NCBI GenBank assembly: GCA_951406725.2
Contig: OX597817.1
Coordinates: 71,238,001 to 71,302,000, forward strand
Length of the DNA stretch: 64,000 bases
Direction: 5' to 3'
DNA from: Octopus vulgaris
Lineage: Eukaryota
Shown: in pieces, positions 1-64,000 of the stretch
Position numbering within the stretch: the first letter of the stretch is position 1
Layout of the letters: every line of letters starts with the position of its first letter
The notes under the pieces: model-generated
Database searches by the model: none
The model's input: only the letters and a program-made list of their open reading frames with translations
What the model was told of the DNA's origin: nothing
Made by a program: the position numbers and the translations under genes

Positions 1-250
1 TTTGGTTCATGCAATTGAAAAAACCGCATTATTTATGGGATGACCCAATATATACACACACACTCACATACTCATGCATTTAGTAATGACTGCAGCGATG
101 TTGGGACATCACCTTGAAGGAATCCAAACGCCGTTCTTGACCTCAACGGTCAGCGATTCATATCTATAGCTGAACTTAAAAAACAAACACAAATACGGTT
201 ATTTTTTATAGTCTCAAGCTTAAAGCTATATAGTGATAAGTATCTGCGCA

Positions 251-304
<54 letters not shown>

Positions 305-523
305 GGGCTCCTTTAGTATTCATTTAGAAGGCAATCGTCGGCCCGAAGGATATTGTAAAAGACTTGCCAAAAATTCCCCGCATTTGGATGGACGCCAAGG
401 GCACGTGGTTACGAATCGAAGATTTTAGCCACCGATCCATATATATATGTATATAACAAAAGAGTGGGATGTTTCCACGCAGGAAAAAATATAGGAAAGG
501 TCCATTTCAACAACACATTTTCC

Positions 524-555
<32 letters not shown>

Positions 556-690
556 TATATATATACATGTATATATGTATGTATATATATGTATACATAT
601 ATATACATATATATACACACACATATTTATATATATATACATTTATATATATGCGATATATATATATATATATATATATGTATGCACACA

Positions 691-749
<59 letters not shown>

Positions 750-980
750 CAATTAAGGATAAAATCTTAATAAGAAATCTTAACAATAAATTATCAGGTA
801 GTTAGCGTGAAAAACCTCATAAGAGAAAAAATCTGAAAATTTTTCACTTGAAAATATTTATTTATATTATATGGAGGGTATTATTACACATAAATGCCAC
901 ACGCTAGGAGGGACTTTCAAAGTCATTACTACCAAAAATAAACGAATCTCTCGAAGCAAGACATTCAAAAACAGAATTTA

Positions 981-1044
981 GTTCCAGATCACCTGTGATT
1001 TCGCAATTAACGTATTATCTACGTCTTTTGTTCATCAGTGAAAC
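981..1044 (-). ncRNA. Type I hammerhead ribozyme motif (inverted copy)
   Basis: Reverse complement of 1100-1163. Confidence 0.7.
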
Positions 1045-1099
1045 ATTCAAAACATATCAAAAATCAAAAAATATCTTATTTTTGATATGTTTTGAATAT

Positions 1100-1163
1100 G
1101 TTTCACTGATGAACAAAAGACGTAGATAATACGTTAATTGCGAAATCACAGGTGATCTGGAAC
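1100..1163 (+). ncRNA. Type I hammerhead ribozyme motif
   Basis: Stem I GTTTCA/TGGAAC; core CTGATGA (1106-1112); stem II CAA..GACGTA-GATAA-TACGTT..TTG; GAAA (1142-1145); stem III ATCAC-AG-GTGAT; cleavage triplet ATC (C1157). The stem II closing pair is A.C rather than G-C. Confidence 0.72.
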
Positions 1164-1284
1164 TAAATTCTGTTTTTGAATGTCTTGCTTCGAGAGCTGC
1201 ATTCGGTACGATTCGTTTATTTTTGGTAGTAATGACTTTGAAAGTCCCTCCTAGCGTGTGGCATTTATGTATAATAATGCCCTC

Positions 1285-1339
<55 letters not shown>

Positions 1340-1552
1340 CACCTACAAATATACATATATATATACATATATACACGCTACTGGTAACCTGTAACGTAGT
1401 GCAACCTGTCGCATTGTCGGGTCGTCGGCGACTAAACTGGCAAGCCTAGCAACCTTGCTTGGTGAGGAGGGGAACTGTTAGGCACCCTGCAGGATGAAAA
1501 TTAGACCCGCCAAAGGGTAAAGGTACTCATGAGTAGTCAACGGCCATTCAAC

Positions 1553-1633
<81 letters not shown>

Positions 1634-1634
<1 letters not shown>

Positions 1635-1990
1635 TCTTGTACTAGTTTCAATTATTTGATTGCAGCCATAGGGCAACGCCTTGAAGGCTTTAGTCAAACA
1701 AATCCATCCTAGTACTCATTTCTAAGTATCAGTACTCAAAAATAAGTACTGGTATTAATTATATAGGTTTTTTGCCGAACTGCAAAGTTTCGGTTGGTAA
1801 ACGAAACAACCCCGGTTGATAAGGTGTGGTGGCGGATAAACTCACGCGTGCACGCGCGCACACACACACAGATCCACTCACATGGTTTTGGTTGGCTGGG
1901 GGCAATAATATAAGACACTCAAGCTTCTTCGCAGTGGAACTGAACCCAAAACTATGTACCTGGGTTGCAAACTTTTTACTACAAAGCCAC
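1634..1990 (-). mobile_element. Degenerate tRNA-derived SINE (family 1)
   Basis: Similar to 14251-14654 at the tail (gtttcaattatttgattgcagccat) and head (actgaaccc...tttactacaaagcca). Confidence 0.6.
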
Positions 1991-2037
<47 letters not shown>

Positions 2038-2069
2038 TGTATGTATGTATGTATGTATGTATGTATTTG

Positions 2070-2500
2070 TGTATGTAAGATCCAAGGATCGAGTTGTAGG
2101 AAGAAGGTTAGCTTCAAATATACCGTAGAAAATTTAAAAACAACTTTCAGGAACAATAATAGTTTATCGAAGCGGAAAGCTGTGGAGTTTTTCTGTATCG
2201 AAGTATGGTAAGCTGAAAAAAATATTTTATATTTCACGGTAGGCCGCCAGAGTCGCCAGGTATGCGAATAAAATACAAGAATTAAGGAATGGAGTGGATA
2301 ATATGCGGGCTATATATGTTTCATAGCGAGCGGAACCTCAGAAGTGGTAAATATCCAAGCGAGGTGTATATCGCAGGCTACTCTTCAGGCCAGGGGTATC
2401 TCGATTAAACGAGTTAGCTTGGATATCCACCTCTTCCGACGTTCCGCTCGCTATGAAACATGTAACCCGAATATTATGCAACCCATTTCTTAACTCTTGT
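2070..2500. mobile_element. Dispersed repeat with internal ~85-bp inverted repeat (second copy at ~54060-54472)
   Basis: 2275-2360 is inverted at 2417-2499; the whole unit matches 54060-54472 (gtaggaagaa.gttagcttcaaa, aattaaggaatggagt.gataa, gcgagcggaacct). Confidence 0.65.
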
Positions 2501-2505
2501 GTGTG

Positions 2506-2570
<65 letters not shown>

Positions 2571-2571
<1 letters not shown>

Positions 2572-2615
2572 GGCGGTGCATCAGCATGGCCGCAGCTCTG
2601 AGCTGAAACAAGCAA
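2571..2615 (+). mobile_element. Extremely 5'-truncated 3' tail of the CR1-group LINE/SINE family, inside (TA)n
   Basis: ggcggtgcatcagcatggccgCAGCTctgAGCTGaaacaag matches the LINE 3' end at 18521-18565 (minus strand). Confidence 0.7.
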
Positions 2616-2635
2616 TATATATATATATATATATA

Positions 2636-2853
2636 CGAAGGGTTACTGAAAAGTTCCTAGTTTTAAGGGTGTCGTGAAAGGTCTGGCTGGAGACCAAAAA
2701 TTCCAAGTTCTTTTACAGGGCTTAGTAACACTGAAGGACCGCTGCAAGAAATGTGTGAATCTGTGTGTGGAATATGTTGACTAAAATCATAATTAGTTGA
2801 TCCTCCTGTATTTTCTTTTACTCAGCCAGAAACTTGTTAACCCCCAGCCCTTG
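2636..2853 (+). mobile_element. Mariner-derived MITE (~220 bp)
   Basis: TA flanks; TIR cgaagggttactgaaaagttcct; homologous to 13713-13931 and 33361-33560. Confidence 0.7.
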
Positions 2854-3514
2854 TATGTATAATGTAATTTGTCTCTACAAGGAGATGTACGATTGCTGCT
2901 GTTAAGTTTAGAGCTTGACGTAGATTTTCATCTTCCAATCTACTTCGAGTATATTTGCAAACATACGCAATCGAAAATACCTTAGATGAATGTTTTGTAT
3001 GCAAAAAACGCACCTATGTTATACTCTTTCTAGTGGTATACATACAAAGTACAAGGTCGACTTTCCGAATACGGATGGTCTATAACCTCTTATAATCCAC
3101 TCTAATTTACGAGCAGGGAACAAACTTCGTCAGCTACCTGATTAGTTTACTGGTACCTTGTACAGTACAATGTCAGTAAACTTGTATCATTTCTACTAAT
3201 AGACATGTACCTGTATTTCATTTAATTAAGTAAATTTGATATTTGGTTAATTTAGAATGTGTTGACCAAGGTGACGACACCTCGTTCGTAAAAAAATCAG
3301 TAATCCGGAAAGGCTTTCGAATCAAAGGTTGTGGAAAATCGATCTGAAGTTTGAAATCTAGAACAAGCAAACAAGTCTGATAACACCAGTTATATCGGTT
3401 AATTCAAGCCTTTGGAAAGGATATACTATATAGTTAGGTGTGGTTCATGACTTTGAATTCAACAAGAGGATAAAACAGACACACTTCTATATCGTTAGAA
3501 TTTTGTGTAGCATA

Positions 3515-4270
3515 CGAGAGAGTATCCAAAAGGAACTGGAATTTTGCAATAGTATTTTAATCACTTAGTTTTACATGTTGACACTTTTATCGGATTCAAT
3601 GTATTCTCCATTTGAAGCAATGCATCGGTCCAGGCAATTCTGCGAAGCAGTTCTGAAACTCTTGCGAAGTGATGCCTTTTAACACCTCCGTCAATTTTTT
3701 TTTTTCCACTTTTTCCACAGCTGTAAATTCCGTAGCACCAGCTTTCATCACCACCGATGACCTTCGAAAAAAGGTCCGGATCAACTTCTAACTGTTCTTT
3801 CAGTTCATGACATGCATTCACTCGTGACTGCTTTTGATCTTCCGTGAGCAAGCGAAGTACAAATTACGCTGCAACCTTTTTTCATTCACAATTCCTTGCT
3901 CAAAATTTGTTGGCAGGAGCTCCAGGATAGACCAGTCATATCAAGTTCGTCAATTATTCGGTGACGGTTCTCCATGATCAGTTCATAAATTTTTATGATG
4001 TTTTCGTTCGTTCGGAAGGTCGACGGTCGTCCTGAAGGAGGTTGGTCTTCAAGCAACAAGTGACCATTTCTAAAGCGTGGAAACCACTCGTAAACATGTA
4101 TTTTGCTTATGGCAGCGTCTTTGTAAGCTTATTGATGCATGGCAACTGTTTCGGCCGTAGTTTTCCCCAGTAGAAAACATAATTTCACGGAAGCACTCTG
4201 ATCCTAAAGAAGGAAGTACGCATTGGTAGATCAAAGGTAGAATTAACGGATCATGGAATTTCACATCCAC
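3515..4270 (-). mobile_element. Mariner transposon relic (transposase pseudogene, internally deleted)
   Basis: LTEDQKQSRVNAC...FSKVIGGDESWCYG (first catalytic D); TA-CGAG terminus at 3513. Confidence 0.75.
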
Positions 4271-4651
4271 AAAGGCTTTAGTCTCGTGGACGTCTCGTCT
4301 GACTCTACAGCGAAGACTTAGACGAGACGTCCATGAGGCTAAAGTTTTGTCTAGCCAAATTTACTCTGAACTGTTATTATCTTGCACTCAGATCTCATAA
4401 AGATACCTGTCCGTGATGCTATACTGTGGAATAGAACCTGTAATCTAATGGTGCCTAGCGTATTCATTAACCATTCATCCATGTAGATATATAACGGCGC
4501 AAGTAAATATGTTCAATGGCATGATGCAAATAGCAAGATCTATAGATAGATGTAATGTCAATAACTGAAAGATAAGCTGTTGCATTCGAAGTATATATAG
4601 CAATGCAAGAAAAGAAGGAAGGAAAGAAGGAAGACAGACAGACAGACAGAC

Positions 4652-4770
<119 letters not shown>

Positions 4771-5369
4771 CATGGTGCCATTATGAATAATAGGATAGAT
4801 AAACTATTGGTTTCTAATACACGAGCCCCGAGTTACTGTCTGCTTTAGAGTTTGTTGTTTGATGGTGGCTAGTGATAAGACAGAATGATTTTATTCGTTG
4901 TGCGATTGTGATAAAGGACAAGGATTTTGATTTTAGATTTCTGTGAAAGCTGATAGACCAGTCTGTCGAGGATAAAATAAATGGTGTTGATCATTGACAT
5001 GCGGATGATGGCATATAGGATACATATTCATTTTTGTTTTATGATAAGGTTTTTAAAAATCCCCCGGGTCCAAAATGCGAAGTTAAGCTTATATGTTTTA
5101 ATGTACTAAAATCTATTTTCCTGACTATACGCTGCTGAAATTGGTGTGTGTATTTTATGGCAGCAAATACAGTAACTGGCAGCCACTGCAGGGATTCGAA
5201 CTGCAGATCTTTGCGTTAGTTTTCCTATACACTTTCTAACCTATCACATCTTCCACCTTCTTACTCTTAACATAAAAATATAAGGCGTCTAGTTTCTCGA
5301 GTTTTTTTAAAATATAGGATAAATGTTGCATCAGGATCTGACATTAAGCTGCAAATAATTGAACTTAGC

Positions 5370-5810
5370 TGTTGTTGCTGTTGAATCTCAAGTCAGCCCT
5401 GATCGAACAAACCTATGATCAAAAGCATTCCAGTCGTGACTATCCAGTCTTAATTTCTCATGGTATTTCAAAGACAGCATTATTTATTGTATCCTATCTT
5501 GCTTAAGACGATGGAATGTGTTTTGAGGGAGATTTATCTACTATTCTTAGCAGGACGAGCGACCACTTAAATCACTTCTTTAACTCGTTCATAGTAGCCC
5601 TTGGTAGTGGGATTGGTGTTGTTTAATCCTAGATCGAACTTCATCAATCGAACGGACATTTGTTCAAAGCCATTCCATGCTTAACGATACCATTTTGTTT
5701 GGTGTATGTAGTACTGCATTATCTAATGTTTCTAGGCATTATTTAACAGGTCCAGCGACCACATTGAGGCTTTTCTATTAGACTTGCTGTTGTTGTTGTT
5801 GTTGTTTACT
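5370..5810. repeat. Degenerate tandem copies of a dispersed SINE-like repeat
   Basis: gtcagccctgatcgaacaaacctatgatcaaaagcattccag-like motif recurs at ~5395, ~5630, ~9150, and inverted near 49510. Confidence 0.45.
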
Positions 5811-5944
5811 CTTGCTCGACGAGATCTCACCCGTGGCTAATCAACAACTGCTACAAATACACAAGTCACTAAGGTAGTCTCTACAAAGATACTCCAACTA
5901 CTAGAAAATATAAGCTAATTAACCTCCTTCAAATTAAACTCAGT

Positions 5945-6135
5945 CTGTCTCTTTCTTTTTTTTTCTGTCTTCCTCTTTCTCCAATCACTTTGCTCATTCT
6001 TTCATTTTTTCCTTTTTCTATCTTTCTTCTGATGAAGAATAAGCGTTCGAAACGTCAAAACACTCTCCCTTCTTTTTAAGCGTGAAACTAATTTGTTAAA
6101 ACTTGTTCTTGCCTTGTAGTCTTCTTTTTGTGCTC
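5945..6135 (+). mobile_element. Short dispersed repeat with minimal hammerhead-like motif (Penelope-like terminal repeat)
   Basis: CTGATGA-agaat-aagc-gttc-GAAACGTC at 6029-6056; related copies at 7620-7830, 14020-14235, 43385-43577, 44527-44820. Confidence 0.55.
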
Positions 6136-6144
6136 ATTACCCCC

Positions 6145-6236
<92 letters not shown>

Positions 6237-6342
6237 GACTCTACCGCTACAACAGACGCTGCACCACCATCAGCATCTGACACGACTTTTTCAGGCGCAG
6301 ATCCATGGTCTCTCGAGACCGACGGATGGCTACTACTACTAC

Positions 6343-6493
<151 letters not shown>

Positions 6494-7619
6494 AGACTTT
6501 TCTGAAGTTCACCACGTAAGTAACTCTTTGCAATTGCTGTAGTCGAAATTCCAGCGATAGCGGTTGTGTCTTTGTTAGAAACCAACTCCTTCTGTATCTG
6601 AAGAGCTCATATGATTAAAAAAGACTACATACATAGATTCATGCCAAGCGCGCACACACACACACGTTCGCGCAATGAATCAATAAATATATATTCTCTA
6701 GAAACCGCTGCAGAGAAATAAATCATAATGCAAATAGGGAGAAAGTTTCACCAGATGAAATAAGACTTTGAAAGTGATACGAAGGACTGGTATTTACTCA
6801 ACACTTTGAAAGCAAGGAAGTCGTGGTGAAATAGAAAAGAAAATTATATCTTTTGTTGTCAAAAGACAGGCCATAGCTTGTGTAAATAAAAAATATTAGT
6901 GAATGATGGAGAATCTGATAAATGACGTAGACGCAATGGCTTGAGTAGATTAAGTTATTATGCGTGAGTTTGTATCACGAAGTTATAGAAAATCGAAGTT
7001 AGTCACGATTTTGCAGTCTACATAAGGTGTTGTGTTGTTGCCTTTTGGTGAAAAGCACTTAACATATTATTTGACTTATTTGTTTTATTGTATTTGTTGG
7101 AAAATATTTGCAGCTGCCCCGGAACGAAAACTTTAGAGATTCAAAATATAACATGTTACACTGTAATGCTATACTGTGATGCTGTGCTCTTACTATATCG
7201 AAACAGCTCAAGGTTTAGCTAGTTAGTATGCAGTTGTTTAGCCCCAGGTTAAACATAATGGATCAAGCCAATTGCGAAATACGTGTCAATTAATATTTCA
7301 GTGGTTAAATTGTTCCACGAATCCTTCCTGGTATAAGATGGCAGAGTGTGATCTCTCGTACACGTCAGCCGGTTGAACAGTAAAGGGCCTTTTCGTAACC
7401 AATTCTTAATCGTGTATGGTCCTTGAAAGGACCAGCTTGTAGTCGTTGTTAATTTAATATAAACTACCATATATTAGACTCTACACATAACACAAGGATT
7501 GAGTTTAAACCGTAAACGCTTCTGCAGCATAAAAGTAAGTAAATGCATACATACACACATGCATTCATGCATACATACGCAATACTAATATATGTATGTT
7601 TGTATATGTATTTATATGT

Positions 7620-7830
7620 GTATAAAGTTAATCCAAACATGAAAACACAAAGAGAAAACACAACAACGCGAGGACGTGGAACAAGTATAGTGTTATTGGA
7701 CGCCCAGGAAAGGAAAGAAAGAAGGAGGATTTAACGTCTCGAGAGGAGCTCTTCGTCAGAAACATAGGAAAAGGAAGGGAAGACGAAGAAAAAAATCGTC
7801 AACGATACACACGCGGTCACATTTTGAATA
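7620..7830 (-). mobile_element. Short dispersed repeat with minimal hammerhead-like motif
   Basis: Minus strand reads CTGACGA-agagctcctctc-GAGACGTTA; accgcgtgtgtatcgttgacgatttt leader shared with 14020. Confidence 0.55.
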
Positions 7831-7858
7831 TGTGTACACACTCACACACACATACAGT

Positions 7859-7889
<31 letters not shown>

Positions 7890-8171
7890 CACACACACAG
7901 AGAGATTATATGGGCAAGATATCATTCTGTGACATATTGAGTGTATTTTACTATTCCCCGGGGTCTATCCAGGCTCTGTGTGGGAAATTGGGTAGATGGA
8001 AACTGTGTGGAAGCCCGTTGGCTGGATATTACATGCAATTTAAAGTCTTGCCATACTGTTGTACTAATTCTGCCTCAGAATCACGCTTAGGTTGTACGTG
8101 TTCAAACAACCGAAAACAACGTCGACACCGACGGAGATCCCATTACTATATATATATATATATACAAATAC

Positions 8172-8257
<86 letters not shown>

Positions 8258-8268
8258 CGCGTACGCGC

Positions 8269-8308
<40 letters not shown>

Positions 8309-8477
8309 CGGTAGAAGAATTTTGTGACTGTAACTTCTGATAAGAAATAAAAAAAAAAGGTTGTATACTCATGTATATATTATCCTATTTATTCCAGCAA
8401 ACCTATAGGTGTGTCTGTGTGTATGTACATATATGTTTCTATGTGTTATATATATATATATAAAGCGAATCCGTTGG

Positions 8478-8533
<56 letters not shown>

Positions 8534-10102
8534 ATTTGCCGTTACTTTTCTAACTATATCACCATGTACCATTATATAAGTGGTACATTAAGTATCTCGG
8601 CCAATTCTCCAAGCTCTGCTTCGACTTCAACAACACCAAACTGATATATATTCAATCGCATTCTTTGAATCACAATTATTTATGGGGAAGCTGATCGAAT
8701 GTTTTCTCATTGAAGAATGAATTGATGTAGAGATGAGAAACCTCATCAGAGAAGTTTTTATGGTAAAAAAAAAAGGTTCGGCGGTCTATTGTCAAGCATT
8801 CATTCAGAGGTTTATTTATTTATTTTATCTTGCCCTAAACTACATAAAACCTGAGTCTCAATGATATAGATATCTGTATCTAGACACAAGACCGAATTTT
8901 AATAGGAACTAAACAAGTAGAGATAGTAGAACGGAAGATATTATTGATTTTATACATTGAGAAAGCCGCCACCGATTTTTGATGGAGATATATACTTGTT
9001 TTATTGATCCCTGGGGAAAAGGAAAGGCAAATTTAATTTTGAAAGGATCGAACTCCAAATGTTAAGGGAAATAAATATATATTTTCTGATGAATAATTAT
9101 CTTTTTTTTTTTTGCCAGCGAATATTATTTTTGCTGTTCTTTAGTTCGAGGTCAGCCTTCGTTGAATAAACCTATAATATAAAGCGTTCCAGCTATGCCC
9201 ATCAAGTCTATTTTCTAAAGCTTGTGTATCTAATCCTACATTATCTAAAGTAAATATCGTATTCTCTCCGGAGCGCTAACGGCCCTGTCAATTCGCTAGC
9301 TTGTGCGAACAGCTATTATCTAGTGCAGCTTTATGTGACCACTTGACATGCAAGAGAGTTTCGGGTCCAAGCTTTTGTTTGGATTGTTGCTGTTGCTTAG
9401 CTCTATGTCAAGCTGATCTTCTTGCTATGCATTCTCAGATCTTTAAAACATCCAAAGTCACCGAATGTCTATAAATGTATATAAAAAGCATGTAAACATT
9501 AGCAGTAATAAACTCGAGGAAACTGCTAATACTGGATTCTCTATCGCACAAAGGATTCTCTATCCAACATCGTGTGAGTCGCTGTGGTCCATAGATGGCT
9601 ATTTTACCGAAACAGAACGTCTACTTTTTAATGGTTTCATCTGTAATCCTAGGCTAGATGACTCTCGGGTGCTGTTCCTTGTTGAAGATTGGCGACTTAC
9701 TACGTGCAAAATGTATGACACATACATACACAGACACATAAACGTACTGTTGCCGACATAATTGTCTAAGGAAGTGTCCTAGCATAACTAAAGACCCAAG
9801 ACTCACACCAGTAAATGAATAACAAAAGGTTACGAAGGTTTTTAGATACAACATTGCCTCTATATTTTGGTGGAATTCCAGTTCATTTTCGTTTAACTGT
9901 TCAATTTTCAGGAATACGTCAGAAAAATGTCACGAAATAAAATTAAATAAAAGTTATTTATAATTACTGATAAGTTTAATATACACACATTTAGATGCAT
10001 GTGTATGCATGTATACATAGATGTATACGTACATAAGTATGTATATATGAATATATATATTTATATATGTACATGTATAATGTATGCAGACATATACATA
10101 TC

Positions 10103-10146
<44 letters not shown>

Positions 10147-10287
10147 ACATATACACACACACACACTTAGATAAATAGATAGATAGGTAGATAGATAGAT
10201 AGATAGGTAGATAGATAGATAGATAGATAGATAGGTAGGTAGATAGATAGATTGAGAGATAGATAGATGCTTGCACGCGATTATATA

Positions 10288-10690
10288 TTAGGTTGGCAAC
10301 TAAATACCTGCTGTTTTTTTTAATTAAAATTTTTTAAAAGGTTTAATAAAAAAAATATCAACTAATTAATCAATAATGTATTCACCCTTGCTATTTACAA
10401 CTTCTTCCCAACGCTCAACCAAATTTTCAATACCTCGTTGGTAGAAATCACCCTATTTCTACTCGAAGAATTGATCCAATCAAGCTTTCAATTCTGCATC
10501 AGTATTGAACGAAACTCCGCGCATAGCATTTGAAAGAGATCGAAAAAGGTGGAAATCCGTTGGTACCAAATCAGGAGAGTATGGCGGGTGTGGCAGCACT
10601 TCCCAGCCATGCTTTTGAATGGCTTCCTTGGTCATATTGGCGATATGAGGGCGGGCATTGTCGTGCAGCAGAAGAACTCCATGCTGATGA
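10288..10690 (-). mobile_element. Mariner relic (C-terminal transposase and 3' TIR)
   Basis: Minus strand LLHDNARPH...WEVLPHPPYSPDLVPTDFHLFRSL...RWEEVVNSKGEYIID; TIR ttaggttggcaactaa. Confidence 0.8.
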
Positions 10691-10796
10691 TTAGGGATTG
10701 CATAGTTTCCGTGAAGTAAGTAATAATGATCAGGAGAACGGAGATTTTTTCCACATCTATAATTTTATTAAACAGTTATTTACAGCATCCTTTCGT

Positions 10797-10885
10797 GGAT
10801 CTACACGTGTTTCAACTGCGTCGACTGCTCACTGTTAAGTATGCAACCTTCTGGTGCCATTTTCGGTACAGTTTCATCAAGGTCC
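10797..10885 (-). ncRNA. Degenerate type I hammerhead ribozyme motif
   Basis: Minus strand: ggacc-TTGATGA-aactgt...gcagtt-GAAAC-ACGT-GTA-gatcc; palindromic stem III; C3->T in the core. Confidence 0.5.
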
Positions 10886-11437
10886 ATTATTTACTGCTAT
10901 TCGAAGTTAAGCTGAAGGAACCGGCAAGCTGAGTGAATAAAATGTTTATTAGGAGGTGATTGGTGTTACTAAAAGTAGTTGTATTAATGACTCATGAGTC
11001 ACCTCTAGTAGGTAAAGTAAAATAGTCTTTAAAATAGGTCATGGTTAGATTAAGTTTGCGCAAATTGTTCAGTACTATCAAAACGGTAATCACTCTACTC
11101 AATTCAAGGAGAATATTCTTATTTTTAGAGGTATTCAGTCAATTTTGAAACGTGCATAGATCCACGAAAGAAGAATTATAGATGTGTGGAAAAAATCTTG
11201 TTCTCTGGTCATTATTAATATTATATATAGGTAATGAAAAATTATAGTGGTGAACTCTTTTCAAGGAACAACAAGCATAGGGCTCAATTTATTAAGCGAT
11301 TAGATTAAAGCACTAATTTGAAAGAGCTAAGATCCAAGGTCAATAATACTCCTCATCAAAGTCGACACATATCTAAACACAGAGGGCATATATAAGCCAT
11401 TATAAGCATGCGAACACATAACATACAAAAACATATA

Positions 11438-13088
11438 TAGTGGGGGGAAATAAATATTCGTGCATGTCAAAATTCTTTATTTATTTAATTTCTAATGAAC
11501 ATAAATGGGATATACCAATACTATATTTGCATACACATGCATAAACTAAGAACATGCAAAAGAAACTAATAATTTATAGTAACTAATGAATTTATATACA
11601 ATTATAAATATTTAGGGGTGAAAAAAGTATTCGTAGGGAATAAATTTATTCGTACAGAATAAAAGTATTCGTACAGAATAAATTTATGAGATTCTATGTC
11701 ACAAAATACTGTTAAAATAATTTTTTTTACTAGAACTTTCTCGTTTGCTCCAATAATCTTATCAGTTGTCATTTTTAAGTGTCAAAACGCTAGCTTCTTC
11801 ATTCAGCACTGAGACAACATAAAGTAGTATCGTAATAATGGCGAAAAGTAAAGAACTCATAAATTCAGTGAAAAACTGAATTATTGAACAGTGGAAAGCA
11901 GGTAAAAGTTACAGGAAAATATCAGAGACCCCTTGTATTCTATTTTCTACCATATCTTCATTTATTCAAAGATATAAAAAAATCGGGAACTGTTGAAAAC
12001 AGAATAAGATCCGGTGCACCACGCAAGATTTCCCCTAGATCTTTAAGAAAAATGAAGCGAAGAATCGAAAAATATACAATGATCATCAGAAAGGAGTTGC
12101 AAGAAGATTTGTTAGCTTCAGGGACGAGTGTTACACTACAAACAATCAGCAATGAACTTCATAGGAATGAACTGAAGTCACGCTCTACTAGAAAAACTCC
12201 GCTGCTGACTAAAAGGCATAGAGATGCCCGTTTAAAATTTGTTTATGAACATAAAGATAAATCTGATACATTCTGGGAAAATGTTCTATGGACAGACGAG
12301 TCGAAAATTGAATTGTTTGGACGAAATTCGCGTAGCCATGTTTGGAGGAAAGATGGTACCGCCTATTCGCAGAAAAACACAATTCCTACCGTAAAGTTTG
12401 CAGGTGGCAACATCATGGTGTGGGGGTGTTTCTCTGCAAATGATACTGGCAATTTACATGTGATAGATGGTAAAATGAATGCAGAGATGTACCAAAATAT
12501 TTTGAACAATAATTTATGGGACTCTGTAGAAAAGCTCCAGCTTTGTGAAGGGTGGGTTTTACAACAGGATAACGACCCTAAGCACACGGCGAAGTCTACC
12601 AAAAAATGGATTGTCGATCACAATATAAAATTATTAGAATGGCCAAGCCAGTCACCTGATTTGAATCCCATTGAAAATTTGTGGCGTTATTTGAAAATTA
12701 AAATTCATTCAAGAGCCCCAACGTGCATTGCAGATTTGAAGAAAATTTGTCAAGAAGAATGGGAAAGAATTCCTAAAGAAACATGCAAATCATTGATTAA
12801 GAACTACAAGAAGAGATTGGTTGAAGTGGAACTGAATAATGGTTATGCTACGGAGTATTAAATCAGAATTATCAATTATTTATGTTCTGTACGAATACTT
12901 TTTTCACCCCTAAATATTTACAATTGAATATAAATTCCTTAGTTACTATAATTTATTAGTTTCTTTTGCATATTCTTAGTTTATGCATGTGTATGCAAAT
13001 ATAGCATTGGTATATCCCATTTATGTTCATTAGAAATTAAATAAATAAAGAATTTTGACATGTACGAAAAGATTACCCCCCCCCCTTG
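11438..13088 (+). mobile_element. Full-length Tc1-family DNA transposon, IR/DR type, ~1.65 kb
   Basis: ~200-bp TIRs (11438-11636 vs 12890-13088); TA flanks; internal TATTCGTRCA direct repeats; encloses a transposase. Confidence 0.93.
11838..12861 (+). pseudogene. Tc1 DD34E transposase, disabled at the N-terminus
   Basis: ATG 11838 MAKSKEL...; TGA at codon 14; frameshift in an A-run near 11975-11982; then open: GAPRK, WTDESK, QQDNDPKH-x-SPDLNPIE (34 residues between D and E). Confidence 0.9.
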
Positions 13089-13229
13089 TATATACATGTA
13101 ATAGTGTAATCAAAGTCGGACAAGTAATTGCATGAATACATACAGATCAATCAGGAAATCCAAGCTGATGAGATAATAGTTCACAATAATCCAAAAGAGA
13201 AGTCCTCAAATGAATCCAATAAATAGAAA

Positions 13230-13323
13230 GAATTTTACTGCCGTTTCCGGGAATGTGCGAAGAAGTGTGTAGGTAAAACCTTTTGAATTTCAGTAATCTA
13301 CATTTAATCTCATCAGAGAATTC
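13230..13323 (-). ncRNA. Degenerate hammerhead-like motif with long stem II region
   Basis: Minus strand: gaattct-CTGATGA...GAAAC-GGCA-GTA-aaattc. Confidence 0.4.
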
Positions 13324-13361
13324 GTGGGATTGTAAAATTATGTTTAAGAATCTACAGTAAT

Positions 13362-13436
<75 letters not shown>

Positions 13437-13712
13437 TGTGTACAGAGAGAGAGAGAGAGAGAGAGAGGAGGGAGAGAGAGATGCAGTGAACAGAAGATGC
13501 CTAACGATGCTCAATATAGAAAACACGTAGTAGTGCTCAAAGGATTTAAACTTACAGCCTGAAGTCTTTATCGAGGATTAAGTCCGCGGAGTAAAGGTGA
13601 ACTGATATGAAGATAGTGATTGGGTTGTTCAGTTTTTGATTCTCCCTCTCTCTCTATCCCGCTCTCTCGCTATATGTATTTAGATGTGTGTGTGTATGTG
13701 TGTGTATATACA

Positions 13713-13931
13713 CGAGGGGGAGGGGCTGGAAAGTTCCTGGCTTTAAGGGTGTCGCGAAAGGTGTGGGTGGAGGCCCAACCTTCCGAGTTCTTTTACAGGA
13801 CTTAGAAAAACTGAAGGACCGCTGCAATAAATGCGTTAATCTGAGACGGGATATGTTGAATAAAATCATAATTAACTTATCCTCCTGTATTTTCTTTTAC
13901 CCAAAGCCAAGAACATTTCAGCACTCCCTCG
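13713..13931 (+). mobile_element. Mariner-derived MITE
   Basis: TIRs cgagggg..gctggaaagttcctggc / gccaagaacatttcagcactccctcg-TA; retains a transposase C-terminal remnant (KLKDRCNKCVNLRRD). Confidence 0.75.
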
Positions 13932-14019
13932 TATGCATGCATGCATGCATGTATGTATGTATGTATGTATGTATGTATGTATGTATGTATGTATGTATGT
14001 ATGTATGTATGTATGTATA

Positions 14020-14235
14020 CCGCATGTCGACTGTTGGCGATTTTTCCTTATTTTTCCTTCTTTTTCTTTGGACTTTCCTGCTTCGGACGAAGAGCTATGC
14101 TTGAAACGTTAACAACAATCCTTTCCCTTCATCGAGAGTCTAATTACTATATTTCTTGTGCACGCCCTCACGTTCGTTTTTCTTTCTTTTCTTTTTAAAG
14201 TTTTTTTTATTTGTCTGTTTATTTGAATTAACTAT
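14020..14235 (+). mobile_element. Short dispersed repeat with minimal hammerhead-like motif
   Basis: cggacgaagagctatgcttgaaacgtta at 14084-14111. Confidence 0.5.
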
Positions 14236-14250
14236 ATATACTCCTTTAGT

Positions 14251-14654
14251 CTTTTTACTCTTTTACTTGTTTCAGTCATTTGACTGTGGCCATGCTGAAG
14301 CACCGCCTTTAGTCGATCGAGAAAATCGACCTCAAGATTTATTCTTTGTAAGCCTAGTACTTATTCTATCGGTCTCTTTTGCCGAACTGCTAAGTTACGG
14401 GGACATAAACACACCAGCATCGGTTGTCAAGCGATGTTGGGGGGACAAACACAGACACACAAACATATACACACACATACATACATATATATACATATAA
14501 ACGACGGGCTTCTTTCAGTTTCCGTCTACCATATCCACTCACAAGGCTTTGGTCGGACCGAGGCTATAGTGAAAGACACTTGCCCAAGATGCCACGCAGT
14601 GGGACTGAACCCGGAACCATGTAGTTTGTAAGCAAGCTAATTACCACACAGCCA
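14251..14654 (-). mobile_element. Full-length tRNA-derived SINE (family 1) with LINE-like tail
   Basis: Minus strand: A box TGGCTGTGTGGT, B box GGTTCAGTCCC, CORE-like cttgggcaagtgtctt, internal (TG)n, tail ggcggtgcttcagcatggccacagtcaaatgactgaaac. Confidence 0.85.
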
Positions 14655-14970
14655 CATAATATCGTAAACCAATGGTAAAAGAATATTATAACTAAAACCG
14701 TAAGTCCGAAAATAAACCAAAAATAATTCTACCACTTCCACAAAATTAACGACTTCCTTCCTCTCGGAGTACGTGTGTTTGAAAAGGTTTAACTAAAGCG
14801 TTCACACACTAGATAAAAAAGCTTCTTCCCCTAAAAAAGGTTAGTAACATCCTCATAAAAGATTTTATATTTAAAAAAAATAATTTTTAAAAAAATCACA
14901 TTTACACTTCAAAAACTGCATTAAGTAATCCTCATATTAAGTAATCCTCACTTTCAAATATATGTGTGAG

Positions 14971-15019
<49 letters not shown>

Positions 15020-15279
15020 AAAAATACATTCATACATTCACATAGAAGACGGTAAATAACTGAAAACCTATGTAAAATAAAAAGAATGCTAACCTTCCTA
15101 TCGATATCGATCCCTCAGCAATTGATCTCACTTAAGTTAAGTAGACTTCTTGAATTCCCATTGCCATTGTCTCTAGACAGGTCTACCGTTGGAGTCACCA
15201 CAAGTGATTGTGTCGCCATTATAAGTAGTATCCTTTAACCCTCAAAACAACCTCTCGAAAATCTGCTCTCACCTCTTTC

Positions 15280-16007
15280 AAGTATTTCTTTCTTTTCTTA
15301 TCCTCATTTTCCTTCGTTTAGTCATTTCTTTTCTTCCTTCTACTTTTTATTTCCTTTTGTTTTCTTTTTTCTCCTCGAAGGTTCTTCCCTTCTCTTCATT
15401 CTTTTTTTTTATCCACTATTCTCCGTTCGTTCTTCCGTTCTTCCCTTCCTTCGTTCCTTATTTTCTTCTTTTCTTCTTCCCTTCCTTCTTCCCTTATTTC
15501 CTCCTTTCCTTTCACCTTCCTTCCTTCCTTCCTTCCTTCCTACCCCTATTTCATTCCTTATTTCCTCCCTTTCTTCCTTCCTTTCGTCCTTCTCTTATTT
15601 CCTTCCCTCCATCTCTTATTTTATTGCTTCATTATATCTTCCTTCATCTCTTTCTTACCTTTAATATTTTCTTTCTTCCTTTCTTTTCTCGTCTCCATAC
15701 TTTCTTTTCCTCCCTTTTTTTACACCCTTTCTTTCTTTCGCTTTTTCTTTTTATGTTCCTTCTTTCTATCTTTCTTCCTTTTTCTAATTCTTTCTTTCTT
15801 TCCTTTTATGTCCCTTCTTTCTTTTCTTTCTTCCTTTTTCTAATTCTTTCTTTCCTTTTTATTCTCTCTATCCTCGTCTTCTTTTTTCCTGGTCAAATAT
15901 CTATTTACCCCTTTCCAGTCAAAGCACCACAGCAAATATTTCTGGTCAAAACTCTCTTCTTTTTCTCTTCTCTTCCCCCCTCTCTCCCCTTTCTTTCCCT
16001 TATCTAA
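15280..16007. repeat. Polypyrimidine (CT/CTT/CCTT) low-complexity tract
   Basis: ~730 bp almost free of purines on the + strand. Confidence 0.9.
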
Positions 16008-16520
16008 CTTTCAAAACTCTCAAACAAATTTTTGCCAATTACTTAGCCTCTGTCATCGATCTACTTGTATCATCTCGACAATATCCGTGTATTCCGGACA
16101 AAGAAAGAAAGAAAGAAAGAAAGAAAGAATCGTAAAATTTCTCCAGCCGTTATTGATTTCACGTGAGTACTTGACAACGGGAATTTGGGAATTTTGAACT
16201 TATTAAGAAATACACTGGCAATTAACAACATTGAAATATTGACTTCGATTGAACAACACTCCATTGATTATATTGATAATTGCCTCATTGCTAAGGACAT
16301 GACTTAACTTTCATCTTATTGAATCCTGAAACTCAATCACTTCTCTTCGTATGGAAATAAAATATCATGAGAGCTTGTTTTGGTATGTGAATAATTGTAC
16401 TTAAAATCATAAGTATGAAATATTGAGCAGCATGCCATATTATATTGATAAAATAACCCCTGTCTCTTTGTATACATACATCGTATACATACATACGTAC
16501 ATACACACATACATACATTC

Positions 16521-16551
<31 letters not shown>

Positions 16552-16965
16552 TGTAAATTAAATCATAATTAATATAACTAGTTTATATTACATATAAATA
16601 AACAGTAGAAAAAAATAGAAGAAAAAAAAAAACTATATATAATAAATCAAAAAACACAAGAAAAATAAATAAAAATTTTTTTCTTTAAAAGCAGAAGAAA
16701 ACAACATAGCATTATTAACAAACACACAACTATAAATACAAAAAAAAAAAAAGTAAATATATATAAAACCACAAAAAAAAAAAAAACACACACAAACAAC
16801 GCCCACAAAACCCAAACAAAAAAAAAACCCCTAAAAAACACCACATCCTCATAAGAAAAAATAAAGCCTCATCATATATCCGCATCATTATATATATATA
16901 CAAACAATAAAATAAAATACCCATAAAACAAACATAACAACATCCAACTTAATATATGAAGCAAC

Positions 16966-18501
<1,536 letters not shown>

Positions 18502-18590
18502 TGATTGATTGATTGATTGATTCTAGTTTCAGCTTATGAGCTGTGGCCATGCTGGGGCACCGCCATTTGGTGTTGCTACTTGGTTTCACT

Positions 18591-21500
18591 TCATGGAGGC
18601 TTTCTAGCAACTGCTATTTGGTGCATGAGAGAGTTCGATGCAGCTGCCCTCATCTGCCCCTCCTGCCGTGAAGTTGGTTCATCTGGGACACCTGACAGGA
18701 AGAGATCCAGCTTCATTTTAAAGACATCTGTATCCACCCCATGCAGGTCTCTCAGGTTCTTCGGGAGGATATTGAAGAGCTGTGGGCCTCGGAAGCCCAG
18801 GCTATCACAGAATCTTGTCCTACATCTTGATGGCAGGTTTGGAGTCCTAGGCACCACGCAGTGGCGCCCAGTTCTGGCATTTGCGTAACTCTCGATGCCA
18901 AAGTTCAGGACACTTCCCTCCAGGATCTTCCAGATGTATATTATGGCATATCTTTCCCGCCTACGCTCCAGGGAATATAATTTTAATCTCTTGAGTCTTT
19001 CCCAGTAGCTTACATTCTGCATAGAGGCTATCTTCTTGTGTAGCTTCGTTGGATCGCCTCAAGTTCTGTGATCAACTTGACACTGGATGGTGACCATAGC
19101 TGAGAGCAATAGTCAAAGTGGCTTAGGACAAGTGTCTTCCAGAGGACCATCATGGTTTCTTGTTCTCTTGTTCTAAAGGTTCTAAGAATCCATCCAGCCA
19201 GCCGTCTACATTTCATTGTCAGTTTAGCAACATGTACATGAAAGGTCGCGTCATCACTCATGTGAATACCCAGGTCACGCACTGATTGTGCCTCTGGGAT
19301 TGCAATCCCTCCGGGTCCAGTGTATTCATTGGGTATTGCATTCAGTTTTGCATGCTGATAGTATAAAGCTTGAAACTTTCCAGCATTGAACTGCATGCTA
19401 TTCTTTTCAGCCCACTTGTATATTTCGTCCAGCTCACATTGCAGGTGTTTAGTGTCCTCAGGGTTCTGTATTGCCTGTGAAACTTTTGTATCATCTGCAT
19501 AACTTGTGATCGTGGCTCTCTGCGTGGCTGAGGGCATGTCTGAGAGGGCCATTATGAACAGTAGTGGTCCCAGAACAGTGCCCTGCGGAACACCGCTCAC
19601 TATTTGTGTGTTAATGGAGGTGGCCCCATTGGCTACTACCACCTGACTTCTATCCTTCAGAAAGTCATGAAGCCATTCTCCCAGTTTTCCAACTATGTTG
19701 AGATCACGCAGTTTGTGACATATCATTCCATGATCGACTTTATCAAAGGCCTTTGCAAAGTCGAGATATATCACTTCCACATTTGAGTGGTTGAGCAGCC
19801 GTTTCAGCACCCAGTCATAGTGTTGTAGGAGCTGAGTTAAACAGCTTCTCCCTGGTCGGAAACCATGTTGGGTGTCGGGCAGCAAGTCATTCTCTTCAAG
19901 GAAGGTGATCAGCTTCCTTCTGACTATTCGTTCCATGACCTTGCTGATGTGTGAGGTCAGAGAGATAGGTCTATAGTTCTTGGCTTCCGCTCTGCTACCT
20001 CCTTTATGAATGGGGCATATTTTACCTTCCTTCAGTTTTCCTGGAAGTTTGCCAGCTGCAAGGAAGCTCTGAAAGAGGAACTGCAGTGGTCTTGCTAGGA
20101 CTCTCTTACATGCTTTTAGGAGGATTGCCGGGAATCCATCGGGGCCAGTAGCTGAGTCTGTTTTCATTTCATCTATAGCCTTGGTTACATCGTCTTCCTT
20201 TATATCGATGTAATCTATCGTCGCCGCCTCTGATTTTATATCTGCAGTGGTAAAAAAGTCAGTTGGATTGGTGATTTGGAGATGCCCAAGGGGTGGAGTG
20301 AAAACACTCTTGAATTGCTCATTCAGTATTTCACTTACCCTCATTGGTTTTCCTGTAAGTGTGCCATCCTTTTCGAGGAGTGGCCCTATTCTACAGTGCA
20401 CTGTAGCTGTTTCTTTGGCATACCTGTAGAAAGCTCTGGGGTTAGATTTTATGTTTTCTATAGCCCAGGCTTCTTTGTCTGCTCTTTCTTTTTCATGGGA
20501 GAGTTGCAGACATTTTTCGATTTCCAACAGTTTTATTTTTAGGCGGGACTTTTCACTGCTTTCAATCTGTTTGTTTAGGCGATTTGAAAATTTCGTACGC
20601 CGTCTCATTAAAATTTTCCTCTCTCTGGGGATTTTGTTCTTGTGTACAGTGGCCTTTCTCTCTGGGACACATTTGTAGCATATGGCTTGCATTACAGACA
20701 TGAATTGTTGAAGTTTCACGTCGATGTCTGGCGAGGAGAGACATTTAGGCCAGTTTTGTTTGAGGATCTCTTTCTCAATTTGTTTCCAGTTTGCCTTATG
20801 GTAGTTCAAGCTGGAAAGATTTTGAGGGTTTCTTGTAGGCTGCATGTCCGTGCTCTCTTTTGGCCCGTACATGGTCAGCTCTATCATGTTGTGATCCGAG
20901 AGTAGTGTCGGTGTCACTTTCACATTATGGATGAGATCCATGTCATTTGTGAAGCAGAGATCCAGTGTGTTACCTGCCCTGGTTGGTTGGAGTATTACCT
21001 GCTCCATGTACAGGGTGTTGATGAGGTTCAGGAGGGACCTCGCCTGTCCTCGTTCACATCTTGTCATTCCTGGGAGAGAAAGGCCCTCGGGCCATCTGAC
21101 ATTGGGCAGATTGAAGTCTCCCATAAGAAGCACACCTATGTGTTGTTCTAATGTGGTTAGAATTTCTTCTATTTTTATAAGGCAGTCTTCAAACTTGCCC
21201 ACATGGCTTGGGGCATCTGGAGGGCGATATGTAGCACACACAACTACATCAAGTTGCCTAATATGTACAATTAGTGTGTCACACACCGAGTTTGAGTATG
21301 ACAAGAGGACCTGGGGTGTGAGGTCCTCACGGATGTACATAGCAACACCTCCATGACTCCTTTCTTTCCTGTCGGTCCGTAGTACAGCATACTGTGGTAT
21401 GTGTAACTCCGCATCTGCTATGTCCGGTTTCAGGTGCGTTTCTGTAAGTGCTATGCATAAGGCTTGATTGCATGCAACAAAGTCTCTCAGGAACGGGATC

Positions 21501-21694
21501 TTTGTCCTGTTACTGAGTGTTTGCAGTCCTCTGATGTTCAGTAGGAGTATCGAGGTGAGGTGTACGTTGTTGCCGGCGGTGTCCATCCTGTGTCTGTTTG
21601 CTGTGGTGGTCTGGTATATAGTGGGTAGTCCCACCTGCGGGCTTGGGTTTGATGAAGCCAGGTCAGCTGCTGTACAATCTTTTGTGCCATGCAC
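18591..21694 (-). CDS. LINE A ORF2: apurinic endonuclease + reverse transcriptase, one frameshift near 19030
   Basis: APE motifs LNIRGL, LTETHL, GDFN, SDH; RT motifs [38 protein letters not shown]; C-terminus (SLERRRERY) continues in ORF 18591-19022 after a 1-nt loss relative to LINE B. Confidence 0.92.
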
Positions 21695-22448
21695 AAAAAA
21701 GATTGTTGCTCAGCAACTGCTCTTTCAACAACATCATGTTGGCGGTTTGTGGCGCGCACAACATCTGCGTACCTCCGCTTTGGGGCAGGTGGTGCGTGGT
21801 CCATCCTTTTCTTTGTGTTGATGGTTTGTCCATCTGCCTCGTGTCTCTGTGGCAGGGTCCCCGATGTGCAAAGCAGCAGCCTGCACCTTCCTTTCCATGC
21901 CAGCAGGAACCTCTCAGGTAGAACATACACACCCGTGTGCGCTGTTTGGTTCCATCCTTTGCGGTTCCACTTCTATTCCTGGTTGTTTCACCCTTTGGTC
22001 CTGCTTGAGCTTTTTCTTTTCCTTTAGCTCTTCCAGTCCTTCTTTTAGTTCTTCTTCCTCCCTCTACCTCTTCACCGGGTTCTCCGTCTCCATGGCCCTT
22101 GCTGCCGGTTGGAGAACTTGCACCTGGGTTCACTTCCCGGGCAGGTTTCTCATTCAAAACCTCCTCCTGGGCGTCCACCAGGTGGGGGTGACTTCTTTCA
22201 TCGTCTCCATTCTTGCCATCTTTGCCCCGCTCGTTCTCAAAGATGGCATCAAGTGCGCCAACGTGCGACCGTACAAGCGCATATGAGCGCACGAATTCCT
22301 GTCTCTTTCGCTCCATCTGAGCCGCTGTCCTCTTGTAGCCTCTGCTCTTCAGCGCAGCCGCAATCACCTCGCTAGGGCTATCTCCGCCGGCGCACTCCCA
22401 TGCTCGTACGAATAAATCCAGCTCGTCAGGTCTCCATGCTCTGGACAT
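21663..22448 (-). CDS. LINE A ORF1: Myb/SANT (trihelix)-like N-terminus, basic linker, CCCH-type zinc finger
   Basis: W-x3-E-x2-LF-x2-W...IAAALKSRGYKRTAAQMERK; CMFYLRGSC-x8-C-x3-H; lies directly upstream of and overlaps ORF2. Confidence 0.75.
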   Translation of the reverse strand: MSRAWRPDELDLFVRAWECAGGDSPSEVIAAALKSRGYKRTAAQMERKRQEFVRSYALVRSHVGALDAIFENERGKDGKNGDDERSHPHLVDAQEEVLNEKPAREVNPGASSPTGSKGHGDGEPGEEVEGGRRTKRRTGRAKGKEKAQAGPKGETTRNRSGTAKDGTKQRTRVCMFYLRGSCWHGKEGAGCCFAHRGPCHRDTRQMDKPSTQRKGWTTHHLPQSGGTQMLCAPQTANMMLLKEQLLSNNLFCAWHKRLYSS

Positions 22449-22499
22449 GCTGGATAATCCGTCTATCCGTTTATCTATCTAATTATGTTCGAGAGAAGA

Positions 22500-24245
22500 C
22501 AGGAAGATATTAAGGCTAATTAGAAGATAGAGTACTTGAAAAAGAAATATTAACAATATTAAAGTTTGCGGGTAAAAACGTTATTTAATCTTAGGCTAAT
22601 TAGGGGATAGAGTATCTGAAAATGTATTAGCAATATTAATATTATATTAGAGTGTGGGTAAAAACGTTGTTTAATCTTAAGGCTAATTAGGAGATAGAGT
22701 ATCTGAAAATATATTAGCAATATTAATATTATATTAGAGTGTGGGTAAAAAAAACGTTATTTAATCTTAAGGCTAATTTGGAGATAGAGTATCTGAAAAT
22801 ATATTAGCAATATTAATATTATATTAGAGTGTGGGTAATATTAAACGTTATTTAATTTAATCTTAAGGCTAATTAGAAGAGAGAGTATCTGAAAAATTAT
22901 TAACAATATTAAGCAATATTAACCGTTATTTAATTTAATCTTAAGGCTAATTAGACGTTATTAATATTAAACGTTATTTAATTTAATCTTAAGGCTAATT
23001 AGAAGATAGAGTATCTGAAAATATATTAGCAATATTAATATTATATTAGAGTGTGGATAAAAACGTTATTTAATCTTAAGGCTAATTAGGAGATAGAGTA
23101 TCTGAAAATATATTAGCAATGTTAATATTATATTAGAGTGTGGGTAATATTAAACGTTATTTAGTTTAATCTTAAGGCTAATTAGAAGATAGAGTATCTG
23201 AAGAATTATTAACAATATTAAAACAATATTAAACGTTATTTAATTTAATCTTAAGGCTAATTAACAATAATTATTAACAATATTAAACAATATTAAACGT
23301 TATTTAATTTAATCCTAAGGCTAATTAACAATAATTATTAACAATATTAAACAATATTAAACGTTATTTAATTTAATCCTAAGGCTAATTAACGTTATTA
23401 ATATTAAACGTTATTTAATTTAATCTTAAGGCTAATTAGAAGATAGAGTATCTGAAAAATTATTAATCAAGAACAGATATTGAAAATGTAAACAAACAAA
23501 ATTATATTAGAGTGTGGGTAATATTAAACGTTATTTAATTTAATCTTAAGGCTAATTAGAAGATAGAGTATCTGAGAAATTATTAACAGTATTAAAACAA
23601 TATTAAACGTTATTTAATTTAATCTTAAGGCTAATTAACAATAATTATTAACAATATTAAACGTTATTTAATTTAATCCTAAGGCTAATTTGACGGTATC
23701 AATATTAAACGTTATTTAATTTAATCTTAAGGCTAATTAGAAGATAGAGTATCTGAAAAATTATTATATCGAGAACAGATATTGAAAATGTAAACAAACA
23801 AAGATTATATTAGAGTGTGGGTAATATTAAACGTTATTTAATTTAATCTTAAGGCTAATTAGAAGATAGAGTATCTGAAAAATTATTAACAATATTAAAC
23901 AATATTAAACGTTATTTAATTTAATCTTAAGGCTAATTAACAATAATTATTAACAATATTAAACAATATTAAACGTTATTTAATTTAATCTTAAGGCTAA
24001 TTAGACGTTATCAATATTAAACGTTATTTAATTTAATCTTAAGGCTAATTAGAAGATAGAGTATCTGAGAAATTATTATATCGAGAACAGATATTGAAAA
24101 TGTAAACAAACAAAGATTAAAAATTATATTAGAGTGTGGGTAATATTAAACGTTATTTAATTTAATCTTAAGGCTAATTAGAAGATAGAGTATCTGAAAA
24201 TTATTATATCGAGAACAGATATTGAAAATGTAAACAAACAAAATG
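22500..24245. repeat. Modular AT-rich tandem array (about 22 units) upstream of LINE A ORF1
   Basis: Core aacgttatttaat(ttaat)cttaaggctaatt recurs at 48-130 bp spacing, with optional modules agaagatagagtatctgaaa, attatattagagtgtgggt and gaacagatattgaaaatgtaaacaaacaaa. Confidence 0.92.
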
Positions 24246-24662
24246 ACGATCGCAACTTTAACTAAGATGTGGGCCTAACTGTAGGAAAAAATAGAATAAT
24301 AAATAAAATATGAAATAGATGAAAGTGATACTTAATCCAAACAATGTGGTCTGGGTTTTTTTTTTTTTTTTTTTTTTTGGTTTACGGGATTTTTTTCAGG
24401 AGAGATGATTCTTTTTTCTTTCTTGCAGGAGATAACTTGATTCAGTTATTTTTGCACCATGTGCGTTTCGGCGAAAATGAAAATTACTGTGTATATGTAT
24501 ATATTTATATATATATTTTTAAAAATATTTTTAACCAAAGTGTTGTAGTGATCTCTATGACTTAGAGTTTTACGTTTTGCAAATACAGTGGGTTATTTCG
24601 CCGATCTATGCAAACTTTTTCACAGAAAAGAGGCAATCACGTCTCTCTCTGTTGAAACCGGG

Positions 24663-28325
<3,663 letters not shown>

Positions 28326-28743
28326 TTCCGCGCAGCAGCCACTCCTACATTCAGTAGAAATATTTTTGTGTGTGTGTGTGTTGGTGTCTGTGGTAGCCAT
28401 CCTGCATCTGTTGGATATATATATATACATATATATACAGCTTTATATATATATGTATATATATATGTATATATTGTGCCATGCACATATATATATATAT
28501 ATAAATCAGCTATGTATATATACGTAAATATAAATATGTGTGTTTCTGTGATAATACCAATTTATAATTTATTAACTAATTAGTGAACATCCAAATATTT
28601 ATACAGAATAAATCAATATACATCAATAAGTAAGATAATACCATAAGAATATATAATACATATAAAATGGATACTGGCAGTATATTGGATAAATGATATC
28701 CCATAGTGGGTTACACTATATATATCTCACTTTATATATATAA

Positions 28744-28801
<58 letters not shown>

Positions 28802-28814
28802 TATATATATATAT

Positions 28815-29073
28815 ATGTACATATATGGTTTTTATGTGCAGGTGGCATGTAAAGAAACACACCATTTGGGGAGTGGCTTTGCCAGTGCAATTGGCCCTCA
28901 CATGCTGGTACATAAAACACCCACAACACTAGAGTGGTTGGCGTTAGGAAGGGCATCCAACTGTAGATACTCTGCCAGATCAAGATTGGAGCCTGGTGCA
29001 TGCCATCCTGGTTCAGTCAAATCGTCTAACCCATGTAGCATGGAAGCAGATGTTAAACGATGATGATGATGAT
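28815..29073 (+). mobile_element. SINE/LINE 3' fragment with (GAT)n tail
   Basis: ggttggcgttaggaagggcatcca...aacccatgtagcatggaagcagatgttaaacgatgatgat; resembles RTE-type tails (from recall). Confidence 0.55.
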
Positions 29074-29331
29074 GATATATATATGTATATATCATCATAT
29101 ATATATATATATATATATATATTCAAGCTATTTGTATATCCACAGTAATATCAGCCATACACAGATATATACAATATATGTCTTTCATTCGGATAAGGAG
29201 CTGTTGTTGCCAATAACAGTAGTAACTCTCTGAACTTTGGCAACCTGTTCTTATATGTACAACATATACATTTTCAGAGCATCCTCCTATATATATATAT
29301 ATGTTGTAGGTAACAGACATTCTCTCTCTCT

Positions 29332-29375
<44 letters not shown>

Positions 29376-29384
29376 ACATATATA

Positions 29385-30200
29385 CAGGGTGTTTAGGCTA
29401 AATTTGACAGTTTGCATAAAAGGAAAAATAGAAACAATATCTCAGCCAAAAGTAAAAATGGTTTTTAAAAAATCAAAAAATATCAATTTTATTATGGTTG
29501 GAAGATAACAGTTTACTCTAATGAGGCTGCTCTCAGCTTCTATATATAGCCTTAAGACAGCTCAAGAATCTGGTGCATATGTTCCTGGGGAAGATCTTTG
29601 AACACCTCTTGATCTTGGCTACCTGTATGGCCTTGGTGTTGCAGGTAGAGTAGTTGATGTCTTCCTCAACTGCACCTCCACACATAGTAAACCATGGGAT
29701 TACAACTGAAGGAAGTTAGGAAATCTGATATATATGGGGCTGAGTGAAGCCAGAAATTGATCTGACTAGAACTTACCTGATTGTTTTCAGAGGTATGACA
29801 TAGGAGCCAAATCCTGCAGCCACATATGGCCTCTAGCAGCAGTCCTCTCCAGCCAGATAATTTACCACGTACCTCCAGTAGCTGCACACAATAGCCATCT
29901 GTTTAAAGATAGGATGAATTCCAGCATGTGGATGCGGTCAGAATGCCTACTATGTTCCTTCCTGTTAAAGAACATATTTCATAAACTCCATTGCAGCTGT
30001 CCATGTCACATCTTACAGCCTTTACAGTGTTCACAGAGCATTGAGAGCAGTCATGATGTCAGCATTTTGATACCTGCATAAATCATCATGATACAGATAA
30101 CACTTTTCAATATTCTGATGGCTATAAATTTTTCATGTCGGCTAATTTTTTTTTTTATATTTTTCAACTACAACTTTAATATTTATATACATCAATGCTG
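29385..30200 (-). mobile_element. Tc1/mariner-superfamily relic
   Basis: TA-CAGGGTG terminus; minus strand CNPMVYYVW, resembling PDxNPxDYxxW. Confidence 0.55.
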
Positions 30201-30288
30201 TTGACTGTTACTAACACATCAAATTGTTTCTGAAAAAGGAGAATAAAGAATTATACAGACCTTTTATATTCTCACACACACTTGCACG

Positions 30289-30360
<72 letters not shown>

Positions 30361-30722
30361 CATCCATCCATCCATCCATCCATCCATCCATCCATCCATG
30401 TATGTATGTATGTATGTATGTATGTATGTATGTATGTATGTATGCATGCGTGCATGCATGCATGCATGCATGTATGTATGTATGTATGTATGTATGTATG
30501 TATGTATGTATGTATGTACAACTATTCCTTATACCATGAACAAGAGAGCTAATGTGCCTTGGGACATAACATTGCCCTAATCAGGACTGCCAACTTATGT
30601 TGGTAAATAAATTTCACTCTGTAGTATTGTTACTACTTATTTCTCACTCAGAATATTTACAAACTACACACATACACACTACACACACATACACACACAT
30701 ATATACACACTCACTATATATA

Positions 30723-30780
<58 letters not shown>

Positions 30781-31538
30781 TACTATTAACAAAATTTGAA
30801 TGTGTGGCGTTCAGTTACTCAATAAATGAAAAATGCATTAAATACAACAAAACGCAGGACAGACAGAGAAGGACACTAATTCTTCATTAGTTATCGACCA
30901 AAAATACTAATACTCAGTTTCGTGCCTTTAACAATAAGACTGAGAACTTCGTATATCAGCGGTACCCGCAAGATTTGCATAGAATTAGAGTTCGAGCAAG
31001 CAAGACAATACAGGGTGAAAGTACGAAAGTAAGCAAACGTAAGTTGAAGCGATAGTCGAAGGCACAATAAATAAAGCCTTTTGGCTAAACACAAGAAGGA
31101 TGGGTCACGTCTAGAAGAAATCCTCGATGGATATAAAAAGAGAAATAGTAAGAAAGGAGAAAATTTTGACCGGGCAGTGTCTATAGGCTTTAACTGTATG
31201 TAAAAGTGTTTTACGAGCATATTTTAATTTCATCTTTTCTTCTTTCACTTGTTTTAACTATCGGAATGCGGCCATGATCGAACACAAGATTCAAGTACTT
31301 TTAATCGATTATATCAACCTCAGTACTTTGCCTGGTCCTTCTTCCATCGTTCTCGTAAGATATGAAATGCAAGGTGATCATTGACGTAGAAGGAAATAAT
31401 CCAATCGAGCTCAGATATTGTATGGGATTTCTGTTCTGATACATTCCACGTTTGAGCCTCATTTAGATATCATCGAATAGTCTCCCCAACTCTTTTTCGT
31501 CCTCCATCACATCTACAAAAGATACACATTTATGTATA

Positions 31539-31848
31539 CAGTGTAACCTCGGTTAACGAATTTAATTCGTTACTGAAAAACCTTTCATCACTCAAAATGT
31601 TCGTAAACCCAACCTGCTTTTCTCATAGGAAAAGCACGATGAATTCGAGCAGGGATGTGCGCTGAGTTAAAGCTAAACAGTAACTGACGCTCCCCGCTGG
31701 TACTTCCAGTTTGTTGCCAAAGATCATTGCCAGCTTGCGTGTTCGTTACTCGAGATACCGTTCGTCTCCCGAGACAGTTTGTATTTGAAAGATTGTCCGT
31801 ATGCTGATTTGTCCGCGATGAGAGGTGTTCATAAACAAGATTCCACCG
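31539..31848. mobile_element. Tigger/pogo-like MITE
   Basis: TA-cagtgtaacctcggttaacgaa ... ttcataaacaagattccaccg-TA imperfect TIRs. Confidence 0.6.
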
Positions 31849-32037
31849 TATACGTGACAGGATATTCTCAACAATTAAACTATTCATGGTCCAGCACTAA
31901 TGTTTATTGCATTAAACTCATTTTCACAGGGCTTCCGCCATCGAGCGTTGCATATGACATAATACAAAGCGCACATCAATAATAAGAAAGAACATAGACT
32001 TTAATGGAGTACCAAGTCAGAACCCGTGTTCTTTTAT

Positions 32038-32069
<32 letters not shown>

Positions 32070-33360
32070 ACAAATAAGTGCAACTCACCCGTATAAGCAT
32101 GAGAAGTCGCCGTCTCAGTAGGATCTGAGCATCACGCGATCCTGATTGCTCACTTTCTATTGTTATTGGAAAATAATTCTTTCGAGAATTCCTATTATGT
32201 TCGGTATTAGACAAGCTAAGAAACCATCTCACGTCTTCTTGAAAACTTGATTTGGGTTATTGATAGATTACAGCTGTGAGTTTCCACCGCCACTTTACCG
32301 TTTAAGTGTCTAAACATATTGTTCTCTTATTCCTCTTTCAGATAACATAGAAGTCCCATGTCGGCAATTTGGAGAACCGTGAAACTAATCTCCTTCGGAA
32401 GTGGGGAGGGGCACCTTGTATTTTACTTGCGTTTGGTTTGGGATAGTTCTTGCATTTTTGTGTTTGTTCTTTTTCTTTGTTCTCTTCCCGATATACTGCA
32501 ATCTCTCTCCGGGCCTCATTTTCTCCCCCATTCTCATGCAATAATGAAGTGGAGTTAATAGTCATGGCTCTAACCGGCACTATGGTGAAGAATCGCCTTT
32601 TAATTTCATGGTATTCAATCTGATTGTCGGCCTCTGGGACTATGGTCGAGGCGGTTTCTTCCTACCAATAATCTTCGGAGCTGCATTTATAATGCTTAGG
32701 AAATAACCTCTGTGGTCTGTTGTTGTCGTTATTGTTTTGCTACTGCTGCTTCTACTGTTGTCCCCTACTCTCTTCTGCTTCTCTATCTATTACTATTCCC
32801 CATTCTCACCTTCTAGGCAGAATGTCCTCGGATAAATCTTGTTCCTTTTTTTTCATATGTTTTTCTGTTGTAGCACCTGGGCCTTCTACTCTGCACCATC
32901 ACCCTAACCTCACTCCTCTTTGTTGCGATAAAGGAGCACAACTCCTGGATAGCTTTGTGGTCTTCGTGTATCATCAAGACTTGTCTGACGATGAAGACAC
33001 TACCGACCATGTTGTTGCGTGTTGCCTCCCCGCTAACCATATACTTGTATTATGCCGCAAAGGGGACGATGTATCATTATCTCTGACTGTCTCCCTTGTG
33101 CTTCAAGTACACGTCGGCTAAGGTTTCCTTTAATTGCTCCTTCGAGAGCACACAGAAACCCCATCAGTTGTTTTGAGAATCATAGATATATCACATTTTC
33201 ACCTTTTTTATTCGATAAATTCGTCTTACGTGATAACTCTACTTCATAGGGCTGAATCATGTCCAACGCCGTCTTCTGGTTCGCAACGTTTGTTGTTAGT
33301 CTTTACACTTACGAATAATGCTCAAGATTTGATGTGAGGAGGAGAGAATAGTGGATTATA

Positions 33361-33560
33361 TGAGGAGGTACTGAATAGCTCCTGGCTCTGGGTAAAACAA
33401 AATACAGGAGAACCAGTCAATTAAGATTTTATTCCACATATTCCCCTCTCAGATTCACACACACTTTGCAGCGGTCATACTGTTTTTCTAAGCCCGGTAA
33501 AGGAACTCGGAAGGCCTTTCGCGACACCCTTAAAGCCATGAACTTTTCAGCACACCCTCG
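33361..33560 (-). mobile_element. Mariner-derived MITE (inverted copy)
   Basis: Reverse complement of the 13713-13931 family; TA flanks. Confidence 0.7.
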
Positions 33561-34269
33561 TATTCATCTCAGTACTTCACTGGGACTTTCTTTTAAACTT
33601 TGAAGGTTCACAGGTAAAAGTCAAGCGATTAACCTGAAAGGGTTCAGAACTCAATACATAAGCAGACGAAACTAAATAAATAAATAAATAATACAAGGTA
33701 TTTCGTCCGATGTTTTAATAATTCTACCGAATGAAGAAAGCATTGGTCAATACTACACTTCCTACTACTCTTCATTTGTTTCCACAGTTTTTCACCAGCA
33801 AAATATAATCGTTATATTTCAATATTTCCTGACCACATCAATATTACGGTTCGATATTGCAGTTCGATATTACGATTCTAAAGAGCAAGGTTTTTTTTTT
33901 AAATTTCTTTCCTTCACCCACTTTTGTCCTACATACTTCATACCAATGTTTCTCTTCATGTTTTGCTTCCGTATTTGTATACTTTGCCTTCGATAATATT
34001 CCATTTTGTTCTCTATTTTAAATATCGAAGGAAAATAAAATTCTCACGAAAGAATTTCTTCGGAAATATTTGATATATTATAATCGAAGATATTTAATGA
34101 GCACAAGCGTGGCTGTGTGTTAAGACGTTAGCTTTCCAACTACTCAATTCTGTGTTAAATTTCTCTGTAAGGTCTCTTGGGCAAGTATCTCTAACTATAG
34201 CCCCTCCTGTCAAAACCCTGTGTGCGGACTTGATAGGCGGAAAATGAAAGATGTCCTTTATATATATAT

Positions 34270-34355
<86 letters not shown>

Positions 34356-34606
34356 TAGCAGAATACCCGTCGTTGATCGGGTAATTACCTTTACTTTTCC
34401 TCGGGAGCCACATTCAAAGTGTTATTATATATAAAGATTTACTCCTCCTGTATGTGTGTTTTTTATAAGAAAAAATGTAATAATTGAAGTAAAAAAAAAA
34501 AGGATCAGTTTCATACACGAACTTCTGCTTGTTTATCATACGACAATAATAAGTAGTTGTATGTGTTATTTTATACATCAATGCAGTAATGGCAATTATA
34601 TAATAC

Positions 34607-34725
34607 ACAAGGCTTTGGTCGGCACGATGCTGTAATGAAAGAGACTTGCCCAACGTGCCGCACGGCGGGACTGAACCCGAGGCGACATGGTTAGAAAGCA
34701 AGCTTCTCGAAAACACAGCCACGCC
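34607..34725 (-). mobile_element. SINE family 1 head fragment
   Basis: cacaaggctttggtcggc...gacttgccca...gggactgaacccg...acacagccacgcc. Confidence 0.7.
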
Positions 34726-34872
34726 AAAAAAAAAAAAAAAGGAGAGATACATTTTGGATAATATACTCCTTGATACACTATGCTTAACGAAAAGATGGGA
34801 TGTTTACAGTGAGAAGACCTTTGATTTCAATATATACCTGAATAACGCAACAACTCACAACGCTACACCATA

Positions 34873-35360
34873 CAGGGTGTTCCAGAATTGACTATCTGTT
34901 TCAATGAAATTGAGCAAATTAAAAAAAAAAAAACTGACAGATTTTTATTTTTATTACCAAAACAAATGGATTTATAAATCTTACGTCAAAATGTTATTGA
35001 AAATTTTCAACATGTCTGTATCCCTGCATACTTCAAATCTCTCCTTAGTGTTGTGAAATGCATTTTGAAGCATTTCAGGAGTTAGCTCCTGCACTGCAAA
35101 CTGAATGCGTTCTTTAATCTTAGCTAAGCGATTGCTCCATCTTGGGGATAGAGGTAAAGGAAGTGATTGCTGCCAATTTTTTAAAAAAAAGCTGTCATGG
35201 ACGAAGAGGGGTCCAACAGGAATGAGAATAAAATTATAAACAAAATTCAAAATTTATACACTTTTAACAAATATTAAGCATGATAAACATAAAATAAAAG
35301 TGAGTTTTAAAAAAATGCATCCGATTTCACTCAAATCATCATTAATTCTGGGACATCCTG
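34873..35360. mobile_element. Tc1/mariner-derived MITE nested in the Helitron
   Basis: TIRs CAGGGTGTTCCAGAATT / AATTCTGGGACATCCTG. Confidence 0.7.
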
Positions 35361-36588
35361 TGTTTACTCGTCCGACTAAACGGGGGAGAGAACACGGGGA
35401 CGGGACTAATTGCAGGTGGCGAGCGTAGCTTCCGGAAGTGGTCAGGCGGTCAAACTCAAGTGGCTGTGAGTCACAACAGCAGTTTTTTTTTTTTTTGTAA
35501 GAACATTTTGCATTATATAGTTCAGACACGGGTGACATAGATGGCAGACATGCTGCCGGGCCATGCTGCGTTGCGCAGGATTGGAAAAGTGAAACATCAA
35601 CTGGGCACTTCTGAAGAATGAATGAATGAATGGGTTTGTTGTGCCTTTACCAAGCCGCACACACATGAACATGGCCTGTTGGTGAGGGGGATAGTAACAT
35701 GAAACATCAACAGGGCGTCGACAAAAATTTTAATGTTCTCGTTTCCCTTGTCAAATTGGACAAAACGTTTTTCATGAAATATACGCTACTTATAATGCAG
35801 AAGTAGTGTCAATATTTTATCGTAGGAAAATGGCCTAAAACAAAGATAAAACCCAGTCCAGTATACTCAAATCTGATTAATCTGCATTTTTGGTGGGGCT
35901 CATAGTCGACGTCAGAATTTTTTTTAGTCAACAGCAATTCGAAGAGCCTGATTAATGTTTGTTGCAAATTTGGAGGAAAGCGACTGGATGCACTTCAAGT
36001 TACGGGCCTTAAAGCCGCGAAAATTCTTTAAAAATGCGGTTTATCTGCCCTTGGACCCGCATTAGGCAAGAAGTTGAAAATGTTTTGGGCTCATAACACT
36101 GACCATATGTAATGCGAATGTAAAATTTCATTAAAATCGTTTGGGTGAAATTGAGTTTTAACGATATGACGAACACAGACAGACACACATCCTGTGTTTT
36201 ATGTAGATAGATATAAGTGTGTCTGTGCGTATGTGTGTGCATGAATATACATACATACATACATACATACATACATACATACATACATACATACATACAT
36301 ACATGTGCGTGTGTGTGTGTGTGTGCGTTAGAATAAAAAAAATTTAAAGAGTGGGAAATCCATACACTACTGTGAAGTTTAATATTTTTATTCGATAGGT
36401 GAATTCTTTTAGGTCTTCTGAAAATACCGATTACAGTGGAACCAGCTGTAGAGTATTTGGGAATAATCCATTTGTGCGTGTGTTTGCTTGTGTGCATGTA
36501 TATGTATGTGTGTACAAATATATATACCAACCTACCTACCTACATATATACATACATACATACATACATACATACATACATACATACG

Positions 36589-36618
<30 letters not shown>

Positions 36619-36620
<2 letters not shown>

Positions 36621-37397
36621 GGTGTGGTGAATATATTGTCGTCTAGATTACGCAAAAATGAAAATAACCCTGACATCTCATTTTAACAGTTTTATTTACC
36701 AAAATTACATAAAAATATCTTGAAATACTAAAGAGTAAATGTAATCAATAAAATCGCCATTGCCTTCAACTACGGCCTCCAGACGACTTCCGAATCTCCT
36801 GCAACTCTTCTGGACGACACATAATAATCAAGGGGGTTTCAGTTAGGGGAGCTAGGTGACCGGATGTCAGGTGTGATGTGGTCGCAGAAATTGTCTAACA
36901 GCCATGACTGGGTTCTGTTGCTTGTATGGCATGGTGTAGAGTCCTGTTGCCAGACATTGGGTCTTCCAGCAGCCATCTTCTTGACCGACAGCAGCACTAC
37001 CTCCACCAGACACTTGATGTATTACTTCGTGTTGAGTCTGAGGCCGTGTGGGAAGATGAACGGAGGCATAACGTCGCCATTACTAGTGATCACTCCAAGC
37101 ACCATGATGTTGACTGGATGTTTGATTTTTATATCTTTCGGTACATGTTTTGGGGACACGGCAAGCCAACGGTTGTTCTGGGTGTTCACTATCTGTTCGT
37201 ATTGGAGCTTCCGGCGCGAATGCCAAGCAGTATAACATGTCGTTGTCAGATTTCTGACAGAGTGAATTGCATCATGGTGCTGTTTTTCTCACAGATAGTG
37301 CCCAACTGACCCTACTATAGTGTGTAGCTGACAAAATCAAAAGCAATGCGTAAGCGAGATTTAAAATATAAAATGGCGAGAATTTAAACATTGCACC

Positions 37398-37400
<3 letters not shown>
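36619..37400 (-). mobile_element. Tc1/mariner relic (maT/DD37D-like transposase fragment)
   Basis: Minus strand WQQDSTPCHTS..TQSWL..NFCDHITPD..SPSSP..NPLDY; terminal gcaccctata. Confidence 0.65.
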
Positions 37401-37429
<29 letters not shown>

Positions 37430-37430
37430 T

Positions 37431-37515
<85 letters not shown>

Positions 37516-37639
37516 GTCAAAAATTGATCTCGACGGAATTTGACCACGGAACATACAGACGGACAAAATACCGCTAGACATTTTATTCAGCATGCTAACG
37601 ACTCTGCCAGCTCGCTGCCTTATCAATAATAATATAATG

Positions 37640-37847
37640 ATTTGAAATTTTGACACTAGGCCAGCAATTTCGAGGGAGGGGTAAGTTGATTACATCGACC
37701 CCAGTGTTCAACTGGTACTTAATTTATCGACCCCTAAAGGATGAAAGGCAAAGTTAGCCTCGGTGGCATTTGAACTGAGAACGTAACGGACGAAATGCCG
37801 CTGAACATTTTACCTCACGTGCTAACGATTCTGCCTGTCGCCACCTT
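37640..37847 (-). mobile_element. SINE family 2 copy
   Basis: actggtacttaatttatcgacccc..aggatgaaaggcaaagt..cctcgg..atttgaact; a partial copy lies at 37520-37620. Confidence 0.75.
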
Positions 37848-38594
37848 AATAATACTGATAATAATAACGATAATTTATGACAACCTAAAAGGACTGAAAG
37901 AGTTAAATATACTTGAGAGATATACTGCTTTGCAAAGAAATTCTTTCGTAATACAATTTGTATTCAATGTAGTTGGAATTCTGTTTATAAATACAGGAAA
38001 GCTGGATAATCTTTTGAAGAAAAGAAACTCAAATTCCCGGAGGGAAAATAACGAATTAATTAATAAGACAGGATTATTCAAAGAATATATCTTTACATAT
38101 TAGAAGAGAGAGATAAGAGAGAAACACAAGAGAGAGGTAGTGGGAGGAAGGGAGAGAGAGGGAGGAGAAGGGGAGGGAGATAGGGGGAGAGAGAAATATA
38201 CATGCGTAGTAGAGTAAAAAAAGAAAATATCAAATAGCGAGCAAATTGAAGGTTTGTTGAAATGCATATCTATACTTCCATTCATATATGTCAATACTAT
38301 TTATTCTATACGCATGAAGACATAAATACGCAACTGAAATATATATATATATATATATATTTATATAAATTTTATAATTATGAGTATAATTATAATTAGG
38401 GTTCAGCAAAAATTTGCTTCACCACATACCGATGTGGTGAAGCAACCCTAATTATAATTATACTCATACTTATAAAGAATTTTGTTTAAGTTTGCCGATA
38501 ATGGTTCTTTTAACATACCGAACTACTTGGTAAAATTATTAATTAGTTAATCAATTTTACCCTTTATTATTATATGTATATCTTCAAACCATCT

Positions 38595-38883
38595 TTTTCA
38601 GACCATCAGATGTTGTTACACATCGCTGGTCACAATGCGTTCGCATTGTTTTAGCCTTCGAATGACGCCACCCCGCTGGCTAAGCGAGCAGGCCAACAGA
38701 AGAAAGAGTGGGAGAAAGAGTGGTGAAAGAGTACAGCAGGGATCACCACACCCTGCCGGAGCCTCGTGGAGCTTTTAGGTGTTTTCGCTCAATAAACACT
38801 CACAACGCCCAGTCTGGGAATCGAAACTGCGATCCTGCGACCGCGAATCCGCTGCCCTAACCACTAGGCCATTGCGCCGCCAC
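38595..38883 (-). mobile_element. tRNA-derived SINE (family 3a)
   Basis: Minus strand A box TGGCCTAGTGG, B box GTTTCGATTCC; head shared with 52869-53152. Confidence 0.8.
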
Positions 38884-39016
<133 letters not shown>

Positions 39017-39474
39017 TCATACAATTAAGCCTTTACAGGCAAAGCTTCAAGTCCCAGTCAACGTAATATGCACAATACTCTAACTTCTAGAAGTACTGAG
39101 CCCCTTATATAATTAAATGCTTGTTAACACTTTCATAATTTATGACCCTAACACACACACACACATATACGCACGCACACGCACACACACGCACACACAC
39201 ACACACACACATGCCGCATATATGGCTATGTGGATAAGAAGCTTCCATTCCACTCATGTGGTCTTGGGTTTACTCCCACTGTGCAGCAACTATAATAAGT
39301 ACCAGCGTTCGACTGGTTCTTATTATATCGATCCTTGAAAGGCGAAGTCAGCCTCGGCGGAATATCAACTTAGAACATAAACCTGGACGAAATACCGCTT
39401 AGGATTTTGCTCGGCGTGCTAACTATACCGCCAGTTAGCCACCTTACACCATGCGCATGATATTAGTTGTTTGT

Positions 39475-39692
39475 AAGGCGGTGAGCTGGCAGAAGCGTTA
39501 GCACGCCGGGCGAAATGCGTAGCCGTATTTCGTCTGCCGTTACGTTCTGAGTTCAAATTCCGCCGAGGTCGACTTTGCCTTTCCTCCTTTCGGGGTTGAT
39601 AAATTAAGTACCAGTTACGCACTGGGTCGCTATAATCGACTTAATCCGTTTGTCCTCTCTGTGTTTATCCCCTTGTGGGTAGTAAAGAAATA
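39475..39692 (+). mobile_element. Young SINE family 2 copy with 16-bp TSD
   Basis: TSD gatattagttgtttgt at 39459-39474 and 39693-39708; B-box-like GAGTTCAAATTCC. Confidence 0.88.
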
Positions 39693-40221
39693 GATATTAG
39701 TTGTTTGTCGCCTACTAGTAAGATATTTCATATCGCTTGCTCTCTGGCATGCAACGTTAGCGAAAAAACATAGTACTGTTGTTACTTTCGGTAAATTTTA
39801 TGATTCCGCTAATTACGCATGTTAGTGTGTATATGTTTCTATTTGCAAAGCATTTACTTCACTTTTTTTCTATAACATTTTTAAAACATAACCTCAGACG
39901 TTTTATTTTTTTGCTAATAGTTTCTAAAGTATTTTTGAAAAAACTTCTGTGACGTATTTGTTGCTATCATGTGTGCGGCTAGCACTTCTGTCCTTTTCTC
40001 TAAAAATGCCCGCGTTCTGTCGCTAATAAACAACGTTTGCCAAGCGATAAAATATTTTTTAATGTCTAAAGCTTACCTTATTTTTCACCCCAGGATAATG
40101 AGATGCTTGTTCAATACTTACCAAAATTCTTTCAAGAAAATACGATAGGATTCAATTCTTCAAGACCCCGTAAGAAACCTTCGCTCATTACAAACAACAA
40201 TGTCCATAAAAATAAGTTTTT

Positions 40222-40880
40222 TTCTATCATAGGCACAAGGTCTGAAATTTTGGGGGAAAGATTATGCTGATTACAGCTACTGCAGTACTTAACAAGCACT
40301 TATTTTATCGACCTCACAAAGGTTGATTGGAAAAATCCACCTCAGCGAGTTTGAACTCAGAATGTAAAGACGGACGAAATAATACAAAGCATTTTGTCCG
40401 GTGGGCTAATGATTCTGCCAATTTGCCACCTTAACCATCATAATAATACTCCTTTGTACCATAGGCACAAGATTTGAAATTTTGGGGAAGGGGATGAGTC
40501 TATCACATTGACCACAGTGCGTAACCGGTGCTTATTTCATCGACCTCGAAAAGATGAAAGGCAAAATCTCTCGGCGGGATTTGATCTCAAAATGTGGAGA
40601 CGGACGAAAAGCTGCTAAGCATTTTGCCCGTTGTGCAACAATTTAACCATCATAATATTGATAAACCTTTCTACTAAAGGCAAAGAGTCTGAAATTTTGT
40701 GGAAGAGGGAGGTCGATTACATCGACTCCATTGTTCAACTGGTACTTATTTTATCGATCCAGAAAGCATGACAAAGTTGACTTCGGCGGAATTTGGACTC
40801 AGTACGTATAAAACCAGAAGAAATTTCACTAAGCATTTTCTCTGGTACGCCAACCATTCAGCCAGCTCACACTGCCTTAG
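40222..40880 (-). mobile_element. Three head-to-tail degenerate SINE family 2 copies
   Basis: ~225-bp unit (ataggcacaag..tgaaattttggggg..cttattttatcga..tttgaactc..aagcatttt) repeated three times. Confidence 0.75.
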
Positions 40881-40889
40881 CGATAACAT

Positions 40890-41215
40890 ATAATAAAGCT
40901 AATATCATATTTGATAATATAAATGACAATAGGTTATTAATATTAGATATAGCAATTCTAAATAAATATAACGATACACTGGAGAAAGCTAAAAACCTAA
41001 GGAATTTATACTGAGGTAACAGCTGAAGTAACAGACATGGCCGTTATGAAAATTTTCCTATGTTGTGCTTTCATAATTGGTACAACAGGAATAATAAACT
41101 GCTGGTTTTGTAAATACATTAACCGATTACTTTATAAGTTAGGGACCGACATATTTCAGGAAATGGCAATACCAATATATGTAAATACTGTTAGAACATA
41201 TCGCGCAAGTGAGCA
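40890..41215 (+). pseudogene. Relic of the restriction-like endonuclease end of an R4/Dong-type LINE
   Basis: NIIFD...LLILDIAI...IIGTTGII resembles the PD..D RLE region; heavily decayed. Confidence 0.35.
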
Positions 41216-42873
41216 AACTATTTCTTTATATCAACAGACATATATATATAATGCGACGATGAAGCATTAAAAAAAGTGTGGCGTTTTGAATATAGTTCTT
41301 CGTCGGATATACAAAGAAAAATTCAGGGAAGAAGAGAAAAAAAAAGAGGGGCCAGGAAAAACGCGCGTGGGCGACTCACGACTAATTTCAATTACTTCGA
41401 CAAACGGAAGACAACTACAGGTATATTTCGATCTTTCTGTGACATCATTAGTGAAGTATACACGACTGTACCAGCTAACATAAAAATAGAAATATTAAGG
41501 ATGCACATTGGTCAGCGTTTGAGTTATTTATTCTCGAAAATGTTTTTAAAGGTTTAGTTACAAAGGTTTGGGGGCAGAAGCAATAGTTTTTCGGAGGAAC
41601 TCAATGAATGTGAGATGAGGTCGAGAAACTACGTCACAATGGGTTACTAAGGTAGAAAGCAGAGCACTATGACTTCATGATTCACAGACTGAAAATTCAG
41701 TCTAAATCCTTGAGACGAAGTGGATCCCGCTAAAGGCAGCAAAGAACTAGATTTTTTTTTTATGCAAATGACAAACAACAAATCAAATCTTCCATTTAAG
41801 ATGAGCTACAGTTCATGAAGTTGGTGTATGTATGGTTTCTGTTTCCCAGATTTCATATAAAAAAAATTAGTTCAATCCAAATATATTACTCCATGGTATC
41901 ACGCACTGCGAACGAACTTTAAATGCAAAGAGAACTGCTTAACTACATAAGCCATGCTTACACCCGGATTGTAGATGAGAATTGTGATGAAAGTGGTGGT
42001 GGATTTAAACACGAGATTTGTATTCATGTTTACCCAAGTAAATGTTGTTTCATGTAAGAATGCTAAATATTGAGGCATTCCTTGAAAGTAATATAGCCTT
42101 ATATGCACGGCTCAAGTCCCTTAGGAAAACCTCTCCTCTTTCTGTCTTACGTAAATTCTTACAGTGTTAGATATCATTTGCATCTTGCCCACAAGATATG
42201 CACGTGTGTTTGTGTGTATAAATGAATATTAATGTGCATATATAAGTATATGGATGCGTATGTGTGTTTTTGTTTCTGTTCCGTGGTACAAACGAACATA
42301 AAGTTTCGTTACCAAATGAATGCTAAAACTATCGTAGTCTCTAAGAAAGATTAAAAGGACACGAAACTGTTAATGTTGTTAGTGAGCAAGGAGATAAGTA
42401 TACTGAAAGACCACAAAAGTAGCACAACATTAACAATACATGATTTGTTGTACACGAAGGAAGTAATTAAAATTGTGATTAGCTTGTTTCGAAGGAAGAG
42501 TTTCCTTCCATTTTCGTTATGCAGATCTGACTTTTGTTTTGTAGAGTACATCTGTATGTTCGTTAAAACGTCGGCCGCTTTATTTAATAACGTTGTCTCC
42601 TCTACTGTAAAGATGCGTGAAAGTTTAGTTAACTTTTCTTTGTGCAATTTTCTTACCATAGGAAAAGTAATGACTATTTTACACCTCAGTCTGATACAAA
42701 CTTAATGAGATATCGCCTTTAGAGAATATAAATAATTCCAGTTCAACACTCCAACAGTTAACTTCGTTTCACATTAGTGAAAGCAGGCATAAGTGAATGA
42801 AATGCGTAAGCTGAATTACACCGACTCATTAAAAAAACTTTCACATATGCATGTGGACGTGCATTTATGTACC

Positions 42874-42930
<57 letters not shown>

Positions 42931-43384
42931 ACGCGCGTGTTTCAGTGTTTGGAAACTGGGTCAAAATCAAGGTTGTGAGTTCGATCCCAGATCTGGTCAG
43001 CGGGTTACCCTTGTGCGACGTACTTTTATTTCACGTTACATTTGTCTGCTCAGCTGGTTATACATGTCAGTTGCTGCGGTATTTGTTAGGGACACAATAG
43101 CTATGGGAGGGAGGAAAAAATCATCCCAGCAGCAGCCAGTAGGAACATAAGAAACATTGCGGCCTTTTGGGGCCATTTTAATGTACACGTGCAGTCAACT
43201 ACATGCCTTCAACGGGAAATTGTCGCCTACCGATATAGGAAACAACATTCACTGCTATTGCGAATTGCCATCCGGTTATATAAATATCCGATGTATGCAA
43301 TTAAAGCTGCATTAAACTAAACTAGCCACCTATGTACCATACATAATGTATACACACCATGATACATACATATATATATGCTTG

Positions 43385-43577
43385 ACCGTACTTGACCGCA
43401 AATTCTACAACTTATTTTCATTCCCTCTGTTTATTTTCTCTTATTCCTTTCTGTTGAAGAGCGTAGGCTCGAAACGTAAAAGACTTTTTCATTTTCTCGA
43501 ACATCAAACTAATACATCTGCTTGTTGTTCATGTACCTGTCTTCGTCTTTTGTTTTTCTCTAAATCTCAACTATATA
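43385..43577 (+). mobile_element. Short dispersed repeat with minimal hammerhead-like motif
   Basis: ctgttgaagagcgtaggctcgaaacgta at 43451-43478. Confidence 0.5.
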
Positions 43578-43848
43578 CTGTTGAGAACCCCTTCAGTCAT
43601 GACTGACCATGGGATTGCACTTAGAAAGTTACCCTCCTAGGCACAAGTCCGAGCAAGGTTGATTATGGAAGATCAGCAGTCGCCCATGCATATCGGTCTC
43701 CCTTCTCCACGCCACCAGTGTTATCGAAAGGCAAAGGCCGAAACAGCTTGGCACCCGTGAACACAACACGCAGCCCGGTCCGGGATTCGAACTCACAACC
43801 TCACGATTGTAAGCTCGATGCTCTAACCACTGAGCCATGCGCCTTCAC
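43578..43848 (-). mobile_element. tRNA-derived SINE (family 4) with 10-bp TSD
   Basis: A box TGGCTCAGTGG, B box GTTCGAATCC; TSD caactatata at 43568-43577 and 43849-43858. Confidence 0.82.
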
Positions 43849-43882
43849 CAACTATATATATGCATATATGCAACTATATATA

Positions 43883-43919
<37 letters not shown>

Positions 43920-43954
43920 TTTTATACATATATAGTTTTTATCCTCTACGTGTA

Positions 43955-44278
43955 ACACAGTCGTGAGCCTGCAATCATGCTAGCGCACAGCCTTGGAACG
44001 TTTAGGCGAACTAATCGACCACAGTGGTTATTTTTTTGTCTTCAACCTGGCACTTATTTTATCGGATACAATTTGCCGAACCGTTAAGTTTCAGGGACGT
44101 AAGTAAACCAACACCGATTGCTAAGCGGTAATGGTGGGGCAAACACAAAGACAGATATATATACATGCATACATAATGGGCTTCTTTCAGTTTTCGAATT
44201 CCAGATCGACCCAGGTTGACCCGTAGTTATAGTAGAAGGTACTTGCTCAAGTTTCCACGCAGAGAGACTGAACCCGAA
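43955..44278 (-). mobile_element. Degenerate SINE family 1 copy
   Basis: Collinear with 14270-14615. Confidence 0.65.
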
Positions 44279-44301
44279 GATATATATATTCATATGAATA
44301 G

Positions 44302-44367
<66 letters not shown>

Positions 44368-44526
44368 ACACACCCACTTCACCCACTTACATACAGACGT
44401 GACTTGTGTCTGTAAATATGTATAGATATATAAACGTTTGTATATGTGTTTTTAAATACACACACATACATACATAAACTCACATATACACACGTACACA
44501 CATGTATACTCTCACACACATATATA

Positions 44527-44690
44527 TCCTTGTTTCTTTCTGTGTTCCTTTCTGTGGAAGAGCGTAGACTCGAAACGTTGAAGACTTTTTCACTTCCCGA
44601 GCGTTATAATAAATCATCTGTTCGTCTTTTTTAGTGTGAATTCTCCCTATGTATATATATATATATATATATATACCCCACCCCCGTTTG

Positions 44691-44743
<53 letters not shown>

Positions 44744-44816
44744 ATACTTTAATTGTTCCACGTCCTGCGTTGGTGTGTTTTTTTTTCCCTTTTTTTCTGT
44801 GTTTTCTTGTTTGGAT

Positions 44817-44820
<4 letters not shown>
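44527..44820 (+). mobile_element. Short dispersed repeat with minimal hammerhead-like motif, split by (TA)n
   Basis: ctgtggaagagcgtagactcgaaacgtt; ttgttccacgtcctgcgttg matches the reverse complement of 7660-7685. Confidence 0.5.
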
Positions 44821-44884
<64 letters not shown>

Positions 44885-45346
44885 TATGTGTGTGTGTAAT
44901 ACAAAATGTTATTGTTTCTCCAAACAAAACCATTCGCCACACGAATACTTACACACAAGCGAGCGAGCGAGCGAGCGCAGACACTAGCAAACAATGTGCA
45001 GGCATGTACAAATGCAAGCATATTGTATATATACTAAGAGCGAACAGTAATTCTAAAAAATTATGGACATGCAACTGAATTTAATGAACAGTGAAGGCCT
45101 TTTTTTTCTTTCTTTCTTCGTCTTGTTTTTCTCTGTTTGTCTTTTCTTTTCTTTGTTTTAATAATCCAAAAGCATAAAGCAAAAGTTAATTATTTAGATA
45201 TAATTACATCTCTAAGAGCATAATATAATAGTTGACGTTGAATCGCAATTGTCATAGCGATGATTATCAGTTTATGTACATTAATTGCGCTATAACTATG
45301 GTGGTATAGTGTTATAGTAATCGTTAATTACATTCTTTTATGATGG

Positions 45347-45410
<64 letters not shown>

Positions 45411-47366
45411 GTGTGTGCTAGTGTTTTTCACGAGGATCTTGGTCTTTATGATTTTTGGTTATGAAGAATTTATTCATAATTTCATAACATTGTTACTATT
45501 AATAAATACATTTTCCAACCCATCATATTCCACTCAGGAAAATTGATAAATAAATAAAAATCCAACAGATTCAAAAGAGAAAGGAAGATATAAATATGTT
45601 TAAAAAAAAGAGAGAGAGAGAGAGAGAAGAAATAAAATATTTAATTGACTTAAAGCAACGCATAAATTCTCGTGTTTCTATGGAAGCTTCTATGGCATCT
45701 TTGAATGAAAACCGAAATTTCAGATGAAATATAAAAAATAAACACTGAAAAAGATTCAGGAAAAATATAAACAACTCCAGTAAACATTATCGATTACCCT
45801 TTGTTGTGTATGAAGGTGGGGGGTGATTATTGCTATATTGCTGAAATTTTAAGGGGTTAAAATATGCAGATTGGCTCTACGTGCTGAGCTCTGCGCGAAC
45901 CCAGTTGAGAACGAACATTGGATTTCCTGTCAAATCACTTTATTCATACTAAACATAAAATAATATACCCTTTAAATGATACCCTTATCTAATATGAGCA
46001 ATGGCTATGAAAAAGACACTTCAAAGTAGTATTATATCAGGGAAATACTCGGAACCTATAAAGTCAGATCCTTCCTATAGCATTTTTGTCGCTGTGGTAC
46101 GCGAATTTTTATTATTTTACTCTCTACGAGTAGAACGTTCTTTATGACTCTAGACCCTTACCAGTTTGGTATGGAATTAAACATTGGTATAACTCTCCTT
46201 AAAGCGTTGCAATGAACTTGGTAATCCTAGTAGAGTTTATGATCTGCTAGGTATGGATACCGTTGACTCTCAAAGATTTCTTCTGTTTTCCGAAGGTATT
46301 AGTTTTGAATGTTACTGGTTGCTCAAACACCACTATCATTCTTCTACTTGGGCAAATTTTGGAAGGAACCTGTTCAGTGGCCGACTATGAACAATTAACT
46401 TCAAATGAGATTAGAATATATCTATCATTAATAAATGATATCATAAATATCATAAATGATATCATGTATATAAATATCATAAATCTATCATTTCGTACTC
46501 GTTACTATTTTTCTTTTTTTTTTATCTAGGGAAAGAGGGTTCTGCACATAACCTTCGTAAATTCACTGAAATCTATATGATTGACGCAGTTAGTGTTCCA
46601 ACTGAACAATTTCATGTCAGAGGTTTCAGAAAAAAAAAAATGAAAAATGAAAAAAAAAAAAAAGGAAAATAATATGGTGTTTCCAGGGGGTCGAAAGTTC
46701 GGGAGAGAATGCTGTGTAACAGTAGTCAGTGCAGGGTGGGGAGGAAGTGGACAAAATATGGGTTACGAGAAGAGAAATGAGTCCTTAAGGAGTGTATGAG
46801 TGGATATAAAACGAGTTAAACCAATGCGGAGTAGTAGAAGCTACAGTAGTAGTAGTAGAAAAGGCAGAGAGAGAGAGAGAGTGTGTGTGTGTGTGTGGGG
46901 GTGCAACAGGCAACAGCTGAGACCTTACCACCAGATTCTAATGTATTCGTCCCATCATCTAATGCTAAACCAGATGGTGGGTTAGGCAACTTTCAAAGAT
47001 ATTTGATAGATTGATGTCAGAATAGAATCTGGGAAACAAAGAAACAAAAACAAAACAAATTCCTAAAACCTAAATAAAGAGGAGACAACCGATGTTCTGC
47101 ATTACAAACTATTAACATGTCTATACAGACTGACGAAATAAATCTTCGCATCAATCATTGGAGAACTGATAAATGCTTATGTGGAAGAAACAGATAACTT
47201 AACGGAAGAAAGGATATCGAAGAAAGTTCCCCTGATTGTAAAGATACATTGGATTAGTTATTGACACTTATTGAGCGCAAAATGTATGAAATGAAACATA
47301 GTTAATCAATAAAGTGAACTGGGTGAGCTGAAGACTACTGGCATGAAATGTCTGTCTCTAACAACT

Positions 47367-47464
<98 letters not shown>

Positions 47465-49995
47465 TATATGCATGCACATACGCGCATATGCATACATTCG
47501 TTCATATATATATATGTATGTATATTGATAGATAAATAGATAGATAGATACATGGATATTATACACTCTTACAGGATTTTATATTAAGAATGTGAATAGT
47601 TCACAAGCAAAACGGAAACATTTTTTGAGTAATGCGTTTTACTAAAGGGCTAAATAAATGTCAAAATGATGTTTAGAAAGACATATTAAACTGTAAAGAT
47701 ATCTAAGGCAATCTAAAATATAGACTTTAAGAACACCTCTTCGTTTTGCATTATAGAAAAAAAATACAATAAAGTTAACCGATTATATATATAGATTGAA
47801 AGAACATGCTACTTATTTCTACATAAAATGGGAGATGCACAGGTGATACAGACCATTTAGAAACAGAACAAAGTGTTGCAGGTAACGATTGATTGGAAAA
47901 GCTTAATACTGAAAACTTTAATAAATTTACAAACTATTAGACCTAAAGATAGCATAGCTTCTAAAACAATGAACGATCATATCACAGCCTGAATGAACGA
48001 ATCAATATTTAGCTATTTACTAAAATTAATCATGATATCTCTTCAATTTTAGCCCACAGATAGATACTACTTCATACAATTTTATATGAAATCTTTATCC
48101 TTCCACGGTCATTTGCAGAATGAACCATTACTTAATTATTTGCCTGGAATAAACACATACTCTCTCGAGACACTCCTGAACTCATTACATTCTATAATTG
48201 TACACCTTTTAATTATTTATATTTTCAAATTTAATTTCCTGTACAGCAATCTTTTATCGTTATTAGCCTTGAGAGGTCCTTTCATATAAGCACAGCGTGA
48301 GTAAAAACACAGAAATAAATTGTAGCAGACGAGAATTTCTGTTATGGGTGCTGGAACAGTTGAATCACGTGATTTCAGTGTACTGGACTTCCTCTGTTGT
48401 AGGCTTCCGGCCACTGCATACCAGCCAAATCTTGCTCCCACGATAAATAGAATTTCAACATCTGTTCAGTCACAGATTCGCAAATAACCAACAGGCTTAT
48501 AAAAAAAATAATTATTGGTGATGGAAGCAATATTAATACCAAATAGCCTGGTCAGGGTCTAAAGCTTTTTTGACGATAATAGCTTTGAGAATGTTAATTT
48601 TTACTTTAAGTCTTTCTACGTTTCTGGCAGAGATCATAGTATCCAAGATTGAAAACGGATATAAGTTAATATAAAATTTATTTCTTCTATGTAGCGTTTA
48701 ACTGGCAGAGAACATAAAATGTTATTGAATAAATAAATAAATAAATAAAATTAAGAAATAACCGTACGTGGTCCCTAATTTATCGCGTTGGATCAGTCAG
48801 AAATATATTATTTTCACGAGATAAATTCTTTAGGTTCTCATTGGCAAAGTTCCAGTGTTTCGTCTGGTTCAATGATTCAACTCAAACTGCAATTTAATAA
48901 AACAGAACGAAACAGCTTGAAACCAACACTGTACCAAACATCAAGTAATACGAACAGTAATGATATAAAAAAGCAATACCTGCCGGACCAGGGTCTATGC
49001 AATAGCGTTTGTATGCGTTTAATGTAATGCTGATATAATACAAGCATGTAATACAAGCATGAGAAACGTTGCTTTCAAAAGTTAATCCCCCAAATACACT
49101 AATCTGCTTCTGATTCTTGGAGTATCCAGTTGATGGCAAAAGTGCCATGGCGAGATAGAATAAAAAGAATATGATTTTTAATCATTCCCGACGGACGAAA
49201 CTAAAAAGAGAATACAGCCAGAAATTCCAAATTTACACCCGAATAAAACGAAACAGGGCCTCCATCTTGGACCGTGGCGAAAACAGTAAATGTGGCTACA
49301 CAAAGAACTACTACACAAGGCAAATTAATGCTAAGTATAAAACGATGTCCTAATTAAAAATAACTATACGTGGTCGCTTGACTGGGTAGAAATAGCAACC
49401 GAACTTCCTCACACAACATCCTTACTCTTTAAAAGACAGACTTACACATTAACTATGTGTTCATGAGTACAATACGTTTTATTGCCTAATAAGGGGACAG
49501 TTACAGATGGAAAGCCTTTGATCATAAATTACCTCGTTTAAGGTTTGCATCATGGATATAAACACAGACAAAACAAAAGCAAAAGCAGCCAGGATGCGTT
49601 ACACAAAATACTTCGCATATATACAAAAGTAGCCAGACTTAACCAAACATACCATATACGACAGCTCCATAAAAGAAAGATACCTTTGGAGACGGAAAAC
49701 GATGATATAACGTAACAATGGAACTCAAGTACAATATTTTTTATCTCTAACATCAGCTTTTGTTCCCACAAGACACTACTTCCCAAGCATATTTTACTCA
49801 CAACACACTTAAGTGTATTTTAATCTTTTTAAATATTGACTTAAAGTTTTGGTACAAGCTCAGCAATTTCGGGTGTAAGTCGATTACATCGACCCCCTAG
49901 TACATTTTAAAATTTTTTTATTAAACTCAAAAGGATAAAATGTAAAGTCGTCAGTGGCGGAAAAAAGAACTTAGAACTTAAAGACTGACGAAATA

Positions 49996-50226
49996 TCTAT
50001 TTCTTTACTACCGACAAGGGGCTAAACACAGAGGACAAACAAGGACAGACAAACGGATTAAGTCGATTATATCGACCCTAATGCGTAACTGGTACTTAAT
50101 TTATCGACCCCGAAAGGATGAAAGACAAAGTCGACCTCGGCGGAATTTGAACTCAGAACGTAGCGGCAGACGAAATACGGCTACGCATTTTGCTTGGCGT
50201 GCTAACGATTCTGCCAGCTCGCCGCT
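49996..50226 (-). mobile_element. Young SINE family 2 copy nested in an older copy
   Basis: Reverse complement of 39475-39692; gaaata on both sides; older copies at 49845-49995 and 50370-50535. Confidence 0.85.
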
Positions 50227-50879
50227 GAAATACCGTTTGATTCTGCCCTTTAAAGCTAACTTCACCAGTTAGCTTTAAAGACAAGGTCCAGTCTCATCAG
50301 TATTGTTCATTTTTTTTTTTGTTTTTTGCTTCAAAATTTCGTTTATCTAATATTCTTTTCTACTCTACGCACATGGCTCGAAATTTTGGGGGAGGGGGTC
50401 CCAATATGTGAGTCGTATTTAATTTATCGACATCGAAAGGATAAAAGACAAAGTCGACCTCTGCGGAATTTGAACTCAGAACGAAATACTGCTAAGCATT
50501 TAGCCCAGCGTGCAAACGTTTCTGCCAGCTCGCCAACTTTCGTTTATCTAACATTATTGAAGTTATTTCCCTTAATTTCGTTTTTTATATTTCAAGCACA
50601 CACACACACACATACACACACACACACAAACACACACACACAGATTTGTTTACAAATTACATAGATAATCTCGATTAACCAGTTTTTCACTTGGCATAAT
50701 ACATAAGTAAAACAATATCTATATTTACTATTATAGTTTGTAGCTATTCCATTTTTGAAACATTAATTTTATTAATTTCGTAACGCACGAAGCTACCGTT
50801 CTGTGGCACAGATGTTCGCGTCGGCGCGCCGTTTGGAAATCGCTGTTTTAAAGAGTGGTTCAGAACGTAAAGTATGTTA

Positions 50880-51990
50880 TTGGCTCTAATGAAACAGCAG
50901 TAGAGGACTTCATTGAAAGGATTCACCCTGAAAATTATAAGAAACGACGGCATAATAAAAGTGTAAAAGCTTACAAACTAATAGAGAATGCATAAATTGA
51001 AGCCATCATATATACAAATACAAAGCACAAGAGTCCACATAATACAAAAAAAAACCCCATATAACAGAAAACAACACTATAGAAGACACAAAAATGATGA
51101 GAACAAGTCATTATAACAAAACAAAATCCACAGAAAATTGCAGAAAACAAAATTATGATAGCCACAAACGACCGCGCGGAAATAATCATTGAAATATCCA
51201 GCCGCAAGAAAAAAAAGTCATACAAAACAGAATAGTAACTTACATCACATCAGAATAAGCAGAGTCAGTAAAGACGAAAATCTTACAGAAAAATTAAAGA
51301 AAATCGAAGACTTTACCATAACAAATCAATGAATATAGATCAACGAAAATACTTTCGCAAGCTACGAATAAACAAACATGTTCGGGAAATAATAGTTAAC
51401 TACAAGCAGCCCCTCCAAGAAATTCTTTCCACTAAAGCAAAATCGAACATCAATACTCTAAATAATCTAATTTACTTATAGCAACGGCACTATTGAGAGA
51501 AACTGGGTTCAACATTAATAAAGTTACCTCAATGAAACGCATAAAAACTGTGAAAACACACACACACACATGTATAGTGCGAAATCGACAAAAAAAGAAA
51601 GTACCGATTCTTACAGAACGAAATAGAAAAGTAGAGGCTTAATGTGAAAAACAGCAAAATGAAACAAGTAGTAAAATAGTTAGATCCTAACTGAAAGTGA
51701 AAGAGGAAAACTGAAAACAACTGATCTTGGCAAAGGCATGGTTACCAACAATATAAAAAAAAACGTTGACAACAATATGAATTCAATTACATTCGGAAAA
51801 CATATGGAACCGTAATATACAATCTCATAAAGGATTGGAAATAAGAGAGAAAAAATAAAAAGACACAATAAAACCATAATCATAACTCGGCGTAAATAGG
51901 GGAGAATTTACCAACACAATGAAAACCAGTAGCAACTGGAAGGCTTCTGGAATTGATAGTCTCCAAGATTCTGGTACCAAGCCATTATAA
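50880..51990 (+). pseudogene. Decayed R4/Dong-type LINE ORF fragment (region before RT)
   Basis: A-rich coding-like strand ending in NWKASGID..FWY, resembling NWKAPGPD..FW. Confidence 0.35.
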
Positions 51991-52868
51991 CTACTGAATC
52001 CTTACGAGTATTAAAACATTTCCCGGGAGACATTTTATCCTAGCAGTTTTTAACTAGCTGGCTTTATTGATTAATTTTACACTCAATAATCGACAATTAC
52101 TTATCTAACGAATCTTTGCAGTCATGTGAACCCTCTTTGTTTTATACTTTATGTTATTCTGCTATCTATTTTTGCCATATAAACCTTTATCCGCTGTACA
52201 GGGATATAGCAATAATATGAAATGATGTAAAGGGAGAAAAATCAATGCTCAACTGGTTAACTAAGGGCGAAAGCAGATGGGTGGTTGACTTAATCCTTCG
52301 CCTCGTTTCACTCCGATGTATTCCCTTTGGGGAGCTTTAGGGGGACGCGAAATTTTTTCTCCCACGAGAGTTCCGGACCCTACTAATGAACTCATTTGCA
52401 TACAGCCAATCAGAGCTCACCTTGAAAAAACACATGCTATGTATTGCTACTGTACAGCCAGTCAGGCATAGCATGGTGTATGCCACTCTGTGTATACAGC
52501 ATAGCAAGTCACACATAAGCACTACATCCCCACTCCATCATCTTCATAGATCAATTGAGCACCATCTCTATATGGAGCTAACATTAGGTACCTATGCTCA
52601 GACAGATTAGTGATACTGCATGTACCCATTGATATATGTAAGAGGAGGGCAATACGACACAACGCCATATTGATTACAATGTTTCCAGATCAACACCAAC
52701 ATTTTAGATTAGAATTGTACAAAACCAGTAAAAAAAATTAGGAAGCTACACTCCTTTACATTTTCTAGTAAATTACACAAATTGGCAACACTTATGGCAC
52801 CATCGGTGAGCAGCTTTCCATTCGCTTTATACACTAAATTTCATATTTGTCACACCTGTTAACCGGTT

Positions 52869-53152
52869 TGTGGAAGCACATGGCCTAGTGGTTAGAGCAG
52901 CGGACTCGCGGTCGAGGGATCGCGGGTTCGAATCTCAGACCGGGCGATGTGTTTGTTTATGAGCGAAACACCTAAGCTCCACGCGACTCCGGCAGAAGGT
53001 AATGGTGAACTTCTGCTGACTCTTTCGCCACAATTTTCTCTCACTCTTTCCTCCTGCATCTTGCATCTCACCTGCGACGGACCGGCGTCCCGTCCAGGTG
53101 GGGAACCTATACGCCAAGGAAACCGGGAAACCGGCCCTTATGAGCCAGGCAT
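52869..53152 (+). mobile_element. tRNA-derived SINE (family 3b) with V-domain-like segment
   Basis: A box TGGCCTAGTGG, B box GGTTCGAATCT; cctgcgacggaccggcgtcccgtccagg resembles the V-SINE core (from recall). Confidence 0.8.
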
Positions 53153-54007
53153 AAGGTGTCCACTGGATCAGTGCATTTGGTTCAAGCAGACCACTTACTG
53201 AAGAGTAGATTTCTTCTGGCGTGCATGCTAATGCGTGTGTCCTCGTCGTTGACCTCAGTATGGGCTCTAGCGAAGTCTAGTGCTTTAGCAAGAGCTTCGT
53301 TGATATAGATGGCTCGAACTTCACAAAATCAAATTGGGTAAGCCTAGGTCTACCCCAGCTGCTGTTGGCCTTAAACCATGTAATGACGTCGTTGGTACAG
53401 CACCATAGGGCGTGGCCAGAGGAGTTTTTAATGCCGTTACATCTCTTCCTGATGAGCTCACCTGTCCTATCTCAGACTTCGCCGGGTTTATCAGCCTGCA
53501 TTTAGGATTAGAGGCAAAAATTAGGCTTATGATCCTTGATCGCTATGAGTCTCTACCGTGTCTTGTATAGCAAGTTTAAAAGCTATATCTCTGGCCTCCT
53601 GGTTAATACTATCATATGTGCGGGGGATGGCCCTCCTGTACGTTTGTGTGATGCTGTTGTTAAGAACCTGTGTGTGTATGTGTGTGTGTGTGTGTCTATG
53701 TGTGTGTCTATGTGTGTGTGTATGTGTGTGTGTGCATGTGTGTGTGTATGTGTGTGTGTGTGTGTGTGTATGTGTGTGTCGCTACTTAATCTTAATAAAT
53801 TTTTTGTTTTGTCGGACAAGAGAATGATCATATCAGAAGATATAAGCTTGTGGGTGTCTAAGTTTATTTTGAGAAGGTTTTGAGGACTTACGGAATATCA
53901 GGCGGGGTATTATATTCAACAGGTCGTTTGCAAAGGCTTCCAGTTTCCTGATCTTGGGTGGGAACTTCCTGGATTTAAAGCCATACAAACATACATACAT
54001 ACATACA

Positions 54008-54039
<32 letters not shown>

Positions 54040-54059
54040 CATATTATATATATGTATAT

Positions 54060-54154
54060 GATCCAATGATCAAGGTGTAGGAAGAAAGTTAGCTTCAAAC
54101 AATCCGTAGGAAATATAAAAAGAAACTTTCAGGAACAGTAGTGATTTATTGTGG

Positions 54155-54223
<69 letters not shown>

Positions 54224-54472
54224 TTCACGGTAGGCAACCAGGGTTGCAGGGTATGCGAATAAGAATACAAAAATTAAGGAATGGAGTAGATAAGATCCGG
54301 GTTACATATGTTTCATAACGAGCGGAACCTGGGAAGTGGTAAAGAGGTGTATACTGTAGGCAACTATTCAGGCCAAGCCTGCGGTATACACTTCTCTTAG
54401 ATGTTTACCACTTCCCAGGTTCTGCTCGCTATGTATGTAGCCCGGATCTTACCTAATCCATTCCTTAACTCT
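54060..54472. mobile_element. Dispersed repeat with internal inverted repeat (copy of 2070-2500)
   Basis: ~54272-54343 is inverted at ~54404-54469. Confidence 0.65.
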
Positions 54473-54474
54473 TA

Positions 54475-54690
54475 CCAACAACCTGGTTCCGAGTTCAGAC
54501 CCACTGCGTGACACCTTGGGCAGATGTCTTCTACTATAGCCTCAGGCCGCCCAAAGCTTTGTGAATGGATTTGGTAGACGGGAAACTGAAAGAATCCCGT
54601 CGTATATATGTGTGTGTGTGTCTGTGTGTGTCTGTGTGTGTCTGTTTACCTCTGTCTGTGTTTGTTCTCCCACCATCGCTTGACAACTGA
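54475..54690 (+). mobile_element. SINE family 1 5' portion
   Basis: tggttccgagttcagacccactgcgtgacaccttgggcagatgtcttctactatagcctc. Confidence 0.75.
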
Positions 54691-55044
54691 TATTCGGTTT
54701 CCGTTGGTGGTTTGGGTTGGTTAAAGTAAAACGCCTTTCATCTCACCTGCCTGATCAAATCGATAATTTTCTCTAGCAGTAGTGTTGTGGAGAGTTCGTT
54801 TGGTGGTGTTGAATATCCCAGGTAGTAATATTCCAAATCCATTTGGTGAGCGTATTTATATAAGTAGATTGTTACCTAACACTCCATTGTATTTTTTTGC
54901 GCGAAACCGATTAGTAAAACCAGCCGAATGGATACTTAATACTATAAAATTCGGATAATATACCCACTCGACTTACACTTGTAGGAGTACATCTTCTCTC
55001 TGACTTCTGGTCTCTTAGACAACTTATATATATATATATATATA

Positions 55045-55411
55045 TTCTTTTACTTGCTTCAGTCTTTTGACTGTGGCAATGCTGGAGCACCACCTTTAAT
55101 CGAATCACTCGACACCAGGACTTATTCTTATTATCGGCCTCTTTTTACCGAACTGCTAATTTATGGGGAGGTAAACACACCAGCATCGGTTGTCAAGCGA
55201 CGGTGGGGGACAAACGCAAACACACAAATACACACGCACAAACACATTTACACGACAGACTTCTTTCAGTTTCTGTCTACCAAATCCACTCACAAGGCTT
55301 TAGGCAACCCGAGGGTATAGTAGAAGAAACTTGCCCAAGGTGCCACACAGTGGAACTAAATCCAGAACCCTGTGTTTGTAAAGCAAACTTCTTACCACAC
55401 AGTCACTCTTG
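55045..55411 (-). mobile_element. Full-length SINE family 1 copy
   Basis: Collinear with 14251-14654 from tail to head. Confidence 0.82.
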
Positions 55412-55414
55412 TGT

Positions 55415-55475
<61 letters not shown>

Positions 55476-55500
55476 GAAGGTATGTTAGTGCGCCTATATA

Positions 55501-56320
55501 TCAGGTCATCCCATAAGTTCTGTCCGAATTTTGAATAAAGAAAACAGGTGATCAAATGTTATATTTAATTGAAATATAATCATCAATGTACTTTCTCTGA
55601 TTATCTATGACTTCCTTCCATCTATTTACAAGCCTTTTAGTCCCATCAATGTAAAATTCTTTTGGTTTCAAAGCGAAGAACTCTGAAATGTCAGTTTCGA
55701 CCTCTTCCTGGCTTGTGAAAGTTATGTTCCCCAAATGATTCTGTAAACTACGATACAAATAGTAGTCTCAAGAAGCAAGGTCGAGAGAATAAGGTGGATG
55801 AGGAATTTTTTCCCAACCAAGCTCTTCGATCTTCTGTGATGTGATCTTTGAAGTGTGGGATCGCACATTGTCCTGATGAAACATCACGCCTTTCCGATTC
55901 ACTAAAGCGGTTCTTTTGTTTTCTTCAAAGCTTAGTTCAAACGCTCTAATTGCTGACACTAGACTTGAGCGTTGATTGTTGCTTTAGGTGGTAACAATTC
56001 AAAGTGACTTGCTCCTTTGCAATCCCACCAGATAGAGAGAAGAACCATTTTTCGTCACCAGATACAAGTCTATCCATAAAGGGTGAAATGAGTTCGCGAG
56101 AATGGAGAGAAGAGCAGATTTCAACTCGGGATTTGTGATTGCTTTCGGACAATTAATGAGTCACCCATTTTCCAAGTTTAGGTACCTTTCCAAGTTGTTG
56201 AAGATGACGATGAACAGTTGTATGGTTTGAACTAAGCTTTATTGCCAATTCTTCAACTGATAACGCAGGATATTCCCCAAGTAATGCCTCAATGAGCTTA
56301 TCATCAAACTAAGCTGGATG
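55501..56320 (-). mobile_element. Mariner (DD34D-type) relic
   Basis: VSGDEKW; FHQDNVRSH...WEKIPHPPYSLDLAS*DY; RWKEVIDNQRKYIDD; terminal TA-tcaggtcatcccataagttctg. Confidence 0.85.
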
Positions 56321-56748
56321 TTGTACAACTTTTTCAACCTTTTCACGCTTCGTTCTTTCTACCCCCCCTCTCACATTCCTTTGCCTTTCTTAGTCACTTT
56401 CACTTCACTATGTCCCTGTCTTTCTGTTTTTTTCTTGCCACTCCTTAATTCTTCTGTCTATCTGCTACAACTCTCTCGCTCTCTCTCTCTCTCTTCTCCT
56501 CCCCCTCCTTAATTCTTTTCTTCTTCTTTTTCTCTCTCTTCTCTTCTCACGTGACCGAGTGGCCAGACTGCTAGTCCTTTTTGCATCTGACTGCGGTCAC
56601 TGCTACATCGATATTCTTCCCTGTGTTCGTGAAAGTTTTGTATCTCTGCCGTAAGGCTTCATTTCCACACACGCCAGCTGAATTCAATTCGTCCCCAGTC
56701 GAAAGACACCTGTTTTTATGTCTTGTTATTATTATTATTATTATTATT

Positions 56749-57302
56749 GAGTGATAGAGCAGTTCATACCATCAAAGTGACACTGGGGTAAAATATACGA
56801 AGCCCAATATACCCATCATGACTACCCGTCTGATAAAGGTACACCAGGCACATGCATCACAACCATATGTGCGCGACATGGTGATCTCATATCAAGATAA
56901 ACAGCACATGACCTTGCAGGTGGGGCCCAGTTAGAATTTTCTTCTGGTTGAGTAGCCCATCCTGCTCAAACGGTCCCTGAATAAGGGTTGCTTTAGGATG
57001 TTGAACGAAACACCTATGTTTCCAGAGGTGAACCATTCAAACTCCAAAGAATCCCTCTCAACACATGGGCATGATGCTCCCCCACTACTTCTGCTCGTGA
57101 TCAGAGATGCACATATCGTCAGCCACTAAGGGACATGCTCAACTGGTTAAGGTCAAACAACTGACACGCAAATCTGTGGTATTGAGCAGAATATTTGCTG
57201 TAGCCCATCTTTTATACCAAGACAAAACAATGTACATGATAACACTTCCAATCAGTTAAGATCAGAAGCCATGAGAGCCACTGCCTGGTACTGCATCAGG
57301 GC

Positions 57303-57306
<4 letters not shown>
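56749..57306. mobile_element. ~560-bp non-coding insertion embedded in (TTA)n
   Basis: Complex sequence bounded by (TTA)n on both sides, interrupting another repeat. Confidence 0.5.
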
Positions 57307-57348
<42 letters not shown>

Positions 57349-57912
57349 GTATTTTTGTATTTATATTCGTGTAACATCGTCTGTTTTTCCGTCCTTGTTT
57401 TCGTATACATTCGATACTTTTTTTTCCAAGGAATCTAATGCTCTTAGCTTAGTTTTTCCTTGGGGCTGGCCAGATTGGATTAATCTCAAGATTAATCAGC
57501 CGAAACTCTGAGGATGATCCGGTTCTTGACTGAGGATAAAAGGCTTCGAATGACCCGTCCTTGTTTTTTTGTATCGTCTGTCTGGATGTTTTGTTGTCCC
57601 TTTTTGTATCACCTAATTGTCCGGATGTTTTGCGTTCTTGTCCCATTTTGTATTATATATATAAGCGGCGTACGTACACTTTGTTCTCTTATATATATAT
57701 AAATATAAATATAAATATAAATGTAAAAATATATATATATACAAATTGAGATAGAGGTTGTAAATGCAACCCTCCATGGGATAACATATATCCAATATAC
57801 TGCTAGTGAAGTACCCAACAAAGTTAATACATAAATGTTAAGAATTGCGATGCAATTAATTCATTTAATGTATTATATGGGCAAAGGTAAAATGTTTTGC
57901 CACAAATTCATA

Positions 57913-58494
<582 letters not shown>

Positions 58495-58991
58495 CGGTAT
58501 TTTCGTGCAACAAGGGAAACAGAACTCAAAATATGAGTATATGTATAGTTTTATTAATAGTCAGCAGAATAGCAGAAGCAACAGAGTGACTCAAGGTCCC
58601 AGAGGTTCGCGCGTTATATATATGCATAGGCGGATGCTCGCGTGTGTGTGTGCGAATGTCTGTGTGTGTTCACTACAGCGTCAAAACGCAGCTGCCTGTT
58701 ATGTTTATACCTGTAATGTTTATGATAAACGTAAACTCCAGTGCTGAGAGTCCCTTAATTCTAATGGTTATGGACACTACGTCTCGGTGGACAGTTACAG
58801 ACCAGTATACAGTTCTTGAAGAATTCTCAGTCATGACAGAAACCATTCAGATTGAAGCCTCCCTTTCATTCTACGAAGAAAATGAATAATACCGGTAGTC
58901 ATTTACCGTTGTATCGGGTATTTAATTTAGTTAATTTAAGCATGTAGTATCAGCTCCTAAAAACCAAACAAATGAAACTTTATGCCACGCG

Positions 58992-59051
<60 letters not shown>

Positions 59052-59195
59052 TGTATATGTGTGAGTGTGTATGTGTTGCATGTGTGTGTACATGTGTGCG
59101 TGCACAAATTTATATGCATATATGTATATATAGGCATGTATGCGAACATATATTTTTATGTACGCATATGTATATACTTATATATGTATGTCCTG

Positions 59196-59271
<76 letters not shown>

Positions 59272-59296
59272 ATATCTATATATCTATCTATCTATC

Positions 59297-60788
59297 TGGT
59301 TCGGTCGGGACCTCCAAATGGAGAAGAACTGGAACTAGGTAACGAGTAGGGTGGTCACTCTCGCCCAGCAATGGGCCGAGAGGAAACTGTCCCTAAAAGG
59401 TCGGGCGGAGGTGGCGAACACGTACATCGCGTCCATCATCTACTACCGCCTGACCGTCGTACCTTGTCCCGACCCTACCATCACCAAACTAGAACGCATT
59501 CTCTTCCGCTTCTTGTGGAAAGGATGCCTCCCGATGGTCAGGCGATCCATTTGCTGTCAGCACCCGTTAAAAGGAGTGCTGGGCATGCCGTGGTTGATGA
59601 TGCGCAGACACGCGCTGAGACTGCGACGTTTCCGGCTCTATGTAGACGACGGTGAACAGGTGTGGTCGCCGTTTGTGAGGCACGCTTTCCCACAGCTCGT
59701 CTCCATGACCGAACTGCAGTCGTGGATCAAAAAGAGGCCGAGGAAGGGCGAATGGCACCGCGAGTGTCGCGTTGCTCTCAAGCAACTCTGCCGTCCCAGG
59801 TCGACCTTGAGTGACTTCAACACAACCAAAGCATTCTATAGGGGATTAGTGGAGGGGAGGTACGACGACGATCTTGGGGCAAACCTGGGCGTCGACGAGG
59901 AATACCTGACCCACCTGTTTGAAACGACTTTCGGGCCGGGAGCTATGGACAACTTCCAGAGATCCCTGGCCTGGCAGTGCTATCGAGAAGCGCTACCCGT
60001 TCGGGATAAGCTCTATAGGCATGGCTCGAGAAACACGGGGCCGACCTGCCCGAGATGCGGGCAGAGCGACGAAACCGTTCTGCACGCAATCGTGCAGTGT
60101 CCAACAATCTCCGACCAGTGGGCTTATGTCGAACGACTACTGCCACGTGTGGGACGTGTCGGCTTATCAGCCGAGTCTATCGTTAATATCGTCACGCCTC
60201 CTTCCTTCAAAAGGGAAGGAAGAGCTATTTGTATCATACTTGTGTCTATGGCGAAAGAATGTATCTGGTAGACGCGCCTGAAAGGATTAGAGGCAAACAC
60301 TTTCCTCTCTGGTCAATCTCTCATCAACTTCTTCAAGTATCACTTGAAGAGGAAAGTGAGAGTAGAGAGGCAAGTGTTGTCTAGTGGATGTGTTAAAAAA
60401 AGATGGGTGAATGTAGCAAGGATGGCACGTATGAATGAACCGTAAAAATTAATACAGAGAGTTGCTTATTTGTAAAAAAAAAAAAAGAACATAACATGTG
60501 ACTTCGTTGACCGAGGTTACCGTGGTCTTTTCCGTAGGCTTTTCTTTCCACGGGTAAACCTCACCTATCCTCCCCTTTATATTGACATCTCTGTGATAAC
60601 GATCCCTATTGATCGTTTTTTTTCCTTTTCCCTTTTTTTTATCCCCCCACCTTTTTTGTCCTCTTTCTTTCCTTTTTACGATCCCTTTTGATCGAAAACC
60701 AAACCCCTCTTTTTTATCCCCAAAAGAAAAGCTCTACCTTGTAATTTGTCCTGTCTGTGTGCAGCCCTGTGTGGCTAATAAAGAAACA
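59297..60788 (+). mobile_element. 5'-truncated Tx1/L1-clade LINE (post-RT region, zf-RVT, 3' UTR) inside (TATC)n
   Basis: WAERKLSLKGRAEVAN...FRFLWKG...CPRCGQSDETVLHAIVQC; in-frame stops; pyrimidine-rich 3' UTR; AATAAA at 60777. Confidence 0.85.
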
Positions 60789-60863
<75 letters not shown>

Positions 60864-60866
60864 TTA

Positions 60867-60999
<133 letters not shown>

Positions 61000-61544
61000 G
61001 CGAGTGCGCGTGCTTTCAGCTAATGCTACACCTTCCGAAAGGTATAGGCGGGCACATACTAGCGCGCGCGTACACACACACGCACTTAAATATGTGTGCG
61101 TGTCTGTGAGACTTTTTGTGTTTACGCGCACATGCACTCAAAGCTAAATATATGCGTTCACAGCGAGTACAAAGCGAACACACTTATGCACAAGCACACA
61201 CACATTCACCCACCCCCGCACAGTCAAACACTCATTTTCATACAGTCGATTGCATATCCCGTGTGTGATATTTTATCTGCATCTATATATGTTTTACTAC
61301 ACACACACTCACACACACACACACACAAACACACACATACGCACACACACACACACTGATACACAGGTATTAATAAATACATATTCATACAAACATATGT
61401 AGTCATATTAACATACGCTTACATGCATAAACACACACATATACATCCTCATATTTATACAAACGCATACCTACACATAAACACTTAAAACAAACTCACA
61501 CATATACACGCAAACATATATATCATTCCTTCTCTGTGTGTGTA

Positions 61545-61596
<52 letters not shown>

Positions 61597-61639
61597 CATA
61601 CATATATGTATATAGAGAGATGGATAGATAGATAGATAG

Positions 61640-61691
<52 letters not shown>

Positions 61692-61727
61692 CGGAGAGAG
61701 AGAGAATGTAGACGGAGAGAGAGAGAA

Positions 61728-61873
61728 TGTTAGTTATATCCGGTTTATAGGGTTAGCCAGGGTTTCGTGTTTATAAAGCGCTTAGCTCTACAAACGTCTC
61801 TTTACGTGTGTAAAGCTAAGAGCTTTATGGACGCGAAAATCTGCGTGACCCTATGAACCGTCCATAACTTACA
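61728..61873. mobile_element. Imperfect palindrome, probable MITE
   Basis: gttat..cggtttatagggtta..ttcgtgtttataaagcgcttagct pairs with agctaagagctttatggacgcgaa..tgaccctatgaaccg..ataac. Confidence 0.55.
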
Positions 61874-61941
61874 TCCTCTAAATATTCTACTGCTCTACAA
61901 CCTAGTGTGCTTCTCTTTTGGCTTTATGATTTACTGACGAT

Positions 61942-61972
<31 letters not shown>

Positions 61973-61973
61973 T

Positions 61974-62032
<59 letters not shown>

Positions 62033-62281
62033 CTCATATACTACGGCTATACGTGCATTTCTACATATATGTAGATACGAATACAAAGACGCACATTAAT
62101 GTCACATAGAAATTATTTTCTCTTGAATATCATATATTAAAACATGTGAGACCAGTTACTCGACAACCAACATTTGTGAAACTCTAAATTTTATATATAT
62201 ATATGAAGGGTTTAGTTCACTGGTGATCTAAACGAATAAGCTGAGTAAGTGATATAATTGGTCATCCGTTAGGTTCCAAGT

Positions 62282-62387
62282 TCACTCACCAAGAAGCCGA
62301 TACCACACACGGACCTAGGTTTCAAGATAATAGGCAACACACCTTGAAACCTAGGTCCGTGTGTGGTATCGGCTTCTTGGTGAGTGA
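62282..62387. repeat. Perfect 45-bp inverted repeat with 16-nt loop
   Basis: 62282-62326 is the reverse complement of 62343-62387. Confidence 0.9.
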
Positions 62388-62512
62388 TCTCCCTTTGCAA
62401 GACAAAGGACGCCGTGATGGCGTCAGGCCTATCTGGTGACGTTGATGTTCGCCTGGGGCTAAATGCAACAGTGACACCCCCACCACCCTGCCCTGTCCCT
62501 AGCCATATTCCC

Positions 62513-62571
<59 letters not shown>

Positions 62572-63669
62572 TACATTATATGTGTGTTTGTGTTTGTGTG
62601 GGTGTGTGTGTGCTTGTGTGTGTATTTATGCGTTTTTCTGTTCGGGCGTGGAGCATATGTACGTGCACATGTCTAGCAATGTTAGTAATGGAGAGAATTG
62701 TATTTTTTTCTCTTTCACTTCTGTTATTTATTGTACGCCTGACCACTGAGCCAGCTTTGTAGACAAATTTTATAAATATGCGTGCGCACACACATCACAC
62801 TCACACACACACACGCACACACATACACACATACACACACACACGCACACACATACACACATACACACACACACGCACACACATACACACATACACACAC
62901 ACACACGCTCTAACCCGTATTAGTTTAGGTGTCTGCGCAAGCGGTTTTGCGTCTATGCGAGGATGAAAAGACTTGTATGTGCAAGTATAATGAGAATTAA
63001 TATAAATATATAATATACACATATAATATACATATATAATATATACATATATGTGTGTATGTGTCTGTGTGTGTCTGTATACATACGTGTGTGTTAATGT
63101 GTATGCGTACGCTCAGATCGGAGCAAGTGTGTTGTAAAGATAAATTGAGGTATGGGTGGCGAAGCAAAGCTACAGTGCGATCAGTAACAAACTTGTTTGA
63201 AGATTAAAAGATTCTGAGATAAAAAGGAAAACAGAATAATTTCGAAAAGAAAACTTTGTTTTTTTTTAAAAAAAAAACGAAATTCTTCGACTAACGAAAC
63301 GAAAGTTAATTTGGCTAAGAGCATTATATATGCATGCTTATATATATATATATACATGCGTATGCGTATGTATATTTATGTATGTATGTATGTATGTATG
63401 TATGTATGTACATATATATGAATATGTATGTATATATATGTATGAATACACACATATATATATATGTATATATATATACTATTTGTGTATATGTATATAT
63501 GCAGATGTATGCATCCAAACACACACACATACACACACAAACACACACACACGAATACACAGAAACACACACGTGCTAGCGCACACAATTCGTGTGGTGG
63601 CAAATCTTTTATGATTTATAAAGGACCAGAATCTCGTTAAATATCAAAATAAAAATGTTTATAAATCTT

Positions 63670-63708
63670 AGTAGTATTATTATTATTATTAGTAGTAGTA
63701 GTAGTAGT

Positions 63709-63794
<86 letters not shown>
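63670..63794. repeat. Compound (TAT)n-(TAG)n-(CAG)n-(TAG)n microsatellite
   Basis: Read directly from the sequence. Confidence 0.9.
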
Positions 63795-64000
63795 AATTAT
63801 GCAATAAGTTGCTAATAAGGAAATGTGTGTGTGTGTGTGTTGTGTAACGAAGAGAACAAATCTTGCAGAATCAGACACGGGACAGAAATTATTAAATGTA
63901 ATGGAGGATGTCTGGTGAATTAGATAACAACTTGTTTGTTGATTGATTACCCAATTTCGATGGAACTAACCAATAGTGGAGCCTCTTCATCATCGCTGTG

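Follow-up and report, generated by a model that had tools for sequence, protein, structure and literature searches.

LINEs and SINEs that share a 3′ tail with covarying stems illustrate a principle that is long established. The closest experimentally tested systems are eel UnaL2/UnaSINE and zebrafish ZfL2-1/ZfL2-2, which belong to the L2 clade and carry a U-U mismatch and a bulged C. For the zebrafish L2 elements, passages of PMC4176376 describe recognition that depends on sequence in the loop but on structure in the stem, and in eel UnaL2, a section of PMC1636434 reports that both the stem bulge and the mismatch are needed. Shared LINE/SINE tails are described for many other taxa in parts of PMC3747384. 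Bivalve SINEs share tails with CR1-group LINEs, and their stems exhibit compensatory changes (passages of PMC4824008, PMC4758252, and PMC11481361); CR1-Zenon elements are named there as partners of bivalve SINEs (Martelossi 2024, PMC11481361). For octopus, the relevant portions of the literature give tRNA-Core and tRNA-Deu as the two main SINE families (PMC8967140), list OR1 (Ohshima and Okada 1994) as a CORE-SINE (PMC4824008), and assign 11.6% of the O. vulgaris assembly to SINEs (PMC13282606). No partner LINE for any octopus SINE is named in the literature found, including the passages at hand of the octopus repeat papers PMC13282606, PMC9115989, PMC8967140, and PMC10294476. An octopus LINE/SINE pair may already be annotated in Repbase, Dfam, or SINEBase.

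In the 64-kb window, by which we mean the whole stretch of DNA analyzed, two LINEs (LINE A and LINE B) and a tRNA-derived SINE end in the same tail (Table 1). Our reading, which is probably correct, is that this 45-nt tail of two predicted hairpins is native to an octopod LINE and is shared by a SINE likely copied by the ORF2 protein of the same lineage. As in the eel and zebrafish elements, short terminal repeats come after a stringent 3′ stem-loop that contains an internal mismatch, and we propose likewise that recognition is general for the stem and specific for the loop. The octopus tail differs in that its mismatch is G·G and its hairpins are two in tandem, and in being known here from sequence alone. 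The two-hairpin anatomy, the clade-level covariation of the first hairpin (HP1) around the G·G mismatch, and a possible preference for TA targets are what this DNA adds. Naming the engine would explain part of the octopus-specific SINE expansion, and the covarying HP1 supplies natural variants for RNA-recognition tests outside the fish L2 elements.

Among molluscs, the most similar case is CR1-14_CGi with BivaV-SINE2/BivaCORE-SINE1 (passages of Nishihara 2016, PMC4824008), in which a tRNA SINE likewise shares with a CR1-group LINE a short 3′ tail whose stem-loops show compensatory changes. The hosts belong to a different class, the bivalve tails in the supplement of PMC11481361 contain by eye no GGYGG/YGRCC pattern of the kind found here, and the cited passages on bivalve CR1-group/SINE pairs note no target preference. 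Within octopods, the window SINE resembles the tRNA-Core SINEs, including OR1, in host, tRNA-like head, CORE-like CCTTGGG segment, and length of ∼400 nt, a likeness drawn from published descriptions.

Table 1. Positions of the tail-bearing elements and associated features in the 64-kb window
Feature	Position	Strand	Evidence or remark
Motif copies	2572 (+), 14287 (-), 18544 (-), 25094 (-), 25372 (-), 55074 (-)		pattern scan
Tail-only fragment, HP2 nearer LINE A than SINE, TA tracts both sides	2572..2615	+	
Nearly complete SINE with tRNA-like head, CORE-like segment, and a TA/TG tract inside	14255..14656	-	tail at 14269-14307
(TA)765 tract directly flanking LINE A 3′ end	16969..18498	.	
LINE A 3′ end: AAAC, TAG, then (AATC)n terminal repeat	18499..18529	-	
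LINE A HP2, CAGCU-CAUA-AGCUG	18530..18543	-	fold
LINE A HP1, GGC-G-[G-UGC-CCCA-GCA-U]-G-GCC, G·G mismatch	18545..18564	-	fold; covariation in relatives
LINE A ORF2, APE endonuclease + RT, two frames, break near 19037	18591..21709	-	domain matches
LINE A putative ORF1, 271-codon frame	21663..22478	-	weak sub-threshold domain matches
SINE-type tail-only fragment, inside TA tract below LINE B	25068..25119	-	
LINE B tail: HP1, HP2 GGCC-UUCG-GGCU, AAAC; then short repeats + TA tract	25354..25392	-	
LINE B, 75.5% nt identity to LINE A, 5′ part decayed or truncated	25408..28412	-	
LINE B open ORF2	25408-28167	-	APE endonuclease/RT domain matches
Complete SINE, sharing 77% identity with the one at 14 kb and flanked by TA tracts	55043..55415	-	tail at 55056-55094

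A sequence-only reading of this DNA had proposed that LINE A, LINE B, and the SINE end in a common 3′ motif, and this is borne out by a pattern scan: with up to three mismatches allowed, the 21-nt motif GGYGGTGCYYCAGCATGGCCR has six matches in the window and none in 100 shuffles. The motif had been taken as linear, with a hairpin after it; it is shared as proposed, but the motif itself folds as a hairpin in six of six copies. We describe the tail as two predicted hairpins, HP1 first and HP2 separated from it by one base, which are present in all six window tails (folding z of −2.1 to −3.7). The hairpins written out in that reading have the sequences given, except that the outer C-A pair of LINE B is open. 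The uniform motif and AAAC ending it gives need qualifying: two of the six copies (2572 and 55074) carry one motif mismatch each, and the SINE tail at 55 kb has AAGC in place of AAAC. The cUUCGg tetraloop of LINE B was dropped as a significant feature, being present in one of six copies. An Rfam search returned no match, and a scan of viral contigs with the tail pattern returned none either. The same scan of prokaryotic genomes gave 64 matches in unrelated bacterial records, which we take as chance.

HP1 has the form GGY-G-[stem-loop]-G-RCC and is built in layers: a GGY/RCC outer stem, the G·G mismatch, then one G-Y pair, UGC/GCA, and a loop of four bases. In the 55 kb copy, a G-U pair replaces the mismatch, and the loop reads YYCA in five of the six copies and AUCA in the other, a fragment. 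With the loop included, any two of the six window copies are identical at 16–19 of 20 positions. In HP2, no loop base is common to all copies, and within the window double changes occur at only two of the five pairs, among three sequence types. By itself this is weak evidence of covariation, so the covarying pairing once claimed for HP2 stands only in part; the strong covariation sits in HP1.

That covariation is seen in distant relatives. A scan of metagenome contigs gave 141 relatives, of which the best 80 (37–48% amino acid identity in the ORF2 C-terminus) were used; 68 of these have at least 60 nt downstream and form 63 clusters at 90%. A flank-only pattern (GGYGG, 9–12 free bases, YGRCC), which was set after the relatives' tails had been seen, matches the tails of 12 of the 63, and all 12 contain an inner Watson-Crick stem of at least 3 bp, with eight different 5′ arms among them. 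Two nulls for this count have means of 0.3 and 2.2 and maxima of 4 and 8 in 20,000 trials, and 110 kb upstream of the relatives' tails holds a single match, which is stemless. In the alignment of the 12 tails, 100% of HP1 cells are paired, as compared with 19–54% in slid controls; four of seven pairs are doubly changed, and the covariation score is reached by none of 500 shuffles. The result holds when the window copies are added, and RNAalifold predicts the same stem. A covariance model of the 12, built from tails picked by window-derived flanks, places the six window tails at the top of its 14 matches, with E values of 3e-7 to 1.6e-3 and the seventh at 0.24; two further relatives' tails score below 0.01 with the same model. 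HP2, with at least 4 bp, is found in 7 of the 12 (null mean 1.3, maximum 6), usually with AAC after it, and is missing in 5.

On a quick tree of the relatives, carriage of HP1 requires four changes, and a single clade holds 9 of the 12 carriers, so the cell counts overstate the number of independent covariation events. The strict HP1 pattern is unmatched in 51 of the 63 relatives (a looser descriptor matches 21 of 68), which shows that the lineage employs other tails besides this type. Recurring tail types of their own are seen in other ORF2 clades (L086, L087, L094, L104, L107, L108, and L125; L114, L134, L138, and L140; L071, L093, and L102); these types follow the ORF2 tree and are possibly variant stem-loops. 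The distant ORF2 proteins P0010, P0011, P0013, P0022, and P0039 have GG(P/H)P(W)-like C-terminal peptides, as would be expected if the reading frame ran through an HP1-like tail.

The sequence-only reading had named HP2 as the element that the RT recognizes. The freely differing HP2 loops, as against the near-constant HP1 with its covariation across the clade, point the other way, and by analogy to eel UnaL2 and the zebrafish L2 elements, HP1 would be the likelier recognition element. An alternative is that HP2 confers specificity, in which case LINE A and LINE B cannot mobilize the SINE and a third subfamily ending in CAGTC-AAAT-GACTG is, or was, its sole partner. Indeed, over HP2 and the end of the tail the three SINE tails are alike at 21–23 of 23 positions, whereas they agree with LINE A at 14 and with LINE B at 11–12; the position of HP2 is conserved in the seven relatives that have it, and passages of PMC4176376 report that loop swaps abolish mobilization in zebrafish. 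Against this, HP1 with its loop is kept across LINE A, LINE B, and the SINE even though the two LINEs are only ∼75% alike overall, five relatives do without HP2, and no LINE with the SINE-type HP2 occurs in the window or among the contig matches listed. We therefore regard HP2 specificity as unlikely and prefer HP1 as the shared signal. The HP2 comparison does bear on the donor. The claim that LINE A or LINE B is itself the engine of the SINE is not upheld, because the SINE HP2 is close to neither; the partner is a LINE lineage and not necessarily these subfamilies, which suggests a sister or ancestral subfamily as the source of the SINE tail. For comparison, HP2 and the end of the 2.6 kb fragment match LINE A at 18 of 23 positions and the SINE at 13–14. 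The 77% identity of the two long SINE copies contrasts with the near-identical relatives of LINE A, so that SINE copies and LINE A differ in age.

Three SINE copies had been placed at 14251, 25069, and 55045. The first and last are indeed long copies, of ∼400 and ∼370 nt, but the one at 25 kb is tail-only and matches the 14 kb copy over 47 nt at 96%. By eye, the SINE head contains an A-box-like TGGCTGTGTGG and a B-box-like GGTTCAGTCCC; ARAGORN calls no gene and Rfam gives no match. CCTTGGG, given in a passage of PMC5786205 as a conserved CORE-SINE sequence, is present in the 55 kb copy and with one mismatch in the 14 kb copy, as a short-motif match. Between these two copies, the tail is conserved (HP1 17/20, HP2 and end 21/23) well above the SINE as a whole. 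That this family is the commonest SINE, as had been stated, is not borne out in the window, where it has 10 pieces and a second, about equally common family with a different tail has 12. The second family, which may correspond to tRNA-Deu, is mostly clustered at 37520–40880 and 49837–50539 and shares ∼20 nt at ∼85% with the first upstream of the tail; no partner LINE for it is found in the 64 kb.

Insertion sites give a second line of comparison. A perfect (TA)6 or longer tract lies within 40 nt, thresholds that were chosen afterwards, of five of the six tail 3′ ends (two of these five copies being in one tract) and of 3.3% of random positions. Among the tail copies, four of the five 5′ ends checked are also TA-adjacent. 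The second SINE family shows such adjacency in none of its 12 pieces, and most older pieces of the tail-bearing family are without it too. The contrast between five of six and none of 12 suggests a target preference shared by tail-bearing LINE and SINE copies, and the endonuclease of the LINE lineage likely favors (TA)n tracts. Since there is a TA/TG tract within the SINE itself, the tracts may have been seeded by the elements.

These data also bear on the idea that the SINE captured its tail once, by template switching or recombination, and was amplified mainly by a relaxed LINE (RTE, Dong-R4, or Tx1, each of them abundant in octopus), the tail being a relic. According to a section of PMC13282606, O. 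vulgaris has abundant LINEs of other groups with recent activity, and in bivalves the activity profiles of SINEs and LINEs can correlate poorly (passages of PMC11481361). However, between SINE copies the tail has diverged far less than the element as a whole, and TA adjacency is common to the tail-bearing SINE and LINE copies and lacking in the second family; capture as a relic thus appears very improbable. Copying by the tail's own LINE lineage is the reading we retain. The pairing of LINE and SINE through a shared LINE-derived tail, proposed earlier as a candidate, is well supported by the homology of the SINE 3′ end to the native LINE 3′ terminus and by the compensatory changes in HP1, and from these we infer mobilization.

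The tail is the LINE's own 3′ end and not a separate SINE insertion. Contigs from four runs (X3, X4, X9, and X15) were aligned to 18499–19300, and in three of the four a contig bridges the tail and the ORF2 stop: 18530–18657 with no differences in X4, 18532–18683 with 11 in X15, and 18530–18776 with 46 in X9. None of the eight X3 matches listed bridges the two, though X3 depth covers the tail. The motif begins 26 nt after the ORF2 stop in LINE A and 15 nt after it in LINE B, and the tail of distant relatives likewise comes shortly after the stop. Had other LINE copies lacked the tail, the partnership would have been in doubt; the X4, X9, and X15 contigs and the 12 relatives all have it. Tail-only fragments do exist in the window (2572 and 25068), yet that the tails of LINE A and LINE B are separate SINE-derived insertions is almost certainly wrong, given the like position after the stop in both, the contigs that join ORF2 and tail, and the same architecture in 12 distant relatives outside the window.

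That LINE A and LINE B are LINEs is confirmed by APE-endonuclease and RT domain matches in both. Near-identical contigs in X4 and X15 carry one extra base near 19037 relative to LINE A, so the frame break there is probably specific to the window copy or its assembly. Among named ORF2 relatives, the closest (58%) comes from Argonauta hians, and a homologue search with the putative ORF1 gave one partial match, to an Octopus sinensis gene model (coverage 34%); on these similarities, the host is most likely an octopod. No full-length ORF1 homologue was found in that search or, as a usable match, in the ESM Atlas. The putative ORF1 shows Myb/SANT-like (E 5e-4) and CCCH zinc-finger (E 0.01) resemblances, both below Pfam cut-offs. 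An ORF2 with APE endonuclease and RT is found, as is necessary for the CR1 group, yet is common to other LINE groups. We presume CR1-group membership from this domain content and a likeness of the ORF2 C-terminus, the group being taken broadly as CR1/L2/Crack/Daphne/Zenon/Rex1. CR1-Zenon was considered and rejected: a passage of PMC13343379 characterizes it by no ORF1 and a poly-A tail, while the 3′ terminus is (AATC)n in LINE A and a set of mixed short repeats in LINE B, and the 271-codon frame upstream in LINE A, a putative ORF1, may also speak against it. A term search of the available text of an ORF1 survey (PMC4120745) returned no CCCH, Myb, or SANT.

LINE A words are found at 75–98% in 20 runs from 10 organism codes and 12 studies, and some contigs are 99–100% identical to LINE A over 128–570 nt, which suggests a young, high-copy family. 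No RNA dataset is listed among the matches to LINE A words, which has no bearing on expression. Directly upstream of its ORF1 lies an AT-rich nested tandem array (22574–24206; units of ∼64, 90, 312, and 374 nt), which may be part of the LINE A 5′ UTR or a separate minisatellite.

In the mechanism we propose, the ORF2 protein would bind HP1, taking the stem with its G·G mismatch as the general cue and the YYCA loop as the mark of the family. The role of HP2 would be that of a stem, whatever its sequence, that positions AAAC and the terminal repeats for target-primed reverse transcription, the endonuclease would probably choose (TA)n tracts, and the actual driver of the SINE would likely be an older or sister subfamily of LINE A and LINE B. 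A more ambitious version, possible though doubtful, is that the expansion of octopus tRNA-CORE SINEs was driven by an octopod LINE of the CR1 group, whose endonuclease targets (TA)n, via a bipartite tail in which an ancient G·G-mismatch HP1 is RT-binding, its apical stem-loop gives family identity, and HP2 is a positioning stem of free sequence; it takes HP1 as kept across marine-eukaryote LINEs that are ∼40% identical in ORF2. If true, it would provide a structural rule for predicting LINE/SINE partners and an example of a CR1-group element that targets a microsatellite.

Finally, the window contains several other elements. A Tc1/mariner-type element at 11442–13081 (+) has a DDE transposase frame at 11872–12861 and terminal inverted repeats of ∼205 nt that are 92% identical. 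At 59339–60786 (+) lies the 3′ part of another LINE, which has a zf-RVT domain but no HP1/HP2 tail. Long inverted repeats or MITE-like elements are located at 854–1304, 2228–2500, 39337–39583, 54219–54473, 57913–58229, and 62279–62390.
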